Positions 1 to 64,000 of a stretch of 64,000 nucleotides of DNA are shown piece after piece (position 1 is the stretch's first letter; each line of letters begins with the position of its first letter). Source of the DNA: a bacterium (GTDB lineage: Bacteria; Joyebacterota; Joyebacteria; Joyebacterales; Joyebacteraceae); NCBI GenBank assembly GCA_025774935.1, contig JALGZK010000017.1, forward strand, positions 3,308 to 67,307, written 5' to 3'. The notes under the pieces are model-generated. The model saw only the letters and a list, made by a program, of their open reading frames with translations. It ran no database searches and was not told the DNA's origin. Both the position numbers and the translations under genes were made by a program.

Positions 1-3000
1 GTCTCGCCCTCGCCGGTCGACTGGAGGAAGTCCCCGCTCACGAAGGGCTCCCCGTCGATGGTGACCTGCACCGTCGGCGGGCTCATCTCGACGTGCGTCA
101 TCGGGTCGCCGAGAAGAATGTACGTCCGGTCCTCGGTCGACGACCCCTGTTCCGTTATGACCTTGACGGTCCCCTTCGTGACCACGCCGCCCAGTGACCA
201 CCGGGGCCACGGGTTGTCCTCCGGCGAGCCCTCGGGCGTCGGGTCGAGGAAGAAGGCCTCGAAGACCTTCTCGTTGTAGGTCGCGTTCGGGCCGAGGTAC
301 GCGATGCTTGAGCAGGCGAAGGTGCCGATCGCGCCCTGCCCGCCCGGCCTGAAGAGCATCTGCTCCACGATGCAGTCGACGCTCGTTCCCTCGTGCGAGT
401 CGTAGAACCGCGACAGCTCGCAGGACCATCCGAGGAAGATGAACGGCCTGCCTACGTTGTTGAACCTTGAGATGTCGTTCGTTCCGGTCGTGGCCAGGAT
501 GAGCTGCTCGTGCGTCATCTGGGTCCTGTTCCCGTGGCCTTCGAAGTTCACGATGTTGGTCCCGTTCGAGATCTGGTCGAACATGACGGGCGTGGCGTTG
601 TCGCGCACGTAGTTCGCCGTTTCGAACGCGTAGATGAAGTCGCCGGACGTCGTTTCGCCGTGGAACGGGTCGGTGAACCTGTGAAGAAGGAAGTGCGTCG
701 TGTCGATGCCCGCCGGGTTCGCGTCGACCATCTCGCCCAGTTCGAGGCTCACGGTGGCGAAGCGATCCTCCGAGGTGTAGCGAACGTAGTTCGATCCGAT
801 CGACCGGTACGACCACGAGTCGTCAGCGAGGAAGTAGACGTCGTTCCTCCAGTAGTCGTCGGGCTCATAGTCCTCGTACTCGATGATCTTCTGAACGAGG
901 TTCTCCAGCTGGCTCTGGGGTCCGACCGGGAGCCGGCCGATCATCATCTGCGGGAGGAAGAGCGGTCCGTCGCCGAACGAGATGAACCACTGGTCGCTCG
1001 CCCTCAGCTTGGGTTCGCTCGCGGGCGATCTGATGAAGAGATACGTGGGCAGGTAGTCCGGAGTGCTCGAGTCGAGGGTCTGCTTGGTGTCCTCGTTCGC
1101 ATCACCGACGAGGAGGCACCACTGCGGCTGCCGGTCCCACTCGTCCATGGCGTACTCGAAGAGGTTGCGGATCGCCTCGTGCGAGGGCAGGCCTCCGTTG
1201 AACTCGTCGTAGACCTCCTGGAGCTTCGCGTGCGTCACCACGTGCCCCTGGGACTCACGGAACGCTACGAGAGGCTCCACCCCGTTGTGGTGGCCGTCGT
1301 ACGAGACGACGATGAGGTCGGCCTCCCTCGAGAAGAGGTTGGCGGGCTCGCGCCTCTCGATGTAGATCACCTCGAGCGCGCCGCCCGTCTCGACCGCCTC
1401 GTATCGGGCGAACCCCGAGACGTCCGTCTGGAAGACCAGCCGGTATCCGCCGCCTTGGGGCTCGACGTTCACGGCGTCAAGGGCGAACTCGAGCGGACTC
1501 CACGGATCGGTCACGTCGAAGAGACGTATAGCGTCGTCGTCGAATCCCCCGACTTCGAACTGGCTCAGGCCGGTCTCTCCCCCGCTCGTGCAGGCGAGGC
1601 GACCGTCGACCGTCCGGTAGCTGCGCAGGTAGTCGAACTCGAACCAGTCCAGGTTCGCGCCCGACCAGCCACCCGGGCCGTCCGAGCCCTCCGCGACGAG
1701 CGAGTTCGCGCCGTCGGTGAAGTAGGACGCCGGGATCGGGGACGTCGGGTTCGCGTAGACGTCCTCGTCCATCGAGTAGGAGATGCCGCTGAACTGGAAG
1801 TCGTCGACGTAGTTCGTGGTTCCCGTCCCGTCCTTGATCGAGAAGTCGACGCGGTGGGAGCCGGTCGTGATGCCCTGGTAGCGAGCCCTCAGATAGACCC
1901 CTCCGGACGGGTCGATGTCGTGGATCGAGAACGGCAGCTGGTACTCGTCGTCTTCGTCCCCGTAGAACGTCCAGTGATAGTAGTCGACCTCGTCGTTCGG
2001 GGGGGTCGAGTCGTAGTAGACGTCCTCCTCGAACCTGAGGGTGTCCCGGAAGCTCGCAGGCGGCACGAGGCCGGGCTCGTCGAGCCAGCCCGGCGTCGTC
2101 TCCATCCTGGTCGCGACCCCTTCGCCCCACCCGAACCAGTACACGTTCTCCGTCGTGTAGCGGTCTTCGTAGCCTTCGACCATGACGCCGTCGGCGAAGC
2201 TCAGCGCGTAGAAGTAGAGGTAGTCCGACCCGTCGAAGAGGTCGTTCTCGTTCTCGTCGACCACGACGATCGCCGTCGGTGTCTCGACGAACGGATCGAG
2301 CTCGGCAGGCTCGTACGTCCTTCGGTAGACGCCGATCTCGTCGACCGAGCGCGTGCCGTCGAGGCCCTCGGCCGCGAGGTCCGCGAAGCTCACGCGATAG
2401 AGCCCCGTCTCGCCGATCCAGAGCCGGTAGGCTTCCTCGTCGTCCCGCAGTTCGATCCTCATGTGGGCGCGGCGGGGCTCCGGACGGGCGCGCCACCGCT
2501 TCGCCTGGTCGTAGTTCAGGATCGTGCCGGAGTAGATGCCCTCCCACGCGGGTTCGTGCCGGACCTGGGGGATCATCTCACGCTCGAGCCCGCGAGGGCG
2601 GCCCCGCCAGCGGTCCGCCGCGCGGATCCTCACCCTAACGACGATCCTCGAGTGGAGCGCGAGCTGCCCGGTGCGCGGCGAGTAGTGGAACGGGCTCAGG
2701 AGGACCTGGACGACGCGCTGGTGCCGGAACGTCGACTGCGCACCGAGCTCTGCGGCGGCCGCCGGGTACGAGCCCCCGCGCGCGTAGAACTCCTCGTTCG
2801 GGAGGTACTCCTCGGTCGCGATCGAGAACTCCTCGTCGGAGACGATGCCCTCGACCGGGGCGGGCTCGATGCGATACGGGCCGAGGGCCTCGGTCTCGAG
2901 GGAGACGACCTCGAGGGAGAGCTCCGCCCCGAACGGGACGCCCAGAAGAACGCCCTTCCTCGGGAGCTTCGGGAGGCCGGGCTCCGTCGTCGAGCCGTAC

Positions 3001-3188
3001 AGCGGGACGCGGACCCGGTAATAGGACTCGCCACCGTGCACGACCTCCTCGAGCGAGTAGTCGTCGGTGGCGAGTTCTACGAGTATCTCGTCGTCTGACG
3101 TTTCGAGGACCCGCGGGCCGTTCGCCGCGAGCGCCGGCGCACAGAGCAGGAGCGCGATGACCGCCGCGGACAGACACTTCTGGAGCAT
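1..3188 (-). CDS. Secreted caspase-fold cysteine peptidase, C25 gingipain/PorU-like (partial; C-terminus beyond window start). Over 1060 aa visible
   Basis: Hand translation of minus strand: signal peptide MLQKCLSAAVIALLLCAPALAANG starting at ATG 3186-3188 with GGAGGGGAGAGGG RBS. Near window positions ~600 and ~430 the motifs IVNFEGHGNRTQM (His-Gly) and RPFIFLGWSCELSRF (Ser-Cys) match the catalytic His/Cys dyad arrangement of peptidase C25. Not in ORF track because the stop lies off-window. Confidence 0.55.
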   Translation of the reverse strand, partial: MLQKCLSAAVIALLLCAPALAANGPRVLETSDDEILVELATDDYSLEEVVHGGESYYRVRVPLYGSTTEPGLPKLPRKGVLLGVPFGAELSLEVVSLETEALGPYRIEPAPVEGIVSDEEFSIATEEYLPNEEFYARGGSYPAAAAELGAQSTFRHQRVVQVLLSPFHYSPRTGQLALHSRIVVRVRIRAADRWRGRPRGLEREMIPQVRHEPAWEGIYSGTILNYDQAKRWRARPEPRRAHMRIELRDDEEAYRLWIGETGLYRVSFADLAAEGLDGTRSVDEIGVYRRTYEPAELDPFVETPTAIVVVDENENDLFDGSDYLYFYALSFADGVMVEGYEDRYTTENVYWFGWGEGVATRMETTPGWLDEPGLVPPASFRDTLRFEEDVYYDSTPPNDEVDYYHWTFYGDEDDEYQLPFSIHDIDPSGGVYLRARYQGITTGSHRVDFSIKDGTGTTNYVDDFQFSGISYSMDEDVYANPTSPIPASYFTDGANSLVAEGSDGPGGWSGANLDWFEFDYLRSYRTVDGRLACTSGGETGLSQFEVGGFDDDAIRLFDVTDPWSPLEFALDAVNVEPQGGGYRLVFQTDVSGFARYEAVETGGALEVIYIERREPANLFSREADLIVVSYDGHHNGVEPLVAFRESQGHVVTHAKLQEVYDEFNGGLPSHEAIRNLFEYAMDEWDRQPQWCLLVGDANEDTKQTLDSSTPDYLPTYLFIRSPASEPKLRASDQWFISFGDGPLFLPQMMIGRLPVGPQSQLENLVQKIIEYEDYEPDDYWRNDVYFLADDSWSYRSIGSNYVRYTSEDRFATVSLELGEMVDANPAGIDTTHFLLHRFTDPFHGETTSGDFIYAFETANYVRDNATPVMFDQISNGTNIVNFEGHGNRTQMTHEQLILATTGTNDISRFNNVGRPFIFLGWSCELSRFYDSHEGTSVDCIVEQMLFRPGGQGAIGTFACSSIAYLGPNATYNEKVFEAFFLDPTPEGSPEDNPWPRWSLGGVVTKGTVKVITEQGSSTEDRTYILLGDPMTHVEMSPPTVQVTIDGEPFVSGDFLQSTGEGE

Positions 3189-3302
3189 GCTCAGAACCCT
3201 CTCCCCTCCACCCCCGGCGAACCGTCAGCTCACGGCGCGTCGTCGTTCACGTTGGGTTCCAGCTGCCCTGCCGGCGAAGGCACTCAAGGGTACGGAGGCT
3301 AC

Positions 3303-4673
3303 CTAGTGCGCCACCCTCGGCGCGTACGTGGCGTAGTCGAACTCCGGGCTGTTCTCCTTGTCGTGACAGGCACTGCAGGTCGCAGCCGTCACGACGCCGT
3401 AGGATCCGTCGCGCGCGTGGTCGGTGCCGATCCCGTGACACGCCTCACACTGGACGCTGCGGAGGATCGTCGGCACGCCGACTGATCCATCCTGCGGGAG
3501 GTCGAGGTGGCACGTCACGTGGCAGCGGAGACACTCCGGATTCGTCGATTGGTGCGCTTCCTCCAAGGTCGCGAACGCGTTCGCGTGCGCGGTCTCCATC
3601 CACTGATCGTACTGCGGCAGGTGGCACCGCTTGCAGGAGTCGTTGACACCGACGCAGACCTCCACGTACGCCTGCCTCGCCTGCGCCTTCGCCTCCCTCT
3701 CCCTCGCCCTCGCTGCTGCCCGCTCCTTGCTCAGCTCCTCGACCGCGACCTTGTGCTCCTTGAGCGCGAGCGCCATGACCGCGTCCGACGGGACCGTGTC
3801 GATGAGGGCGACGGCCTTGCCCGTGTAGCCTTCGTAGACGCCGTCGGCGTCGAAGCTCAAGCGGAAGTCCGACATGTACTGACCCTTGTATCCGGGCTGC
3901 ACGAAGACGGCCCCGCTCACCTCGTAGGGATCCGCCGAGAACGCGCTGTGGTTCCCCACGACGACGAAGTCGATCCCGCCGATCTGCCCGGCGATGTCCT
4001 TCGCCCTGGCGAGGCCCGTGTGGCTCAGGAGGATCACGAGATCCGCCTTCGTCCTGAGCTCGGGCACGAGCTCATTGAGAACAGCGTAGGGATCCGCAAT
4101 GGTGACCCCGGACGATTCGACCTCGCGGTGGGTCCTGAGATCGATTGAGGGATCCAGGACCCCCACGACCGCGAGCGTCACCCCCGCCCGTTCCACGATC
4201 ACATAGGGTTCGACGACGAGTTCCCCGGTTGATTCATCGAGGACGTTCGCCGAGACGATGGGCACGCCGCTCTCGTCGAATCGAGCGTGGAAGTAGTCGA
4301 GACCCATGTATAGGTCGTAGGCCCCGATTGTCGTCGCCGCGTATCCGATCTCCGCCATGCCCCTCAGGTTCATCGCGTCGACCATCTCGCGGGCGAACTC
4401 GCGTCGGGTCAGGGAGCTTCCGCCGTCGACGATGAGTTGGAGAGGTACGTTCTGTTCAAGCTGGTTGATGTAGCCGGCCCTCCGGACCAGCCCGCCTTTC
4501 TGGCCCCCGTGTCAGCCACAGGGCTCGAGTTCTCCCCGCGTGTCGGTGGTCACGAGGAGCGCAATCTCGAAGGGACCTTCCGGCCGTTCCACGCGCTCGG
4601 TCGTAGCGCAGCCGGCCGCGACGAGGACCGCCAGCACCACGATGAGTCCCCAACGGTTGACCAAGGCCTTCAC
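3303..4673 (-). CDS. Lipoprotein: degenerate 5'-nucleotidase/metallophosphoesterase-like domain fused to C-terminal tetraheme c-type cytochrome. Reading frame interrupted by in-frame TGA at 4512-4514 (possible pseudogene, sequencing error, readthrough or Sec)
   Basis: ORF 3303..4385 carries 4 CxxCH motifs (CKRCH, CLRCH, CEACH, CSACH) after a UshA-like region (VILLSHTG, VVVGNHS). The same frame continues upstream through TGA to a GTG/TTG start (4673/4664) after GGAGG, encoding lipoprotein signal VKALVNRWGLIVVLAVLVAAGC. UshA-like homology (LLVTTDTRGELEP ... GGLVRRAGYINQLEQNVPLQLIVDGG ... MVDAMNLRGM) spans the stop. Metal-ligand motifs are degenerate (DxH to DTR, GNHE to GAYD). Confidence 0.55.
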
Positions 4674-4714
4674 CTCCCTCGATTCCGCAACTTCGTAAGC
4701 TGCATGTGGTTAGA

Positions 4715-4729
4715 CACGTGTGCTACGTG
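4715..4729. promoter_or_regulatory. Perfect inverted repeat CACGT-N5-ACGTG in the upstream region of the 5'-NT/cytochrome gene; candidate operator
   Basis: cacgtgtgctacgtg palindrome in a lower-GC intergenic stretch, 40-60 nt upstream of the candidate start. Confidence 0.25.
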
Positions 4730-4889
4730 AACATAATAACACGCACCTGAAAGGGGCGCAAGGTGCATCAAACGGGCCGGATACGGGGACGGAACGCACG
4801 AAACCGATGTCGGCGGAACCGGGAGCAGGCGCCGGGCCGACATGACGGGACCGCCCGTTCCGGGGAGGGCGCCGCCTTGGGCACAGCAC

Positions 4890-4924
4890 ACAAAGAAAAA
4901 CGGGTGGCGCGCAATGCGCCACCC
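4890..4924 (-). terminator. Intrinsic terminator of paralog A
   Basis: GGGTGGCGC-gcaat-GCGCCACCC hairpin followed on the minus strand by GTTTTTCTTTG. Confidence 0.6.
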
Positions 4925-4945
4925 GCTCTCTGGAATGTACTCGTG

Positions 4946-5551
4946 CTACCGGTACAGGCTCTTGATCGAGCCCCACGTGGCATCCTCGACCGGCACCGGC
5001 GGGACGCAGTCGCCGTCCAGCGGGGGCATGCAGAGGCCGAAGTTACCGGCGTGGCCGTGCGAGTCGATCGACGCGACGCACCACTCGTCGAGCAGGTTCT
5101 GGCAGTCCGCGCCGACGGGGCCGTCAACGTCGTGCGCCAGAATCGTGATCGTGCCGGGCGTACCGAGGTACAGGTACGTGACCACCGCAGCGACCAGGAC
5201 GCCGTTGGCATCCGGGAACTGGCAGTTGGCGCCAGCCGTGATCGCCCAGCCGGGGGCGACTTCGACATCGCCGAAGTCCAGGCCACCGAGCAGGTTCGTC
5301 TGGGCGAGCTTGAAGCCGCCGAACGTACGGTCGAACTTGAAGGCAGCGCCGAGCATGCCGCCACCAACGCCGAACTGGTCGAAGCAGACGTAGACGTCGA
5401 CGGTCGCGTTCGGGGCCGGACAGACTTCGTTCACGACGTCGTTGCCGGTGTCCATGTCGGCGTCGAGGAAGATCGCCAGGTTCGGGTTATCATCGGCGAA
5501 AGCCGTCGCCGCGAAAGCCAGAACCATCACAACAATCATGAGCCTCTTCAC
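4946..5551 (-). CDS. Small secreted protein, paralog family 1 (A), C-terminal tail PVEDATWGSIKSLYR
   Basis: ORF 4946..5602. Probable GTG start 5549-5551 9 nt after GGAGG. Signal peptide MIVVMVLAFAATAFA-DD. Core LAQTNLLGGLDFGDVE shared with B, C, E. Confidence 0.8.
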   Translation of the reverse strand: MKRLMIVVMVLAFAATAFADDNPNLAIFLDADMDTGNDVVNEVCPAPNATVDVYVCFDQFGVGGGMLGAAFKFDRTFGGFKLAQTNLLGGLDFGDVEVAPGWAITAGANCQFPDANGVLVAAVVTYLYLGTPGTITILAHDVDGPVGADCQNLLDEWCVASIDSHGHAGNFGLCMPPLDGDCVPPVPVEDATWGSIKSLYR

Positions 5552-5865
5552 GATCTCAAACCTCCGTGCTGAAGGAACAGCCGAAACCACACCAATCGTC
5601 AAGCTGCAAGGTCGTCGATCACCTCCTCCTGCTCATCTACATGACAGAGTGTCTCTCGGATGCCAGACGCTCCGAGCGTCAACGCTCCTCACACTTTCGC
5701 ACCTGACCTTAGTATAGCACAAGACCTTGGGTTTTGGAAGAGTTTTTTGTGGCGCTTGGGCGCTCTGCACAGAAGAGACACGAGCGACTCACTGTGAGGC
5801 GTCAGACGGGACGTGGCACGGGTTCCAGGGAGCGTCCGCGATATTGGATGAATACAGGTAACTAG

Positions 5866-5903
5866 AACTGAAGAGGGGGCGGAGCCCGTCAGGCTCCTCC
5901 CCC
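5866..5903 (-). terminator. Intrinsic terminator of paralog B
   Basis: GGGGGCGGAGCC-cgtca-GGCTCCTCCCCC hairpin (1 mismatch). Confidence 0.45.
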
Positions 5904-5928
5904 TCCGCAACGCTCTCGTGATTCAGAC

Positions 5929-6534
5929 CTACCTGTAGAGGGCCTTGATCGTCCCCCAACTCCGGTCCTCGACCGGCACCGCGGGCACGCAGTCGCCGTC
6001 CGGAGGAGGCATGCAGACGCCGAAGTTGCCGGCGAATCCGTGCGAGTCGAGCGACGCGATGCACCAGTCATCCAGGAGGTTGTCGCAGTCCGCGCCGACG
6101 TGACCGTCGACGTCGTGCGCCAGGATCTGGACGATGCCGGGCGTGCCGAGATACAGGTACTGAACCGAGGCAGCCACCACGACGCCGTTGGCATCCGGGA
6201 ACTGGCAGTTGGCGCCGGCCGTGATCGCCCAACCGGGGGCGACTTCGACGTCGCCGAAGTCCAGACCGCCGAGGAGGTTCGTCTGGGCGAGCTTGAAGCC
6301 GGCGAACGTACGGTCGAACTTGAAGGCGGCGCCGAGCATCCCGCCGCCGCCACCGAACTGGTCGAAGCAGACGTAGACCATGATCGTCTCGTTCGGGTTC
6401 GGACAGACCTCGTTCACGACGTCGTTGCCCGTGTCCATGTCGGCATCGAGGAAAATCGCCAACTGCGGGTTCTGATCGGCGAGCGCCGTCACCGCCAGCA
6501 GCAATACGAGCAGAACTGTGACCAGCTGTCTCAC
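5929..6534 (-). CDS. Small secreted protein, paralog family 1 (B), tail PVEDRSWGTIKALYR
   Basis: ORF 5929..6612. Probable GTG start 6532-6534 9 nt after GGGAGGAG. Signal LVTVLLVLLLAVTALA-DQ. About 85% identical to A. Confidence 0.8.
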   Translation of the reverse strand: MRQLVTVLLVLLLAVTALADQNPQLAIFLDADMDTGNDVVNEVCPNPNETIMVYVCFDQFGGGGGMLGAAFKFDRTFAGFKLAQTNLLGGLDFGDVEVAPGWAITAGANCQFPDANGVVVAASVQYLYLGTPGIVQILAHDVDGHVGADCDNLLDDWCIASLDSHGFAGNFGVCMPPPDGDCVPAVPVEDRSWGTIKALYR

Positions 6535-6654
6535 GCTCACACTCCTCCCTTCTCGCTCCCTCGCCTGGTTACCTCGCCACCCATCGGGGACCCGGCATCC
6601 CGCAATCACCACCGCCGTTGCCGCGGTGCCTCACGTTCGCCGGGCCCTGAGATG

Positions 6655-6688
6655 GCGAAGGGGGCGGCGCCGACTGCGCTCCGCCCCC
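6655..6688 (-). terminator. Intrinsic terminator of paralog C
   Basis: GGGGGCGG ... CCGCCCCC 8-bp stem. Confidence 0.45.
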
Positions 6689-6727
6689 ATTGCCACAACG
6701 TATTCACTACCCGGTATTAGCAGTAGC

Positions 6728-7345
6728 TTACCGGTACAGAGACTTGATGGCACCCCAGGTCGCGTCCTCGACCGGGCTGATCGGCTCGCAGTCGCCCGAG
6801 GGCGGAGCCATGCAGACGCCGAAGTGGCCGTCAAACTGGTGCGAGACCGTCGACGGGACGCACCACGTGTCGAGGAGGTTGTCGCAGTCGGAGCCGACAG
6901 GACCGTCGACCGGGTGCGCGAGGATCGTGATGGTGCCGGGCACGCCGAGGTACAGGTACGACACCGACGCGGCAATCACGATGCCGGTGGCGTCCGGGAA
7001 CACGCAGTTCGCGCCGGCCGTGATGGCCCAGCCACCAGCCTCGACATCACCAAAGTCGAGTCCGCCGAGCAGGTTCGTCTGGGCGAGCTTGAACCCACCG
7101 AACGTGCGCTCGAACATGAAGGCAGCGCCGAGCATGCCGCCGCCAACTCCGTCGCCAGCCGGTCCGAACCTGTCAAAGCAGACGTAGACGTCAAACGCCG
7201 CGTTCGGAGGCGGGCAGATCTGCGTCACGGGCGCCGTACCCGTATCGTTGTCGGAGTCGAGGAAGATCGCGAGGTACGGGTTCTGGTCTGCGAGCGCCGG
7301 GAGGGCGAACGCGAGCACCAGGAGAACAATCAGCAACTTCTTCAT
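6728..7345 (-). CDS. Small secreted protein, paralog family 1 (C), tail SPVEDATWGAIKSLYR
   Basis: ORF 6728..7366. ATG 7343-7345 after GGAGGG. Signal MKKLLIVLLVLAFALPALA-DQ. Confidence 0.8.
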   Translation of the reverse strand: MKKLLIVLLVLAFALPALADQNPYLAIFLDSDNDTGTAPVTQICPPPNAAFDVYVCFDRFGPAGDGVGGGMLGAAFMFERTFGGFKLAQTNLLGGLDFGDVEAGGWAITAGANCVFPDATGIVIAASVSYLYLGVPGTITILAHPVDGPVGSDCDNLLDTWCVPSTVSHQFDGHFGVCMAPPSGDCEPISPVEDATWGAIKSLYR

Positions 7346-7543
7346 CGTAGTCCCTCCGTTTCGCACGGAACGGTCATCTTCTCAAGCAGCTCCACAAGTG
7401 GTAAGTAGATGCTCTGGCATCACCTCCCCCAGTGGACGTCGGACAAATTCGTTCCATCAAAAGCCTGAGTCGGGAAATAGAACGAAAGCGCCGTACACCC
7501 TCAACGCCACACACCCACGTCCGTGCAACCGGCCAGAACCTCG

Positions 7544-8116
7544 CTACGGAGCTGCGTGTCCGTAGTGAGCCGAGAACAGGATGAAGTCCTGCAGGCCGAT
7601 CGCACCGCCGCTCCAGTTGTAGTCGCTGCGGCCGACAACGAGGCCATAATCACCCGAGAACTCGATGAAGTCCTGGAGGTTCAGCCAGTTGTTGACATCC
7701 ACGAACAGATCGAACGTCTTGCAGTCCAGGTCGTCACTGTCGTTCAGAACGACCGTATAGATCTGCGCGCCGATCGTGACACCGGGCGTGGCAATGCTCT
7801 CGTCACCAACGACCGTGAAGCGGATCTCGCCATTAGCGTCGGTCTCCGCGTCCACGTTCGCAAACGTGACGTCGCCACCGGTCACCGTGAAGAAGAAGCT
7901 GTTGTACGGAATCCCCTCGATCGGGGTCGTGTCAGCCCTCTTCGCGGTAACAGTGATGTACTCGAAGGCCGGGCCATCGCCAGCAGGGCACGTCGTCATA
8001 CCGAGATCAGGACCGAGATCGCAAGTCGAGAGATCGGGGTCCGGGATTCCGGCGTTAGCGACGCCCGCCGCGAGGACCAGCAGTCCTGCGAGCACACCGG
8101 CAAGCGTTCTTGACAT
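7544..8116 (-). CDS. Secreted protein with two C-terminal tandem repeats (dockerin-like, N/D-x-W...LQDFI-F-S-x-x-YG); lacks the shared tail
   Basis: ORF with GGAGG RBS, signal MSRTLAGVLAGLLVLAAGVANA. Repeats DVNNWLNLQDFIEFSGDYG and SDYNWSGGAIGLQDFILFSAHYG. Confidence 0.65.
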   Translation of the reverse strand: MSRTLAGVLAGLLVLAAGVANAGIPDPDLSTCDLGPDLGMTTCPAGDGPAFEYITVTAKRADTTPIEGIPYNSFFFTVTGGDVTFANVDAETDANGEIRFTVVGDESIATPGVTIGAQIYTVVLNDSDDLDCKTFDLFVDVNNWLNLQDFIEFSGDYGLVVGRSDYNWSGGAIGLQDFILFSAHYGHAAP

Positions 8117-8431
8117 TTTCCTACCTCCTTACAGACAACTCAGACGCTCTGGGATCGCGCTGATGCCCGCGGGTCCACGAGAGACCCGTCAGGAACATAC
8201 TCTGCTGCGTCGGACCTCCTTTCCATGTTAGATGTCCGGTCGCTTTGTGGTGTCCTCTGTCTCAAGGCCACCTTCACGGAGCATTATAGCACAGCTTCCC
8301 TGTGTTTTGCAAGGGGAATCCGACACCACAAAACCCGCAACCGCCTGACAGCCGGGGCTTTGAGGCCTCATGTGAGTGGTTCCCCCCTGGTGGTCTGCAA
8401 GAACTGAGCCCGTGGGTCTATTCGTTGCTCA

Positions 8432-8480
8432 AAGTGGCAAAAACGGGCTCGCCCGCTGGTATCGGTGGGGGGGCGAGCCC
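8432..8480 (-). terminator. Intrinsic terminator downstream of paralog E
   Basis: GGGCTCGCCC-N16-GGGCGAGCCC perfect 10-bp stem, followed on minus strand by GTTTTTGCC. Confidence 0.45.
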
Positions 8481-8597
8481 GAATTCGACACCTCACAAAG
8501 GTATTATACGATACCCCGCCCGGCCGCGCAAGAGAAATCCGATGACGATTTCGTGCGACAGGTGACGCACATGGCGTCCGCGGAACTACGTCCGGTC

Positions 8598-9155
8598 CTA
8601 CCTATACAGACCCTTGATCCCGCTCCAGGTTGAAGCCTCGACCGGGCTCGAGGGCGCGTCGGTGCCCACGCCGAAGTTACTGAAGACGGTGGCCGTGTCG
8701 AGCAGGTTGTCGCAGTCGGAGATCACGAGCCCGTCGACGGGATGCTCCACGATCGTGATGGTGCCGGGCGTCCCCAGGTACAGGTACTGCACAGTCGCTA
8801 GCATCAGGTATCCGTTGGCATCCGGGAACTGGCACTCGGCCCCGGCCGTGATCGCCCAGCCGCCGGCCTCAACGTCGCCGAAGTCCAGGCCCGGAAGGAG
8901 ATTCGTCTGGGCCAGCTTGAACCCGCCGAACGTACGCTCGAACAGGAACGCTGCGCCGAGCGCTCCCCCGCCCGGTCCGAAGTTCTTCGCGACGACGTAC
9001 ACGTCGATCGTTCCGTTCGGAGCCGGATCGAGCCTGTTGTTCTCAGGCGGCGGCGGGTTGTTCGAGTCGCACCCGATCATGATGTTCGGGTTCTCGTCCG
9101 CCATCGCCGCGGTCGCGATGAACGCGACCAGCACTGCAGCCACCATGAACCTCAT
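8598..9155 (-). CDS. Small secreted protein, paralog family 1 (E, more divergent), tail SPVEASTWSGIKGLYR
   Basis: ATG at 9155 after GGAGGGAGGG. Signal MRFMVAAVLVAFIATAAMA-DE. Conserved core ERTFGGFKLAQTNLLPGLDFGDVEAGGWAITAGAECQFPDANG. Confidence 0.8.
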   Translation of the reverse strand: MRFMVAAVLVAFIATAAMADENPNIMIGCDSNNPPPPENNRLDPAPNGTIDVYVVAKNFGPGGGALGAAFLFERTFGGFKLAQTNLLPGLDFGDVEAGGWAITAGAECQFPDANGYLMLATVQYLYLGTPGTITIVEHPVDGLVISDCDNLLDTATVFSNFGVGTDAPSSPVEASTWSGIKGLYR

Positions 9156-9325
9156 TGTGTTCCCCTCCCTCCAACGAGGTTGTGATCATCAACTCATCGC
9201 ATTCGAGTGCTCTACAAACATCGCAGATGGTCGGTTCGTTCCTCACCTCCTTGGCCCCAACCACTTCCCGTTCGTTCTCTCTCGCTCTATAGGACGTGAC
9301 AGTCCGGTCGACCTTCAAGCGTCTT

Positions 9326-9402
9326 TGGTGGGCGAAACAGGACTCGAACCTGTGGCCCCCTGCGTGTAAGGCAGGTGCTCTAGCCAACTGAGCTATTCGC
9401 CC
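9326..9402 (-). tRNA. tRNA-Val (anticodon TAC) with encoded CCA
   Basis: Minus-strand sequence GGGCGAATAGCTCAGTTGGCTAGAGCACCTGCCTTACACGCAGGGGGCCACAGGTTCGAGTCCTGTTTCGCCCACCA folds as a cloverleaf with anticodon loop CTTACAC. Confidence 0.9.
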
Positions 9403-9592
9403 GGTCCTCGTCCGCCCCGTCTGCCGAGCGTGCCGGCCGGCCGCCCAGCATGATCCCGAGCGGAATCGCCACGCAGTACCCGACCACGAGGAGGATCGGG
9501 GCCAGCGTGAGCGACCCGGCCGCGAGCGTGAAATAGCCGGCGGCGATCAGCAGGATCCCGCAGGCGAACACTATGAGGTTCTTGGTCGACAT
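9380..9592 (-). CDS. Hypothetical small membrane protein (2 predicted TM helices); 3' end overlaps tRNA-Val, so doubtful
   Basis: ORF only; hydrophobic segments LIVFACGILLIAAGYFTLAAG and LAPILLVVGYCVAIPLGIML. Confidence 0.25.
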   Translation of the reverse strand: MSTKNLIVFACGILLIAAGYFTLAAGSLTLAPILLVVGYCVAIPLGIMLGGRPARSADGADEDRANSSVG

Positions 9593-9668
9593 CTAGACGA
9601 CCCCGGAAGTAGCGGCCCTCGATGCCCGAGCGCCTGCCCTGCCGATTCCTGCCCGACGGTGCAACCTA

Positions 9669-10826
9669 TCAACCGCCTTCACCACTGTCAAGCGAAAACT
9701 CCCCTGTTTCCGGGCCTTTCGGGACACTCTGGCGGTTGATTCGCTCCCGAGCCCGCACGTGCTCGTTGAAGGTCCTGGTGAAGGTGTGCGTGCCATCCCC
9801 GTTGGCCACGAAGAAGAAATCGTCGCTCCCACGAAGCGGATAGAGCGCGGCTTCGATCGACGCGCGTCCGGGATTCGAGATCGGGCCGGGCGGGAGTCCC
9901 GTGTTCCGGTAGGTGTTGTACGGAGACTCCGCCCTGAGATCCCCGTAGTAGAGCTTCCTGCGGTAGTTCCCCGTCGCGTACCTGACGGTCGGGTCCGCCT
10001 CGAGCCGCCACCCGCTCTCGAGCCGGTTGTGATAGACCGCCGAGATCCGGCTGCGCTCCCTGTCAAACATCGCCTCCGCCTCGATGATCGACGCCAGGGT
10101 GAGGACCTCGAGTTCGCTCATGCCCAGGCTCTCAGCGCGTGCCGCCCTCCGTTCGTCGAAGACCCGCCGGGTCTGCGCGACCATGATCCTGATCGCGTCC
10201 CGTCCCGTTGTGTTCAGCCTCATCCTGTAGGTGTCGGGGTGCAGGTAGCCCTCTAGTGATGGTGCCGTGATGCCGAGCTCGGTGATGAAGTCGGGGTCGT
10301 GAACGAGGTCCATGAACTCGCCGGCATCGATGCCGAGCGCGCTGTCGAGGAGCGCGGCGATCTCGGCCGCCCGGTAGCCTTCGGGAATCGTCAGATGCCG
10401 CCCGGCCACCTCGCCGTACCTGAGCGCCATCAGCACGTCGAGCTCCGAGAACTGGGGACCGAACTCGTACGCGCCTGCCTGGAGTCTGTCGGTGAACCTG
10501 AACACGCGCGCGGCCAGGACGAACTTGCCCGCGTCGCCCACGAGACCCGCGTCCTCGAGGATGCCCGCGATCTCCCGGACGCTCGCGCCCTCGGGGACCT
10601 CCACGAGAATCCGCGCGTCCGTCTCGTGAACCGAGAGGAGCCAGTGCACCTGGCTGAAGACCGCGAGCAGGAAGAGCCCGGTGACCACCACGGCCAGCGC
10701 GTCGCGAACGAACCAGAAGCGCCCGTAGCGTCCGCGGTGCTTGACCTCGGCGGCACGACGGCGCGCCGGTCGGCTCTCCTCTCTCCTTCTGTCGGTACCT
10801 TCCGCCAACACTGTCTCTCCGCTCAC
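9669..10826 (-). CDS. mltG: Endolytic murein transglycosylase MltG (YceG-like)
   Basis: C-terminal part of ORF 9669..11699 matches YceG family (N-terminal TM, LTIPEGY..., FFFVANGDGTHTF). GTG start at 10824-10826 overlaps the upstream TGA (GTGA). Confidence 0.8.
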   Translation of the reverse strand: MSGETVLAEGTDRRREESRPARRRAAEVKHRGRYGRFWFVRDALAVVVTGLFLLAVFSQVHWLLSVHETDARILVEVPEGASVREIAGILEDAGLVGDAGKFVLAARVFRFTDRLQAGAYEFGPQFSELDVLMALRYGEVAGRHLTIPEGYRAAEIAALLDSALGIDAGEFMDLVHDPDFITELGITAPSLEGYLHPDTYRMRLNTTGRDAIRIMVAQTRRVFDERRAARAESLGMSELEVLTLASIIEAEAMFDRERSRISAVYHNRLESGWRLEADPTVRYATGNYRRKLYYGDLRAESPYNTYRNTGLPPGPISNPGRASIEAALYPLRGSDDFFFVANGDGTHTFTRTFNEHVRARERINRQSVPKGPETGEFSLDSGEGG

Positions 10827-12223
10827 GGGCCCTTCGGCCTCGCGCCGGCTTCGTCGAGATAGCCCTGCAGGATCACGGACGCGGCGATCTGGTCGACGCG
10901 CCCCTTGCGGCCGCGCGACCTCTCGCCACGCTCCCTCATCACGCGCTCCGCCTCCGCGCTCGAGAGGCGCTCGTCCCGGAGGACGACTCGCGCCCGGGCG
11001 GCGTCCTCGATTGCGACGGCGAGCTCCCGGGCGCGGACCGCCCTCGGGCCGACGCTCCCGTCCATCCGGATCGGGTAGCCGACCACGACCGTGTCGGCGT
11101 CGTGCTCCCGGACGACCTCGGCCACGGCAGCAGCGACGGCGCGGTCGCCCTCCATCTCGAGGGTCGGAAGGGGACTCGCGAGCAGCCTCCCCTCGTCGCT
11201 CAGGGCAAGCCCCACTCGGGCCTCGCCGGGATCGACGCCCACGGCCCTCCGCGACTCGCCGTCGGGGAACCGCAGAAGCGAGAGGAGGCCGGCGAAGTCG
11301 TCGGGCAGTGGCGCTGCGAACCGCATCGACTCGCCCGACGCAGGATGCTCGAAGGCGAGACCTCGTGCGTGGAGCGCCTGCCTCAGAGCGGCCGCGTTCA
11401 GTCTCTTCGCGTCGCGGCGGAAGTGCGGAGGGACGTCTGCGAACGACTTCCGCACGCCGCCGTAGTCGGCGTCCCCGACCACGGGGTGATGGAGGTGCGC
11501 CACGTGGACGCGGATCTGGTGCGTCCGGCCGGTCCGGGGACTGAGCTCCACCAGGCTCGCCACCGGGTACTCCTCCCTCGCCTTCCAGCCGGTGACCGCG
11601 TCGCGTCCGTCGGTCGTCACCCACATGCGCTTCCTGTCGGACCGGCGGCGCCCGACGGGCTCGTCGATCGTGCCCTCGGTCCCGCCGAGACTGCCCCACA
11701 GGATCGCGAGGTAGCGCTTGCTCACGCGCCGTTCCTGGAACGCCTCCGCGAGCGCGCGGTGTGCGGCGTCGTTCTTCGCGACGACGATGACTCCCGAGGT
11801 GTCTCTGTCCAGCCGGTGGACGATCCCCGGGCGAAGGGCGCCGCCCGCTTCGGAGAGCGCCGCGCCGCGGCCGAGGAGCGCGTTCACGAGCGTCCCCGAC
11901 GCCGCGCCGGGCGCTGGGTGAACGACCATGCCCGCTGGCTTGTTCACCACGACGATGTCGTCGTCCTCGTACAGCACGTCGAGCGGGATGTCCTCGGGGT
12001 CGGCGCGGAGCGCCTCGAACTCGGGGACGTCGGCCTCGATCACGTCGCCGGGCGCGATCCGCGCGCTCGGCTTCGCCTGCTCGCCGTTCAGCGTGACCAG
12101 GCCCGCGAGGATGATCTCCTTGGCCCGGGTCCTCGAGAGCGAGGGCGTCTGTTCGCCAAGGAAGTGATCGAGCCTGTCCGTCGGTGCGTCGTCGGGGACC
12201 ACGAGGACGATCCGGCTCTTCAT
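10823..12223 (-). CDS. rluD: In-frame fusion: 23S rRNA pseudouridine synthase RluD (N-terminal, S4 + RluA catalytic domain) with YqgF/RuvX putative pre-16S rRNA nuclease/Holliday-junction resolvase (C-terminal)
   Basis: ATG 12221-12223 (MKSRIVLVV..., overlaps lspA stop as ATGA). RluA motifs HRLDRDTSGVIVVAKN. Continues without stop into RuvX-like VGVDPGEARVGLALSDEG ... TVVVGYP ... DERLSSAEAE. Confidence 0.75.
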   Translation of the reverse strand: MKSRIVLVVPDDAPTDRLDHFLGEQTPSLSRTRAKEIILAGLVTLNGEQAKPSARIAPGDVIEADVPEFEALRADPEDIPLDVLYEDDDIVVVNKPAGMVVHPAPGAASGTLVNALLGRGAALSEAGGALRPGIVHRLDRDTSGVIVVAKNDAAHRALAEAFQERRVSKRYLAILWGSLGGTEGTIDEPVGRRRSDRKRMWVTTDGRDAVTGWKAREEYPVASLVELSPRTGRTHQIRVHVAHLHHPVVGDADYGGVRKSFADVPPHFRRDAKRLNAAALRQALHARGLAFEHPASGESMRFAAPLPDDFAGLLSLLRFPDGESRRAVGVDPGEARVGLALSDEGRLLASPLPTLEMEGDRAVAAAVAEVVREHDADTVVVGYPIRMDGSVGPRAVRARELAVAIEDAARARVVLRDERLSSAEAERVMRERGERSRGRKGRVDQIAASVILQGYLDEAGARPKGP

Positions 12224-12795
12224 GACGAGTCCCGGTCGGAGGGCGCGTCGAGGCGCGGGTCGGGCGCCCCGCCCCCGTCGAGCACGGGTCGGGAGAAGAA
12301 CACGAGGTTGACGGCCAGCAGGATGACGCCGACCGTGATGGCGCTGTCGGCGATGTTGAAGGCGGGCCACCTGAGCTCGCCGAACCCGAAGTCCAGGAAG
12401 TCGACGACGGCGCCGGAACGCACGCGGTCGATGAGGTTCCCGACGGCGCCGCCCAGGACGAGCCCGAAGGCGAGCTGCTCCCAGCGCTTCATGCGGGCGA
12501 TCTCGCGCCTGAACGCGATGATCGCGATGGCGGCGGCGAGCGAGATGACGATAAACCACGTGCCGCGGCCCCGGAACATCCCGAAGGCCGCGCCCGTGTT
12601 CTCGGTTCGTGTCAGGCGGAAGAACGAGCCCCAGACGTCCACGGACTCGCCCATACGCATTGTGCGGACGACCAGCCCCTTGACGATGCGATCGGACACG
12701 ACGATGACGAGGGCGGTCGCGAACAGCCTGAGCTGCGCGCCGACGACGCCCCGACGAATCGGGGCGGCCGCCGGGCTAGCGCTCGAGCGATCCAT
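12220..12795 (-). CDS. lspA: Lipoprotein signal peptidase II
   Basis: LspA family motifs (RTENTGAAFGM, FNIADSAITVG). True start may be internal. Confidence 0.8.
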   Translation of the reverse strand: MDRSSASPAAAPIRRGVVGAQLRLFATALVIVVSDRIVKGLVVRTMRMGESVDVWGSFFRLTRTENTGAAFGMFRGRGTWFIVISLAAAIAIIAFRREIARMKRWEQLAFGLVLGGAVGNLIDRVRSGAVVDFLDFGFGELRWPAFNIADSAITVGVILLAVNLVFFSRPVLDGGGAPDPRLDAPSDRDSS

Positions 12796-13159
12796 TCTCC
12801 TCGGCCTTCTTGCAATCGATGCAGAGGCGCGCGTGCGGCACGACCTCTAGCCGCGGCTTCTGGATCTGCTTGCCGCAACCGAGGCAGCACCCGTACGTCC
12901 CGTCCCTGAGCCGCGCGATCGCCTCGTCGATATGATAGAGGAGCCTGCCCTCGGCGGACGCCATGTGGTACGCCTTCTCCCTCTCTTCGGCATCGCTGGC
13001 CTGATCCGCCATGTGCACCGAGTAGGCGGAGAGATCGCCCGCCGCGTCCCGTTGCGAGTTGTTGAAGATCTTGTCCTCGAAGTGGCCGAGTTCCTTCATC
13101 AGCTTCAGCCGCTCCTCGATGAGCCGCTCCTCGAAGTGCTTGATGTCCCTCTTGTTCAC
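12776..13159 (-). CDS. dksA: DksA/TraR-family C4 zinc-finger transcription factor
   Basis: C-terminal CCLGCGKQIQKPRLEVVPHARLCIDCKK zinc finger plus coiled-coil N-terminus. Confidence 0.8.
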   Translation of the reverse strand: MNKRDIKHFEERLIEERLKLMKELGHFEDKIFNNSQRDAAGDLSAYSVHMADQASDAEEREKAYHMASAEGRLLYHIDEAIARLRDGTYGCCLGCGKQIQKPRLEVVPHARLCIDCKKAEENGSLER

Positions 13160-13202
13160 TTTTCACCTCCGGCGCGAGAGCTCCGGGGTCTCCCCGGCCG
13201 CC

Positions 13203-16200
13203 TCACTCAGACCGCGCCACGGCGATCCTCGCCCGTTCACCGTTCACGTCCCATTCACGCTCGAGGTCGCCAGCCTCCTTGCTCTCGACGATGCTCTCCG
13301 CCAGCGTCTCCTTCGCGACTCGCGCCGCGAAGCACTCCATTGCCGCCTTGAGCCTCGGCCCCGCCTCGTAGTAGACGTGGATCCTGTCCACAACGTCGAA
13401 GCCGGCCTCCTTCCTCATGAACTGTATCTTGTTGATCATCTCACGCGCGAACCCCTCGTCCCTCAGCTCGTCGGTGATCTCGGTGTCGAGCCCCACGGTG
13501 AGGTCGCCGTCGGACTGGACAGCGAGCCCCTCCCTCGCCACGCTCTCGATCTCGACGTCCGAGGGCTCGACGACCGCGACGTCCTCACCCACGGGCACGT
13601 TCACGTTCGAACCTCCGCCGAGCGCCGCGACGTCCTCGGGAGGCATGCTCTTGATCGCCTCCGCGACGACGTTCACGTCCTTCCCGTGCTTCGGCCCGAG
13701 AGCGGGGAAGACCGGCACCGCTCTGAGCTGCGAGAGGTCGTCGCCCTCCGCCCACACGAGCTCCTTCACGTTCAGCTCCGCAAGGATGAGCTCCGAGAGC
13801 GCGGCCACGCCCTCCCTCCGCTCCTCCGCGACGCCCGCAACGTGGATCGTCGAGAGGGGCTGCCTCACCTTGAGCCCGACCGCGTTCCTCGCGGCCCGCC
13901 CGAGGACTACCACCGACCTCGCCGCCTCCATCGCGGCCTCGAGCTCCTCGTCGATCGCCCCGGCCTCCGGGAAGTCGCAGAGGTGCACGCTCGCAGGACC
14001 CTCGAGATTCCCGCCCTCACGGAGCCTGCGGTAGACCGCGTCCGAGAGGAACGGCGCCGCGGGGGCCATGGCCTTCGCCGTCGCGAGGAGCGCCTCGTGG
14101 AGCGTCGAGTAGGCCGACATCTTGTCCTCGTCCATCTCGCCCTTCCAGAACCGGGAACGCGACAGCCGCACGTACCAGTTCGAAAGGTCCTCGATGACGA
14201 ACGTCTGGAGCCTCCTTACCGCCTTCGTGATGTCGTACGACTCCATGCTCGCCCGCGCCGCCGCGATCGCGCTCGCCGTGCGCGAAGCGATCCAGCGGTC
14301 GATCACGGGTCGCCGCTCGGGCGGCACGGAGTGCTCAGACGGGTCGAACCCGTCGATATTCGCATAGAGCGAAAAGAAGCTGTAGGTGTTCCTGAGAGTG
14401 TCCAGGAACCTGCCCGCGACCTCCTTCGGGCCGTTCTCGTCGAACCGGGTCGCGAGCCACGGCGGACTCGTGGACATGAGGTACCAACGGAGCGCGTCGG
14501 CACCGTCCCGATCCATGATCGCGAACGAGTCGGCGATGTTGCCGACCGACTTCGACATCTTCTTGCCCTCGATGTCGAGAACCATGTCGTTCACGACGCA
14601 GCGCTTGAACGACGACTGGCCGGAGATGATCGTGGAGATCGCGAGGAGCGAGTAGAACCACCCGCGCGTCTGGTCGACGCCCTCGGCGATGAAGTCGGCC
14701 GGGAAGTGCGTCTCGAACACCTCCTCGTTCTCGAACGGCCAGTGGAACTGCGCGTACGGCATGCTCCCCGTGTCGAACCAGCAGTCGATCACCTCGGGCG
14801 TCCGGGTCATCACGCCCCCACACTTCCCGCACGAGAGCTTGACCTCGTCGACCCAAGGCTTGTGGAGGTCGATGTCGTCGTGGAACCCCTCGACGGCCCT
14901 CTCCCCGAGCTCCGCGACGCTCCCGACGCTCGTCCTCTCCCCGCACGCGTCGCAGATCCAGATGTTCAGAGGCGTGCCCCAGTACCGGTCTCGCGAGACC
15001 GCCCAGTCGACGTTGTTCTCGAGCCAGTCCCCGAGACGGTTCAGGCCGATCTCCTTCGGGTGCCAGTCGATCTCGCGGTTGATCCTGAGCATGTCGTCCT
15101 TGAACTGCGTCGTCTTCACGTACCAGGAGTTCCTCGCGTAATACACCAGCGGCGAGTCGCACCGCCAGCAGAACGGATACGTGTGCACGATCGTCCCGCT
15201 CTTGTAGAGGAGGCCGCGCTCCTCGAGGTCCTCGAGGATCAGGGGGTCCGCGTCCTTGATGAACATCCCGGCCCAGGGCTTCACCTCAGCCGTGAGCTTC
15301 CCCGCCTCGTCGACGGGCTGCACGAACGGCAGGTCGTGTTCCCTCCCGACGCGGTAGTCGTCCTCGCCGAACGCGGGCGCGACGTGAACGATGCCCGTGC
15401 CGTCCTCGAGCGTGACGAAGTCGCCGCTCAGAACGTAGTGGCCCTTCTTGTCAACGGGCACGAACGAGTAGAGCGGCTCGTACTCCTTCCCCATGAGGTC
15501 GAGACCCATGCACCTGTCGACGACCTCGTGGTCCTCCTCGATCACGGAGAGGAGCGCCTCTGCCAGGATGAGGTTCTCGTCCCCGACCTTCACCTTGACG
15601 TAGTTCTCTGTCGGGGCGACGGCGAGTGCGACGTTCGAGATGAGCGTCCACGGCGTCGTCGTCCAGACGAGGAACGACGTGTCGGGCTCGTCCTTGAGAC
15701 GCATCCTCACGAAGACCGATGGGTCCTTCGCGTCGGCGTAGCCCTGCGCGACCTCGTGGCTCGAGAGCGGCGTCCCGCAGCGCGGGCAGTACGGGAGGAT
15801 CTTGTGGCCGAGATAGATGAGGTCCCGGTCCCACATGTTCTTGAGGATGTGCCAGACGGACTCGATGTAGTCGTTCGTGCAGGTGACGTACGGATCCGAG
15901 AGATCGATCCAGTACGCCATGCGCCTGGTGAGGCGGTCCCACTCGTCCTTGTACACGAAGACGCTCGAGCGGCAGCTTGCCGCGAACTCGGCGACGCCGT
16001 AGTCCTCGATGTCGTCCTTCGTCTCGAGTCCGAGTTGCTTCTCCACTTCGATCTCGACGGGGAGACCGTGCGTGTCCCAGCCGGCCTTCCGTTCGACGAG
16101 GTGGCCGGTCATCGTCTTGTAGCGACAGACGATGTCCTTGACCGTCCGGGCGAGAACGTGGTGCGCCCCCGGGTGTCCGTTCGCGGTGGGCGGCCCCTCA

Positions 16201-16427
16201 TAGAAGACAAACCGGGGCGCTCCCGAGCGTCCGGTGACGCTCTCCTGGAAGGTCCCCTCGGCCTCCCAGCGCTCGAGCGTCTCAACCTCGAGCTCCGGGA
16301 GCGACTGCCCTTTTGGAAACTCTCTGTAAGGCATTCTCTGTCTCTCCCCCGTCGGGGGGCCGTCCGTACCGGCGAGGCGCCCCGACGAATCGTCGGGCGC
16401 CTTGCGGGCCCGACTACATCTCGGCAA
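13203..16427 (-). CDS. ileS: Isoleucine--tRNA ligase
   Basis: 1074 aa, HIGH-type motif (PPTANGHPGAHH), KMSKS present, class I editing-type synthetase length. Confidence 0.9.
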   Translation of the reverse strand: MPRCSRARKAPDDSSGRLAGTDGPPTGERQRMPYREFPKGQSLPELEVETLERWEAEGTFQESVTGRSGAPRFVFYEGPPTANGHPGAHHVLARTVKDIVCRYKTMTGHLVERKAGWDTHGLPVEIEVEKQLGLETKDDIEDYGVAEFAASCRSSVFVYKDEWDRLTRRMAYWIDLSDPYVTCTNDYIESVWHILKNMWDRDLIYLGHKILPYCPRCGTPLSSHEVAQGYADAKDPSVFVRMRLKDEPDTSFLVWTTTPWTLISNVALAVAPTENYVKVKVGDENLILAEALLSVIEEDHEVVDRCMGLDLMGKEYEPLYSFVPVDKKGHYVLSGDFVTLEDGTGIVHVAPAFGEDDYRVGREHDLPFVQPVDEAGKLTAEVKPWAGMFIKDADPLILEDLEERGLLYKSGTIVHTYPFCWRCDSPLVYYARNSWYVKTTQFKDDMLRINREIDWHPKEIGLNRLGDWLENNVDWAVSRDRYWGTPLNIWICDACGERTSVGSVAELGERAVEGFHDDIDLHKPWVDEVKLSCGKCGGVMTRTPEVIDCWFDTGSMPYAQFHWPFENEEVFETHFPADFIAEGVDQTRGWFYSLLAISTIISGQSSFKRCVVNDMVLDIEGKKMSKSVGNIADSFAIMDRDGADALRWYLMSTSPPWLATRFDENGPKEVAGRFLDTLRNTYSFFSLYANIDGFDPSEHSVPPERRPVIDRWIASRTASAIAAARASMESYDITKAVRRLQTFVIEDLSNWYVRLSRSRFWKGEMDEDKMSAYSTLHEALLATAKAMAPAAPFLSDAVYRRLREGGNLEGPASVHLCDFPEAGAIDEELEAAMEAARSVVVLGRAARNAVGLKVRQPLSTIHVAGVAEERREGVAALSELILAELNVKELVWAEGDDLSQLRAVPVFPALGPKHGKDVNVVAEAIKSMPPEDVAALGGGSNVNVPVGEDVAVVEPSDVEIESVAREGLAVQSDGDLTVGLDTEITDELRDEGFAREMINKIQFMRKEAGFDVVDRIHVYYEAGPRLKAAMECFAARVAKETLAESIVESKEAGDLEREWDVNGERARIAVARSE

Positions 16428-17244
16428 TCATCCTGAACACGAGTTGCGTGAGGTTCGGTTCGGCCTTGCGCGCGATCTTGAGAATCTCGCGGTGGCTCGC
16501 GGGCTCTAGCGCGTCCGGCAGGCACAGGTCGGTCACGACCGCGAAGCCCGCGACGCGCATCTTCCCGTGGATCGCGACGATGTTCTCGGCGACCATCGAC
16601 ATGCTGACGACGTCGCCGCCGATCATTCTGAGGAACCTGTACTCCGCGGCCGTCTCGAGATTGGGCCCCGCGACCCCGATGAAGACACCCTTCCGCAGCT
16701 GGATCTTCTCGTCGAGCGCGATCTCCTCGGCGAGCTTCACGTACTCGCGGTCGTAGGGCTGGGACATGTCGGGGAACCGCGGACCCAGACTATCGTCGTT
16801 CGGTCCGATGAGCGGGTTGTCGCCCGTGAGGTTGATCTGGTCGACGATCGCGACGATGTCGCCCTTCTCGTGGAGGGGGTTCATTCCGCCCGCCGCGCAC
16901 GTCAGGATGAGCTTCCGCGCTCCCAGCGCCCTCAGGACGCGGATCGGGAAGGTCACCTCCTGCATCGTGTAGCCCTCGTAGTAATGGACGCGGCCGTTCA
17001 TGAGGGCGACGCGCTTCCGGCCGATCTTCCCGAGCACGAGCTCGCCGGCGTGCCCCTCGACACCCGACTTCGGGAAGTGCGGGATCTTGTCGAAGGGGAT
17101 CGTCGCCTCGACCTCCATGTGGCTCGACAGGTTCCCGAGGCCGCTTCCGAGAACCACTGCGACCTGGGGCTTCAGGGCCGTCTTCTTCCTTATGAAGGAG
17201 ACGGCCTTGTCGATCTTCTGCGAGAGCGTCAGCGTTTTGGCCAT
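16414..17244 (-). CDS. Purine nucleoside phosphorylase (trimeric PNP family)
   Basis: 276 aa with PNP family I signature regions (VVLGSGLG, GRVHYYEG, SMSMVAENIVAIH). Confidence 0.8.
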   Translation of the reverse strand: MAKTLTLSQKIDKAVSFIRKKTALKPQVAVVLGSGLGNLSSHMEVEATIPFDKIPHFPKSGVEGHAGELVLGKIGRKRVALMNGRVHYYEGYTMQEVTFPIRVLRALGARKLILTCAAGGMNPLHEKGDIVAIVDQINLTGDNPLIGPNDDSLGPRFPDMSQPYDREYVKLAEEIALDEKIQLRKGVFIGVAGPNLETAAEYRFLRMIGGDVVSMSMVAENIVAIHGKMRVAGFAVVTDLCLPDALEPASHREILKIARKAEPNLTQLVFRMIAEM

Positions 17245-17302
17245 TCTTCCACCTCCGCGCCGGGGTGCTACGCCCGGCTGCTGCGCCGGAGTGCCGCCCC
17301 GG

Positions 17303-17605
17303 CTACTGCGCCCGCTCCGCGAGCTGGTAGAGCGTGCGCACGAGGAACTTCTGCACGAAGTAGAGCGCGAAGAACGCGATGATCGGCGACAGGTCGAACC
17401 CGCCCTGGACGAGAATCGGGAATCTCCTTCTGAGCCTCCCGAGGAGCGGTTCGGTGATCCGCCTCAGGAAGAGCACGATCGGGTGCATCGACCTCGGCGC
17501 AAACCACGACACCACGACCACCGCAAAGATCGCGAGGATGTAGAGGAAGACCGCGATGTCGATGATCTGCGCGAGCGCGCTCAGGAGGTTCGCCAGCACG
17601 AACAT
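17303..17605 (-). CDS. yggT: YggT family membrane protein
   Basis: 100 aa, multi-TM, adjacent to yggS as in conserved cell-division neighbourhood. Confidence 0.75.
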   Translation of the reverse strand: MFVLANLLSALAQIIDIAVFLYILAIFAVVVVSWFAPRSMHPIVLFLRRITEPLLGRLRRRFPILVQGGFDLSPIIAFFALYFVQKFLVRTLYQLAERAQ

Positions 17606-17648
17606 CCGCCCTCCTCCGTCGGCCGTCCGGCGTCAGCGCGCCGGCCCT

Positions 17649-18335
17649 TCAGCCCCTCTCGCCGAAGATCGCCCGGCCGACCCGCACGATCGTGGCGCCC
17701 TCCTCGATCGCGACCTCGAAGTCGTTCGTCATCCCCATCGACAGGTGCTCCATCGAGACGCCCGGGATGACCCTCTCCTCGATCTCATTCCTGATCTCAC
17801 GAAGCTCCCGGAAGCAGGGCCTGACGTCCTCCGGATCGGGCAGGAAGGCTCCGATCGTCATGAGGCCCCGGATGGCGAGGCCGCGGAGATCGGCCATCTC
17901 CTCGACGGCGGCCATGACCTCCCCCGGCGGGAGCCCGTACTTCGTTTCCTCGCCGGAGGTGTTCACCTCGACGAGGACGTCGATCATCGTCCCCCGGGCC
18001 TCGCAGCGCGTGGAGATCTCGCGCGCGAGACGGAGGCTGTCGACCGACTGGATCATGTCGAAGAGCTCGAGCGCCTTCTTGACCTTGTTGGTCTGAAGAT
18101 GCCCGACGAGGTGCTTCTCGACCGACGGCAGGTCTTCCCCGAGCTTCCGCTCGGCCTCCTGCACGCGGTTCTCGCCGATGCAGGTGACGCCGGCCTCGAT
18201 GGCCTCCACGATCTTCGGAAGCTCGACCGTCTTCGTCACAGCGACGAGGGCGACCTCCTCCGGATCGCGAAGGGCCCGTTCGGCCGCAGCTGCGATCCGC
18301 TCCCGCACGTGGAGAACGTTCTCGTGAATGCCCAT
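17649..18335 (-). CDS. yggS: YggS family pyridoxal-phosphate homeostasis protein
   Basis: 228 aa alanine-racemase-N-like fold (VTKTV..., GHLQTNK). Confidence 0.85.
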   Translation of the reverse strand: MGIHENVLHVRERIAAAAERALRDPEEVALVAVTKTVELPKIVEAIEAGVTCIGENRVQEAERKLGEDLPSVEKHLVGHLQTNKVKKALELFDMIQSVDSLRLAREISTRCEARGTMIDVLVEVNTSGEETKYGLPPGEVMAAVEEMADLRGLAIRGLMTIGAFLPDPEDVRPCFRELREIRNEIEERVIPGVSMEHLSMGMTNDFEVAIEEGATIVRVGRAIFGERG

Positions 18336-18610
18336 GCCCGGGACGTCCCCCCGGTCAGCCCTCGTTGTGAACCATGTATTATAGCCGCCGGTCCGGCGAA
18401 CGGCAACGTCAAACCGGCGCGTCCGGTCGGGCCCTGGAAGCCACGAAAGGCCCTAAACATGGGCCCGTTCCGGTCTCCGGACCCCCCGCGGCGCCGGATG
18501 CGGCTTGTGCATGAGGCCCCCTCGTGGTACTCTCGTTGGGCTGCGCCGCGCTCACTCGCGGCGTGACTCACGTCCGAATCCCTGCGACCGTCGACCCCGA
18601 GGAGCGACGA

Positions 18611-19111
18611 ATGGCCGGTTCGAAACCCGACGAGTTCAAGCCCAGAGTCATCGTCTTCTGCTGCAACTGGTGCGCGTACGCGGGCGCCGACCTGGCGGGG
18701 GTGTCGAGGATGAAGATCAGCCCTCACTTCCGCGTGGTCAGGACGATGTGCTCCGGCAGGGTCGACCCCGAGCTCATCCTCCAGGCGTTCGTGAACGGAG
18801 CGGACGGCGTCATGGTGGCCGGCTGCCACCCGGGGGACTGCCACTATCTCGAGGGGAACTACAGGGCCATGCGGCGGGTGGCGTTCCTGAAGAAGCTCCT
18901 CGAGTCGATGGGGATGGACCCCCGGCGGCTCGAGCTTCAGTGGGTCTCCGCCGGCGAGGGAGCGAGGTTCCAGGAGGTGGTGAACGAGTTCGTCGGGACC
19001 GTGAAGAGCCTCGGACCCAACCCCCACGGACCCGCGGACGAGGAGCCGGCTCCGAACCCCGAGACCGCGGGGAGTCCGGAAGCGACCGAACGGGAGCGCG
19101 CGAGCGTCTGA
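18611..19111 (+). CDS. mvhD: MvhD/FlpD-like hydrogenase iron-sulfur subunit (heterodisulfide-reductase-associated delta subunit family), stand-alone
   Basis: One of the few plus-strand genes. ATG 18611. Motifs VIVFCCNWCAYAGADLAG ... MVAGCHPGDCHY. Confidence 0.75.
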   Translation: MAGSKPDEFKPRVIVFCCNWCAYAGADLAGVSRMKISPHFRVVRTMCSGRVDPELILQAFVNGADGVMVAGCHPGDCHYLEGNYRAMRRVAFLKKLLESMGMDPRRLELQWVSAGEGARFQEVVNEFVGTVKSLGPNPHGPADEEPAPNPETAGSPEATERERASV

Positions 19112-19228
19112 CGCGGGTAGACGGTCGCCGCCGCGCACACAAGCGATACGCAGACGGGGGGAACCGATCCGGCTCCCCCCGCTTTCATCTGTTCCGCCGC
19201 CACGGGCGAGGCCCGGGACGCGGAGTCG

Positions 19229-20476
19229 CTACTGGACCTTCCTGAAGACGCACGACACGACGGTGCGGTCGTTCCCACCCATCGAGATCATGAGGCCGTA
19301 CGGCTTCGAGGAGTCGATCTCGATCGACTGCCCGTCGGGCTTCCCCGTGAACTGCATCGCGATGTCGGCCGCCTGCCGGACTCCCGTCCCGCCGGTGTAG
19401 TGGCCGTACCCGATGAGTCCGCCGGAGAGGTTCGTCGGAACCTCGCCGTCCGGCGCCGTCTTTCCTGCCGCCACGAAGTCGGGCGACTCGCCGTAGCCGC
19501 AGAACCCGGCCGCCTCGAGCGAGAGCATCCCGCCGATCGTGAAACAGTCGTGGACCTCGAGCATGCCGATGTCCTTCGGAGTCACGCCCGCCATCTCCAT
19601 CGCGTTCGCCACCGCGCGCGCCGACGTCGTGAGCTTCGTCTGGTCCTCGGGGTCCTTCGAGATGTCAGCGACCACCTGCCCGTACCCGACGAGCTCGACG
19701 GCGTCCTTCCTGTCGACTCCGAGCCTGTCGAGCCCCTCCTCCGAAGCGAAGATCACAGCCGACGCGCCGTCGGATACCTTCGAGCAGTCGTAGACGTTGA
19801 TGTGTCCGCAGAACGCGTTCGCGTTGCACGGCGTCATGCCGGCCGCGTAGAGGTCCTCGATCGAGTTGTGGTACTCCTGTGCCTTCGGGCACTGCCGGGC
19901 GTTCAGGACCGCCCGTTCGTACCATCTCGCCATGGCCTCGCGCGTCCGCTCGGCGCCGAACTTCTCGCTCGCCGCGCAGGCGCGGTCCGAGAACTTCGCC
20001 GGGAAGAAGTAGGCGTGCCCGGACTTCCTCTGGGTCACGTAGTGTCCCGCGCCCGCCAGGATGTCCGCTCCGTAGACCGCCTTGACCGTGTTCTGGACCT
20101 CGAACCCGACGGCGAGAACGCTGTCAGCCATCCCCGAAAGCACCGTCTTCGCCGCGGTCACGAGCCCCAGGCCTCCCGATCCGCACGCGCCCTCGACCCG
20201 GACGAGCGGCTTGTACTCGAGCGAGGGGTCGATCATCGGCATCACGGCCGCGAGGTTCCCCTGCTTGTTGAACCGCGCCGCCATGAAGTTCGAGACCACG
20301 CCCTCGTCGATGTTCGCCGCGTCGTTGACCTGAGCGATCGCCCCCTGCCCCGCTTCCTTGATGTAGTGCTCGATGCCCGGACGCGGCTTCTTCGGATGGA
20401 ACTCCTTCCGTCCCGTGCCGAGGGAGATCGTGTTGTAGCCTGCCGTCACGTAGACGGGCTTCGTGAGATTCTTCAT
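19229..20476 (-). CDS. Thiolase-like protein (acetyl-CoA C-acyltransferase / SCP-x-type)
   Basis: 415 aa, thiolase fold with active-site Cys region VEGACGSGG and C-terminal HDCF/GGLIGYGH motifs. Confidence 0.75.
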   Translation of the reverse strand: MKNLTKPVYVTAGYNTISLGTGRKEFHPKKPRPGIEHYIKEAGQGAIAQVNDAANIDEGVVSNFMAARFNKQGNLAAVMPMIDPSLEYKPLVRVEGACGSGGLGLVTAAKTVLSGMADSVLAVGFEVQNTVKAVYGADILAGAGHYVTQRKSGHAYFFPAKFSDRACAASEKFGAERTREAMARWYERAVLNARQCPKAQEYHNSIEDLYAAGMTPCNANAFCGHINVYDCSKVSDGASAVIFASEEGLDRLGVDRKDAVELVGYGQVVADISKDPEDQTKLTTSARAVANAMEMAGVTPKDIGMLEVHDCFTIGGMLSLEAAGFCGYGESPDFVAAGKTAPDGEVPTNLSGGLIGYGHYTGGTGVRQAADIAMQFTGKPDGQSIEIDSSKPYGLMISMGGNDRTVVSCVFRKVQ

Positions 20477-21852
20477 CGCGTCCCTCCCACCTTGTCGGTC
20501 ACGAGCTCCACGTACTCGTTCACGGGCCCGTAGAGATGGTAGAAGCCGTTCGTGAGGACGCCGTTCACGACGTCGGCCGACTCCGCGACGCCGTCGGCGA
20601 CGAGCTTCTCGCCTATCTCCTTCGAGCGCACGAGGTAGGCGCGAGCGAGCCCGGCCCCGAGCGTGTCGGTCGTCGCGAGGTTCCCGAAGTAGGCCGCGAG
20701 CTTGTCGTCCTTCTTCGGGTCCATGAGGAGCGCTCGCCAGGGCGCCAGTCCGTCGGGTGGACCGCCGAGCTTCTCGTCGAGCTTCGACGTCCAGTCGCCG
20801 TCCGCGAAGAGCGCGTAGCCGCCCTTCGAGAGATCGTAGACTCCCGCGGGCCGCCCCTTCTCGTACTTGAGAACCCCGTCCTTCTGCGCGCCCGAGGCAT
20901 ACTGACCGCCGAGGACCCCGCCGTCGGCCATGCGGTCGAGGAGGTCGTCCCTGAGCGTCTCTCCGTCGATGTGCTCGGTCATGACCTTCATGATGAACCG
21001 GCAGACGTCAACGCCGACGTAGTCGACGAGCTGGAAGATGCCCATCGGCCGAACAAGGAGGTCTTGGCTGACCTTGTTCACGACGTAGACGGCCTCGGCC
21101 TCGGACATCGACTCCTCGGCCATGAGCCTCTTGACCTCCGACGTCGCGTGGAGGATGTCGCGCATGAAGTGCCCGTTCCCGATGAAGCCGGCGATGTCGT
21201 TCGCAGGAAAGACCTTCTTCCTGAGACGCTTCGCAAGCTCACGACCCGTCTCCACGGCGTCGGGCTTCGTCGACGATGTAGTGATGAGCTCGAGGAGCCT
21301 CTGGACCGCCGGGGGGTTGTAGAAGTGGTAGCCGACGATGCGACCCCCGAGCCCCACGCCCTCGTCCAGGACCTTGATCGGGATGGACGACGTGTTCGTG
21401 AGGTAGTAGGCGTCCGGGTCGACGAGCTTGTCCAGCTTCGTGAGGACGTCGATCTTGATGCCCTCGTTCTCGATGATCGCCTCGAAGACGAGGCGCGCGC
21501 CCTCCGCCGCCTCGAGCGTCGTGCTCGGCCTCAAGACCGAGAGGGCGTCCTCCACGAACGCGGCGATGACGTCGTAGTTCTCAACGAGGTCGTCGCGGTC
21601 CGCGTAGAGCTCCCTCAGGGGCACGATGCTCTTCTCCGCCGCCTTCGTGAGCTGGGCGCGAAGATAGCCGAGGAGCCCCGTGAGAGCTTCCTCGTTCACG
21701 TCGATCACGTGAAGGACGTATGTCCTGTCCTTGTTCTCCGGCTTGAGTTTCGCTGTGGCCATCTCCTGCGCGAGGAGGAGGGCGATGCCGCTGCCCATCT
21801 TCCCCGCCGCGCCGAGCACGGCCACGTTCTCCAGCCTGGTGTCAAGATCCAC
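20473..21852 (-). CDS. 3-hydroxyacyl-CoA dehydrogenase (long form)
   Basis: N-terminal Rossmann VAVLGAAGKMGSGIA and C-terminal 3HCDH domains. Confidence 0.8.
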   Translation of the reverse strand: MDLDTRLENVAVLGAAGKMGSGIALLLAQEMATAKLKPENKDRTYVLHVIDVNEEALTGLLGYLRAQLTKAAEKSIVPLRELYADRDDLVENYDVIAAFVEDALSVLRPSTTLEAAEGARLVFEAIIENEGIKIDVLTKLDKLVDPDAYYLTNTSSIPIKVLDEGVGLGGRIVGYHFYNPPAVQRLLELITTSSTKPDAVETGRELAKRLRKKVFPANDIAGFIGNGHFMRDILHATSEVKRLMAEESMSEAEAVYVVNKVSQDLLVRPMGIFQLVDYVGVDVCRFIMKVMTEHIDGETLRDDLLDRMADGGVLGGQYASGAQKDGVLKYEKGRPAGVYDLSKGGYALFADGDWTSKLDEKLGGPPDGLAPWRALLMDPKKDDKLAAYFGNLATTDTLGAGLARAYLVRSKEIGEKLVADGVAESADVVNGVLTNGFYHLYGPVNEYVELVTDKVGGTR

Positions 21853-21929
21853 GCGTCGCTCCTTTCACAGGATGCTGGGACACGGTGTCGACTTGCTCCA
21901 TTTCAACTCACACTCGGCCGGGCCAACGA

Positions 21930-22553
21930 TCAGCCCCCGCCGGTCTCTTCTCGTCTCCCCGCCTCGGACGTCGGGGCCTCCGCGCCCTCGAGGGGCTCCT
22001 CCGGGTCGAAGCAGTGTCGGCACCGCGCCTCGTACGCCTCGGACGCGCCGACGACGACCCTCTCTCTCGAGGGGATGATGCGCTGGGTCCGGTTCGCGGG
22101 CTTCCCGCACTGCATGCAGACGGCCAGCGTCTTCGTGAGGTACTCCGCGACCGCGAGGAGTGCGGGCATGGGCTCGAAGGGGCGTCCCAGGTAGTCCTGA
22201 TCGAGCCCGGCGACGATCACGCGAACGCCCGAGTTGGCCAGCGTCTCGCAGACCTCGACGAGATGCGGTCCCATGAACTGCGCCTCGTCGAGCCCGACCA
22301 CCTGGACGTCCGGTCCCACGTAGTCGAGGACCTCTCGCGCGTCGCCGATCCGGATCGACTCGATGCGGCGCTCGTCGTGCGAGACGATGTCCTCCTCGTC
22401 GTACCGGTCGTCGATCCTCGGCTTGAACGCGAGCACCTTCTGCTTCGCTATCTTCGCGCGCCTGAGCCTCCGGATAAGCTCCTCGCTCTTCCCGGAGAAC
22501 ATGCTCCCGCAGATGACCTCGATCCAGCCCGTGTCGTCGTGTCTGTCGGTCAT
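21930..22553 (-). CDS. tdk: Thymidine kinase
   Basis: P-loop [12 protein letters not shown] and C-terminal zinc ribbon CMQCG...CRHC. Confidence 0.85.
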
Positions 22554-22583
22554 GCTCTTCTCCTGGCTTCCCCGCTCTCCCGG

Positions 22584-23378
22584 TCAGAGACGCGGTGCGA
22601 GCGTCACGTCGCCGTGCCAGATCTCGACACGACTCCCTTCCTCCTCGATGACGAGGGCGCCCTCCGGGGACACGTCGACGACACCCCCCGCGTGCCGCTC
22701 TCCGCCGCTGTCGACCTCGATCCGCCGTCCGAGCGTCGCCGAGAGGGAGCGCCAGCGCTCCCGCATCGCCGCGAGACCTCCGTTCAGGTACGAGAGGTAG
22801 TCCTCCTCGAACCTCGTCAGGACGGCGGCGAGCACCGCATCGCGGTCGGCCTCGGCGCCGGTCAGGATCCGGAGCGAGGTCGCGGTCCCCCGGATGTCCA
22901 GCGGGAAGTCGTCCTCCGTCTGGTTGACGTCGATCCCGATCCCGACGACCGCGCTCTCCACCGGGTCCCCCTGAGTCGCCCCCGCTTCGACGAGGACGCC
23001 ACCGAGCTTCCTTCCGCCGGCGACGATGTCGTTCGGCCACTTGACGCCGACGTCGGCACCCGTCGCGCTCCGGAGCGCCTCCGCCACCGAGAGTGCGGTC
23101 ACGATCGACAGGGCGCTGACTCGATCCGCTGGAAGGCCGGGGCTCAGGAGCACGGACGCCCAGACACCCATCCCGGCGGGCGAGTGCCACGAGCGACCCG
23201 CGCGGCCGCGGCCGCCCGTCTGCTCGTCGGAGACGATGACGCTGCCCTCGGGCTCGCCACGGGCGGCGAACTCCCAGCAGACGGCGTTGGTCGAGACGAC
23301 GGAGGAATAGCGGTGGATCCTCCGTCCGACGAACCTCGTCTCCAGCCCGAGGTCGAGTTCCGCGGGCGGCGAGCTCAT
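22584..23378 (-). CDS. birA: Biotin--protein ligase (BirA catalytic + C-terminal domain; no N-terminal HTH)
   Basis: Real start ATG 23376-23378 (MSSPPAELDL...) inside longer Arg-rich ORF. Motifs GRGRAGRSWHSPAG, VKWPNDI. Confidence 0.8.
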   Translation of the reverse strand: MSSPPAELDLGLETRFVGRRIHRYSSVVSTNAVCWEFAARGEPEGSVIVSDEQTGGRGRAGRSWHSPAGMGVWASVLLSPGLPADRVSALSIVTALSVAEALRSATGADVGVKWPNDIVAGGRKLGGVLVEAGATQGDPVESAVVGIGIDVNQTEDDFPLDIRGTATSLRILTGAEADRDAVLAAVLTRFEEDYLSYLNGGLAAMRERWRSLSATLGRRIEVDSGGERHAGGVVDVSPEGALVIEEEGSRVEIWHGDVTLAPRL

Positions 23379-24451
23379 CCGCACGAGCTCCGCGCCCTGC
23401 CGGAGAGGCTCCCGACCCGGCTGATCCGCTCTTCGGCGACCGCGCTCGCGGCCTCGGCCGTGCTGATGCCGCGCTCGCGAGAGAGGGCGAAGACCTTCTT
23501 GAGCACCTTGTAGATGTTCTCGGAGCGCCGCTTCGCGCGGTCCTCGCTGAACCCCGCGATCTCCTCCGTCACCGCGATGAGCGCGCCCGAGTTGAACACG
23601 AAGTCGGGCGCGTAGAGGATCCCGCGGTCGATGAGGAGGTTCACGTGTTCGGGCTGGGCGAGCTGGTTGTTCGCGAGTCCCGCGACGATCGCGCACCTCA
23701 GGCGGGGGATCGTCGAGGAGTCGAGGACCTCGCCCACGGCACACGGACTCCAGATGTCGCACTCGACGTCGTAGATCGCATCCGGATCCACGAGCTCGAT
23801 CCCGAGCTCTTCGCGCGCCCGGTCCGCGGCCGGCGCGTCGACGTCGCTCCCCACCACACGCGCGCCCTCCCCCACGAGCTGGCGGGAGAACTCCACGCCC
23901 CCGCGCCCGAGTCCCTGGATAGCGACCGTGAGCCCCGAGAGCACCGGCTCCTTCCCCGCCTCCTCCAGGCACGCCCTGAGCCCGCGGAGTGCCCCGTGCA
24001 CCGTTACCGGCGAGACGTCCCCGCATCCTCCGTACGCCTCGTGGAGGCCGACCACGTGATCAGTCGCCACGCGTATGAGCTGCATGTCCTCGACGTCGGT
24101 CCCGAGACCCTGCGACGTGATGTAGCGCCCGTTCAGGCTCTCGATCTGCCTCCCGAGCGCCCGGAAGAGCGCCTCGCTCTTGTCCGCCGCGGGGTCGCCT
24201 ATGATGACGGCCGAGCCCCCGCCGAAGTTGAGCCCGGCGGCCGCGGCCTTGTAGGTCATCGCGTGTGAGAGCTTGAGGGCGTCCTCGAGCGCGTCGTCCT
24301 CGCGGTCGTACTCCCGCATGCGCGTCCCGCCGATGGCGGGACCGAGGACGGTGCTGTGGATCGCCACGACGCCGCGGAGACCCGCGACCTCGTCGTACGC
24401 GAACGCGACCTGCTCGTGCTCGAACTCCTCGAGAGCCTTGAAGATCTCCAT
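23375..24451 (-). CDS. Glu/Leu/Phe/Val dehydrogenase family (leucine-dehydrogenase-like)
   Basis: Start ATG 24449-24451 (MEIFKALEEFEHEQV). Conserved GGxR and NAD Rossmann (AIQGLGRGG). Confidence 0.8.
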   Translation of the reverse strand: MEIFKALEEFEHEQVAFAYDEVAGLRGVVAIHSTVLGPAIGGTRMREYDREDDALEDALKLSHAMTYKAAAAGLNFGGGSAVIIGDPAADKSEALFRALGRQIESLNGRYITSQGLGTDVEDMQLIRVATDHVVGLHEAYGGCGDVSPVTVHGALRGLRACLEEAGKEPVLSGLTVAIQGLGRGGVEFSRQLVGEGARVVGSDVDAPAADRAREELGIELVDPDAIYDVECDIWSPCAVGEVLDSSTIPRLRCAIVAGLANNQLAQPEHVNLLIDRGILYAPDFVFNSGALIAVTEEIAGFSEDRAKRRSENIYKVLKKVFALSRERGISTAEAASAVAEERISRVGSLSGRARSSCG

Positions 24452-24513
24452 CTGCGTCTCCGATCGGCGTGGCGTGTGCTCGCGCGGCCCTAACCGCGCG
24501 ACGCCGCGTGCCG

Positions 24514-25302
24514 CTAGTCCTTCTTCTTCCGCTTCCAGGCGGGGTCCCTCTTCTCGAAGAACGCCGCGATGCCCTCGTGTGCGTCGCCGATCCCGAAGCA
24601 AAGCCCGAAGACCTCTGCCTCGTAGGCGCTGCCGGTCTCGAGGCCGGCGCCCGCGCCCTTGTTCACGCACGCCTTCACGAGCGCGATGGCCGCGGGACCG
24701 TTGGACGCGATCGCCCCCGCCATCTCCTTCGCCGCGTCCACGAGTTCGTCCGGCTCGACGACCCTGTTGACGAGGCCGTACGAGAGAGCGGTGGGCGCGT
24801 CGATCGGCTTGCCAACGAGCAGAAGCTCCTTCGCCCGGCCGAACCCAACGAGCCTCGGGAGACGCTGCGTTCCGGCGAACCCGGGCGTCAACCCGAGCGT
24901 GACCTCCGGCTGCCCCATCTTCGCCTTCGACGAGGCGATCCGGACGTCACACGCCATGGCGATCTCGAGTCCGCCCCCGAGAGCGTATCCGTTGATCGCC
25001 GCGATGACCGGCTTGGACAGGTTCTCGATCGCCGCAAACGCCTTCTGGCCCAGCTTCGACGCCTCCCGCGCCTCCATGCCCCCCATCTCCGAAAGCTCCG
25101 CGATGTCCGCGCCGGCGACGAACGCCTTGCCGGCCCCGGTCAGGACGACGGCGCCAATGTCGTCGTCCTCCTCGATCTCCATCATCGCGTGGATGAGCTC
25201 TCTCATCGTCTCGCCGTTCAGGGCGTTCAGAGCGTCGGGCCTGTTGATGGTCACGACCGCGGTCAGCCCGTCCCTCTCGATGGTGATGTTCTTGAAGGTC
25301 AT
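24514..25302 (-). CDS. Enoyl-CoA hydratase (crotonase family)
   Basis: Crotonase fold motifs (VVLTGAGKAFVAGADI, INGYALGGGLE). ATG 25300-25302 after GAGGAG. Confidence 0.8.
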   Translation of the reverse strand: MTFKNITIERDGLTAVVTINRPDALNALNGETMRELIHAMMEIEEDDDIGAVVLTGAGKAFVAGADIAELSEMGGMEAREASKLGQKAFAAIENLSKPVIAAINGYALGGGLEIAMACDVRIASSKAKMGQPEVTLGLTPGFAGTQRLPRLVGFGRAKELLLVGKPIDAPTALSYGLVNRVVEPDELVDAAKEMAGAIASNGPAAIALVKACVNKGAGAGLETGSAYEAEVFGLCFGIGDAHEGIAAFFEKRDPAWKRKKKD

Positions 25303-25411
25303 CACTCCTCCTCTTGCAGAAACGGATTCGGTTGCCACAGTGGTATCAGGCATCGGTGTCGCGCCTCAGTTCGGTCTCTTGGTCGCAGGTCCCGGCCCCC
25401 CGGGCCCATCG

Positions 25412-26527
25412 TCACAGCTCGGCGGTCGCCCCCTCGACGGTCTCAGGGTAGTTCTTGGCCTCCTCCTCCCCGCGGAGGACGCGGAGGCAGCCGTGCGCCA
25501 GGGCCTCGAGCTCGTCCTCGCCGGGAACGAGTACCACCTTCCCGATCGACGACACGCGCGCCCGGATGCCCTCGGTGATGCGCTCGGACCTCGCGAGTCC
25601 ACCGGTCAGGACGATCGCGTCGACCTCTCCCTTGAGGACCGTCGCCATCGCCCCGATCTCCTTGGCGATCTGGTAGATCATGGCGTCGAGGACCCGGGCG
25701 GCGCGCTCGTCCCCCTTCGCGGCAAGTTCCTCGACCTCCTTCGCGTCCTTCGTGCCCAGGTAGCCCATGAGCCCGCCCTGCCCCACGAGCTTCTTCATGA
25801 TGACGGACTCGTCATACTCGCCGGAGAAGCACAGCTTGAGGAGATCGACGGTGGGGAGCCCGCCGGCGCGCTCGGGCGTGAAGGGGCCCGCGGAGAGCGC
25901 GTTGCTGACGTCGACCATCCGCCCCTTCCCGATCGCGCAGATGCTGATGCCCCCTCCGAGGTGCGCGACGACGAGGCTCGTCTCGCGGAGCTTCTTGCCG
26001 AGCTGCTTCGCGACGGTCCGCGCGGTGGCCTTGACGTTCAGGGCGTGCACGAGGCTCGTGCGCCGGATCTCCGGCATCCCCGAGTAGCGAGCCACGATGT
26101 CGAGCTCGTCGACGCAGGGCGGGTCGACAATGAACGCATCGATCCCGAAGTCCCACGCAATCCCGTACGCGAGCACCGCGCCCAGGTTCGACGGGTGCTC
26201 CCCCGCGACAGCCTCCCGGGCGTCCGCGATCATCCGCTCGTTGACGCGGTACGTGCCGCTGACGGTCGGGTTGAAGAGACCTCCGCGACCGACCACCGCC
26301 GTCAGCGAGTTCAGCGCGACGTCACTGTCGCCCAGGAACTCGAGGATGAGCGCCTTCCTGTACTCGTACTGGTCCCAGACCGTCGGGAACCGGCCGAGCT
26401 CGAGGACGCTGTGCTCGACGGAGTCCTCGAAACGGCACTCCTCGCCCTCGAAGACGGCGAGCTTCGTCGAGGTCGACCCCGGGTTCAGAACGAGTATGAG
26501 CTCGTTGCCCTTCTTGGATTTGTCCAT
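25412..26527 (-). CDS. buk: Butyrate kinase (acetate/butyrate kinase family)
   Basis: N-terminal ILVLNPGSTSTK and overall ASKHA butyrate-kinase architecture. Confidence 0.8.
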   Translation of the reverse strand: MDKSKKGNELILVLNPGSTSTKLAVFEGEECRFEDSVEHSVLELGRFPTVWDQYEYRKALILEFLGDSDVALNSLTAVVGRGGLFNPTVSGTYRVNERMIADAREAVAGEHPSNLGAVLAYGIAWDFGIDAFIVDPPCVDELDIVARYSGMPEIRRTSLVHALNVKATARTVAKQLGKKLRETSLVVAHLGGGISICAIGKGRMVDVSNALSAGPFTPERAGGLPTVDLLKLCFSGEYDESVIMKKLVGQGGLMGYLGTKDAKEVEELAAKGDERAARVLDAMIYQIAKEIGAMATVLKGEVDAIVLTGGLARSERITEGIRARVSSIGKVVLVPGEDELEALAHGCLRVLRGEEEAKNYPETVEGATAEL

Positions 26528-26594
26528 CGCGTTTCTCTTCCCGATCCGCGGACCCGGTGGGCCGCAAGGACGGCGCGGCGGCCGCCGTGCCGGA

Positions 26595-27752
26595 TCAGTA
26601 ACCCCTCTCCTTGTAGATCTCGCGCTGAATGAGGAACTTCATGATCTCCGCGGTCCCGCCGCCGATCGTCATGAGGCGGGCGTCGCGGTAGAGCTGCTCC
26701 GCCTTGCTCTCCTTCATGTAGCCGATCCCGCCCAGCACCTGGAGCGCCTCGGAGGCGATCTCCTGGGCGGCGGTGGTCGCGAATAGCTTCGCGGCCGCTC
26801 CCTGCCGGCTCGCGGGCAACCCCTTCTCGATCATGCGGGCCGCCTCGAGCGTGAGGAGTCTGGCCGCGTCGATCCTGACGGCCATGTCGGCGATCTTGAA
26901 GCTCACGCCTTCGAACATGCGGATCTGACGTCCGAACTGCTCGCGCTCGGTCGAGTGCTCGACGGCGAGTTCGAGCGCCGCCCGCGAGTAGCCGACGGCG
27001 CCGGCTGCGAGCGAAGTTCGCTCGGTATCGAGCTCGTCCATGAGGATCGAGAACCCCTTGTTCTCCTCTCCCAGGAGCGCGGACGCCGGGATCCTCGCGT
27101 CCTCGAACTTGAGGTGCGAGACCTTGAGTCCCCGCATCCCCATGAGATCGTAGTCCTTCACGACGCTGAACCCAGGTGTGTCGGTCTCGAAGATGAACGC
27201 GCTCATGCCCTTCCGGGCCTTCACAGAGGTGTCGGTAACCGCGAAGAGGAGGATGTAGTCGGCGAGGCTCCCGTTCGTGATGAAGCGCTTCTCTCCGTTG
27301 ATGACGTACTCGTCCCCGTCGCGCACCGCCTGCGTCTTCATCCCCGCCGTGTCGGACCCGACGTCGGGCTCCGTGATCCCGATCGCTCCGATCCTGCCGC
27401 CAGCGACGATCGACGGGAGGTACTTCCTCCGCTGCTCGTCGTTCCCGAACTTGTTCACGGGCGGCGCGAAGTAGACCGACGTCACGCCGCGAGTCACGTC
27501 GAGCATGGGGCAGACCGCGGAGATCTCCTCCGCTATGATCGTCTCCGCGACCATTCCCTTTCCCGTCCCCCCGTACTCGGCAGGGAGGAGGGCTCCCATG
27601 TAGCCTGCCTCCCCCACCCGCTTGAGGAGCTCGCGCGGGTACTCCCCGCTCTCCTCGATCGCGTCGGCCTCGGGCGCGACCACGATCTCGGCGAACTTCC
27701 TCACTTCTTCCCTGAACGCGTTTTCCTCGTCGGTGTAGAGAACGCTCAGCAT
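26595..27752 (-). CDS. Acyl-CoA dehydrogenase (short/branched-chain type)
   Basis: 385 aa ACAD fold, C-terminal YRDARLMTIGGGTAEI. Confidence 0.85.
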   Translation of the reverse strand: MLSVLYTDEENAFREEVRKFAEIVVAPEADAIEESGEYPRELLKRVGEAGYMGALLPAEYGGTGKGMVAETIIAEEISAVCPMLDVTRGVTSVYFAPPVNKFGNDEQRRKYLPSIVAGGRIGAIGITEPDVGSDTAGMKTQAVRDGDEYVINGEKRFITNGSLADYILLFAVTDTSVKARKGMSAFIFETDTPGFSVVKDYDLMGMRGLKVSHLKFEDARIPASALLGEENKGFSILMDELDTERTSLAAGAVGYSRAALELAVEHSTEREQFGRQIRMFEGVSFKIADMAVRIDAARLLTLEAARMIEKGLPASRQGAAAKLFATTAAQEIASEALQVLGGIGYMKESKAEQLYRDARLMTIGGGTAEIMKFLIQREIYKERGY

Positions 27753-27776
27753 TGCGCTTCCTTTCGCTCCCGCGCG

Positions 27777-28289
27777 CTATCCGTCCGATTCGTTCGGTTC
27801 GATCTCGATCATAGCTTCCGTCGTGCCGACCGAGTCGCCCGCCGCGACGTTCACCTTCGCGACGACTCCGTCGATCGGGGACCGGACGTCGTGCTCCATC
27901 TTCATCGCCTCGACGATGACAAGGCTCTGACCGGTCGTGACTTGCTCGCCCTCTGAGACGGCGAGCTTGACGACCGCCCCGGGCATCGGGGCCTTGATCC
28001 TCCCGCTCCCGCCGACGGCGCTTCCCGATCCCGCGAACGACTCGTCGTCTCCCGCTCCGGTTTCGAGGACGAAGCTCCGTCCGTCGATCCAGACGGCGAG
28101 GCCGCCGTCGCGGCGCGCGACCCTCGCGGTGTGAGAGCGGCCGTCGACCAGGAGCGAGATCACGCCGCCCTCGGCGCGCTGCCAGTCGACGTCGTACGAT
28201 CGCTCGTCGACGGTGACGTGAGCCTCGGGCTTACGCCCGTCGGTCCTCACCCTGTGCTTCCGCCCGCCGATCAGGAACTCGAAGTCCAC
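27777..28289 (-). CDS. Biotin carboxyl carrier protein (biotinyl domain, AMKM)
   Basis: C-terminal VIVEAMKMEHDVRSP biotinylation motif. Confidence 0.8.
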   Translation of the reverse strand: MDFEFLIGGRKHRVRTDGRKPEAHVTVDERSYDVDWQRAEGGVISLLVDGRSHTARVARRDGGLAVWIDGRSFVLETGAGDDESFAGSGSAVGGSGRIKAPMPGAVVKLAVSEGEQVTTGQSLVIVEAMKMEHDVRSPIDGVVAKVNVAAGDSVGTTEAMIEIEPNESDG

Positions 28290-28352
28290 GTGGTCTCCCC
28301 GTGTGTCCGCGATGTGTCGGCGTCGCGCGTCGATCGCGCCCCGCCGCTCGGT

Positions 28353-29858
28353 CTATCTACCGCCGCCCACGCGCCATCCGCCGAGCGTGTCCCACGGCGA
28401 CGGCGCCCTCTCCGTCAAGACGGAACCGGTCGAAGTCTCCGACGAGAGCGCGAGTGCGCCGGCGATGAGGGCGACGTCCGCGAGGGCGTCGTCCGCCCCG
28501 GCCGCCCCGTCGCCGCCCCAGTCCCGCATGTGCTTCTCGATGAAATCGGTCTGCGTGTCCCCCGCGGCGAACGCGGGGTTCTCGATGATCGCCTTCAGGT
28601 ACTCGACCGTCGTCTCGATGCCGAGGATCGTCGTCTCCGAGAGCGCCCGCAGCATGCGGTGCCTCGCCGCTTCCCGGTCGCCAGCGTGCACGATGAGCTT
28701 CGAGAGGATCGGGTCGTAGTGGACCGGTACGTCCCAGCCCTCGTAGATCCCGCAGTCGTGTCTTACGCCAGGACCGGACGGCTCGCGGAACAGCGTCACG
28801 GTCCCGGCCGACGGCAGGAAGTCGTTCCGCGGGTCCTCCGCGTAGATCCGGCACTCGATCGCGTGTCCGCGCTGGACGAGGTCTTCCTGAGCGAGGTCGA
28901 GCCGTTCGCCCGACGCGATCAGGATCTGCTCTCTCACGATGTCGACGCCCGTCACGAACTCGGTGACGGGATGCTCGACCTGCACGCGCGCGTTCACCTC
29001 GAGGAAGTAGAAGTGGCCGTCCTCGTCGAGCAGGAACTCGACGGTGCCCGCGTTCGTGTAGCCGACCGCGCGCGCGGCGCGCACCGCGGTCTCGCCCATG
29101 CGGTTCCTGAGCTCGGGGTCGAGCGCCGTCGACGGCGACTCCTCGACGATCTTCTGGTGGCGCCGCTGTATCGAGCACTCGCGCTCGAAGAGGTGCACGA
29201 CGTTCCCGTGCGTGTCGGCGAGGACCTGGAACTCGACGTGACGCGGCCGCTCGATGAGCTTCTCGATGTAGACCGTGTCGTCCCCGAACGCGGACTTCGC
29301 GACGCGGCTCGACGCTTCGAGCGCTCCGGCGAGGTCGCCCTCGGCGCGCACGACAGTCATCCCCTTGCCGCCCCCGCCCGCCGAGGCCTTGACGAGGACG
29401 GGGTAACCCATCTCCGCGGCCTTCGACGTGTACTCGGCGAGGTCCTCGCCTTTCCCGAGCATGCCCGGGATGATCGGCACGCCCTCGGCCTTCATCGTCT
29501 CGCGCGAACGGATCTTGTCGCCGACGAGCGAGAGCGCCTCCGAAGTCGGACCGATGAACGTGATCCCCGCCTCCTCGCACGCCGCAGCGAACCTGCTGTT
29601 CTCGGCCAGGAACCCGTAGCCAGGGTGGATTGCGTCGGCGCCTACCTTCCGCGCGGCCGCGATGACGGCGTCGATGTCCAGGTAGCTCTCGAGCGCCGGG
29701 GCCGGGCCGACGTGGACCGCCTCCTCGGCCTCGAGCACGTGGAGGGAGGCGCGGTCTGCGTCCGAGTAGATGGCGGCCGACGGGACCCCCATGTCGCGGC
29801 AGGCCCTGATGACCCTGACGGCGATCTCGCCGCGGTTGGCCACGAGGATCTTATCCAT
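28353..29858 (-). CDS. Biotin carboxylase subunit of an acyl-CoA carboxylase
   Basis: MDKILVANRGEIAVRVIRA ... ATP-grasp motifs. Confidence 0.9.
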   Translation of the reverse strand: MDKILVANRGEIAVRVIRACRDMGVPSAAIYSDADRASLHVLEAEEAVHVGPAPALESYLDIDAVIAAARKVGADAIHPGYGFLAENSRFAAACEEAGITFIGPTSEALSLVGDKIRSRETMKAEGVPIIPGMLGKGEDLAEYTSKAAEMGYPVLVKASAGGGGKGMTVVRAEGDLAGALEASSRVAKSAFGDDTVYIEKLIERPRHVEFQVLADTHGNVVHLFERECSIQRRHQKIVEESPSTALDPELRNRMGETAVRAARAVGYTNAGTVEFLLDEDGHFYFLEVNARVQVEHPVTEFVTGVDIVREQILIASGERLDLAQEDLVQRGHAIECRIYAEDPRNDFLPSAGTVTLFREPSGPGVRHDCGIYEGWDVPVHYDPILSKLIVHAGDREAARHRMLRALSETTILGIETTVEYLKAIIENPAFAAGDTQTDFIEKHMRDWGGDGAAGADDALADVALIAGALALSSETSTGSVLTERAPSPWDTLGGWRVGGGR

Positions 29859-30660
29859 CGGACCCCCCGTCGCTCTTCGCCATCCACCGTGGCTTCCGCT
29901 TCTCGAGGAACGCGGTCATGCCCTCCTGGCCCTCGTCGGAGACGCGGACCTCGGCGATGACCTTCGCGGTGTAGCTCTTCGCCTCCTCGAGAGGCATCTC
30001 CCGCACGTTGTCGAGGAGCTCCTTGCAGACACGGAGCGCCTCGGGTCCGCTCGAGATGAGGCGACCGACGACCTCCCCGACGTACTCGTCCAGTTCGTCC
30101 TCGTCGGCGACGTCGTTCACGAGGCCGAGGCGGTAGGCCTTCTTCGCCTTCATCCGCTCCCCCGAGAGGAAGAACTCGCGGCACGCGCCGGGACCCGCCC
30201 GCATGATCACGTAGGGCGAGATGCACGCCGGAACGAGACCGATCTTGACCTCCGAGAGGCTGATGACGGCCTTCTTCGACGCGATGACTATGTCGTTCGC
30301 CGCCATGAGCCCCGCGCCGCCGCCGATCGCGTAGCCGTTCACGCGCGCGACGGTCGGCTTCCGGAGCTTGTGGATGAGCTCCATCACGTCCGAGATCTTG
30401 AGGCTGTCGGCGAGGTTCTCGTCGAACGAGTAGTTCACCGTGTGCTTCATGTAGTTCAGGTCGGCGCCGGCGCAGAACGAGTTCCCCTCGCCCGTGAGGA
30501 CGACGACGCGCACGCCGGGGTCGTCCTCGAGCTTCCGGTACGCGTCGAGGAGCTCGTCGAGCATGACGTCGTTGAACGCGTTCTTGACCTCCGGGCGCGA
30601 GAGCGTGACCGTGGCCACCTGGTCCTCGACCCCGACCCTGATCGTCGTGTAGTCGCTCAT
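29851..30660 (-). CDS. Enoyl-CoA hydratase (methylglutaconyl-CoA hydratase-like)
   Basis: ATG 30658-30660 (MSDYTTIRVGV). Crotonase motifs. Confidence 0.8.
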   Translation of the reverse strand: MSDYTTIRVGVEDQVATVTLSRPEVKNAFNDVMLDELLDAYRKLEDDPGVRVVVLTGEGNSFCAGADLNYMKHTVNYSFDENLADSLKISDVMELIHKLRKPTVARVNGYAIGGGAGLMAANDIVIASKKAVISLSEVKIGLVPACISPYVIMRAGPGACREFFLSGERMKAKKAYRLGLVNDVADEDELDEYVGEVVGRLISSGPEALRVCKELLDNVREMPLEEAKSYTAKVIAEVRVSDEGQEGMTAFLEKRKPRWMAKSDGGSDG

Positions 30661-30698
30661 GCGTTCGCGTTCCTCCGGCGCGGGGCGACCCGCGCGGG

Positions 30699-32306
30699 CT
30701 ACATCCTGAAGACCCCGTACTTCTGGTCGGGGATCGGCGCGTTCAGTGCCATCGCGATCCCGAGCGCGAGGGCCGACCGCGTGTCGAGCGGATCGATGAT
30801 GCCGTCGTCCCAGAGCCGGGCCGTAGAGTAGTATGCCGCCGCCTCGTGCTCGTACCGCTCGAGCACGGGCTTCATGAACTCCTGCTGCTCCTCGGGCGTC
30901 ATCTCTTTCCCCTGCTTCTTGAGCTGACGCATCTTGACGGTGAGGAGGACGTTCGCCGCCTGCTCGCCGCCCATGACGCAGATCTTCGCGTTCGGCCACA
31001 TCCAGAGGAGCCTCGGGTCGTACGCGCGGCCGCACATGCCGTAGTTGCCCGCGCCGTACGAGCCGCCTACGATCACCGTGAACTTCGGGACGTCGGCGTT
31101 CGCGACGGCGTGAACGAGCTTCGCGCCGTCGCTCGCGATGGCGCCGTGCTCGTACTCCCGACCGACGATGAACCCCGTGATGTTCTGGAGGAAGATCAAC
31201 GGGATCTTCCTCATCGTGCACAGCTCGATGAAGTGCGCGCCCTTCTTGGCGCTCTCGGAGAACAGGACGCCGTTGTTGGCGAGGATCCCGACCGGGTAGC
31301 CCATGATGCGCGCGAACCCGGTGACGAGGGTGATGCCGTAGAGCTCCTTGAACTCGTGGAAGCGGCTGCCGTCCACGAGGCGCGCGATGACTTCCCGCAT
31401 GTCGAACGGCTTCCGGAGGTCCGGCGGTACGATCCCGTAGAGCTCGTCGGGGTCGTACGCGGGGTCCTCGGGCGCGCTCACGCCGAGTTCGAACCGCTTT
31501 GGCGGGTCGAGGTTCTCGACCACGTTCCGCGCGATCGCGAGCGCGTGCTCGTCGTTCAGGGCGTAGTGGTCGGTAACGCCGGATATCCGGCAGTGCACGT
31601 CCGCGCCGCCCAGCTCCTCGGCCGTCACCTCCTCCCCCGTCGCGGCCTTCACGAGAGGCGGGCCCCCGATGAAGATCGTGCCCTGCTCCTTCACGATCAC
31701 CGTCTCATCGCTCATCGCGGGAACGTACGCCCCCCCCGCCGTGCACGAGCCCATCACGATCGAGATCTGCGGGACGCCCATGGCTGAGAGCTTGGCCTGG
31801 TTGTAGAAGATCCGGCCGAAATGCTCCTTGTCGGGGAACGTCCCCGACTGGTGCGGCAGGAATATGCCTCCCGAGTCCACGAGGTAGACGCAGGGAAGCC
31901 TGTTCTCCATCGCGACATCCTGCGCGCGCACGTGCTTCTTGATGGTCATCGGGAAGTACGTGCCACCCTTAACCGTCGCGTCGTTCGCGACCACGAGGAC
32001 CTCGCGACCGTGCACCCGCCCGACCCCCGTCACCATCCCGGCCTGGGGCGCCTCGTTGTCGTACATGTCGTAGGCCGCGAGCGGCGAGAGCTCGACGAAC
32101 GGCGTGTTCGGGTCGAACAGCTTCTCGAGCCGCTCACGGACGAGGAGCTTCCCGCGCTTCTTGTGGCGCTCGCGCTGCGACTCGGGACCGCCCAGGCTCA
32201 CGCGCTCGAGGCGCTCCCTGAACTCCCCGACCACCTCGAGCATCCGGGCCCGGTTTTCCCGGAACTCGGCGCTCTTCGTGTCGACTTTGCTCTCGATCCG
32301 GTACAT
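30699..32306 (-). CDS. Acyl-CoA carboxylase carboxyltransferase subunit (methylcrotonyl-CoA carboxylase beta-like)
   Basis: 535 aa carboxyltransferase with two crotonase-like halves. Confidence 0.85.
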
Positions 32307-32378
32307 CGGTCGGACCTCTTCCTGTTCGGGCCTCGTGCGGGTCCCGTTCGGGCATCGCGGTCGCCGCGCGTACGCTCG

Positions 32379-32774
32379 CTACTTGTCCGGCACGAACTTG
32401 TAGCCGTAGCAGAGGATCCCCGCCTCGCCTTCCTCGCGGATCTTCCGGAACTCGATCTTGATCGGCAGACCGACCTCGAGGTCGTCGAAGTCTACGTCGG
32501 CGATCTGGCCGGTCATGCGAACACCGCCCTCGAGCTCCACGATCCCCATCGCGTAGGGCGTCTGTTCGCAGAACTCCGACGGTCCAACGCGAATCACCGT
32601 GTAGGTCAGGAGCTTCCCGCGGTCGTCGAGCTTGATCTCCTCGAACTCGCGTCCGCCACAGCCCGAGCAGACGACCCGCGGCGGGAAGAACTGCGCGCCG
32701 CAGTCGGTGCACTTCTCCGCCTCGAGACGGTAACGCTGGGGAATCCCCCTCCAGTACTTCGCTGATGTCGACAT
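32379..32774 (-). CDS. DUF35 OB-fold/zinc-ribbon protein (thiolase/HMG-CoA synthase scaffold)
   Basis: 131 aa, CTDCGAQFFPPRVVCSGCG zinc ribbon + OB fold. Adjacent to thiolase and HMGCS. Confidence 0.8.
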   Translation of the reverse strand: MSTSAKYWRGIPQRYRLEAEKCTDCGAQFFPPRVVCSGCGGREFEEIKLDDRGKLLTYTVIRVGPSEFCEQTPYAMGIVELEGGVRMTGQIADVDFDDLEVGLPIKIEFRKIREEGEAGILCYGYKFVPDK

Positions 32775-32849
32775 CCGTTGTCCTCCGTGACTCCTGGGAA
32801 CTGTTCTCGTCGGGGCGCCCGGCCGGGAGCCCCGCTCCTCCCTGGGACT

Positions 32850-34007
32850 CTACACCTTCCCAAGGATGTGCGCGACGCACGACCCGCCGGTGCCGCCCAT
32901 GTTCTGGGTCATGCCTACCTTCGCTCCCTCGACCTGGCGCTCGCCGGCGTCTCCCCTGAGCTGCTTCACGGTCTCGACGATCTGAGCGATACCGGTCGCG
33001 CCGACTGGGTGGCCCTTCGACTTGAGGCCCCCTGACGGATTCACCGGAATGCGTCCGCCCATGGCGGTCTCGCCGCTCGGCGCGCCCGTTCCGCCCTTCC
33101 CCTTCTCGAAGAACCCGAGCGCCTCGATGACCGCGATCTCCGCGATCGTGAAGCAGTCGTGGACCTCGACGAAGTCGATGTCGGCGGGCGTGAGCCCCGC
33201 ACCCTTGTACGCGACCTCTCCGGCCTTGGCGACCGCCGAGAGCCACGTCAGGTCCTGCCGCGAGTGGAGCGCGATCGAGTCGGTCGCGTGCGCCGACGAA
33301 AGGATCTTGACCGGAGCCTTGTGGCTCAAGTCCTTGGCCATGTCGAGCGGACAGAGGATCGCGCCGGCCGCGCCGTCGGTGATCGGCGAGCAGTCGAGGA
33401 TCGTGAGCGGATCCGCGATCATGACCGAGTTCAGGACCTGGTCGACCGTCACCTCGAACGGGTACTGCGCGAGCGGGTTCTTCGCTCCGTTCTTGTGGTT
33501 CTTGACGGAGACCTCCGCCAGCTGCTCTCGCGTCGTCCCGTACGCGTGCATGTGCGCGACCGCGAGCAGCGCGTAGAGGCCCGGGAAGGTGATGCCGTGG
33601 TAGACCTCGTACTCGGCGTCGGCCGCCGTGGAAAGCGCGTACGTCGCTCCGGCGCCGTCGACGTCGGTCATCTTCTCGACGCCGCTCGCGAGCACGATGT
33701 CATTCGCGCCCGAGGCCACGTCGAAGTACGCCTGCCTGAATGCCGCGCCTCCCGAGGCGCAGGCGCTCTCGACGCGGAGCGCCGGGATCGGCGCGACGCC
33801 GAGGTAGTCGGCGAGGAGCGACCCCAGGTGCTCCTGCCCGACGAAGAGGCCGCTCGTCATGCAGCCTACGTACATCGAGTCGATGTGGTCGACGCCCGCG
33901 TCGTCGATCGCGAGCATCGCGGATTCGGTGAAGATGTCGCGGAGGGATTTCTCCCACAGCTCCCCCCACTTCTGCATCCCCACGCCGATGACTGCCACGT
34001 CCCTCAT
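32850..34007 (-). CDS. Thiolase (archaeal-type acetoacetyl-CoA thiolase, DUF35-partnered)
   Basis: 385 aa thiolase fold ([17 protein letters not shown]). Confidence 0.8.
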
Positions 34008-34065
34008 GTGATGTCTCCTGTCGGTTCGGTTCCAGCCAGTGTCCGTTCGTCGAGTCGCGTGTCGG

Positions 34066-35109
34066 CTACTCGCCCATCCGGATCTTCCGGCGGTACTTCG
34101 CGTAGGTCCCGTACTCGATGTAGGTCTTCTTGTCGAGGAGCTCCCTCGTCCCAGGGGCGACGTTCCTGACTTCGTCGATCCTGTCGGTCACCTCGAACAC
34201 GAACCCGTCGCTGCCCGCGCCGGAGCCGTAGCTGACCATGAGGACCATGTCGCCCGGCTTCGCAACGTCGAGCGTCGCCGTGAGACCCATCGGGGAGCTG
34301 CCCGAGTAGGTGTTCCCGAGGGTCGGCGAGAGCCAGCCCGGATCGATTTGCTCCTTCGTGAACCCGAGCATCTTGCCGACCCTCTGCGGGAACTTCCCGT
34401 TGGGCTGATGGAAGACCACGTACGCGAAGTCCTTCGGCTCCATCTTCACCTTCGCCATGATACCCTTCGCGCACCCCATGATGTGCTTGAAGTACGCGGG
34501 CTCGCCGGTGAACCTGCCGGCGTGCCGCGGGTAGTGCATGTAGCTTCGGCGCCAGAAGTCGGGCGTGTCGGTCATGAACGAGTAAGTCTCGATGACCTTC
34601 GCGACTCCGGGGTCGCGCCCGATGACGAACGACGCGGCGCCCGCGGCGGCCGAGTACTCGAGCGCGTCGCTCGGGGCGCCCTGCGACGTGTCCGCCCCGA
34701 CGGCGAGCCCGTACTCGATCTTCTCCGAGTCCACGAGTCCCATGCAGACGAACATCGCCTCCGACCCGGCCTTACACGCGAACTCGAAGTCGGCGCAGTG
34801 GACCTCCGGCGTCGCGCCGATCGCTTCCGCGAGCACGGTGCCGGACGGCTTGACCGCGTAGGGGTGCGATTCCGAACCGACGTAGACCGCCCCGATCTTC
34901 GACGGGTCGATCTCCGCCCTCGTGAGCGCGTGCTTCGTCGCCTCGACCGACATCGTGATGACGTCCTGATCGGGCGACGGCACGGATTTCTCCTGAAGCA
35001 TCAGACCGCGCTTGTAGCTCGGCGCGTCCGCCCCCCAGACCTTGGCGATCTCTTCCACCTTGATCCTGTTCCGGGGCATGTAAGCGCCGTAACCGATGAT
35101 CCCTGCCAT
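34066..35109 (-). CDS. Hydroxymethylglutaryl-CoA synthase (archaeal-type)
   Basis: ATG 35107-35109 after GGGAGGAAG ([13 protein letters not shown]). HMGCS motifs ([20 protein letters not shown]). Confidence 0.8.
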
Positions 35110-35164
35110 GTAGACCTCGCTTCCTCCCTCTGAATCCCGCGCCGGCCCACTGCCGGCGACTGAG

Positions 35165-36244
35165 CTAGCACATGATGTTGCGAACGAGCTGTATTCTGCC
35201 GACCCTCCACGCCGCGTTCGAGACCGCGACATTGTACGGGGTCGTGTTCTCTTTCTTCGCCGTCGTGATGATGTCGGCCATCACGTCGTAGACGCGCCTC
35301 GCCTCCTCCAGCAGGCGCTCGCGCGGTGCGCCGCGGAGGTGGGGCTCGGTCTGGTAGAGCTCCGCTCCGGCGATCACGAAGTCGGGAGCGTAGATGATCC
35401 CGCGGTCCTTGAGGACGTCCGCGTGGTGCGGTTCCTCGAGGATGTCGGAGGCACACCCCGCGACGATCCTGCACTGGAGCTGCGGGATCGTCTCGTCGTT
35501 CAGGATCCTCCCGATCGCGCACGGCGACAGGACGTCGCACTCTGTCCTGAGAATGGCGTCGGGCCGGACGATCGTGATGTCGGGGTAGTCCTCCTCCACT
35601 TCCTTCAGTCGCTCGTAGTAGTCGTCCTGCACTTCCTTCAGGCGGTCGTACCGGACATCGGTGATCGTGATCTCTGCCCCCTCCTCGGCGAGCTTGCCGA
35701 CCAGGAACGCTCCCACCTTCCCCACGCCCTGAACCGCCACGCGGAGCCCCTTCAGACTCGACGTGCCCTTGAGGTCGCGGACGCAGGCCTTCATCCCCCA
35801 AAGGACGCCCATGCCCGTGATCTCGTGGCTCCCCGCCATCGGCACGACGCTCGTGGTCTCGCGCCGCACGTGGAGGAAGTCCCGGTCGGACGTCCCGAAC
35901 GCCGGGTAGGTGACGAAGAGCCCCTTCAGCCCCTCGACGAACCGCCCGAACGCGCGGTAGTAGGCCTCGTCGATCTCCTGCCCCTCCTCGGCCATGAGGA
36001 TCGCCTTCCCCCCGCCCATGTCCGACTCGAACGACGCGCTCTGGTAGGTCATCATCTCCGAGAGCCTCAGCGCGTCGAAGATCGCCTCGTCCTCACTGCC
36101 GTACTCCATGAGCCGCGTGCCGCCGACCGACGTACCGAGCGTCGTGTCGTGGATGGCGATGATCGCCCGGAGGCCGGTCGGCCGGTTGAAGCAGAAGATC
36201 AGCTGCTCGTGGCGGCTCTTCTTCATGCGGTCGAAGATGCTCAT
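35165..36244 (-). CDS. Glu/Leu/Phe/Val dehydrogenase family, second paralog
   Basis: ATG 36242-36244 (MSIFDRM). GGTR motif, Rossmann VQGVGKVG. Confidence 0.8.
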   Translation of the reverse strand: MSIFDRMKKSRHEQLIFCFNRPTGLRAIIAIHDTTLGTSVGGTRLMEYGSEDEAIFDALRLSEMMTYQSASFESDMGGGKAILMAEEGQEIDEAYYRAFGRFVEGLKGLFVTYPAFGTSDRDFLHVRRETTSVVPMAGSHEITGMGVLWGMKACVRDLKGTSSLKGLRVAVQGVGKVGAFLVGKLAEEGAEITITDVRYDRLKEVQDDYYERLKEVEEDYPDITIVRPDAILRTECDVLSPCAIGRILNDETIPQLQCRIVAGCASDILEEPHHADVLKDRGIIYAPDFVIAGAELYQTEPHLRGAPRERLLEEARRVYDVMADIITTAKKENTTPYNVAVSNAAWRVGRIQLVRNIMC

Positions 36245-36675
36245 TCCTCTTCGAACTCCTTCTTGTCGCACATCTCGGTCATCGCGCCGAACGTGCTCTT
36301 CGGGTGAAGGAATGCGATGCGGCCTCCCTCGATTCCCGGTTTCGGCTTCTCGTCGACCACCCGGAAGCCCGCTGCCTCTGCGGCGGCGAGCCCTTCCTCG
36401 AGATCGGGGACCTCATACGCGAGGTGGTGAAAACCCGGGCCCCGCTTCTCGAGGAAGTCCATGATGGGGCCGGGCCCCAGCGGCTCGATCACCTCCACCA
36501 TCACGTCCCCGGCCCTGAGGAACGCGGCCTTGACCCCGTGGAGCTCGGACTCCTCGACCTTCACTACCTCGAGGCCGAGGAGGTCGACGTAGAGGCGGAG
36601 CGCCTCGTCGACGCTCTCGACCACGAACGACACGTGGTCGATCTTCCTGGCCTTCGTCGTCGGTGCGTGCGGCAT
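36241..36675 (-). CDS. mce: Methylmalonyl-CoA epimerase (VOC/glyoxalase fold)
   Basis: 144 aa C-terminal part of Arg-rich ORF. IDHVSFVV ... FHHLAYEV ... AFLHP VOC motifs. ATG 36673-36675. Confidence 0.75.
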   Translation of the reverse strand: MPHAPTTKARKIDHVSFVVESVDEALRLYVDLLGLEVVKVEESELHGVKAAFLRAGDVMVEVIEPLGPGPIMDFLEKRGPGFHHLAYEVPDLEEGLAAAEAAGFRVVDEKPKPGIEGGRIAFLHPKSTFGAMTEMCDKKEFEEE

Positions 36676-36689
36676 TCCGGTCTCCGCTC

Positions 36690-38381
36690 CTACCACAGGC
36701 CGCCTGCGGGTCGGTACCTTCCGAACACTTCCTCGACCGCCGCCGACATCTCCCCCAGGGTCGCGCGGGCCCTCGCGCACTCGATGACGGCCGGCATGGT
36801 CGGGGTGCCGCTCCGGGCGTCGGCGGTCAGCCGCGCGAGCGCCCCGTCCACCTTCGACGCGTCGCGGCCGGCCCTGAGCTCCGCGAGCGCCTCGGACTTC
36901 GATTCCCGGAGCGCCGGGTCGACCCGGAGGATCTCCATGCGCGTGGGCTCGTCGATCTCGTAGCGGTTCACTCCGACGACGACCCGCGCCCCCTCCTCGA
37001 TCTCCTTCTGCTGCCGGTACGCGCTCTGCGCGATCGACTTCTGGTAGTAGCCGCTCTCGATCGCGGCGGTGGCGCCGCCCATCCCGTCGATCTTCTCGAG
37101 CTCGGCCGAAGCCTCGCGCTCGATCTCGCCGGTCAGCCACTCGACGTAGTACGAGCCACCGAGCGGATCGACCACGTTCGCGACGCCGGACTCCTCGGCG
37201 ATCACCTGCTGGGTCCGGAGCGCGATCCGCGCGCTCTCCTCGGTCGGGAGCGCCAGCGCCTCGTCGCGCGAGTTCGTGTGGAGCGACTGCGTCCCGCCGA
37301 GCACGGCCGCGAGCGCCTGCACGGCCACCCGGACGACGTTCACCTCGGGCTGCTGCGCCGTGAGGCTCACGCCTGCGGTCTGCGTGTGGAACCTGAGCAT
37401 CTGCGCGCGCGGCGACTCGACTCCGAAACGGTCCCGCACGATCCTCGCCCACATCCTCCTCGCGGCCCGCATCTTCGCGACCTCTTCGAAGAGGTCGTTG
37501 TGGGCGTCGAAGAAGAACGAGAGCCTTCCCGCGAACTTCTCGAGGTCGAGCCCCCGCTCCCTCGCCGCCTCGACGTAGGCGACGGCGTCGGCGAGCGTGA
37601 ACGCGAGCTCCTGCGCCGCGGTCGAGCCGGCCTCGCGGATGTGATAGCCCGAGACCGATATCGTGTTCCATTTCGGGACCTCGGCGCCGCAGTACTCGCA
37701 GAGGTCCATGGCGAACCCGACCGACTCCCGAGGCGGATAGGCGTAGGTTCCGCGCGCGGCATACTCCTTCAGGATGTCGTTCTGAACCGTCCCGCGGAGC
37801 TCGGCCGCGGCCACTCCCTGCTCCTCGGCGACTACGAGGTACATGCCCATGACGAAGGGCGCCGTCGCGTTGATCGTCATCGAGGTCGAGACCTCGCCGA
37901 GCGGGATCCCCTCGAAGAGGGTCTTCATGTCCTCGACCGAGCAGATCGAGACGCCGACTCGCCCGACCTCGCCCTCCGCCATGTCGTGGTCGGCGTCGTA
38001 GCCCATCTGCGTCGGGAGGTCGAAGGCGACGGAGAGCCCGGTCTGGCCCTGCTCGAGAAGGTAGCGGAACCGTCTGTTCGTCTCCGCTGCCGTCCCGAAC
38101 CCCGCGTACTGCCTCATCGTCCAGAGGCGGCCGCGGTACATCGTCGGCTGGACGCCCCGCGTGAACGGGTACTCCCCGGGGAACCCGAGATCGTCGCCGA
38201 GGGTCGAAGGCTGGTCGTCCTCGGTGTAGAGCCCGTCGACCTCGACACCCGACTGCGTCGGGAACGCGCCCTTCCGCTCGGGGAACCGCTCGAGCGTCCG
38301 CCTGAGCGTCGTCTCCTCCCAGCGCTTCCGCTCCGCGTTCCCCTTCGCCACCTGCTCTCCCCGCCCGGATGCGCCGGGCAC
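36690..38381 (-). CDS. Methylmalonyl-CoA mutase-family catalytic (substrate-binding TIM barrel) subunit, no B12 domain
   Basis: 563 aa. [22 protein letters not shown] motifs. Ends before a cobalamin-binding domain. Confidence 0.85.
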
Positions 38382-38885
38382 CTACTCGATCACGACGAGG
38401 TCCTCGCCCTGGGTCACGCCCTGGCCGACCTCGACCTTGATCTCCTTCACGACCCCGCCGCCGGCGCTCTTGAGCTCGTTCTCCATCTTCATCGCCTCGA
38501 GCGTGACGACTCCTTCTCCGGGCTCGACGGTGCCGCCGACCTCCACCGCTATTCCGACGACGATGCCGGGCATGGGCGCCCTCAGCACCTCGCCCCGCAC
38601 CTCCTCGTCCCCGCCTCCCGCCGCCGCGAGTCTGAGCGCCCGCTCGTCCATCACGCGGGCGTCGTACGTCGACCCGTCGAGGACGATCTGGTAGATCCTG
38701 TCCTTCCTGTGGACCGACACCTCGAACGACTTGTCACCCAGGAGGAGCGAGTAGACCGGCGACCGGCCGATCCGGACGAGGTCGACCGGCTGCGTCTCGT
38801 CGCCGAGCGTGACCTTCGCACCCTCGTCGCTCTTCTCGACCTCGAGTTCGATCTTCCTGTCGGCGATCTCGACCTGGTACTTCAC
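38382..38885 (-). CDS. Biotin carboxyl carrier protein (second copy)
   Basis: 167 aa from GTG 38883-38885. VTLEAMKMENELKS biotinyl motif. Confidence 0.7.
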   Translation of the reverse strand: MKYQVEIADRKIELEVEKSDEGAKVTLGDETQPVDLVRIGRSPVYSLLLGDKSFEVSVHRKDRIYQIVLDGSTYDARVMDERALRLAAAGGGDEEVRGEVLRAPMPGIVVGIAVEVGGTVEPGEGVVTLEAMKMENELKSAGGGVVKEIKVEVGQGVTQGEDLVVIE

Positions 38886-38959
38886 GTGTCCCTCCGCGGT
38901 GTCTCGTCGTCGGTGCGCGCGGGCCTCTTCCAGGCATCCGCCTGTCAGCGAGGAGCCGG

Positions 38960-40486
38960 CTACTTGAGGTGGAGCTGCCAGCCTCCCCACGTCCTCCGCT
39001 CGGGCGGCTGCCGCCAGCCGCCTCGCGATGTGCCGGCCCCCGCTCCGACTGCGAGCGGCTGCGCCTCCTCTCGCTCCGCGTCGCGCACGAGCGCTGCGGC
39101 CACGGCCGCGACCTCGGGAAGCGGGAGCGTCCTGCCCGTGTACGTCGGGAAGAAGACCTCGTCGACGTACGACGTGTCGAAGTCTCCGCTCCGGAAGGCC
39201 TCGCTCTCCATCACGGCCTTGTGGAACGGGATCGTCGTCTTGATGCCCTCGATGTTGTACTCGGAGAGGGCGCGCCGCATCCTCTCGATCGCCTGGTCTC
39301 TCGTGGGCGCCCACGCCAGGAGCTTGGAGACGAGCGGGTCGTAGTAGATCGGCACGTCGAACCCGGCGTGGATGCCGCTCTCGACCCGGACGCCGGGGCC
39401 CGCGGGCTCCCTCATCCGCTCGATGAGACCGGTCGAAGGGAAGAAGTTGTTCTCGGGATCCTCGGCGCAGATCCGGCACTCGATCGCGGAGCCTCTGTGG
39501 AAGACGTCGAGCTGGCGGAACGAGAGCTCCTCGCCCGCCGCCACGCGGAGCTGCTCCCTGACGAGGTCGATGCCCGTCACGAGCTCCGTCACCGGGTGCT
39601 CGACCTGGAGCCGCGCGTTCACCTCCAGGAAGTAGAACTCGCGGTTCGCGTCGAGCAGGAACTCGATCGTTCCGGCGTTGACGTACCCCGAGGCCTTCGC
39701 CGCCTTGACCGCCGCCTCCCCCATCTTCGCTCGGAGGCTCTTCGTGAGCGCGGTCGACGGCGACTCTTCCACGAGCTTCTGGTGGCGCCTCTGGATCGAG
39801 CACTCGCGCTCGCCCAGGTGCACGACATTCCCGTGGCTGTCGGCGATGATCTGAAACTCGACGTGGCGAGGTTTCTCGATGAGCTTCTCGAGGTAGATGC
39901 GGTCGTCGGCGAACGCACTCCCGGCCTCCGAGCGGGCCGCCCTCGCGGCGGCCGCGAGCTCGTCCTTCGAGAATATGGCGCGCATCCCCTTGCCGCCGCC
40001 GCCCGCCGCCGCCTTGAGCATGACGGGGAACCCGATCCGCTCCGCCTCGGCCTGGATCTCATCGTCGTCCGAGAGCGGACGGTCGCCGCCCGGCACGACG
40101 GGGATCCCCGCCGCGACCATCGTCTTCCGCGCCTCCATCTTGTCGCCGACGAGCGCGATGGTCCTGCTCGAGGGACCAATGAAGACGACGCCCGCGTCCT
40201 CGCACGCGCGCGCGAATCCGGCGTTCTCCGCGAGGAACCCGTATCCCGGGTGGATGGCCTCGGCGCCTATCTTCTTCGCGTGGTCGACGATCGCGTCGAT
40301 CTTGAGGTAGCTCTCGCCCGGGGCCGGCGGCCCAATGAGGTGGGCCTCGTCCGCCTGGCGGACGTGGCGCGAGGAGCGGTCGGCCTCCGAGTAGATGGCG
40401 GCGGAGGATATCTCGAGCTCCCGTAGCGCACGGATGACCCTGATCGCGATCTCGCCTCGGTTGGCTACCAGCACCTTCTTGAACAT
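38960..40486 (-). CDS. Biotin carboxylase (second copy)
   Basis: MFKKVLVANRGEIAIRVIRA..., 508 aa. Confidence 0.9.
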   Translation of the reverse strand: MFKKVLVANRGEIAIRVIRALRELEISSAAIYSEADRSSRHVRQADEAHLIGPPAPGESYLKIDAIVDHAKKIGAEAIHPGYGFLAENAGFARACEDAGVVFIGPSSRTIALVGDKMEARKTMVAAGIPVVPGGDRPLSDDDEIQAEAERIGFPVMLKAAAGGGGKGMRAIFSKDELAAAARAARSEAGSAFADDRIYLEKLIEKPRHVEFQIIADSHGNVVHLGERECSIQRRHQKLVEESPSTALTKSLRAKMGEAAVKAAKASGYVNAGTIEFLLDANREFYFLEVNARLQVEHPVTELVTGIDLVREQLRVAAGEELSFRQLDVFHRGSAIECRICAEDPENNFFPSTGLIERMREPAGPGVRVESGIHAGFDVPIYYDPLVSKLLAWAPTRDQAIERMRRALSEYNIEGIKTTIPFHKAVMESEAFRSGDFDTSYVDEVFFPTYTGRTLPLPEVAAVAAALVRDAEREEAQPLAVGAGAGTSRGGWRQPPERRTWGGWQLHLK

Positions 40487-40511
40487 GATGTCGTCCGTGC
40501 CTCCTCGAGGG

Positions 40512-42062
40512 CTAGAGCGGGATGTTCCCGTGCTTCCTGGGCGGGTTCGAGTCTCTCTTGTTCGCGAGCATCCGGAGCGCGTCGATGACGACGGGCCTCG
40601 TGTCGCGCGGCTTGATCACTCGGTCGAGGAACCCCGCGGCCGCCGCGATGTAGGGGCTCGAGAACTTCTCCTTGAACTCGTCGACGAGCTTCTTCCTGAG
40701 CGCTTCGGGATCGTCCGCCGCGCCGAGCTCCTTTCGGAAGAGGACGTTGACGGCGCCCTCCGCGCCCATGACGGCGATCTCCGACGTCGGCCACGCGAGG
40801 TTCACGTCGCCCCTGATGTGCTTGCTGCTCATGACGACGTACGCGCCGCCGTACGCCTTCCTCGTGATGATCGTGATCTTCGGGACGGTCGCCTCGCAGT
40901 ACGCGTAGAGGAGCTTCGCGCCGTGCCTGATGATCCCGCCGAACTCCTGCCCCGTTCCCGGCAGGAATCCCGGCACGTCGGTGAACGTGATGAGCGGGAT
41001 GTTGAACGCGTCGCAGAACCGGACGAACCTCGCGCCCTTGACCGACGAGTCGATGTCGAGGACGCCCGCGAGCGCGGCGGGCTGGTTCGCGATGATCCCG
41101 ACGGGACGGCCGTCCATGCGCGCGAACCCGACGACGATGTTCGGGGCGAAGTCACGGTGCACCTCGAGGAAGTCGCGGTCGTCGACTACCCGCAGAATCA
41201 CGTCCTTCATGTCGTACGGCTTGTTCGGGTTGTCGGGCACGATCTCGTCGAGCTCGGGGTCACGGCGCTCGGGGTCGTCGGTCGGGTCCTTGCTCGGCGG
41301 GTCCTCCGCGTTGTTCGACGGGAGGAACGAGAGGAGCTCCCGGATCTGCGAGAGACAGGCAGCCTCGCTGTCGGAGTTGAAGTGCGCGACGCCGCTCTTC
41401 GTGTTGTGGACCGGCGCCCCGCCGAGCTCCTCGTGCGTCACCTCTTCGTGCATGACCGTCTTGATGACGTCAGGCCCGGTGAGGAACATGTAGCTCGTCT
41501 TGTTCACCATGAAGACGAAGTCGGTGATGGCCGGCGAGTAGACGGCGCCGCCCGCACACGGCCCCATGATCGCCGAGATCTGCGGGACGACGCCCGAGGC
41601 CAGCACGTTCCGGAGGAAGAACTCGGCATACCCGGCGAGGCTCCAGACGCCCTCCTGGATGCGCGCGCCGCCGGAGTCGTTGAGGCCGACGACCGGCGCC
41701 CCGTTCTTCATCGCGAGGTCCATGATCTTGCAGATCTTCTCTCCGTGCGCCATCGAGAGCGAGCCGCCGAACACGGTGAAGTCCTGCGCGAAGACGTAGA
41801 CGAGCCTCCCGTCGACCGTCCCGTACCCCGTCACCACCCCGTCGCCCGGGATCCTCTTCTTCTCCATGTCGAAGTCGGTGCAGCGGTGGGTCACGAACGG
41901 GTCGAGCTCGCGGAAGCTGCCCTCGTCGAGGAGGAGGTCGAGCCGCTCCCTGGCGGTGAGCTTGCCGGCGGCGTGCTGCTTCTCGATGCGCTTCTCACCG
42001 CCGCCCAGCAGGGTCTCCTTCGTTCGCTCTTCGAGCTCCTTCATCTTCTCTTCTATCGACAT
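40512..42062 (-). CDS. Propionyl-CoA carboxylase beta chain / methylmalonyl-CoA carboxyltransferase
   Basis: 516 aa carboxyltransferase with PccB/12S-like motifs. Confidence 0.85.
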
Positions 42063-42096
42063 CGCTACCGGCCCCTTCTCGATTGAGGGAAGAACC

Positions 42097-42954
42097 TCAC
42101 GCGTCGGAGAGGTCCTCGAACGCGTACCTGCCCCTCTCGTCCTTCGTGATGCGGCCGACGTTCCCGTCGACGTCGTGGTCGAGGATGACGATCCAGTCGC
42201 CGGCGACCGCCTGTGCGAGGAGCTTCTCCTTCTGCTCGATGACCTCGAGCGGGAAGGTGTCGACGCCCGCGACGTACGGAACGCGTACGTGGTGCCTCCC
42301 CGGAATGAGGTCGGCCGGGTAGACCGCCGTTCCGTCGGGCGTCTCTATCAGCACCATCGTGTGCCCGGCCGTGTGGCCGCCGGTCCGCACCATCGTGACA
42401 CCGGGGGCGACCTCGTGTCGGTCGCCGACGAGATCGAGCTGCCCCGCCTCCTCGATGGGAACGAAGTCGTCCGTGCGGTACGCGGCTCTGCTCCGGGCGT
42501 CCGGCTCGAGCGCGTCCGCCCACTCCCGCTCGTTCACGTGGTAGCACGCGTTCGGGAACGCGGGCTCGACGCCCCCGGTCCCGTCCCGAGTCGCTCCGGC
42601 GGCGTGGTCCGCGTGGAGGTGCGTGAGGACGACCGTGTCGATGTCCTCGGGCGCGAATCCCATCCGCCGGAGAGCCGTCTCCACGTTTCTGTCGGGGTCG
42701 AACGCGAAAATCCTGAGGTCCTTCTTGGTGTGCCTCGCCCCGAACCCGACGTCGACCAGGATCTTCCTGCCGTCGGTCTCGATGAGGAGCGGCGAGAGCG
42801 AGAGCCTGATGCGGTTCTGGTCGTCGGCCGGGACGAGCGCCTCCCAGATGATCTTGGGGACGGCTCCGAACATCGCGCCGCCGTCGTAGAGGCACTCCCC
42901 CGCGTCGAGGCTCGTGAGCTTCACTCCCCCGAGTGTCACCGTGAGGTCCGTCAT
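42097..42954 (-). CDS. MBL-fold metallo-hydrolase
   Basis: HLHADH motif. ATG 42952-42954. Confidence 0.7.
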
Positions 42955-42977
42955 GCTCACACCCGTCGCTCCCCCGC

Positions 42978-44129
42978 TCATCCCCTGAGCTCCCAGCCGG
43001 CCACCACGAGCTTCTGGATCTCGGAGGTCCCCTCGATGATCTCGGTCACGCGCGCGTCGCGGAAGTAGCGCTCGACGGGGTGGAGATCCGCGACGACGCC
43101 CGAGCCGCCGTGAACCTGCACGGCCTTCGACGCTACGAACGAGGCGGTCTCAGACGCGAAGAGCTTCGCCTGCGCTGCGATCTCGCCGTACGGGGCTCCT
43201 TCGTCCATGGTCGCCGCCGCCTGGTATGTGAGCGCGCGGGCGGCTTCGAGCCGCGTGGCCATCTCCGCGATCATGAGCTGGACCGCCTGGAACTTCGCGA
43301 TGGGGCGCCCGCCCGTCACGCGGGAGAGCGCGTAGGCCTTCGACGCCTCGAGCGCGGCCTGACCGATACCGACGGCCATGGCTGCGGCTCCGATCCTGCC
43401 GCCGTCGAGGACCCCGAGCGCCATCCTCATGCCCTTCCCGCGCTTGCCGATCACGTGCGCCGCGGGGATGCGCATGCCGTCGAAGACGAGCTTCCCCACC
43501 GGCGCGGCCTTCAGACCGATCTTGATTCCTGCGCTCTCGGGCGCGAACCCATCCGCGTGCTCCGCCTCGACGAGGAGCGCGCTCATCTCGTCGCGCTTCG
43601 TGACCTTCCCGTCCTTCTCGACCGCGGTCTCGCCCGTGATCGCGAAGAGGACGATGACGTCGGCGATGGGGCCGTTCGTGATGTACATCTTCGTGCCGGT
43701 GGCGACGAAGTGGTCGCCTTCCTCAGGCGCGCGCGTGGGCGTCGTCGGGTCGAGCTCGGTGAGCGCGAACGCGCCGAGCTTCTTCTTCGCGAGCTCCGGA
43801 AGGACGTGCGCCTTTATCTCGTCGGACGCGTGCTCCGCGAGGAGCGCGACGCAGAGTGAGCTGTGGATGGACATCACGAGCGCCGTGCTCGCGTCGCAGC
43901 GCGCGAGCTCCTCGACAGCGGTCACGTACTCGAGCGCGCTCGCCCCTCGCCCGCCGAACTCCGTCGGCGCGAGGAGCCCCATCATCCCGGCTTCGAACAT
44001 CGCGTCGAGCGCCGCCCGGTCGTACCTCCCGACCTTGTCCATGCCCGCCGCGCGCGGAGCGATCTCCCGCTCTGCGAACTCCCGCGCCCACGCGCGGATC
44101 TCGCGCTGCTTCTCGCTCAGATCGAACAT
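42978..44129 (-). CDS. Acyl-CoA dehydrogenase
   Basis: 383 aa ACAD fold. Confidence 0.85.
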   Translation of the reverse strand: MFDLSEKQREIRAWAREFAEREIAPRAAGMDKVGRYDRAALDAMFEAGMMGLLAPTEFGGRGASALEYVTAVEELARCDASTALVMSIHSSLCVALLAEHASDEIKAHVLPELAKKKLGAFALTELDPTTPTRAPEEGDHFVATGTKMYITNGPIADVIVLFAITGETAVEKDGKVTKRDEMSALLVEAEHADGFAPESAGIKIGLKAAPVGKLVFDGMRIPAAHVIGKRGKGMRMALGVLDGGRIGAAAMAVGIGQAALEASKAYALSRVTGGRPIAKFQAVQLMIAEMATRLEAARALTYQAAATMDEGAPYGEIAAQAKLFASETASFVASKAVQVHGGSGVVADLHPVERYFRDARVTEIIEGTSEIQKLVVAGWELRG

Positions 44130-44169
44130 CGTGTCCTCGTCCGGCGCGGTCCGGGCGGCCCGTCCGATG

Positions 44170-44577
44170 CTACGCGCCGCGCTTCTGCGCGACCGCTTCC
44201 TTGATGTACGTGACGATGTCGCGCGTGTCGGTGCCCGGGCCGAAGAGCCGGTCGACGCCCATGCCGACGAGCTTCTCCATGTCCTCGTCGGGGATGATCC
44301 CCCCGCCCGTCACGATCACGTCGTCGGCGCCCTTCTCCTTCAGGAGCTCGAGCACCCGCGGGAACATCGTCATGTGCGCGCCCGAGAGGATGCTCATCGC
44401 GACGACGTCCACGTCCTCCTGGACTGCCGCGTTGACGATCATCTCGGGGGTCTGGTGGAGGCCGGTGTAGATGACCTCCAGCCCGCCGTCCCGGAGAGCG
44501 CTCGCCACGACCTTCGCGCCGCGGTCGTGGCCGTCGAGCCCGGGCTTGGCGACCAGTACTCGGATTCTCTGTGGCAT
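44170..44577 (-). CDS. Cobalamin-binding subunit (methylmalonyl-CoA mutase small/B12-binding domain protein)
   Basis: ATG 44575-44577 after [29 protein letters not shown]12-binding DxHxxG motif. Confidence 0.85.
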
Positions 44578-44608
44578 CGTTGGTGCTTCCTCCGCTCGTC
44601 TCTCCCGC

Positions 44609-46042
44609 CTAGTTCGGCGGCTCGTAGGGATCGGGAGTACCGGGCCGGATGGGTGGTTCCTTCTGGAGCGACATAACGTGGTCCGTAAGGAGTTGCCCCG
44701 CCGGCCAGCGGATCCAGCCCGCCCTGATCCACTGCGGATCGAGCGGGTTCTCTTCCTTCGGGTCGGTGTGGAGATCGTAGACGAGAGGCACCGGATACTC
44801 TTTGAGGGGCTCGCCCCACGCACGGTCGAGCTCCTTGAAGACCATTTTCCAGTTCCGCCACTTCACGCCGAAGATTTCGCTCCCGACGTAGACGATGACG
44901 CCCTCGCGGTTCGACTTCTCGTGACCACCCGTGAAGAAGTCGAGCTGGTCGATGCTGTCGATGACGCGGTCGTCGGGCACGTCGCCTCCGACCGCACTGG
45001 CAAACGTCGCGAAGAGGTCCACCTCGTGGACGATCTCGTTACTGACGAGCCCCTCGGGAACGTTCCCGGGCCACCGCATGAGGAACGGCACCCGAAGCGA
45101 GCCCTCGTAGCCTGTGAAGTAGGTGCTCCGCCACGGCCCGCTGAACCCGTGCCACGGCACCTGCGCGTCGGGCCCGTTGTCGGCGGTGAAGATGAAGATC
45201 GTCTCGTCCCGGATGCCGAGCCGGTCGACCTCGTCGAGGAGCATGCCGACGTAGACGTCGAGCTGTGCAAGAACATCGGCGAAGTCGCCGTTCCCCGTCT
45301 TCCCCGCGAAGTCCGGGTGCGGCGTGAACGGCATGTGCGTCTGCGTGTAGGGCAGGTAGAGGAAGAACGGTCTCTCGGCTTCGACCTGGCGCCGCATGAA
45401 GTCGATCGACAGCTCGGTCAGCTCGCCGTCGATGAGGGCGCGCTCCTCGAGGTCGTATACGCGGAGGTTCGCGGGCTCCTCGCCCCTCACGCCTTCCATG
45501 ATGTGCTCGGGATGCGCGAACGGATGTGAGTCGGGCCTGAAGCGGCTGTCGTTGGGCCAGAACGCCTCGTCCGAGGAGTTCGGGATCCCGTACCACTCGT
45601 CGAACCCCTGGTCCGTGGGGTATCTCCCCTCCGTGTGACCGAGGTGCCACTTGCCGAACATGCCGGTCGCGTAGCCCGCGTCCGAGAGCATCTCGGCCAT
45701 CGTGTACTCCCACTGCGTGAGGCCGTAGATCGGCGACTCGATCGGGATTGACGCGTTCCCCGTGCGGATGGCGTAGCGCCCCGTGAGGATCGCGGCCCTG
45801 CTTGGCGTGCACTGGGCTTCCACGTTGAAGTTCGTGAGCCGGATGCCCTCCGACGCGAGCTTGTCGAGCCGGGGCGTCGGCGCCCCGCGGATGATCCCGC
45901 CGCCATAGCAGCCGAGCTCCCCATACCCGAAGTTGTCCATGAAGATGAGGACGATGTTCGGCTTGGACGCGGCCTGCGCGGCCGCGGGCTTGAGCGCGAA
46001 CGTCGCGGCTAGAAGCCCGAAGACGGCCATGAGGAACTTCAT
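44609..46042 (-). CDS. Secreted sulfatase (formylglycine-dependent, CTPSR motif)
   Basis: Signal peptide [36 protein letters not shown] sulfatase signature. Confidence 0.85.
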
Positions 46043-46054
46043 CGTCTCCCCCTT

Positions 46055-47728
46055 TCACCCGTTGGGGTGAGGCAGGACCTCCCGGAGGACCCCGATCATC
46101 TCCCCGATCGTGGCGTACACCCGGGAGCACTGAACGAAGTGTGGCATCAGGTTGTCGGTGCCCTCGGCCGCGGCGCGGAGTCCCGCGAGGGCTTTCGTGA
46201 CCGCTGCGTCGTCGCGCTCCGTCCTCACCTGTGCGAGCACCTCCCGCTGCCGCTCCGCAACGTCCGCGCCGATCTTCAGGAGCTCGATCTTGATCTCCTC
46301 GCCCTCGTCGACGTGTTCGTTCACGCCGACGATTACCTGGCGGTTCTCCTCGATCGCTCGCTGGTACCGGAACGCGGCCTTCGCGATGTCGCGCTGGAAG
46401 AACCCCTTCTCGATCGCCGGGATGACGCCGCCGAGCTTCTCGATCTTGTCGAAGTAGTCGCGGCAGCCTTCCTCCATCCTGTTCGTGAGCGCCTCGACGT
46501 AGTACGACCCGCCGAGGGGGTCGATCACGTTCGGGACGCCGGACTCGTGCGCGATGACCTGCTGGGTCCGGAGGGCTACGTGCACGGCCTCTTCGGAAGG
46601 GAGCGCGAGCGACTCGTCCATCGAGTTCGTGTGGAGGCTCTGCGTTCCGCCCATCACGGCGGCCAGCGCCTCGAGCGCGGTCCGGACGACGTTGTTGAAC
46701 GGCTGCTGCGCTGTAAGGCTGCAGCCCGCCGTCTGCGTGTGGAACCGCATGAGCCACGACCGGGGGTCCTTCGCCCCGTACTTCTCCTTCATGTCGGTCG
46801 CCCAGATCCGTCTCGCGGCGCGGAACTTCGCGACCTCCTCGAAGAAATCCATGTGCGAGTTGAAGAAGAACGAGAGTCTCGGCGCGAACTCGTCGACGTC
46901 CATCCCGGCCGCGATGCCGGCCTCGACGTAGGCGAACCCGTCGGCGAGCGTGAACGCGAGCTCCTGGAGCGCGGTCGAGCCCGCCTCGCGGATGTGGTAG
47001 CCGCTGATCGATATCGTGTTCCACTGCGGGACGTCGGTCGCGCAGTACTGCATGATGTCGGTGATGATCCGCATCGAGGGCTCGGGCGGGAAGATCCAGC
47101 TCTTCTGCGCGATGTACTCCTTGAGGAGGTCGTTCTGGATCGTGCCGCGCAGCTTCTTCGAGTCGACGCCCTGTTTCTCCCCCACGCAGATGTACATGGC
47201 GAGGAGCACGGCCGCGGGAGCATTGATCGTCATCGACGTCGAGACCTTGTCGAGCGGAATCCCGTCGAAGAGGGTCTCCATGTCGCGGAGCGAATCGATC
47301 GCGACGCCGCACACGCCCACCTCGCCCTCCGCCCGTTCGTGGTCGGAGTCGTAGCCCATGATCGTCGCGAGATCGAAGGCGACCGAGAGCCCGGTCTGCC
47401 CGTGCTCGAGCAGGAACTTGTACCGTCTGTTCGAGTCCTCGGGCGTTCCGAACCCCGAGAACTGCCGCATCGTCCAGAGGCGGCCGCGGTACATGTTGTG
47501 GCGGACCCCCCGCGTGTACGGGTACTCGCCGGGGAACCCGAGGTCGTTCAGGTAGTCGAGATCCGCGACGTCGTCAGGTGTGTAGAGGAGGTCGACCTCC
47601 TCGCCGGAGACCGACGTGAACTCGGCGTCGCGCTGGCGGGACGACTCGGTGGCGTTCCCCTCCCAGGCCTTCCTCGCACCAGCGACATCGCCGGTTCCGC
47701 TCTTCTTCGTGGTGTCAACGTCCGCCAT
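46055..47728 (-). CDS. Second acyl-CoA mutase catalytic subunit (methylmalonyl-CoA mutase family, no B12 domain)
   Basis: ATG 47726-47728 after GGGAGG (MADVDTTKK). About 60% similar to 36690..38381 ([22 protein letters not shown]). Confidence 0.8.
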
Positions 47729-49487
47729 CGCTGCCTCCCATGAGAGCGACGACCTGGGCCAGGAGCTGGTCAGACGAGAAGTGCGCCATCGAGATCGTGC
47801 CCGAAGGACACGCCGCCGCGCACGTGCCGCAGCCCTTGCAGAGCGCCTCGTTGCAGCTCGACACGTCCTTCTCCTCGTCGAGCGTGAGAGCGCCGTAAGG
47901 GCAGACGGAGATGCAGATCCTGCAGCCTGCGCAGAGGTCCTCGTCGATCGAGCACGAGAGAGCCTCGACCGTGACCGTGCCCTTCGACATCGGGATGATC
48001 GCCGAGGACGCTGCGGCCTTCGCCTGGGCGACCGTGTCGGGGATGTCCTTCGGCCCCTGGCAGCAGCCGGCGAGGTAGATGCCCTCGCTCGCGGTGTCGA
48101 CGGGACGGAGTTTCGGGTGGGCCTCCATGAGGAAGTTGTCCTGGGAGCAGCAGAGCTTGAGCGCGTTCGCGAGGCGTCCGGTGCCCTCGCGAGGGACGAG
48201 CCCCGCCGCCAGGACGACGAGGTCGGCCTCGACGTCAAGCGGCTCGCCCTCGAGCGTGTCCTCGCCCCGAACGACCAGTCGGTCCTTCCTCTTGTAGATC
48301 TCGGAGACGCTCCCGCGCCGGTAGATGACCCCCTCCTTCCGCACGCGGTCGTAGAACTCCTCGAACCCCTTCCCGAACGCCCGGATGTCCATGTAGAAGA
48401 CCGTCACGTTCGCGTCGGGGATCTTCTCCTTCACGAGGTGCGCCTGCTTCGCAGTGAACATGCAGCAGACGCGCGAGCAGTACTCGTTCCCCACGGTCTC
48501 GTCGCGCGAGCCCACGCACTGGATGAACACGACGTCCTTGGGCTTCTTCCCCGCGATCACGATCTCTCCTGTCGTCGGACCCGACGCCGAGCAGATTCGC
48601 TCCATCTCGAGCCCGGTGATCACGTTCTCGTACGAGGCGTACCCGAGCTCGGGCTTGAGGCAGGGGTCGAACTCGTCGAAGCCCGTCGCGACGACGACCG
48701 TTCCGACCTGAAGCGGCTCCTCCCGCTCCTCCATCTCGTAGTCGATCGCGTCGGGACCACAGACCTTCTCGCACACGCCGCAGGTGCCCAGGGTCTTCTT
48801 CAGGCAGTGCTCGTCGTCGAGCACGGGGACCGCGGGGACCGCCTGCGGGAACGGGAGGTAGATCGACGACCTCGAGACGAGACGGGTGTCGAACTCGGAC
48901 GCGAGCGGCCGGGGCGTGAGGTCGGTGATGAGCCCGAGGTCGATCGCGTCGGTCGGGCAGATGAACTCGCACGCGCCGCAGGCGATGCAGACCTCCGACT
49001 TCTCGGCATACGGCGTGGCGATCGCGCGGTTGTCGCCTCGCCCGCGGAACGCGAGCGCTCCGGCTCCTACGACGTCGCGGCACATGCGGACGCAGAGCCC
49101 GCACATGATGCAGCGGTTGTCGCTCCGGTCCTCGGGCGTCCGGAACGGGGTCCCCTCGATCCCGAGCTTCGCCGCGAGGTCGCGGATCTCGACCGCGTCC
49201 GGCGCTTCGGCGAGCATGAGCTCGACGACGAACCGCCGCGCCTTCCGGACCATCTCGGAGTCGGTCCGGACCTCGCCCTCCCACGCGGGGTAGGTGCACG
49301 CCGGGTGCAGCCTCGACTTCCCCTTCCAGATCGTCTCCACCACGCAGACCCGGCACGCGCCGTACGGGGTGAGCCCCCGGTAGGTGCAGAGCGTCGGGAT
49401 CTCGATCCCGAGCTCGACGGCCGCCTCGAGCACGGTCCGGTTCTGGTCGGCCTCTATCTCGTGTCCGTCGATGATCAGGAGACCCAT
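47715..49487 (-). CDS. Fusion: NuoG-N-terminal-like 2Fe-2S ferredoxin + 2x[4Fe-4S] + C-terminal half of HdrA (FAD domain second half + C-terminal ferredoxin)
   Basis: [13 protein letters not shown]...[15 protein letters not shown] (2Fe-2S), [23 protein letters not shown], then HdrA-like VVATGFDEF...CVGSRD...CCMFTAKQA...CCQGPKDIP and terminal [12 protein letters not shown] / [12 protein letters not shown]. Confidence 0.75.
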
Positions 49488-49554
49488 TCCCGGTGTTCCT
49501 CTCGTTCCTTTGGTGTCCATGGCTTCGCGGCGCGGGCGCCCGGCGCCCCCGCCG

Positions 49555-51408
49555 CTACTCGATCTTGATCGCGTCGAACTTGCAGGACTCGAAGCAGATG
49601 CCGCACTTGATGCACTCGTCCTGGTCGATCGCGTGGACCTTCTTGGGCTCGCCCTCGATGCACTCCTGCGGGCACTTCTTCGCGCATACGGTGCAGCCGG
49701 TGCAGGCGTCGGCGATCACGCTGTACGTGACGAGCGCCTTGCAGACCCCGGCCGGGCAGCGCTTCTCCTCGATGTGCGCGCGGTACTCGTCCTTGAAGTA
49801 CCGGAGGGTCGTCAGGACCGGGTTCTGCGCGGTCGAGCCGAGCTGGCAGAGAGCGGTCTGTTCGAGACCCCACGAGAGGTACTCGAGCTCGTCGATGTGC
49901 CTGGCCTCCCCGTTTCCGTCGCAGATGTCTGAGAGTATCGCGTGCATCTGGCGAAGGCCCTCGCGGCACGGGGTGCACTTCCCGCACGACTCGTCCTTCA
50001 GAAACCCGACGAAGTACTTCGCGATGTCGACCATGCAGTTCCTGTCGTCCATCACGATCATGCCGCCCGAGCCCATCATCGATCCCGCCTCGGTGAGGCG
50101 GTCGAAGTCGACCTCGAGGTCGAGGAGGTCGGCCGGGATGCAGCCCCCGGAGGGCCCTCCCGTCTGGACCGCCTTGAACTCGCGCCCGCCGCGGATGCCG
50201 CCGCCGATGTCGTCGACGATCTCGCGGAGCGTGACGCCCATCGGGACCTCGACGAGACCGGTGTTCACGACTTTGCCCACGAGCGAGAAGATCTTCGTGC
50301 CCTTGCTCCCCTCGGTTCCGATCTCGGCGAACCAGTCTGCGCCCTTGTCGACGATCAGGGGCACGTTCGCCCAAGTCTCGACGTTGTTGAGGACCGTCGG
50401 GCGCATGCGGAGCCCGCGCTCCACCGTGTGGATGTGCTTCGGCCTCGGCTCGCCTGGGCGTCCCTCGATCGACGCCATGAGCGCGGTCGATTCGCCGCAG
50501 ACGAACGCGCCGCCCCCGCGCGCCACCGACACGTCGAACGCGAACCCTGTGCCGAGGATGTTCTCTCCGAGGAGCCCCGCCGCGCGCGCGTCGTCGAGGG
50601 CGCGGGTGAAGTTCGCGACCGCGAGCGGGTACTCCTCGCGGACGTAGATGTAGCCCTCGTTCACTCCGAGGGCGAACGCGCCGATCACCATCCCTTCGAG
50701 GACGCTGTGCGGGTTACCCTCGAGGATGCTCCTGTCCATGTACGCGCCGGGGTCGCCCTCGTCCGCGTTGCAGATGAGGTAGCGCGTGTCCCCGGGCGCC
50801 TTCAGGCACGACTCCCACTTCTTCCCGGTCGGGAAGCCCCCGCCGCCCCTCCCGCGGAGACCTGACGACTTCACGGCCGCCACGATCTCGTCGGGCATCA
50901 TCGAGCCGAGCGCCTTCGCCAGCGGCGCGTATCCACCGATCGCGACGTAGTCCTCGATGCTCGTGGGATCGAGAACGCCGTTCCTGCCGAGGATGAGCCG
51001 CGTCTGGTGCTTGTAGAACGGAACGTCCTCCTCGCGGACGATCTTCTCGCCGGACGCGGAGTCGACGTAGAGGAGCCGCTCGACGAGACCGTCGCCCACG
51101 ACGGATGTTTCGACGACCTCAGGAACGTCCTCGGGCTTGACCTGCTGGTAGAGCGTGCCGCCGGGCTGGATGACGACGAGCGGTCCCCTCTCGCAGAACC
51201 CGTGGCACCCCGTCGTCAGCACGCGGACCTTCGACGCGAGGCCTCGCGATTCGACCTCCTCACGGAACGCCTCCGCGACCTTCCCGCCGCCGCATGCGAT
51301 GCAGCCGGTACCGCAGCAGACCGCGACCACGCGCGCGCCCGGATCCCGCTCCTTCAGGATCTCCTTCCGCGCCTTGTCGAGGTCTGCGATGTCCTTGACG
51401 TGCCTCAT
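49555..51408 (-). CDS. NuoF/HndC-like NAD(H)-binding flavoprotein with N-terminal thioredoxin-like 2Fe-2S and C-terminal 2x[4Fe-4S] domains
   Basis: ATG 51406-51408 after GGAAGGAAC. GRGGGGFPTGKKW NADH/FMN motif, ESCGKCTPCREG, C-terminal CTGCTVCAKKCP / CIKCGICFESC. Confidence 0.85.
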   Translation of the reverse strand: MRHVKDIADLDKARKEILKERDPGARVVAVCCGTGCIACGGGKVAEAFREEVESRGLASKVRVLTTGCHGFCERGPLVVIQPGGTLYQQVKPEDVPEVVETSVVGDGLVERLLYVDSASGEKIVREEDVPFYKHQTRLILGRNGVLDPTSIEDYVAIGGYAPLAKALGSMMPDEIVAAVKSSGLRGRGGGGFPTGKKWESCLKAPGDTRYLICNADEGDPGAYMDRSILEGNPHSVLEGMVIGAFALGVNEGYIYVREEYPLAVANFTRALDDARAAGLLGENILGTGFAFDVSVARGGGAFVCGESTALMASIEGRPGEPRPKHIHTVERGLRMRPTVLNNVETWANVPLIVDKGADWFAEIGTEGSKGTKIFSLVGKVVNTGLVEVPMGVTLREIVDDIGGGIRGGREFKAVQTGGPSGGCIPADLLDLEVDFDRLTEAGSMMGSGGMIVMDDRNCMVDIAKYFVGFLKDESCGKCTPCREGLRQMHAILSDICDGNGEARHIDELEYLSWGLEQTALCQLGSTAQNPVLTTLRYFKDEYRAHIEEKRCPAGVCKALVTYSVIADACTGCTVCAKKCPQECIEGEPKKVHAIDQDECIKCGICFESCKFDAIKIE

Positions 51409-51457
51409 GCTGTTCCTTCCGTGTGGTCTGTCGTCCGCCGCCCGGACGGAGCGCTGG

Positions 51458-52801
51458 TCACGCGCCCGCGTGGGCCGCGAAGACGTCGTCGGTCCCACCG
51501 GGTGCCACGGAGTGGTACTCGTTGTCCATCACGACCACCGGGCCGAGCGCGCAGCATCCCAGGCAGTTCACCGTGAGAAGAGTGTAGGCGAGGTCGTCGG
51601 TCGTCTCTCCCGGACCGATCCCGAGCCGGCGCTCTAACTCTTCGAGCACGCGCACCGCGCCGCGCGCGTGGCAGGCGGTGCCCATGCAGACCTTGATGAT
51701 CTGTTTCCCGCGAGGCTCGAGGCTGAACGAGGTGTAGAACGACGCCACGTGGTAGATCGTCGCCGGCGGGATGCCGAGCCGGAACGACACGTACTTGAGC
51801 GCGTCGACCGGCAGGTAGTTGTACTCGATGTTCACGTCCTGGAGGATCTGGATGAGCTCCTCCGCGTCTGCGCCGTGCTCCGCGATGATCTCGTCGAGCT
51901 TCCCCCGGTCTCCATCCGCGAGGTCGCGTGGGATGCCCGGCGGCTCGCGGAGCTGCGGCACGTTCCTAATCGGACACTCGGCGTAGCAGAGCCCGCAGTT
52001 CGTGCACTTGTCGATGTCGACGTAGCGCGCCTTCCTCGTGATGGTCGCCGTGAAGTTCCCGATGTACCCCTCGGTCTCCTTGATCTCGGAGTAGGTCATG
52101 AGGTCGATGTTCGGGTGCCTCCCTGCGTCGACCATCTTCGGGGTCAGGATGCAGGCCGAGCAGTCGAGCGTCGGGAACGTCTTGTCCAGCTGCGCCATGC
52201 GTCCGCCGATCGTCGCGTCCTTCTCGACGAGGTGGACGCGGTACCCCGCCTCGGCGATGTCGAGCGCGGACTGGATGCCCGCGATGCCGCCGCCCACGAC
52301 CAGCGCCTCCGGGATGACGGGGACCTCCCGCTCGATGAGGGGCTTCAAGTGCGTCGCCCGCGCGGCCGCGGCCCGGACGAGGTCGATCGCCTTCTCGGTC
52401 GCCGCCTCCGGGTCCTCGGTGATCCACGAGCACTGCTCGCGGATGTTGGCCATATCGAAGAGGTACTGGTTCACGCCGGCGTCGGCGAGGGCCGCCCGGA
52501 AGGTCGGCTCGTGCATCCTCGGAGAGCACGCGGCGACAACGACCGCCGTGAGATCGTTCTTCTCGATGTCTTCCTTGATGAGCGTCTGGCCGGGGTCGGA
52601 GCACATGTACGGGTAGGTCTTCGAGACGACGACGTTCGGGAACGTCGACGCGACCTCCGCCACCCTCCTCACGTCAACCATGTAGGCGATGTTGATCCCG
52701 CAGTGGCAGACGTAGACGCCGACCCTGGGTTCCCTCTCGAGAGCGGGCCCGGCGTTTCTCGTCCCGCCGCCTTCCGCCGGCGAGCGGTCTTCCTTGGCCA
52801 T
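51458..52801 (-). CDS. Fusion: N-terminal half of HdrA (Cys cluster + FAD-binding Rossmann) + C-terminal NuoE-like thioredoxin-fold 2Fe-2S domain
   Basis: VYVCHCGINIA, VVGGGIAGIQSALDIA (FAD), CTNCGLCYAECP, then NuoE-like VCMGTACHARG ... CLGCCALGPVVVMD. AAGGAG RBS. Confidence 0.75.
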   Translation of the reverse strand: MAKEDRSPAEGGGTRNAGPALEREPRVGVYVCHCGINIAYMVDVRRVAEVASTFPNVVVSKTYPYMCSDPGQTLIKEDIEKNDLTAVVVAACSPRMHEPTFRAALADAGVNQYLFDMANIREQCSWITEDPEAATEKAIDLVRAAAARATHLKPLIEREVPVIPEALVVGGGIAGIQSALDIAEAGYRVHLVEKDATIGGRMAQLDKTFPTLDCSACILTPKMVDAGRHPNIDLMTYSEIKETEGYIGNFTATITRKARYVDIDKCTNCGLCYAECPIRNVPQLREPPGIPRDLADGDRGKLDEIIAEHGADAEELIQILQDVNIEYNYLPVDALKYVSFRLGIPPATIYHVASFYTSFSLEPRGKQIIKVCMGTACHARGAVRVLEELERRLGIGPGETTDDLAYTLLTVNCLGCCALGPVVVMDNEYHSVAPGGTDDVFAAHAGA

Positions 52802-52837
52802 TCGTGTCTCCTTCGAAGCGCGAAGGCCGCGCCCGTT

Positions 52838-53812
52838 CTAGGCGCGGAGCTCGGTGATCTTCTCGGTCAGGGCCGGAACGACCTTCATGAGGTCGCCCAC
52901 GATGCCGTAGTGCGCCGCCTGGAAGATGGGGGCCTTCGGGTCCTTGTTGATCGCGACGATGGTCTCGGCGGACTTCATGCCGGCCACGTGCTGGAACTGC
53001 CCGGAGACGCCGATCGCGACGTAGAGTTTCGGCTTGACGGTCTTCCCGGACGAACCGACCTGACGGTCCTTCGGGAGCCACCCGGCGTCGACGACTGGGC
53101 GCGAGCACGCGACGACCCCGCCCAGGAGCTCGGCGAGGCCGGTGATCAAGGGCATGTTCTCCTCTTCCTTGATCCCTCGGCCGATGGCGATGACCACGTC
53201 CGACTTCGTGATGTCGACCTCGCCCGCGGCGGCCTCGACGTACTCGACGAACCGGCGGAACGCGGGCTCATCGGGGACCTCGGTGTCGAGGGCAACGACG
53301 CTCCCGCCGCGCGAGGCCTCCTCCGGTGCGAAGGCGGCGGGTCGAACCGTCACGAGGCTGATCGCGGCGCCGCCGAACCCCACCCGCTCGTTGACCTTCC
53401 CGCCGTACGTCTGCCGGGTCCCCACGAGGTCGGACCCTTCGACCGCGAGGTCGATGACGTCTGACGCGAGCGGGGCGTCGAGCGCGACCGCGAGGCTGGG
53501 AGCCAGGTCGACGCCGAACGCGGTGTGGCCGATCATAACGACCGACGGCTCCCGCCCCCGGATGACGTCGGCCAGAACCGGCTGATAGACTGCCGAGTTG
53601 TAGTGCGCGAACCCATCGTGATCGCGGACGAGGACCTCGTCGGCCTGCTGCGCGAGCCTCTCCGCGAGATCGCCAACGCCCGATCCGAGAAGGACCGCGG
53701 CGACCTTCGTCCCGGACGCGTCGGCCACTCCCCTCGCGTGCGCGAGCATCTCGAAGGTCACGTCCTTGAGTTCGCCGTTCAGGTGTTCAGCGAGGACAAG
53801 CACGTCGTTCAT
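52838..53812 (-). CDS. etfA: Electron transfer flavoprotein alpha subunit
   Basis: 324 aa EtfA fold, C-terminal FAD-binding [19 protein letters not shown]. Confidence 0.85.
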
Positions 53813-54601
53813 CTACGCGAATCCCTTCTCTTTGAGAACGTCGGCAAGCTTCGTGGACGCCTCGGCGGGCGTCCCGTCGAGGATCTCCGCACCCTCGCCG
53901 GCCGGCGGGTAGTCGAGTCCAAGGAGCGTCGTCTTCGAGCCCGCCTTCCCGGCCTCGGCGGTGTCGAGACCGAGGTCGGACGCGGCCTTCGTGTCGATGT
54001 CGCGCTTGGCCGCCTTCGCGATCCCCATGATCGAGGCGTAGCGGGGCTCGTTGATGCCGGTCTGGATCGTCACGACGGCGGGGAGCTTGATCTCGAGCTT
54101 CTCCAGGAGCCCGCCCTCGAGCTCGCGTCCGACGGTCACGGCGCCGTCGCCGATCTCCATCTCGGTGACGTACGTGGCGTGCGGCACGCCGAGCATCTCG
54201 GCGAGCGTGACGCCGACCTGGGTCATCCCGTCGTCCGACGCCATGCACCCTGTGAGAACCAGGTCGTACTCCATCCCGCCGATGGCCTTGGCGAGCGCGT
54301 TCGCCGTCGCCCACGCGTCCCCGCCATCGAACGCCGGGTCAGCGAGGCGGACCGCCTCGGTCGCGCCCTTCGCCATGCACATCCGGAGGACCTCCTCGGA
54401 GGAGTCCGGACCGAGCGTGATCACGGTGACCTCGCCGTCCCTGTCCTCCTTGATGAGGAGCGCCTCCTCGAGCGCGTAGTTGTCGGACTCGTTGATCTGG
54501 AGAGGAAGCCCCTCCATCTCGATGCCGCTCCCGTCTGAGGCGATCCTGACGTCGGCCTCGGCGGTGTCCGGCACCTGTTTCACGCATACGACGATGTTCA
54601 T
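53813..54601 (-). CDS. etfB: Electron transfer flavoprotein beta subunit
   Basis: ATG 54599-54601 (MNIVVCVKQVPDT). Confidence 0.85.
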   Translation of the reverse strand: MNIVVCVKQVPDTAEADVRIASDGSGIEMEGLPLQINESDNYALEEALLIKEDRDGEVTVITLGPDSSEEVLRMCMAKGATEAVRLADPAFDGGDAWATANALAKAIGGMEYDLVLTGCMASDDGMTQVGVTLAEMLGVPHATYVTEMEIGDGAVTVGRELEGGLLEKLEIKLPAVVTIQTGINEPRYASIMGIAKAAKRDIDTKAASDLGLDTAEAGKAGSKTTLLGLDYPPAGEGAEILDGTPAEASTKLADVLKEKGFA

Positions 54602-54659
54602 GCGTTCGGTCTCCTCCTGTCGGGCCGGAGGGGCGAAGAGCCCTCCCGTCCCAGGGCTG

Positions 54660-55781
54660 CTAGAGCGCCATCGCGGCGAGCTCGGCGAGGTCGAGTATCT
54701 CGATCTTCCCCTCGCAGCCACTCGTCTTCACCGCGTCCTCGAGGGTCAGGAGGCAGAACGGACACGCGGTCACGAGTGTGTCCGCTCCGAGCTCGACGGC
54801 GTCCTTGACCCGCGTGTCGGCGAGACGCTCGCCCCTCTCGTCCTCCGCCTCGACCCACATCCTCCCGCCGCCGCCTTCGCAGCAGAGGGCGCGCTCGCGG
54901 GAACGGTCGAGGTCCTCGAACTCGACACCCGAGATGCGTTCGATCACGCTCCGGGGCTCGTCGAAGATCGCGTTGTGCTTCCCGAGGAAGCAGGGGTCGT
55001 GGTACGTCACCTTCCGCTCCACGCTTCCCTTGAACGCGAGCTTCCCTTCGTCGAGAAGCCCCGCGAGGTACTGCGAGTAGTGCACGACCTCGTCCGCGAC
55101 GCCGCCGTACTCGTTCAGGAGCGTGTTCATGCAGTGGGGCGAGCTCGTCACGACCGCGTCGATCGAGTGGCTGGCGAACGCTTCTCGGTTCCCCTCGACG
55201 AGAAGCTCGAAGAGCCCCTCCTCTCCCATCCGCTTGACCTCGTTCCCGCAGCACGACTCGGCTGCGCCCAGGGTCGAGTAGCCGACGCCGGCCGCCTCGT
55301 AGAGACGGACGAGCGCCCGGGCGACGTCCTGGCACCGGGGATCGTAGGCCGGCGTGCACCCGACGTACCAGAGGAGCGGGACGGCGTCGCCGTCTCCCGC
55401 GACCGGAACGTCGAGTTCGTCTGCCCACTCGGTCCTCTTCTCCCTGCCCCGGCCCCACGGGTTCCCGTGCTTGAACGTGCTCTCGAGCGCGTCCCTGATC
55501 GTAGGCGAGACCTTCCCCCGCTCGATCGAGGAACCGCGAAGCCCAATCAGAAGTTCCATGGGCTTCACGCCCTTCGGGCAGCGCTCCGTGCACGTCGCGC
55601 ACGTGGTGCAGCTCCAGGCCTCCGGACGTTCGTGCGCGCCCTTCGGGGCCGGCCCGATGAGCCCGTCGTAGACGACCTTCCGCACATTCAGATACGTGCG
55701 GAGCGACACCGGGCAACCCGCCGTGCACCTCCCGCACTGGATGCAGCCGAGGAGCTCGTACTTGTCAGCAAGTGATGGCAT
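54660..55781 (-). CDS. HdrD/GlcF-like Fe-S oxidoreductase (2x[4Fe-4S] + two CCG cysteine-rich domains), ETF-associated
   Basis: CIQCGRCTAGCP, CTTCATCTERCP, CCG domains (ESCCGNE, CCEGGGG). Confidence 0.75.
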   Translation of the reverse strand: MPSLADKYELLGCIQCGRCTAGCPVSLRTYLNVRKVVYDGLIGPAPKGAHERPEAWSCTTCATCTERCPKGVKPMELLIGLRGSSIERGKVSPTIRDALESTFKHGNPWGRGREKRTEWADELDVPVAGDGDAVPLLWYVGCTPAYDPRCQDVARALVRLYEAAGVGYSTLGAAESCCGNEVKRMGEEGLFELLVEGNREAFASHSIDAVVTSSPHCMNTLLNEYGGVADEVVHYSQYLAGLLDEGKLAFKGSVERKVTYHDPCFLGKHNAIFDEPRSVIERISGVEFEDLDRSRERALCCEGGGGRMWVEAEDERGERLADTRVKDAVELGADTLVTACPFCLLTLEDAVKTSGCEGKIEILDLAELAAMAL

Positions 55782-55830
55782 GTGTCAGCACCGGTCCTGT
55801 GGTGGTTGCTGTTCGTCCCGCCCGGGCGAG

Positions 55831-56973
55831 CTACTTGAGCTCGTTCCGCGCGATGACGAGCTTCTGGATCTGGCTCGTCCCCTCGTAGATCTCGATGATC
55901 TTCGCGTCCCTGTACATCCTCTCGACGGCGTACTCCTTCGAGTAACCGTAGCCGCCGTGAATCTGGACGGCCTTCCTCGTCACGTCGACCACGATCTCCG
56001 CGGCGAAGTACTTCGCCATCGCGGCCTCGCGCGTGAACCTCTTGGCGCCAGCGTCCTTCATCGAGGCGGACCGGTAGACGAGGAGCCTCGCGGCGTCGAT
56101 CTTGGTCGCCATGTCGGCGATCATGTCCTGGATCATCTCGAACTCGGCGATGGGCTTCCCGAACTGCTGCCGCTCCTTCGCGTACTTCACCGAGGCGTCC
56201 AGGGCGCCCTGCGCGATGCCGACTCCCTGCGCGCCGATGTCGATCCTCGAGACGTCCAGCGTGGTCATGACGACCTTGAACCCCTGCCCCTCCTCACCCA
56301 GCAGGTTCTCCTTCGGGACCATGCAGTCGTCGAAGATGAGTTCGGTGTTGCCGGTGGCGCGGATGCCCATGAGGTTCTCGTGCTTCCCGATCGAGAACCC
56401 CGGGAAGTCCTTCTCGACGATGAAGGTGCTCATCCCCTTGTGCCGGGCGGAAGGGTCGGTGTACGCGAACACGATGAAGAGCCCCGCCGCCTCCGCATTC
56501 GTGATCCAGCACTTCGTCCCGTTCAGCCTGTAGTGGTCGCCCTCGAGGACCGCGGTCGTCTCCATCGACGCGGGGTCCGACCCGGCGTTCGGCTCGGTGA
56601 TGCCGATGGCGCCGAGCGCCTTCCCGGACGCGAGCATCGGGAGGTACTTCTTCTTCTGCTCCTCGGTCCCGAACTGGAAGATCGGGAACGTGGCGAGCGA
56701 GTTATTCACCGCGGTGATCACGCCGGTCGAAGCGCAGACCCGCGAGATCTCCTCGACGATGATCGCGAGCGTGGTGAAGTCCATTCCCGCTCCGCCGTAC
56801 TCCTCGGGAATCACGACGCCGAGGAGCCCCAGCTCCGCCATCTTCTTCATGGTCGCGTGAGGGAACTCGCGAGACTCGTCGATCTCCGCGGCGATGGGCT
56901 CGATCTCGTTCATGGCGAACTCGCGCACCATGTCGCGGACCATCTTTTGGTCCTGGCTCAAGCTGAAGTCCAT
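55831..56973 (-). CDS. Acyl-CoA dehydrogenase (butyryl-CoA dehydrogenase-like), ETF-partnered
   Basis: 380 aa ACAD. Confidence 0.85.
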   Translation of the reverse strand: MDFSLSQDQKMVRDMVREFAMNEIEPIAAEIDESREFPHATMKKMAELGLLGVVIPEEYGGAGMDFTTLAIIVEEISRVCASTGVITAVNNSLATFPIFQFGTEEQKKKYLPMLASGKALGAIGITEPNAGSDPASMETTAVLEGDHYRLNGTKCWITNAEAAGLFIVFAYTDPSARHKGMSTFIVEKDFPGFSIGKHENLMGIRATGNTELIFDDCMVPKENLLGEEGQGFKVVMTTLDVSRIDIGAQGVGIAQGALDASVKYAKERQQFGKPIAEFEMIQDMIADMATKIDAARLLVYRSASMKDAGAKRFTREAAMAKYFAAEIVVDVTRKAVQIHGGYGYSKEYAVERMYRDAKIIEIYEGTSQIQKLVIARNELK

Positions 56974-57015
56974 TCCCTCGGGCTCCTTTCGTTTCCCGTG
57001 GAGGCGGACCGCGGT

Positions 57016-58056
57016 CTACTCGCCGCGCCCGCCCGAGCCGATCCTGTCGAGTACGTCCCTTGCGATCTCGTAGGGGGAACGGTGTCCCCTCGTAACGTCT
57101 CCCACCATTCCGTCGAGGCCGGCCTCGCCTCCCATCCGTTCGAGCAGCTGGCGTTCGAGAGCGTCGACCACGATCGCGCGGACCTGCGACTTGAAGTGCG
57201 CGCGGCGCCGCTCCTCGAAGAGCCCCGCCGACTTGAGGAACTCGCGGTGCGACTCGATGGCGGCCGCGAGCTCGGGGATGCCGTCGCCGGTCGTGGCCGT
57301 CGTCTGGACCACCGGGGGCGACCAGCCTGTGCCCTCGTCCTTGAGCGAGAGCATCGACTGAAGCTCCGCGACAGTCATCTCGGCGCCCTCGCGGTCCGCC
57401 TTGTTGACGACGAAGACCTCCCCGATCTCCATGAGCCCGGCCTTCATCGCCTGGATGCTGTCGCCCGACTCGGGCACGAGCACGATGACCGTCGTATCCG
57501 CGGCCTCCGCGATGTCGAGCTCCGACTGCCCGACCCCCACGGTTTCGAGGATGACGAAGTCGAGCCCGTAGGCGTCCATCGCGGCGGCGACGCTGGGGGC
57601 CGCTCGGGAGAGCCCCCCGAGCCCCCCTCGGGTCGCCATGCTCCTGATGAAGACACCCTCGCGGGTGCCGAGGCGCTGCATCCTGATGCGGTCGCCCAGG
57701 AGCGCCCCGCCGGTGAACGGGCTCGTCGGGTCGACGGCCACGATGCCGACGGAGCCCCCTGCGTCGAGATAGTGCCCTGTGAGCCCGTCGACGAGCGTGC
57801 TCTTGCCCGCCCCGGGCGGACCCGAGATCCCGATCCGGTAGGCGGAGCCGACGCTCGGGTAGACGGCATCGAGAAGCGCGTAGCCGCGTTCGTCCTCGTC
57901 CTCGATCCAGGAGATCGCTCTCGCGAGCGCGACGGTGTCTCCGCTCAACACCCGCTCGACGAGAACGTCGACGGCAACGTCCCTCACGTCGTCCCCCTCG
58001 GCCCGCCCTCTCGGCGGGCGCGGGTTAGAACTCGATCCCCTCGCGCGCCTCGACAC
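57016..58056 (-). CDS. meaB: MeaB/ArgK-type G-protein chaperone of B12-dependent mutases
   Basis: P-loop GPPGAGKST. Start may be the internal GTG. Confidence 0.8.
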   Translation of the reverse strand: MSRRARGSSSNPRPPRGRAEGDDVRDVAVDVLVERVLSGDTVALARAISWIEDEDERGYALLDAVYPSVGSAYRIGISGPPGAGKSTLVDGLTGHYLDAGGSVGIVAVDPTSPFTGGALLGDRIRMQRLGTREGVFIRSMATRGGLGGLSRAAPSVAAAMDAYGLDFVILETVGVGQSELDIAEAADTTVIVLVPESGDSIQAMKAGLMEIGEVFVVNKADREGAEMTVAELQSMLSLKDEGTGWSPPVVQTTATTGDGIPELAAAIESHREFLKSAGLFEERRRAHFKSQVRAIVVDALERQLLERMGGEAGLDGMVGDVTRGHRSPYEIARDVLDRIGSGGRGE

Positions 58057-58552
58057 CGGCGTCGTAGTGGTGCTTGATCTTCAGCACCTCACTCACGAGG
58101 TCGGCCACCATCACGATCTCCGGATGCGCCGACCGACCCGTGAGGACGAGCTCGACGTGCGGGGGGCGTTCCCCGATCAGCTCCAGCACCTGCTTCAGGC
58201 TGACGAGACCGAAGTCGAGGGCGACGTTGATCTCGTCGAGAACGACGAGGTCGTGCTCGCCGCCCGTGATGACCTCGCGCGCCCTCGCCAGGCCGGCCTG
58301 GGCGAGATCGACGTCGACCTGCGGCGGGTTCTGCTTGTCGACGAACTCGTCGCGGCCGGACTGCTCGATGACGAACCCCGACAGGGCGCGAGCCGAGTCG
58401 AGCTCCCCGTAGTTCGAGCTTCCCTTCATGAACTGGATCACGTAGACGCTGAGCCCGTGGCCGACGGCGCGGAGGGCCAGACCGAGCGCGGCGGTCGTCT
58501 TGCCCTTCCCGTCGCCGGTATAGACCTGCACGGTTCCGTGCCTCTCCGGCAC
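58025..58552 (-). CDS. cobO: Cob(I)alamin adenosyltransferase (CobO/BtuR family)
   Basis: VYTGDGKGKTTAALG P-loop, 175 aa. Confidence 0.8.
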   Translation of the reverse strand: MPERHGTVQVYTGDGKGKTTAALGLALRAVGHGLSVYVIQFMKGSSNYGELDSARALSGFVIEQSGRDEFVDKQNPPQVDVDLAQAGLARAREVITGGEHDLVVLDEINVALDFGLVSLKQVLELIGERPPHVELVLTGRSAHPEIVMVADLVSEVLKIKHHYDAGVEAREGIEF

Positions 58553-58806
58553 AGGCGCCTCCAGGAACGGGGTGGCTATCCGGCCTCAGAAGGCCTGGGA
58601 CTCGTTATCCGAGACGCGCGGGCGTCGGCGGGCGCCCGCGCGGGATGGCATGCTCTAGAGCCCCGAAATACTATCAGAAGCGGCGATTCCCGTCAAGAAG
58701 GAGTCCCATCTCCCCCCCCGGGCCGCGGGGACGTGCCCGATCGGCGACCATCGGCCGTTCTATGAATCTCTGTTCACTAGATTGTGCGAAGATGTCGAAA
58801 AAGTCC

Positions 58807-58836
58807 TTGCCATCCGGAGTCTGGAAGTGGTATGAT
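58807..58836 (+). promoter_or_regulatory. Sigma-70-like promoter (TTGCCA-N18-TATGAT) for paralog F, implying a ~280-nt 5' leader
   Basis: Lower-GC island. -35 at 58807-58812, -10 at 58831-58836. Confidence 0.4.
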
Positions 58837-59122
58837 AGCGACGTTGGAAGCTCCCCTGCTTTTCGAGGGGGAAGCCTCAGACGTATGACTGTACAGGCGG
58901 TGACAGAGCGGTCCCCGCGCGAGCGAGGGACTGTCGGCAGACAACATGCGCTGCAGCGAGAGCCGGCGGTTCCGTGCGGGGTCCGCAGGAATCGTACGAG
59001 TCACCTCAACTCAGCGCGTGTGATCCGGTGAAAGGAGGTGAGCGAGGGACACCGGATTCGCAGCAAGAGTGTGTTGTTCCGCGGAACTGAAGCCAGTGAG
59101 TTGAGAGTAGGAGGCGGGAGAG

Positions 59123-59647
59123 ATGAAGAAGCTGCTAATTGCTATTGCGATCCTCGCCATCGCGGCCCCGGCCATGGCTCGCGAGATCGAGGGCGCGTTC
59201 GTGGATCTGGTCGACCCGGCGGCGAATGAGCTCATCCCCGGTGCGACCATGACCCTGAAGTTCATCGTCCAGAACGATTCGAGTGACGCCGAATGGCTCA
59301 CCGACGTTCACATCGCGTTCCCCGACGGGTTCGTCCTCCACGAGAGCACGATGGCCTACGACATGATCGTGGCCGGCCGGCCGAGCTGGGACCAGTATGT
59401 CCCGCCGGTTGACCACACGGCCATCTGGGAGGACAACAACGGTGGCTGGGGCGAGGTCTACAGCACCGAGTTCACGCACGTCTACATCGACGTGACGATC
59501 CCCGACCAGCTCTACGGCTGCATCTACTGGTCGCTGTGGGGAGACGAGTACGGCGACGAGCCCCACTGGGTCTGCGGCTGCATCGACGTCGGCTTCAGCC
59601 CGGTCGAGGATGCGACGTGGGGTGCGATCAAGGCGATGTACAGGTAG
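59123..59647 (+). CDS. Small secreted protein, paralog family 2 (F), tail SPVEDATWGAIKAMYR
   Basis: GGAGG RBS, signal MKKLLIAIAILAIAAPAMA-RE. Mature domain unrelated to family 1 but same C-terminal 15 residues. Confidence 0.8.
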   Translation: MKKLLIAIAILAIAAPAMAREIEGAFVDLVDPAANELIPGATMTLKFIVQNDSSDAEWLTDVHIAFPDGFVLHESTMAYDMIVAGRPSWDQYVPPVDHTAIWEDNNGGWGEVYSTEFTHVYIDVTIPDQLYGCIYWSLWGDEYGDEPHWVCGCIDVGFSPVEDATWGAIKAMYR

Positions 59648-59680
59648 TCCGAGCGCTCAACAAGCAGTACTGCTTTCCGA

Positions 59681-59716
59681 GAGCCCCGGCCATGTGGCCG
59701 GGGCTCTTCCTTTTCA
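59681..59716 (+). terminator. Intrinsic terminator of paralog F
   Basis: GAGCCCCGGCC-atgt-GGCCGGGGCTC then TTCCTTTTC. Confidence 0.6.
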
Positions 59717-59898
59717 CGTGCGCCTCTCCGACGGCCTCGTCGGCTGCTCCCGGGCACCGTTGCCCCCGGGGTCCCGGGCTCCGGGCGGCCACGACCAGCA
59801 GGGGTCGGCAGGGCCCGCCGCAGGGATCCCAGCGCCGTCTCCCGGCTTCTCGCCCCTCCCACGCCCTCCAGACCCCCCCAGGGGCCTCATCCTAACTC

Positions 59899-59927
59899 TT
59901 GACAAGTTCTGATACTCGTGATATCCT
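59899..59927 (+). promoter_or_regulatory. Sigma-70-like promoter (TTGACA-N17-TATCCT with TG extension) for paralog G
   Basis: TTGACA at 59899-59904. ~230-nt leader. Confidence 0.35.
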
Positions 59928-60164
59928 GATTATAGAGGGATGGCGACTCTCTGATTCAGACGGGCCATCGGGCCCACGGTTCGAGGGACACAATCCACGA
60001 TCTCGACTGCCCTGCTCCTCTCAGGGGAGCGCAGCAATGGAAGGAGGGCAGCCCGGGATAAGAGCAAGTCGACGGCACCGCGCCGAGCGCGATGCCGTCT
60101 GTTCACAGGTGGACCGGCTGCAGTCTCGCAGCCCCAAGTGCAGGTAGTACGAAGGAGGACGACG

Positions 60165-60686
60165 ATGAAGGTCCTGATGGTAGCGATCACGATTCTGGCG
60201 CTCACGTTCGCCGCCGGCGCGCGTGAGATCGACGGCGCGTACGTGTCCCTGACGTCGCCCGCGCCGCTCGACATCGTCCCGGCGACGGTGATGACGTTCA
60301 TCTTCTGGGTCCAGAACGACTCAGGCGACGCGGAGTGGCTCAGCAACATCCATATCACGTTCCCCGACGGCTTCAATCTCGTGGAGGGCTCGATGGGATT
60401 CGCCGAGATCGCCACAGGCCGACCCAGCTTCGACATGACCGTCAGCGGACAGACGGCTCAGTGGGACGACAACGACGGCGGCTACGGCGAGATCTACAGC
60501 ACCGAGGGCACGGAGGTGTGGGTCGACGCGTTCGTCCCGGGCTGCTACGAGTGCGGCGAGCTCTACTGGGAACTCTGGGGTGACGTCTGGGGCGCGGAGC
60601 CTCACTACGTCGACGGGGTCATCGACCTCTGCCCCTCGCCCGTCGAGGAGTCGACTTGGGGATCCATCAAGGCGCTCTACAGGTAG
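60165..60686 (+). CDS. Small secreted protein, paralog family 2 (G), tail SPVEESTWGSIKALYR
   Basis: ATG 60165 after GAAGGAGG. Signal MKVLMVAITILALTFAAGA-RE. About 50% identical to F. Confidence 0.8.
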   Translation: MKVLMVAITILALTFAAGAREIDGAYVSLTSPAPLDIVPATVMTFIFWVQNDSGDAEWLSNIHITFPDGFNLVEGSMGFAEIATGRPSFDMTVSGQTAQWDDNDGGYGEIYSTEGTEVWVDAFVPGCYECGELYWELWGDVWGAEPHYVDGVIDLCPSPVEESTWGSIKALYR

Positions 60687-60710
60687 GACCACACCCGCGA
60701 CGCGATCCGA

Positions 60711-60753
60711 GACGAAGAAAGGCCCCGGCATGGACTGCCGGGGCCTTTCACAT
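60711..60753. terminator. Bidirectional intrinsic terminator (paralog G on plus, tmRNA on minus)
   Basis: GGCCCCGGCA-tggac-TGCCGGGGCC perfect 10-bp stem flanked by A-run and T-run. Confidence 0.65.
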
Positions 60754-60754
60754 A

Positions 60755-61113
60755 TGGTGGAGGCGGCGGGAGTCGAACCCGCGTCCGAAAGCGATTCCAC
60801 ACGGACCTCTACATGCTTAGCCCGATCTTTGGATCTCGCCCCCCGGGTCTCCAATGGGCGGGATACCCGGCGAGCCAGCCACCGTATAGAGTTCGCCTCC
60901 TCACCCAGCGGCAAAGCTCGGAGACTATCCCGTGTAAGCGACGCCCCATCCCGGCCCCACGGGCAAAACCGGGTGGGACGCGTCCGCTCTAGTTAGCAGA
61001 CGTATGCCGGCTGGTAGTCGGCAGTTGAAAAGTCCCCGTTTGTTTAACGAGCCAACGGGACCTCGGCATGCCATCCGTGTTTCTCTCACCCCCGTCGAAA
61101 CCGGATCGCCCCC
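60755..61113 (-). ncRNA. ssrA: tmRNA (ssrA)
   Basis: Minus strand starts GGGGGCGAUCCGGUUUCGACGGGGG and ends GGGUUCGACUCCCGCCGCCUCCACCA (tRNA-Ala-like acceptor/T-arm + CCA). Candidate tag region GCCGACUACCAGCCGGCAUACGUCUGCUAA. Confidence 0.85.
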
Positions 61114-61209
61114 ATATGTCGATATCAATGAGCTCTGGCGCTTCTCCGCGCCAACTTTAATCTACCGCAGTCCTCGCGGGGAGTCAAGGTGTCGGGCGGC
61201 CGGGCGGGG

Positions 61210-61584
61210 TCAGTCGAGGTCGCGCTGCGAGAGCGCGCGGAAGTACTGGTACCTCACGCCGTCGCGCTCGACGAGCGCTTCGAACGCTTCCCTGATGCGA
61301 TCCGGGTTCGTGATGGCCGGATCGTACTCGACGATCGCGGAGTTGTTGCGAGCGTAGGTCGTGACGCTGATCATCCCCGGCACCTCGGCGGTCATCTTCA
61401 CGAATCCCATGGACGTGCCGCGGCACCGGACTCCCTCGACGATGTACTCGACCGTGCCCACCTCCGCCGGGCGCTCCACATCGAACGGGAAGTGGAGCGT
61501 CGGCACCCGGTACAGGTTCGCTGTGGCGAACGCCGCGACGACGAGCACCGCGATCGCTGCGGGGATGATGACCGCCTTTCGCAT
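61210..61584 (-). CDS. Membrane-anchored protein with degenerate heavy-metal-associated (HMA)-like domain
   Basis: N-terminal TM. YIVEGVRCRGTSMGFV ... SAIVEYDP resembles an HMA fold lacking the CxxC pair. Confidence 0.4.
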   Translation of the reverse strand: MRKAVIIPAAIAVLVVAAFATANLYRVPTLHFPFDVERPAEVGTVEYIVEGVRCRGTSMGFVKMTAEVPGMISVTTYARNNSAIVEYDPAITNPDRIREAFEALVERDGVRYQYFRALSQRDLD

Positions 61585-61642
61585 GATGTGTCTTCCTTCC
61601 CCGACGTCGGCCGCGACTCAGGCGGCCGCGCAGTTCCCGCTG

Positions 61643-62419
61643 CTACTTCCCGTAGCAGGACAGCTCGAGCGCTCCCGACTCCGGACACTCTGACACGCAG
61701 TCGAGGCAGTTGGTGCAGTTGCGGGCGGTCACCTCGATCTCTCGCGAGACCGGGATCTGGTGCGGGCACACCCGGTCGCACTCTCCGCACTCCGTGCAGG
61801 CTTCGGGGTTCCGCCGGACGCGGAGCCCGCCGTAGCGGGAGAGCGGGTCCATGACGGCGCCGAGCGGGCAGAGGTAGCGGCACCAGAAGAACGGAACGAG
61901 CACCGCGGCCGCGAGGATCGCGAAGAGGATGTAGAAGCTGAACGCGGCGGTCCCGTGTCCGCCCCACGTGAACAGGATGTAGAACGGGTCGTACGCGCGG
62001 AACCCGAGGTCGCCCTTCCAGACGGTCCACGTGAGCAGGAGCACCAGGACGAGCACGACGTAGCGGAGGTTCATCGCCCAGCGGTCGCCGCGGTCGGGCA
62101 GGTGGAACGACCGGCCGAAGACCTTCCGGCCCGCGCGGGAGAGCCACTCGCTCACTGTCCCGAACGGGCAGACCCAGCTGCAAAACGACTTCTTCGTCGC
62201 GATCGTGAGCACGAAGAGGGACACCATGAGGGACACGTTGAGCTCGGTAAGCCGGCACGTGTACTGGCCGTACCGCGCGAGCGGTAAGAGCGCTGCAACG
62301 CCCCCGAATGGGCAGTACGCCTCGCAGGTGTTCGGCGTCAGCCCGGCGATCCCCCTCGCCATGAGGACGACCGTGCCGGCCAGAAACGCGATCTGAACGA
62401 GTGTCCTGAGAACCCTCAC
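61643..62419 (-). CDS. Membrane-bound 4Fe-4S polyferredoxin (NapH/MauN/CcoG-like family)
   Basis: Multiple TM helices plus CTECGECDRVCP and CTNCLDCVSECP clusters. Confidence 0.7.
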   Translation of the reverse strand: MRVLRTLVQIAFLAGTVVLMARGIAGLTPNTCEAYCPFGGVAALLPLARYGQYTCRLTELNVSLMVSLFVLTIATKKSFCSWVCPFGTVSEWLSRAGRKVFGRSFHLPDRGDRWAMNLRYVVLVLVLLLTWTVWKGDLGFRAYDPFYILFTWGGHGTAAFSFYILFAILAAAVLVPFFWCRYLCPLGAVMDPLSRYGGLRVRRNPEACTECGECDRVCPHQIPVSREIEVTARNCTNCLDCVSECPESGALELSCYGK

Positions 62420-63354
62420 GCACCCTCTCCCACGGCTTCAGCCCACATCGACTCGAGCGACTCGCGGAGCCCGATCCGGGGCTCCCACCCGAGCTCCTTG
62501 ATCTTCGAGATGTCCGCGCGCATGACCGGCACGTCGATCTCCCTGAGTCGGGCGTCCTCGATCTCGACCGGCACGTCGACGCCCGCGACGGAGAGGAGCT
62601 CGTCGATGACCTCCCGAACGGAGACGTCGCGGCCTGAAGCCACATTATACACGGAGCCTACTTCCCCGCGCTCGAGAATCGCGTCGAGGGCCCCCACGGC
62701 GTCCCGGACGTCGACGAAGTCGCGCCGCGCCGTCACGAGCCCGACGTTCAGGCGGTCGGCTCCGCCCTCGCGGACTCCCGCCAGCTGCCGGACGAACGTC
62801 ATGGGGACGAGGCCCTCCGGCTGCCCCGGGCCGAGGAGGTTGAAGATGCGCGCGAGGGCAATCGGGAGTCCGGAGCCTGCCGACATCGAGAGCGCCACGT
62901 ACTCCTGCGCGACCTTGCTCACCGCGTAGGCCGTCACGGGACGGAGGGGCTGCTTCTCGGGAACGGGAAGGTCCCCGTCACCGATCACGCCGTACATCGC
63001 GGCCGAGCCCACCTGCACGATGCGGGTGTCCGTGAGACCAGCCGCCGAGAGCGCGCCGTACAGCCTCGCCGTGCCGACGACGTTGACGTCGAGGTAGAGA
63101 TCGAGGTCGGCGCCGCCGATCAGGCTCGCGAGATGGACGACCCCGGTCGGCCTGCTCTCGCCGACGAGCGCCCGCACGGCGCCGCGGTCGCGGAGGTCGA
63201 CCTTCCGGTAGTGGTCGCATGCGAGTCCGCCCGGGTCGGGCCGCTCGCTCGTCGCCCAGAGCTCGGTGACGGGATGGGACTCCCGGAGGTGCCGGAGCGT
63301 CCAGGCCCCGACGAAGCCGGTGGCGCCCGTCACGAGCACGCGGTCGTACGTCAT
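62416..63354 (-). CDS. NAD-dependent epimerase/dehydratase family protein
   Basis: VLVTGATGFVGAW Rossmann. YAVSK catalytic motif. Confidence 0.8.
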   Translation of the reverse strand: MTYDRVLVTGATGFVGAWTLRHLRESHPVTELWATSERPDPGGLACDHYRKVDLRDRGAVRALVGESRPTGVVHLASLIGGADLDLYLDVNVVGTARLYGALSAAGLTDTRIVQVGSAAMYGVIGDGDLPVPEKQPLRPVTAYAVSKVAQEYVALSMSAGSGLPIALARIFNLLGPGQPEGLVPMTFVRQLAGVREGGADRLNVGLVTARRDFVDVRDAVGALDAILERGEVGSVYNVASGRDVSVREVIDELLSVAGVDVPVEIEDARLREIDVPVMRADISKIKELGWEPRIGLRESLESMWAEAVGEGA

Positions 63355-63402
63355 CGATGAGCTTCCCTCTTGGAAGTCAGTGAGCAGATGCGGTCGGCGG
63401 GC

Positions 63403-64000
63403 TCAGCCCAGGAGCCGTTTGCGTATCTTCTCGAAGTCCTCGTTCGCGCGGTCGTAGTCGTCGGGCCGGCCGATGTCGAGCCAGTAACCGTCGTACGGGT
63501 AGGCCCGGACGTCGAGTCCCCTCTCGATGCTCGCGATCATGAGCTCGTCGAAGCCGAACGGTCCGGACTCGGGCACGAGGTCCATGACGGACCTGCTGAA
63601 CGCGTAGATCCCCATGCTGACGCTGAACCGCTCGTGCGGTTTCTCGACGAACTCGGTAAGCCGCCGCGTCTCCGCGTCAAACCCGAGCACGCCGAAGTCG
63701 ATCGTGACCTCGCGCTCGTACGTCGCGATCGTCGCGACCGCGCCGCTCTCGACGTGCGCGCGGAAGATCGCGGCGTAGTCGAGGTCGGTCAGGAGATCCC
63801 CGTTCATGACGAGGAAGTCCTCCGGTAGATCCTCGATGAGCCGGAGCGGGGCGATCGTGCCCAGCGGTTCGTCCTCGACCGAGTAGTCGACCGAGAGCCC
63901 CCACTTCCCACCGTCCCCGAAGTAGGCCATGAGGAGGTCCGCCATGTGCCCGACGGTCATCGTGGCGCGCTCGCACCCGGACGCGGCGAGCCTCCGTAGC
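63403..64000 (-). CDS. Sugar-phosphate nucleotidyltransferase (partial; N-terminus beyond window end)
   Basis: C-terminal portion similar to glucose-1-phosphate thymidylyl/mannose-1-P guanylyltransferases. Frame open to window edge. Confidence 0.65.
   Translation of the reverse strand, partial: LRRLAASGCERATMTVGHMADLLMAYFGDGGKWGLSVDYSVEDEPLGTIAPLRLIEDLPEDFLVMNGDLLTDLDYAAIFRAHVESGAVATIATYEREVTIDFGVLGFDAETRRLTEFVEKPHERFSVSMGIYAFSRSVMDLVPESGPFGFDELMIASIERGLDVRAYPYDGYWLDIGRPDDYDRANEDFEKIRKRLLG

Follow-up and report, generated by a model that had tools for sequence, protein, structure and literature searches.

Why should two small exported proteins end in the same 15 residues as an array of proteins with other bodies encoded 50 kb away? 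The question arises from a 64-kb stretch of bacterial DNA (the window), in which the genes F (59123..59647, + strand, 174 amino acids) and G (60165..60686, + strand, 173 amino acids), together family 2, share a C-terminal tail with four family-1 paralogs that have cohesin-like bodies (4946-5602, 5929-6612, 6728-7366 and 8598-9155, all on the - strand). The tails of F (PVEDATWGAIKAMYR, 59600-59644, + strand) and G (PVEESTWGSIKALYR, 60639-60683, + strand) are directly followed by the stop codon, and both ends conform, as the original prediction had it, to SPVE(D/E)(A/S)TWG(A/S)IKA(M/L)YR. The consensus of the tail is PVE-x2-(S/T)-W-G-x-I-K-x-(L/M)-Y-R-COOH, i.e. 15 residues, and a degenerate DNA pattern for it gives five matches in the window against none in each of 100 shuffles.

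F begins with a signal peptide (59123-59179, + strand), with cleavage inferred between AMA and REIEG, followed by a beta-sandwich body and the tail; the signal peptide of G spans 60165-60221 (+ strand). The start of G had earlier been placed at 60138, which amounts to an upstream GTG extension. We prefer the ATG at 60165 because a Shine-Dalgarno sequence, AAGGAGG (60152-60158, + strand), lies 6 nt before it and because, on a 31-kb MAG contig of nearly the same sequence (GCA_025774965.1), the called genes encode 173 and 174 amino acids. The two proteins, described as about 50% identical, share 54% identity across their full length (E = 4e-65), and their sequences contain the features to which attention had been drawn, namely NDSSDAEWL, EVYSTE and a Trp-rich stretch (IYWSLWGDEYGDEPHW). 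AxA-type signal peptides occur on F, G and family 1 alike, and F and G are small Sec-exported beta-sandwich proteins.

The sigma-70-like promoters proposed for the two genes were both recovered by a consensus scan, which yielded four sites in the region against 0.4 expected. That of F is TTGCCA-N18-(TG)TATGAT (58807..58836, + strand) and that of G is TTGACA-N17-TATCCT (59899..59927, + strand), both with a TG before the -10 element; their hexamers are kept in two orthologous loci, L084 and L093, with divergent spacers, both hexamers of F being identical. Counting from inferred transcription starts, the 5' leaders would be about 279 nt for F (58844..59122, + strand) and about 230 nt for G (59935..60164, + strand), in line with the 230-280 nt given before. 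The F leader carries a 5'-terminal hairpin, a purine-rich block (GAAAGGAGGTG, 59030-59040, + strand) and the Shine-Dalgarno sequence AGGAGG (59109-59114, + strand), and the G leader has an internal hairpin, the 3' arm of which is GGAAGGAGGG (60039-60048, + strand). Downstream of F lies an intrinsic terminator (59679..59717, + strand) with a 13-bp GC-rich stem followed by UUCCUUUUC (-38.3 kcal/mol and z -4.4 for a 78-nt stretch). The tmRNA gene (60755-61113, - strand) converges on G, and the gap between the stop codon of G and the tmRNA 3' end holds a 14-bp GC-rich hairpin (60717..60749, z -5.6), which is probably a bidirectional terminator. The arrangement is best explained as two genes in tandem that are transcribed separately, each with its own promoter, long 5' UTR, strong Shine-Dalgarno sequence and terminator.

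The long leaders had also been taken to suggest post-transcriptional regulation, and this part of the original prediction is not supported. The hairpin pointed out at 58846-58872 does exist, and hairpins of different sequence occupy the same site in L084 (z -2.5) and L093 (z -5.3), but in the window it is weak (-13.4 kcal/mol, z -0.23). Scanning of the leaders against Rfam, at gathering thresholds and at E<=10, returned no match, with the best scores at 16-26 bits versus cut-offs of 39-80; the minimum free energy z-scores of the leaders are only -1.8 and -1.2. The covariation terms from RNAalifold were unfavourable for both genes (three leaders each), and in the divergent L093 many pairs are broken. 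No sequence is common to the leaders of F and G, and leader length across the family ranges from 67 to 279 nt. In view of these results we dropped the riboregulator reading. Nor do the internal Shine-Dalgarno-like blocks point to a leader peptide, having no conserved start codon after them. Both the promoters and the long leaders exist and are conserved; what the results do not support is a regulatory RNA.

The tail itself could reflect nothing more than ordinary family conservation, if families 1 and 2 were full-length homologs and the tail their best-conserved segment. BLASTP and hhalign comparison of deep profiles matched the two families in the signal peptide and the tail only; the bodies aligned on their own reach an hhalign probability of 0.4% (E 0.14), although the signal-peptide match extends slightly into the first strand. 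In structure searches both bodies cross-match the same PDB entries and are predicted to be cohesin/YcnI-like sandwiches; the original observation of a shared tail holds, but its description of the families as unrelated folds is overstated. AlphaFold models of both families show confident beta-sandwich bodies (pLDDT 90-98) and the tail as a low-confidence helix (pLDDT ~58-65). Such low confidence could mask packing of the tail against the body.

A scan of 185,579 species genomes with the DNA pattern for the tail detected it at at least 118 loci in at least about 40 MAGs. Among the matches listed, these are mostly from Eisenbacteria, with some from Krumholzibacteriia, Latescibacterota and Gemmatimonadota: 15 labelled MAGs belong to Eisenbacteria/Eiseniibacteriota and fewer to Krumholzibacteriia, Latescibacterota, Gemmatimonadota and Effluviviaceae, with about half of the matched assemblies carrying no phylum label. 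After removal of the tail, at least 132 tail-ending ORFs fall into at least 39 BLAST clusters, the representatives of which contain at least 10 Pfam families (PD40, X25/CBM20, NIDO, FG-GAP, CHRD, Beta_helix, Chlam_PMP, pectate lyase, DUF7901 and DUF7467), so that the tail is found on beta-propellers, beta-helices, CBM20 proteins and pectate lyases. A Sec-type hydrophobic N-terminus was detected by a simple hydropathy heuristic in 81 of 93 complete carriers among the matches listed, and lipoboxes are few; the carriers are exported proteins. Against other carriers, a profile of F and G aligns in two stretches only, at its positions 154-173 and 1-20. The tail is a modular element, and the occurrence of at least 39 unrelated carrier clusters effectively refutes family homology, which we regard as very improbable. 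The view of the tail as a functional signal rather than ordinary family conservation is accordingly borne out, and we consider it highly probable that it is a functional modular signal.

Its position is strictly C-terminal. Among the loose motif matches in 867 kb of loci, the stop codon directly follows the last tail residue in 147 of 157, and in the remaining 10 it comes within five residues, with no internal match. Even with tail variants beyond the search pattern counted in, W, I and K do not vary at all, and conservation is 90% or more at P, V, E, G and Y. Positions that the search pattern left free are also conserved among the matches listed: S/T at -10 (123/128), R at -1 (113/128) and A/S/G at -4 (120/128). 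That one 48-nt coding pattern occurs six times within the 64-kb window might be taken as a hint of a repeated DNA element or an assembly artefact, such as a mobile, stop-bearing sequence inserted at gene ends. However, the tail is 85% identical at codon positions 1 and 2 and only 62% at position 3, i.e. synonymous sites vary, and the downstream 60 nt are at the random level of 28%; moreover, the tail recurs in at least about 40 independent MAG assemblies. This codon-position pattern shows selection at the protein level and refutes the DNA-element explanation, to which we assign a negligible probability. The tail has no match among the models of Pfam or NCBIfam, and the literature searched, both on the motif and on Eisenbacteria sorting, type IX secretion systems (T9SS) and secretion, does not describe it. 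It is a C-terminal tag not previously described in these resources.

A further view of the tag is offered by the F/G body. A HMMER scan with the F/G profile retrieved 411 representatives, and 52 of the 77 small homologs (<260 amino acids) end in a relaxed version of the tail. Others end in IPTL-CTERM (the homolog P0256 passes the TIGR04174 model) or in a transmembrane helix plus Arg anchor, and embedded copies of the body occur in proteins that end with T9SS type A C-terminal domains (CTDs) or dockerins. The tail is thereby seen to be interchangeable with known sorting signals. The body is also a module within large C25 (gingipain-like) T9SS cargo, C-terminal to the C25 catalytic domains. The ~135-residue F/G body is best explained as the stand-alone form of an Ig-like module, so far without annotation, that large C25 and other T9SS-type surface proteins contain. 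In the PDB, the F/G profile detected no relatives by sequence; the YcnI/DUF1775 copper-binding protein (PDB 7me6, 3esm) resembles the F/G body only, at 14% identity, but the latter has no Pfam DUF1775 match and its mature N-terminus is REIEG rather than the copper-ligand His.

These exchanges bear on the notion that the tail is a periplasmic quality-control or proteolysis tag, with a PDZ-type protease or regulator (Prc/CtpA/DegS-like) reading the C-terminus to control turnover or signalling rather than location. PDZ domains read free C-termini, and the strict C-terminal position and the conserved last residue of the tail would suit such a reader. Against this, the domain repertoire of the carriers is that of surface or secreted proteins, homologs exchange the tail for the location signals IPTL-CTERM, transmembrane anchors and T9SS CTDs, and conservation spans 15 residues, which is beyond the need of a PDZ ligand; we consider this explanation improbable.

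Several well-characterized C-terminal signals share some properties with the tail. The T9SS type A CTD (TIGR04183/PF18962), which functions with the PorU sortase, is likewise a modular C-terminal signal of Sec-exported surface or secreted proteins in FCB-group bacteria; however, it is a folded beta-sandwich of ~70-100 residues, whereas the tail is helical and of only 15 residues. The tail does not match TIGR04183/PF18962 (or TIGR04131) at E<=1, and in the loose matches from the 867 kb of loci the motif is never found inside or ahead of a CTD. Exosortase-type signals (PEP-CTERM and IPTL-CTERM) and 'choice-of-anchor' domains are also short, extreme C-terminal, lineage-restricted motifs on many unrelated exported proteins. 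Unlike PEP-CTERM, IPTL-CTERM and other exosortase, archaeosortase or rhombosortase signals, the tail has neither a transmembrane helix nor a terminal Arg cluster, and therefore an intramembrane sortase cannot act on it in the same way. Only 10 residues follow PVE-x2, and there is no NCBIfam match to exosortase-type signals. The secretin S-domain of type II and III secretion systems is a ~15-20-residue C-terminal peptide, disordered alone and helical when bound to its pilotin, which delivers a Sec-exported protein to the outer membrane. The tail is comparable as a short C-terminal peptide on Sec-exported proteins, but the S-domain serves one substrate per system and has no sequence likeness to the tail, which is common to dozens of families. 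An LPXTG motif with a hydrophobic segment and charged tail is absent from the F and G sequences. An outer-membrane beta-signal (a terminal aromatic residue and a G-x-x-hydrophobic-x-hydrophobic register on a beta-barrel body) was rejected on account of the last residue being Arg, the Lys at G+3 and the bodies being soluble sandwiches. Similarly rejected was a dockerin (two Ca-binding EF-hand-like repeats, ~60 residues), the tail being too short and lacking a Pfam Dockerin_1 match.

Absence of the calcium-binding repeats and of any Pfam Dockerin match also weighs against the idea that the tail is an inter-subunit docking or polymerisation peptide that binds the cohesin-like or Ig-like body of another subunit, dockerin-like or donor-strand-like, to build surface fibres or scaffolds. 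Families 1 and 2 are indeed cohesin-like or pilin-like sandwiches, the paralogs form tandem arrays and a dockerin-like protein is situated inside the family-1 array, but many carriers are enzymes or propellers rather than cohesin-like, and we judge such docking unlikely. Another alternative is a self-sufficient membrane anchor, in which the terminal amphipathic helix binds the membrane without a dedicated partner, like the C-terminal helix of PBP5/DacA. On the predicted helix, Trp, Ile, Leu/Met and Tyr share roughly the same face, and its carriers have Sec signal peptides. Yet it comprises only ~10 residues with a mean hydrophobicity of ~0.05 and a modest hydrophobic moment of ~0.47, and the invariance of W, I and K, with R in 113 of 128 among the matches listed, appears more sequence-specific than lipid-binding helices usually need. 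This alternative, too, has a low probability.

A possible partner is suggested by gene neighbourhoods. At the edge of the window, which truncates its C-terminus, lies a PorU-like C25 peptidase (3..3188, - strand) with a Pfam Peptidase_C25 match (4.6e-60) and a C25 propeptide; it aligns to positions 5-742 of the NCBIfam PorU model with 193 bits, under the cut-off of 420, and has full-length orthologs in the loci L024 and L074. PorU-like genes adjoin family-1 arrays in seven loci, including the window, among the matches listed, and 14 of the 22 C25-like ORFs in those loci have a tail gene within 1.5 kb. The C25-tail gene pairs belong to several distinct subfamilies (about five by our grouping) with the pairing conserved. 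F and G, in contrast, lie between cobO/meaB and the tmRNA gene with no C25 neighbour. The association (odds ratio 3.2, p 0.01) is only suggestive, because the loci were chosen for their tail genes and orthologous loci are counted repeatedly. Clustering of ~1,080 neighbouring ORFs recovered mostly family-specific synteny, and only the C25/PorU-like class recurs across different tail families. T9SS CTD proteins are plentiful in the same MAGs and often adjoin tail genes. In Latescibacterota CP070631 an Omp85/POTRA gene lies directly downstream of a tail gene; counterparts sought in the other loci were not found, and it is a lead only. The adhesin modules of Porphyromonas gingipains are cut free after Arg/Lys and remain surface-associated. 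The F/G body likewise lies C-terminal to C25 catalytic domains and the tail ends in Arg with an invariant Lys, but F and G are separate genes, and a search for homology to the 'cleaved adhesin' domain of gingipains was negative. As judged from sequence and gene order, C25/PorU-like proteins are the best current partner candidates, and their involvement in handling the tail is a tentative possibility.

Taken together, we infer that the tail probably acts in sorting or anchoring, and the best overall explanation, itself fairly probable, is a lineage-wide modular C-terminal address tag on Sec-exported proteins. At the flexible end of the protein, outside the body fold, the tag would form a short terminal helix that is not hydrophobic; carriers would first be exported by Sec, whereupon a dedicated envelope factor may recognise the tag, and the recognised protein would be retained, attached or co-exported at the cell surface. 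Either of two roles, that of a processing sortase or that of the carrier on which the tag docks, might fall to the PorU-like/C25 peptidases of type IX secretion. A more specific and rather doubtful proposal is that the PVE..(S/T)WGxIKxLYR tail is the label of a route for envelope sorting that has so far escaped notice in Eisenbacteria and related phyla of the FCB group, and which would hand Sec-exported proteins to PorU-like C25 peptidases, either by docking for co-export ('hitch-hiking') or by sortase-like cleavage and attachment. Paralogous C25 enzymes would then be encoded beside their own tail-bearing substrates, like pilus sortases beside pilins. We know of no established route across the outer membrane for a tag with neither a transmembrane segment nor a folded CTD, and a purely periplasmic role of the tag is possible.

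Recognition of LPXTG, PEP-CTERM and the T9SS CTDs as C-terminal sorting signals brought to light, in each case, a machine dedicated to secretion or attachment. The 15-residue tag described here is sharply defined and fits none of the known signal architectures. Dozens of different exported proteins in an uncultured phylum-level group carry it, among them enzymes, propellers and cohesin-like modules, and it is most likely a sorting or surface-attachment signal. With it, the surface or secreted proteome of these bacteria can be listed simply by sequence, and the search for its receptor or enzyme becomes directly testable. That tail genes repeatedly pair with genes for PorU-like C25 peptidases suggests an aspect of type IX secretion still to be explored.

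We found the C-terminal tail of the tandem genes F and G to be a lineage-wide modular tag. Gene F (59123-59647 (+), 174 aa) and gene G (60165-60686 (+), 173 aa), in a window of 66.8% G+C, encode proteins that are 54% identical from end to end (E 4e-65), close to the roughly 50% originally estimated, and terminate, as had been read, in SPVE(D/E)(A/S)TWG(A/S)IKA(M/L)YR-stop. A start for G at 60138 had to be abandoned: it is an in-frame GTG extension, AAGGAGG at 60152-60158 stands ahead of the ATG at 60165, and on a near-identical MAG contig (GCA_025774965.1) the two genes are called with lengths of 173 and 174 aa. Both N-termini are typical Sec signal peptides, from which we infer cleavage after …APAMA (before REIEG) and …FAAGA (before REIDG). 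The same tail ends the four family-1 paralogs located 50 kb away at 4946-5602, 5929-6612, 6728-7366 and 8598-9155, all (-), and no Pfam or NCBIfam model matches any of these six proteins.

The original prediction of a second family carrying the tail was correct and supplies a useful piece of the argument for the tail as a signal. The further claim, that the likeness of the two families is confined to the tail, is borne out at the sequence level, except that the signal peptides also match. BLASTP recovers the tail alone (14/16 identical) plus a weak signal-peptide match, and hhalign of deep profiles (16 sequences of family 2, 51 of family 1) aligns nothing outside the signal peptide and the final 17 columns (82% identity). 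Homology over the full length, which would have made the tail ordinary family conservation, was not found, because the bodies with signal peptide and tail removed give a probability of 0.4% and E 0.14.

The decisive evidence on the tail is the wider set of its carriers rather than the second family. A degenerate DNA pattern for the tail has 5 matches in the window versus 0 in 100 shuffles; a scan with this pattern, including the stop codon, of one genome per species across 185,579 species yielded at least 118 loci, spread over about 40 MAG assemblies. Among the matches listed, 15 assemblies are labeled Eisenbacteria or Eiseniibacteriota, others Krumholzibacteriia, Latescibacterota, Gemmatimonadota or Effluviviaceae, and many are unlabeled. 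The 132 pattern-ending ORFs among these matches fall, with the tail removed, into at least 39 BLAST clusters, whose representatives bear PD40 propellers, X25/CBM20, NIDO, FG-GAP, CHRD, right-handed beta-helix, Chlam_PMP repeat, pectate lyase, DUF7901 and DUF7467 domains. These are truly unrelated folds of a surface or secreted flavor, and 81/93 complete carriers have a Sec-type N-terminus, with lipoboxes in a few. Positions left free by the pattern are likewise constrained: S/T at -10 in 123/128, Arg at the last position in 113/128 and a small residue at -4. When 867 kb were searched at the protein level without requiring a stop, the stop directly followed the last residue of the tail in 147/157 motif matches and came within 5 residues in the remainder, with no internal copy among the 157. 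A DNA repeat as the target of selection is ruled out by the six tails of the window, which are 85% identical at codon positions 1 and 2, 62% at position 3 and 28% over the next 60 nt; therefore, selection acts on the peptide. In about 70% of carriers (L002-L119, the loci of the genome scan) a Cys, often in a CxxC or Cx4-5C pair, precedes the Pro of PVE by 3-6 residues, which suggests a disulfide staple closing the folded body just ahead of the tail.

A second line of comparison comes from the F/G body. Close relatives of family 2 are rare: 15 clusters among 5.8 billion proteins, all 15 with the tail. An exhaustive HMMER scan with its profile recovered 411 representatives at E<=1e-3, in which profile positions ~18-157, covered by no Pfam model, form an internal module in proteins of 600-4,457 aa; some hosts are gingipain-like (Peptidase_C25) proteins with a T9SS type A CTD at the end, and others terminate in dockerins. 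A relaxed tail, [ST]W[GST]x[IVL]Kx[LM][YF](R), closes 52/77 small matches (<260 aa), one variant being without the final Arg. This variant of distant free-standing homologs reads ...(S/T)W(S/T)xVKSLY-COOH (in the protein matches P0138, P0142, P0143, P0154, P0166, P0168, P0194, P0210 and others); in a few such homologs Phe or Leu replaces Trp, and in a few 7-14 residues follow the tail. Several other small matches end in IPTL-CTERM (P0256 above the TIGR04174 cut-off, P0223 just under it) or in an anchor made of a TM helix plus Arg, and thus in other lineages established sorting signals take the place of the tail on the same body. Of the comparative arguments for the tail as a localization signal, this 'choice-of-anchor' behavior is the strongest. 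Structurally, F comes closest to YcnI, a copper protein; F lacks the His that ligates copper, and a metal link is therefore unsupported.

AlphaFold predicts the tail of both families as a short low-confidence helix (pLDDT ~58-65) on bodies of pLDDT 90-98. Its mean hydrophobicity is ~0.05, and it is therefore neither membrane-spanning nor strongly lipophilic. Unlike T9SS CTDs it is not a folded domain and has no HMM match, and unlike exosortase-type signals it has neither a TM helix nor a basic cluster; the defining features of LPXTG signals, OMP beta-signals and dockerins are also lacking. It is absent from NCBIfam release 20 and Pfam, and no description was found in the literature searched. 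In all features tested, the partner excepted, the tail behaves as a C-terminal sorting signal, and we class it among the C-terminal sorting tags.

The conserved setting of family 2 is meaB-cobO-[F,G]-tmRNA-HMA-Fer4_5, and the tandem pair is found again in L084, L093, L112 and L017. In several MAGs the position of the pair is fixed between cobO/meaB and the tmRNA, an HMA-domain protein and a Fer4_5 membrane protein (flanking regions 58025-58552 (-) and 61210-62419 (-)). The tmRNA gene (60755-61113 (-), Rfam 208.9 bits) is convergent with G; its tag peptide according to ARAGORN is ADYQPAYVC, without the usual Ala-Ala end, and the resume codon may be mis-assigned.

The predicted sigma-70-like promoters of F (TTGCCA-N18-TATGAT, 58807-58836) and G (TTGACA-N17-TATCCT, 59899-59927) were recovered in place, each with an extended -10 TG, in a region where a scan gave 4 sites versus 0.4 expected. 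Their hexamers are kept in L084 and L093, where the spacers differ, which supports real promoters. Since a strong terminator hairpin also follows each gene (59679-59717, z -4.4, for F; 60717-60749, z -5.6, for G, the latter also serving the tmRNA gene), F and G are separate transcription units, probably well expressed. The long leaders, put at 230-280 nt, come to an inferred 279 nt (F) and 230 nt (G) in the window, and to 262/236, 198, 141 and only 67 nt elsewhere in the family. Their proposed role in post-transcriptional regulation fared less well, the regulatory-RNA evidence being weak: the Rfam scan gave no match to either leader, MFE z-scores are -1.8 (F) and -1.2 (G), RNAalifold covariation terms are unfavorable and the two leaders have no sequence in common. 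F leaders conserve a 5'-terminal hairpin in place while its sequence changes, which may be an mRNA-stabilizing stem. A second conserved element, the purine-rich block GGAAGGAGG, lies inside the leaders ~95-115 nt ahead of each start codon; it is SD-like and mid-leader (59030-59040, GAAAGGAGGTG, in F; 60039-60048, GGAAGGAGGG, in G) and recurs in L093, whose leaders are divergent, no conserved start codon following it. The G block, as 3' arm, forms a hairpin with a CCUC-rich tract upstream of it, and this hairpin shows a few compensatory changes.

Tail loci are rich in FlgD-Ig/T9SS type A CTD proteins (…KMVLLK), often beside tail genes. In the window, 3-3188 (-) encodes a large C25 peptidase that is exported and carries a C25 propeptide, its C-terminus cut by the window edge; this truncated ORF matches the NCBIfam PorU (T9SS sortase) model over positions 5-742 with 193 bits, below the cut-off of 420. 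Full-length PorU-like orthologs (L024, L074, L089) are ~1,250 aa with a T9SS-type CTD at the end and score 267-273 bits. The PorU-like gene flanks family-1 arrays in 7 loci, such an array being always its neighbor, and between the two lies a gene for a cytochrome-c554-like protein (window, L011, L024, L074, L086, L089, L113), in the window a 360-aa protein with a multihaem C-terminus of several CxxCH (3303-4385 (-)). More generally, of the 22 C25-like ORFs in the loci, 14 lie no more than 1.5 kb from a tail gene, which in most cases sits immediately upstream in the same orientation; the conserved pairs form several distinct subfamilies (about five by our grouping). In conserved two-gene units (L010 232-5311; L057, L030, L118, L062 and L085; also L052, L076, L105 and L004) a tail protein of ~430 or ~215 aa is followed, at a distance of 30-460 nt, by a C25-like protein with a T9SS type A CTD at its end and a length of 1,140-1,570 aa. 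The next gene downstream is a C25 gene for 11/94 tail genes versus 10/255 other genes (OR 3.2, p 0.01), counts that are not independent and come from loci chosen because they hold tail genes. No C25/PorU-like neighbor is present at the F/G locus. At one Latescibacterota locus (L059 4163-6877 (-), chromosome CP070631) an Omp85/POTRA gene comes right after a 206-aa tail gene, with no counterpart in the other loci; a Crp-family regulator lies on the opposite side of that tail gene.

PorU, an enzyme of the C25 type, cuts off C-terminal sorting domains and fixes the cargo to the surface; C25 enzymes of the gingipain type cut their substrates behind Arg or Lys. Given these activities, and a tail with an invariant Lys and a terminal Arg, the most concrete hypothesis, a lead and not proof, is that the tail docks on, or is processed by, PorU-like enzymes.
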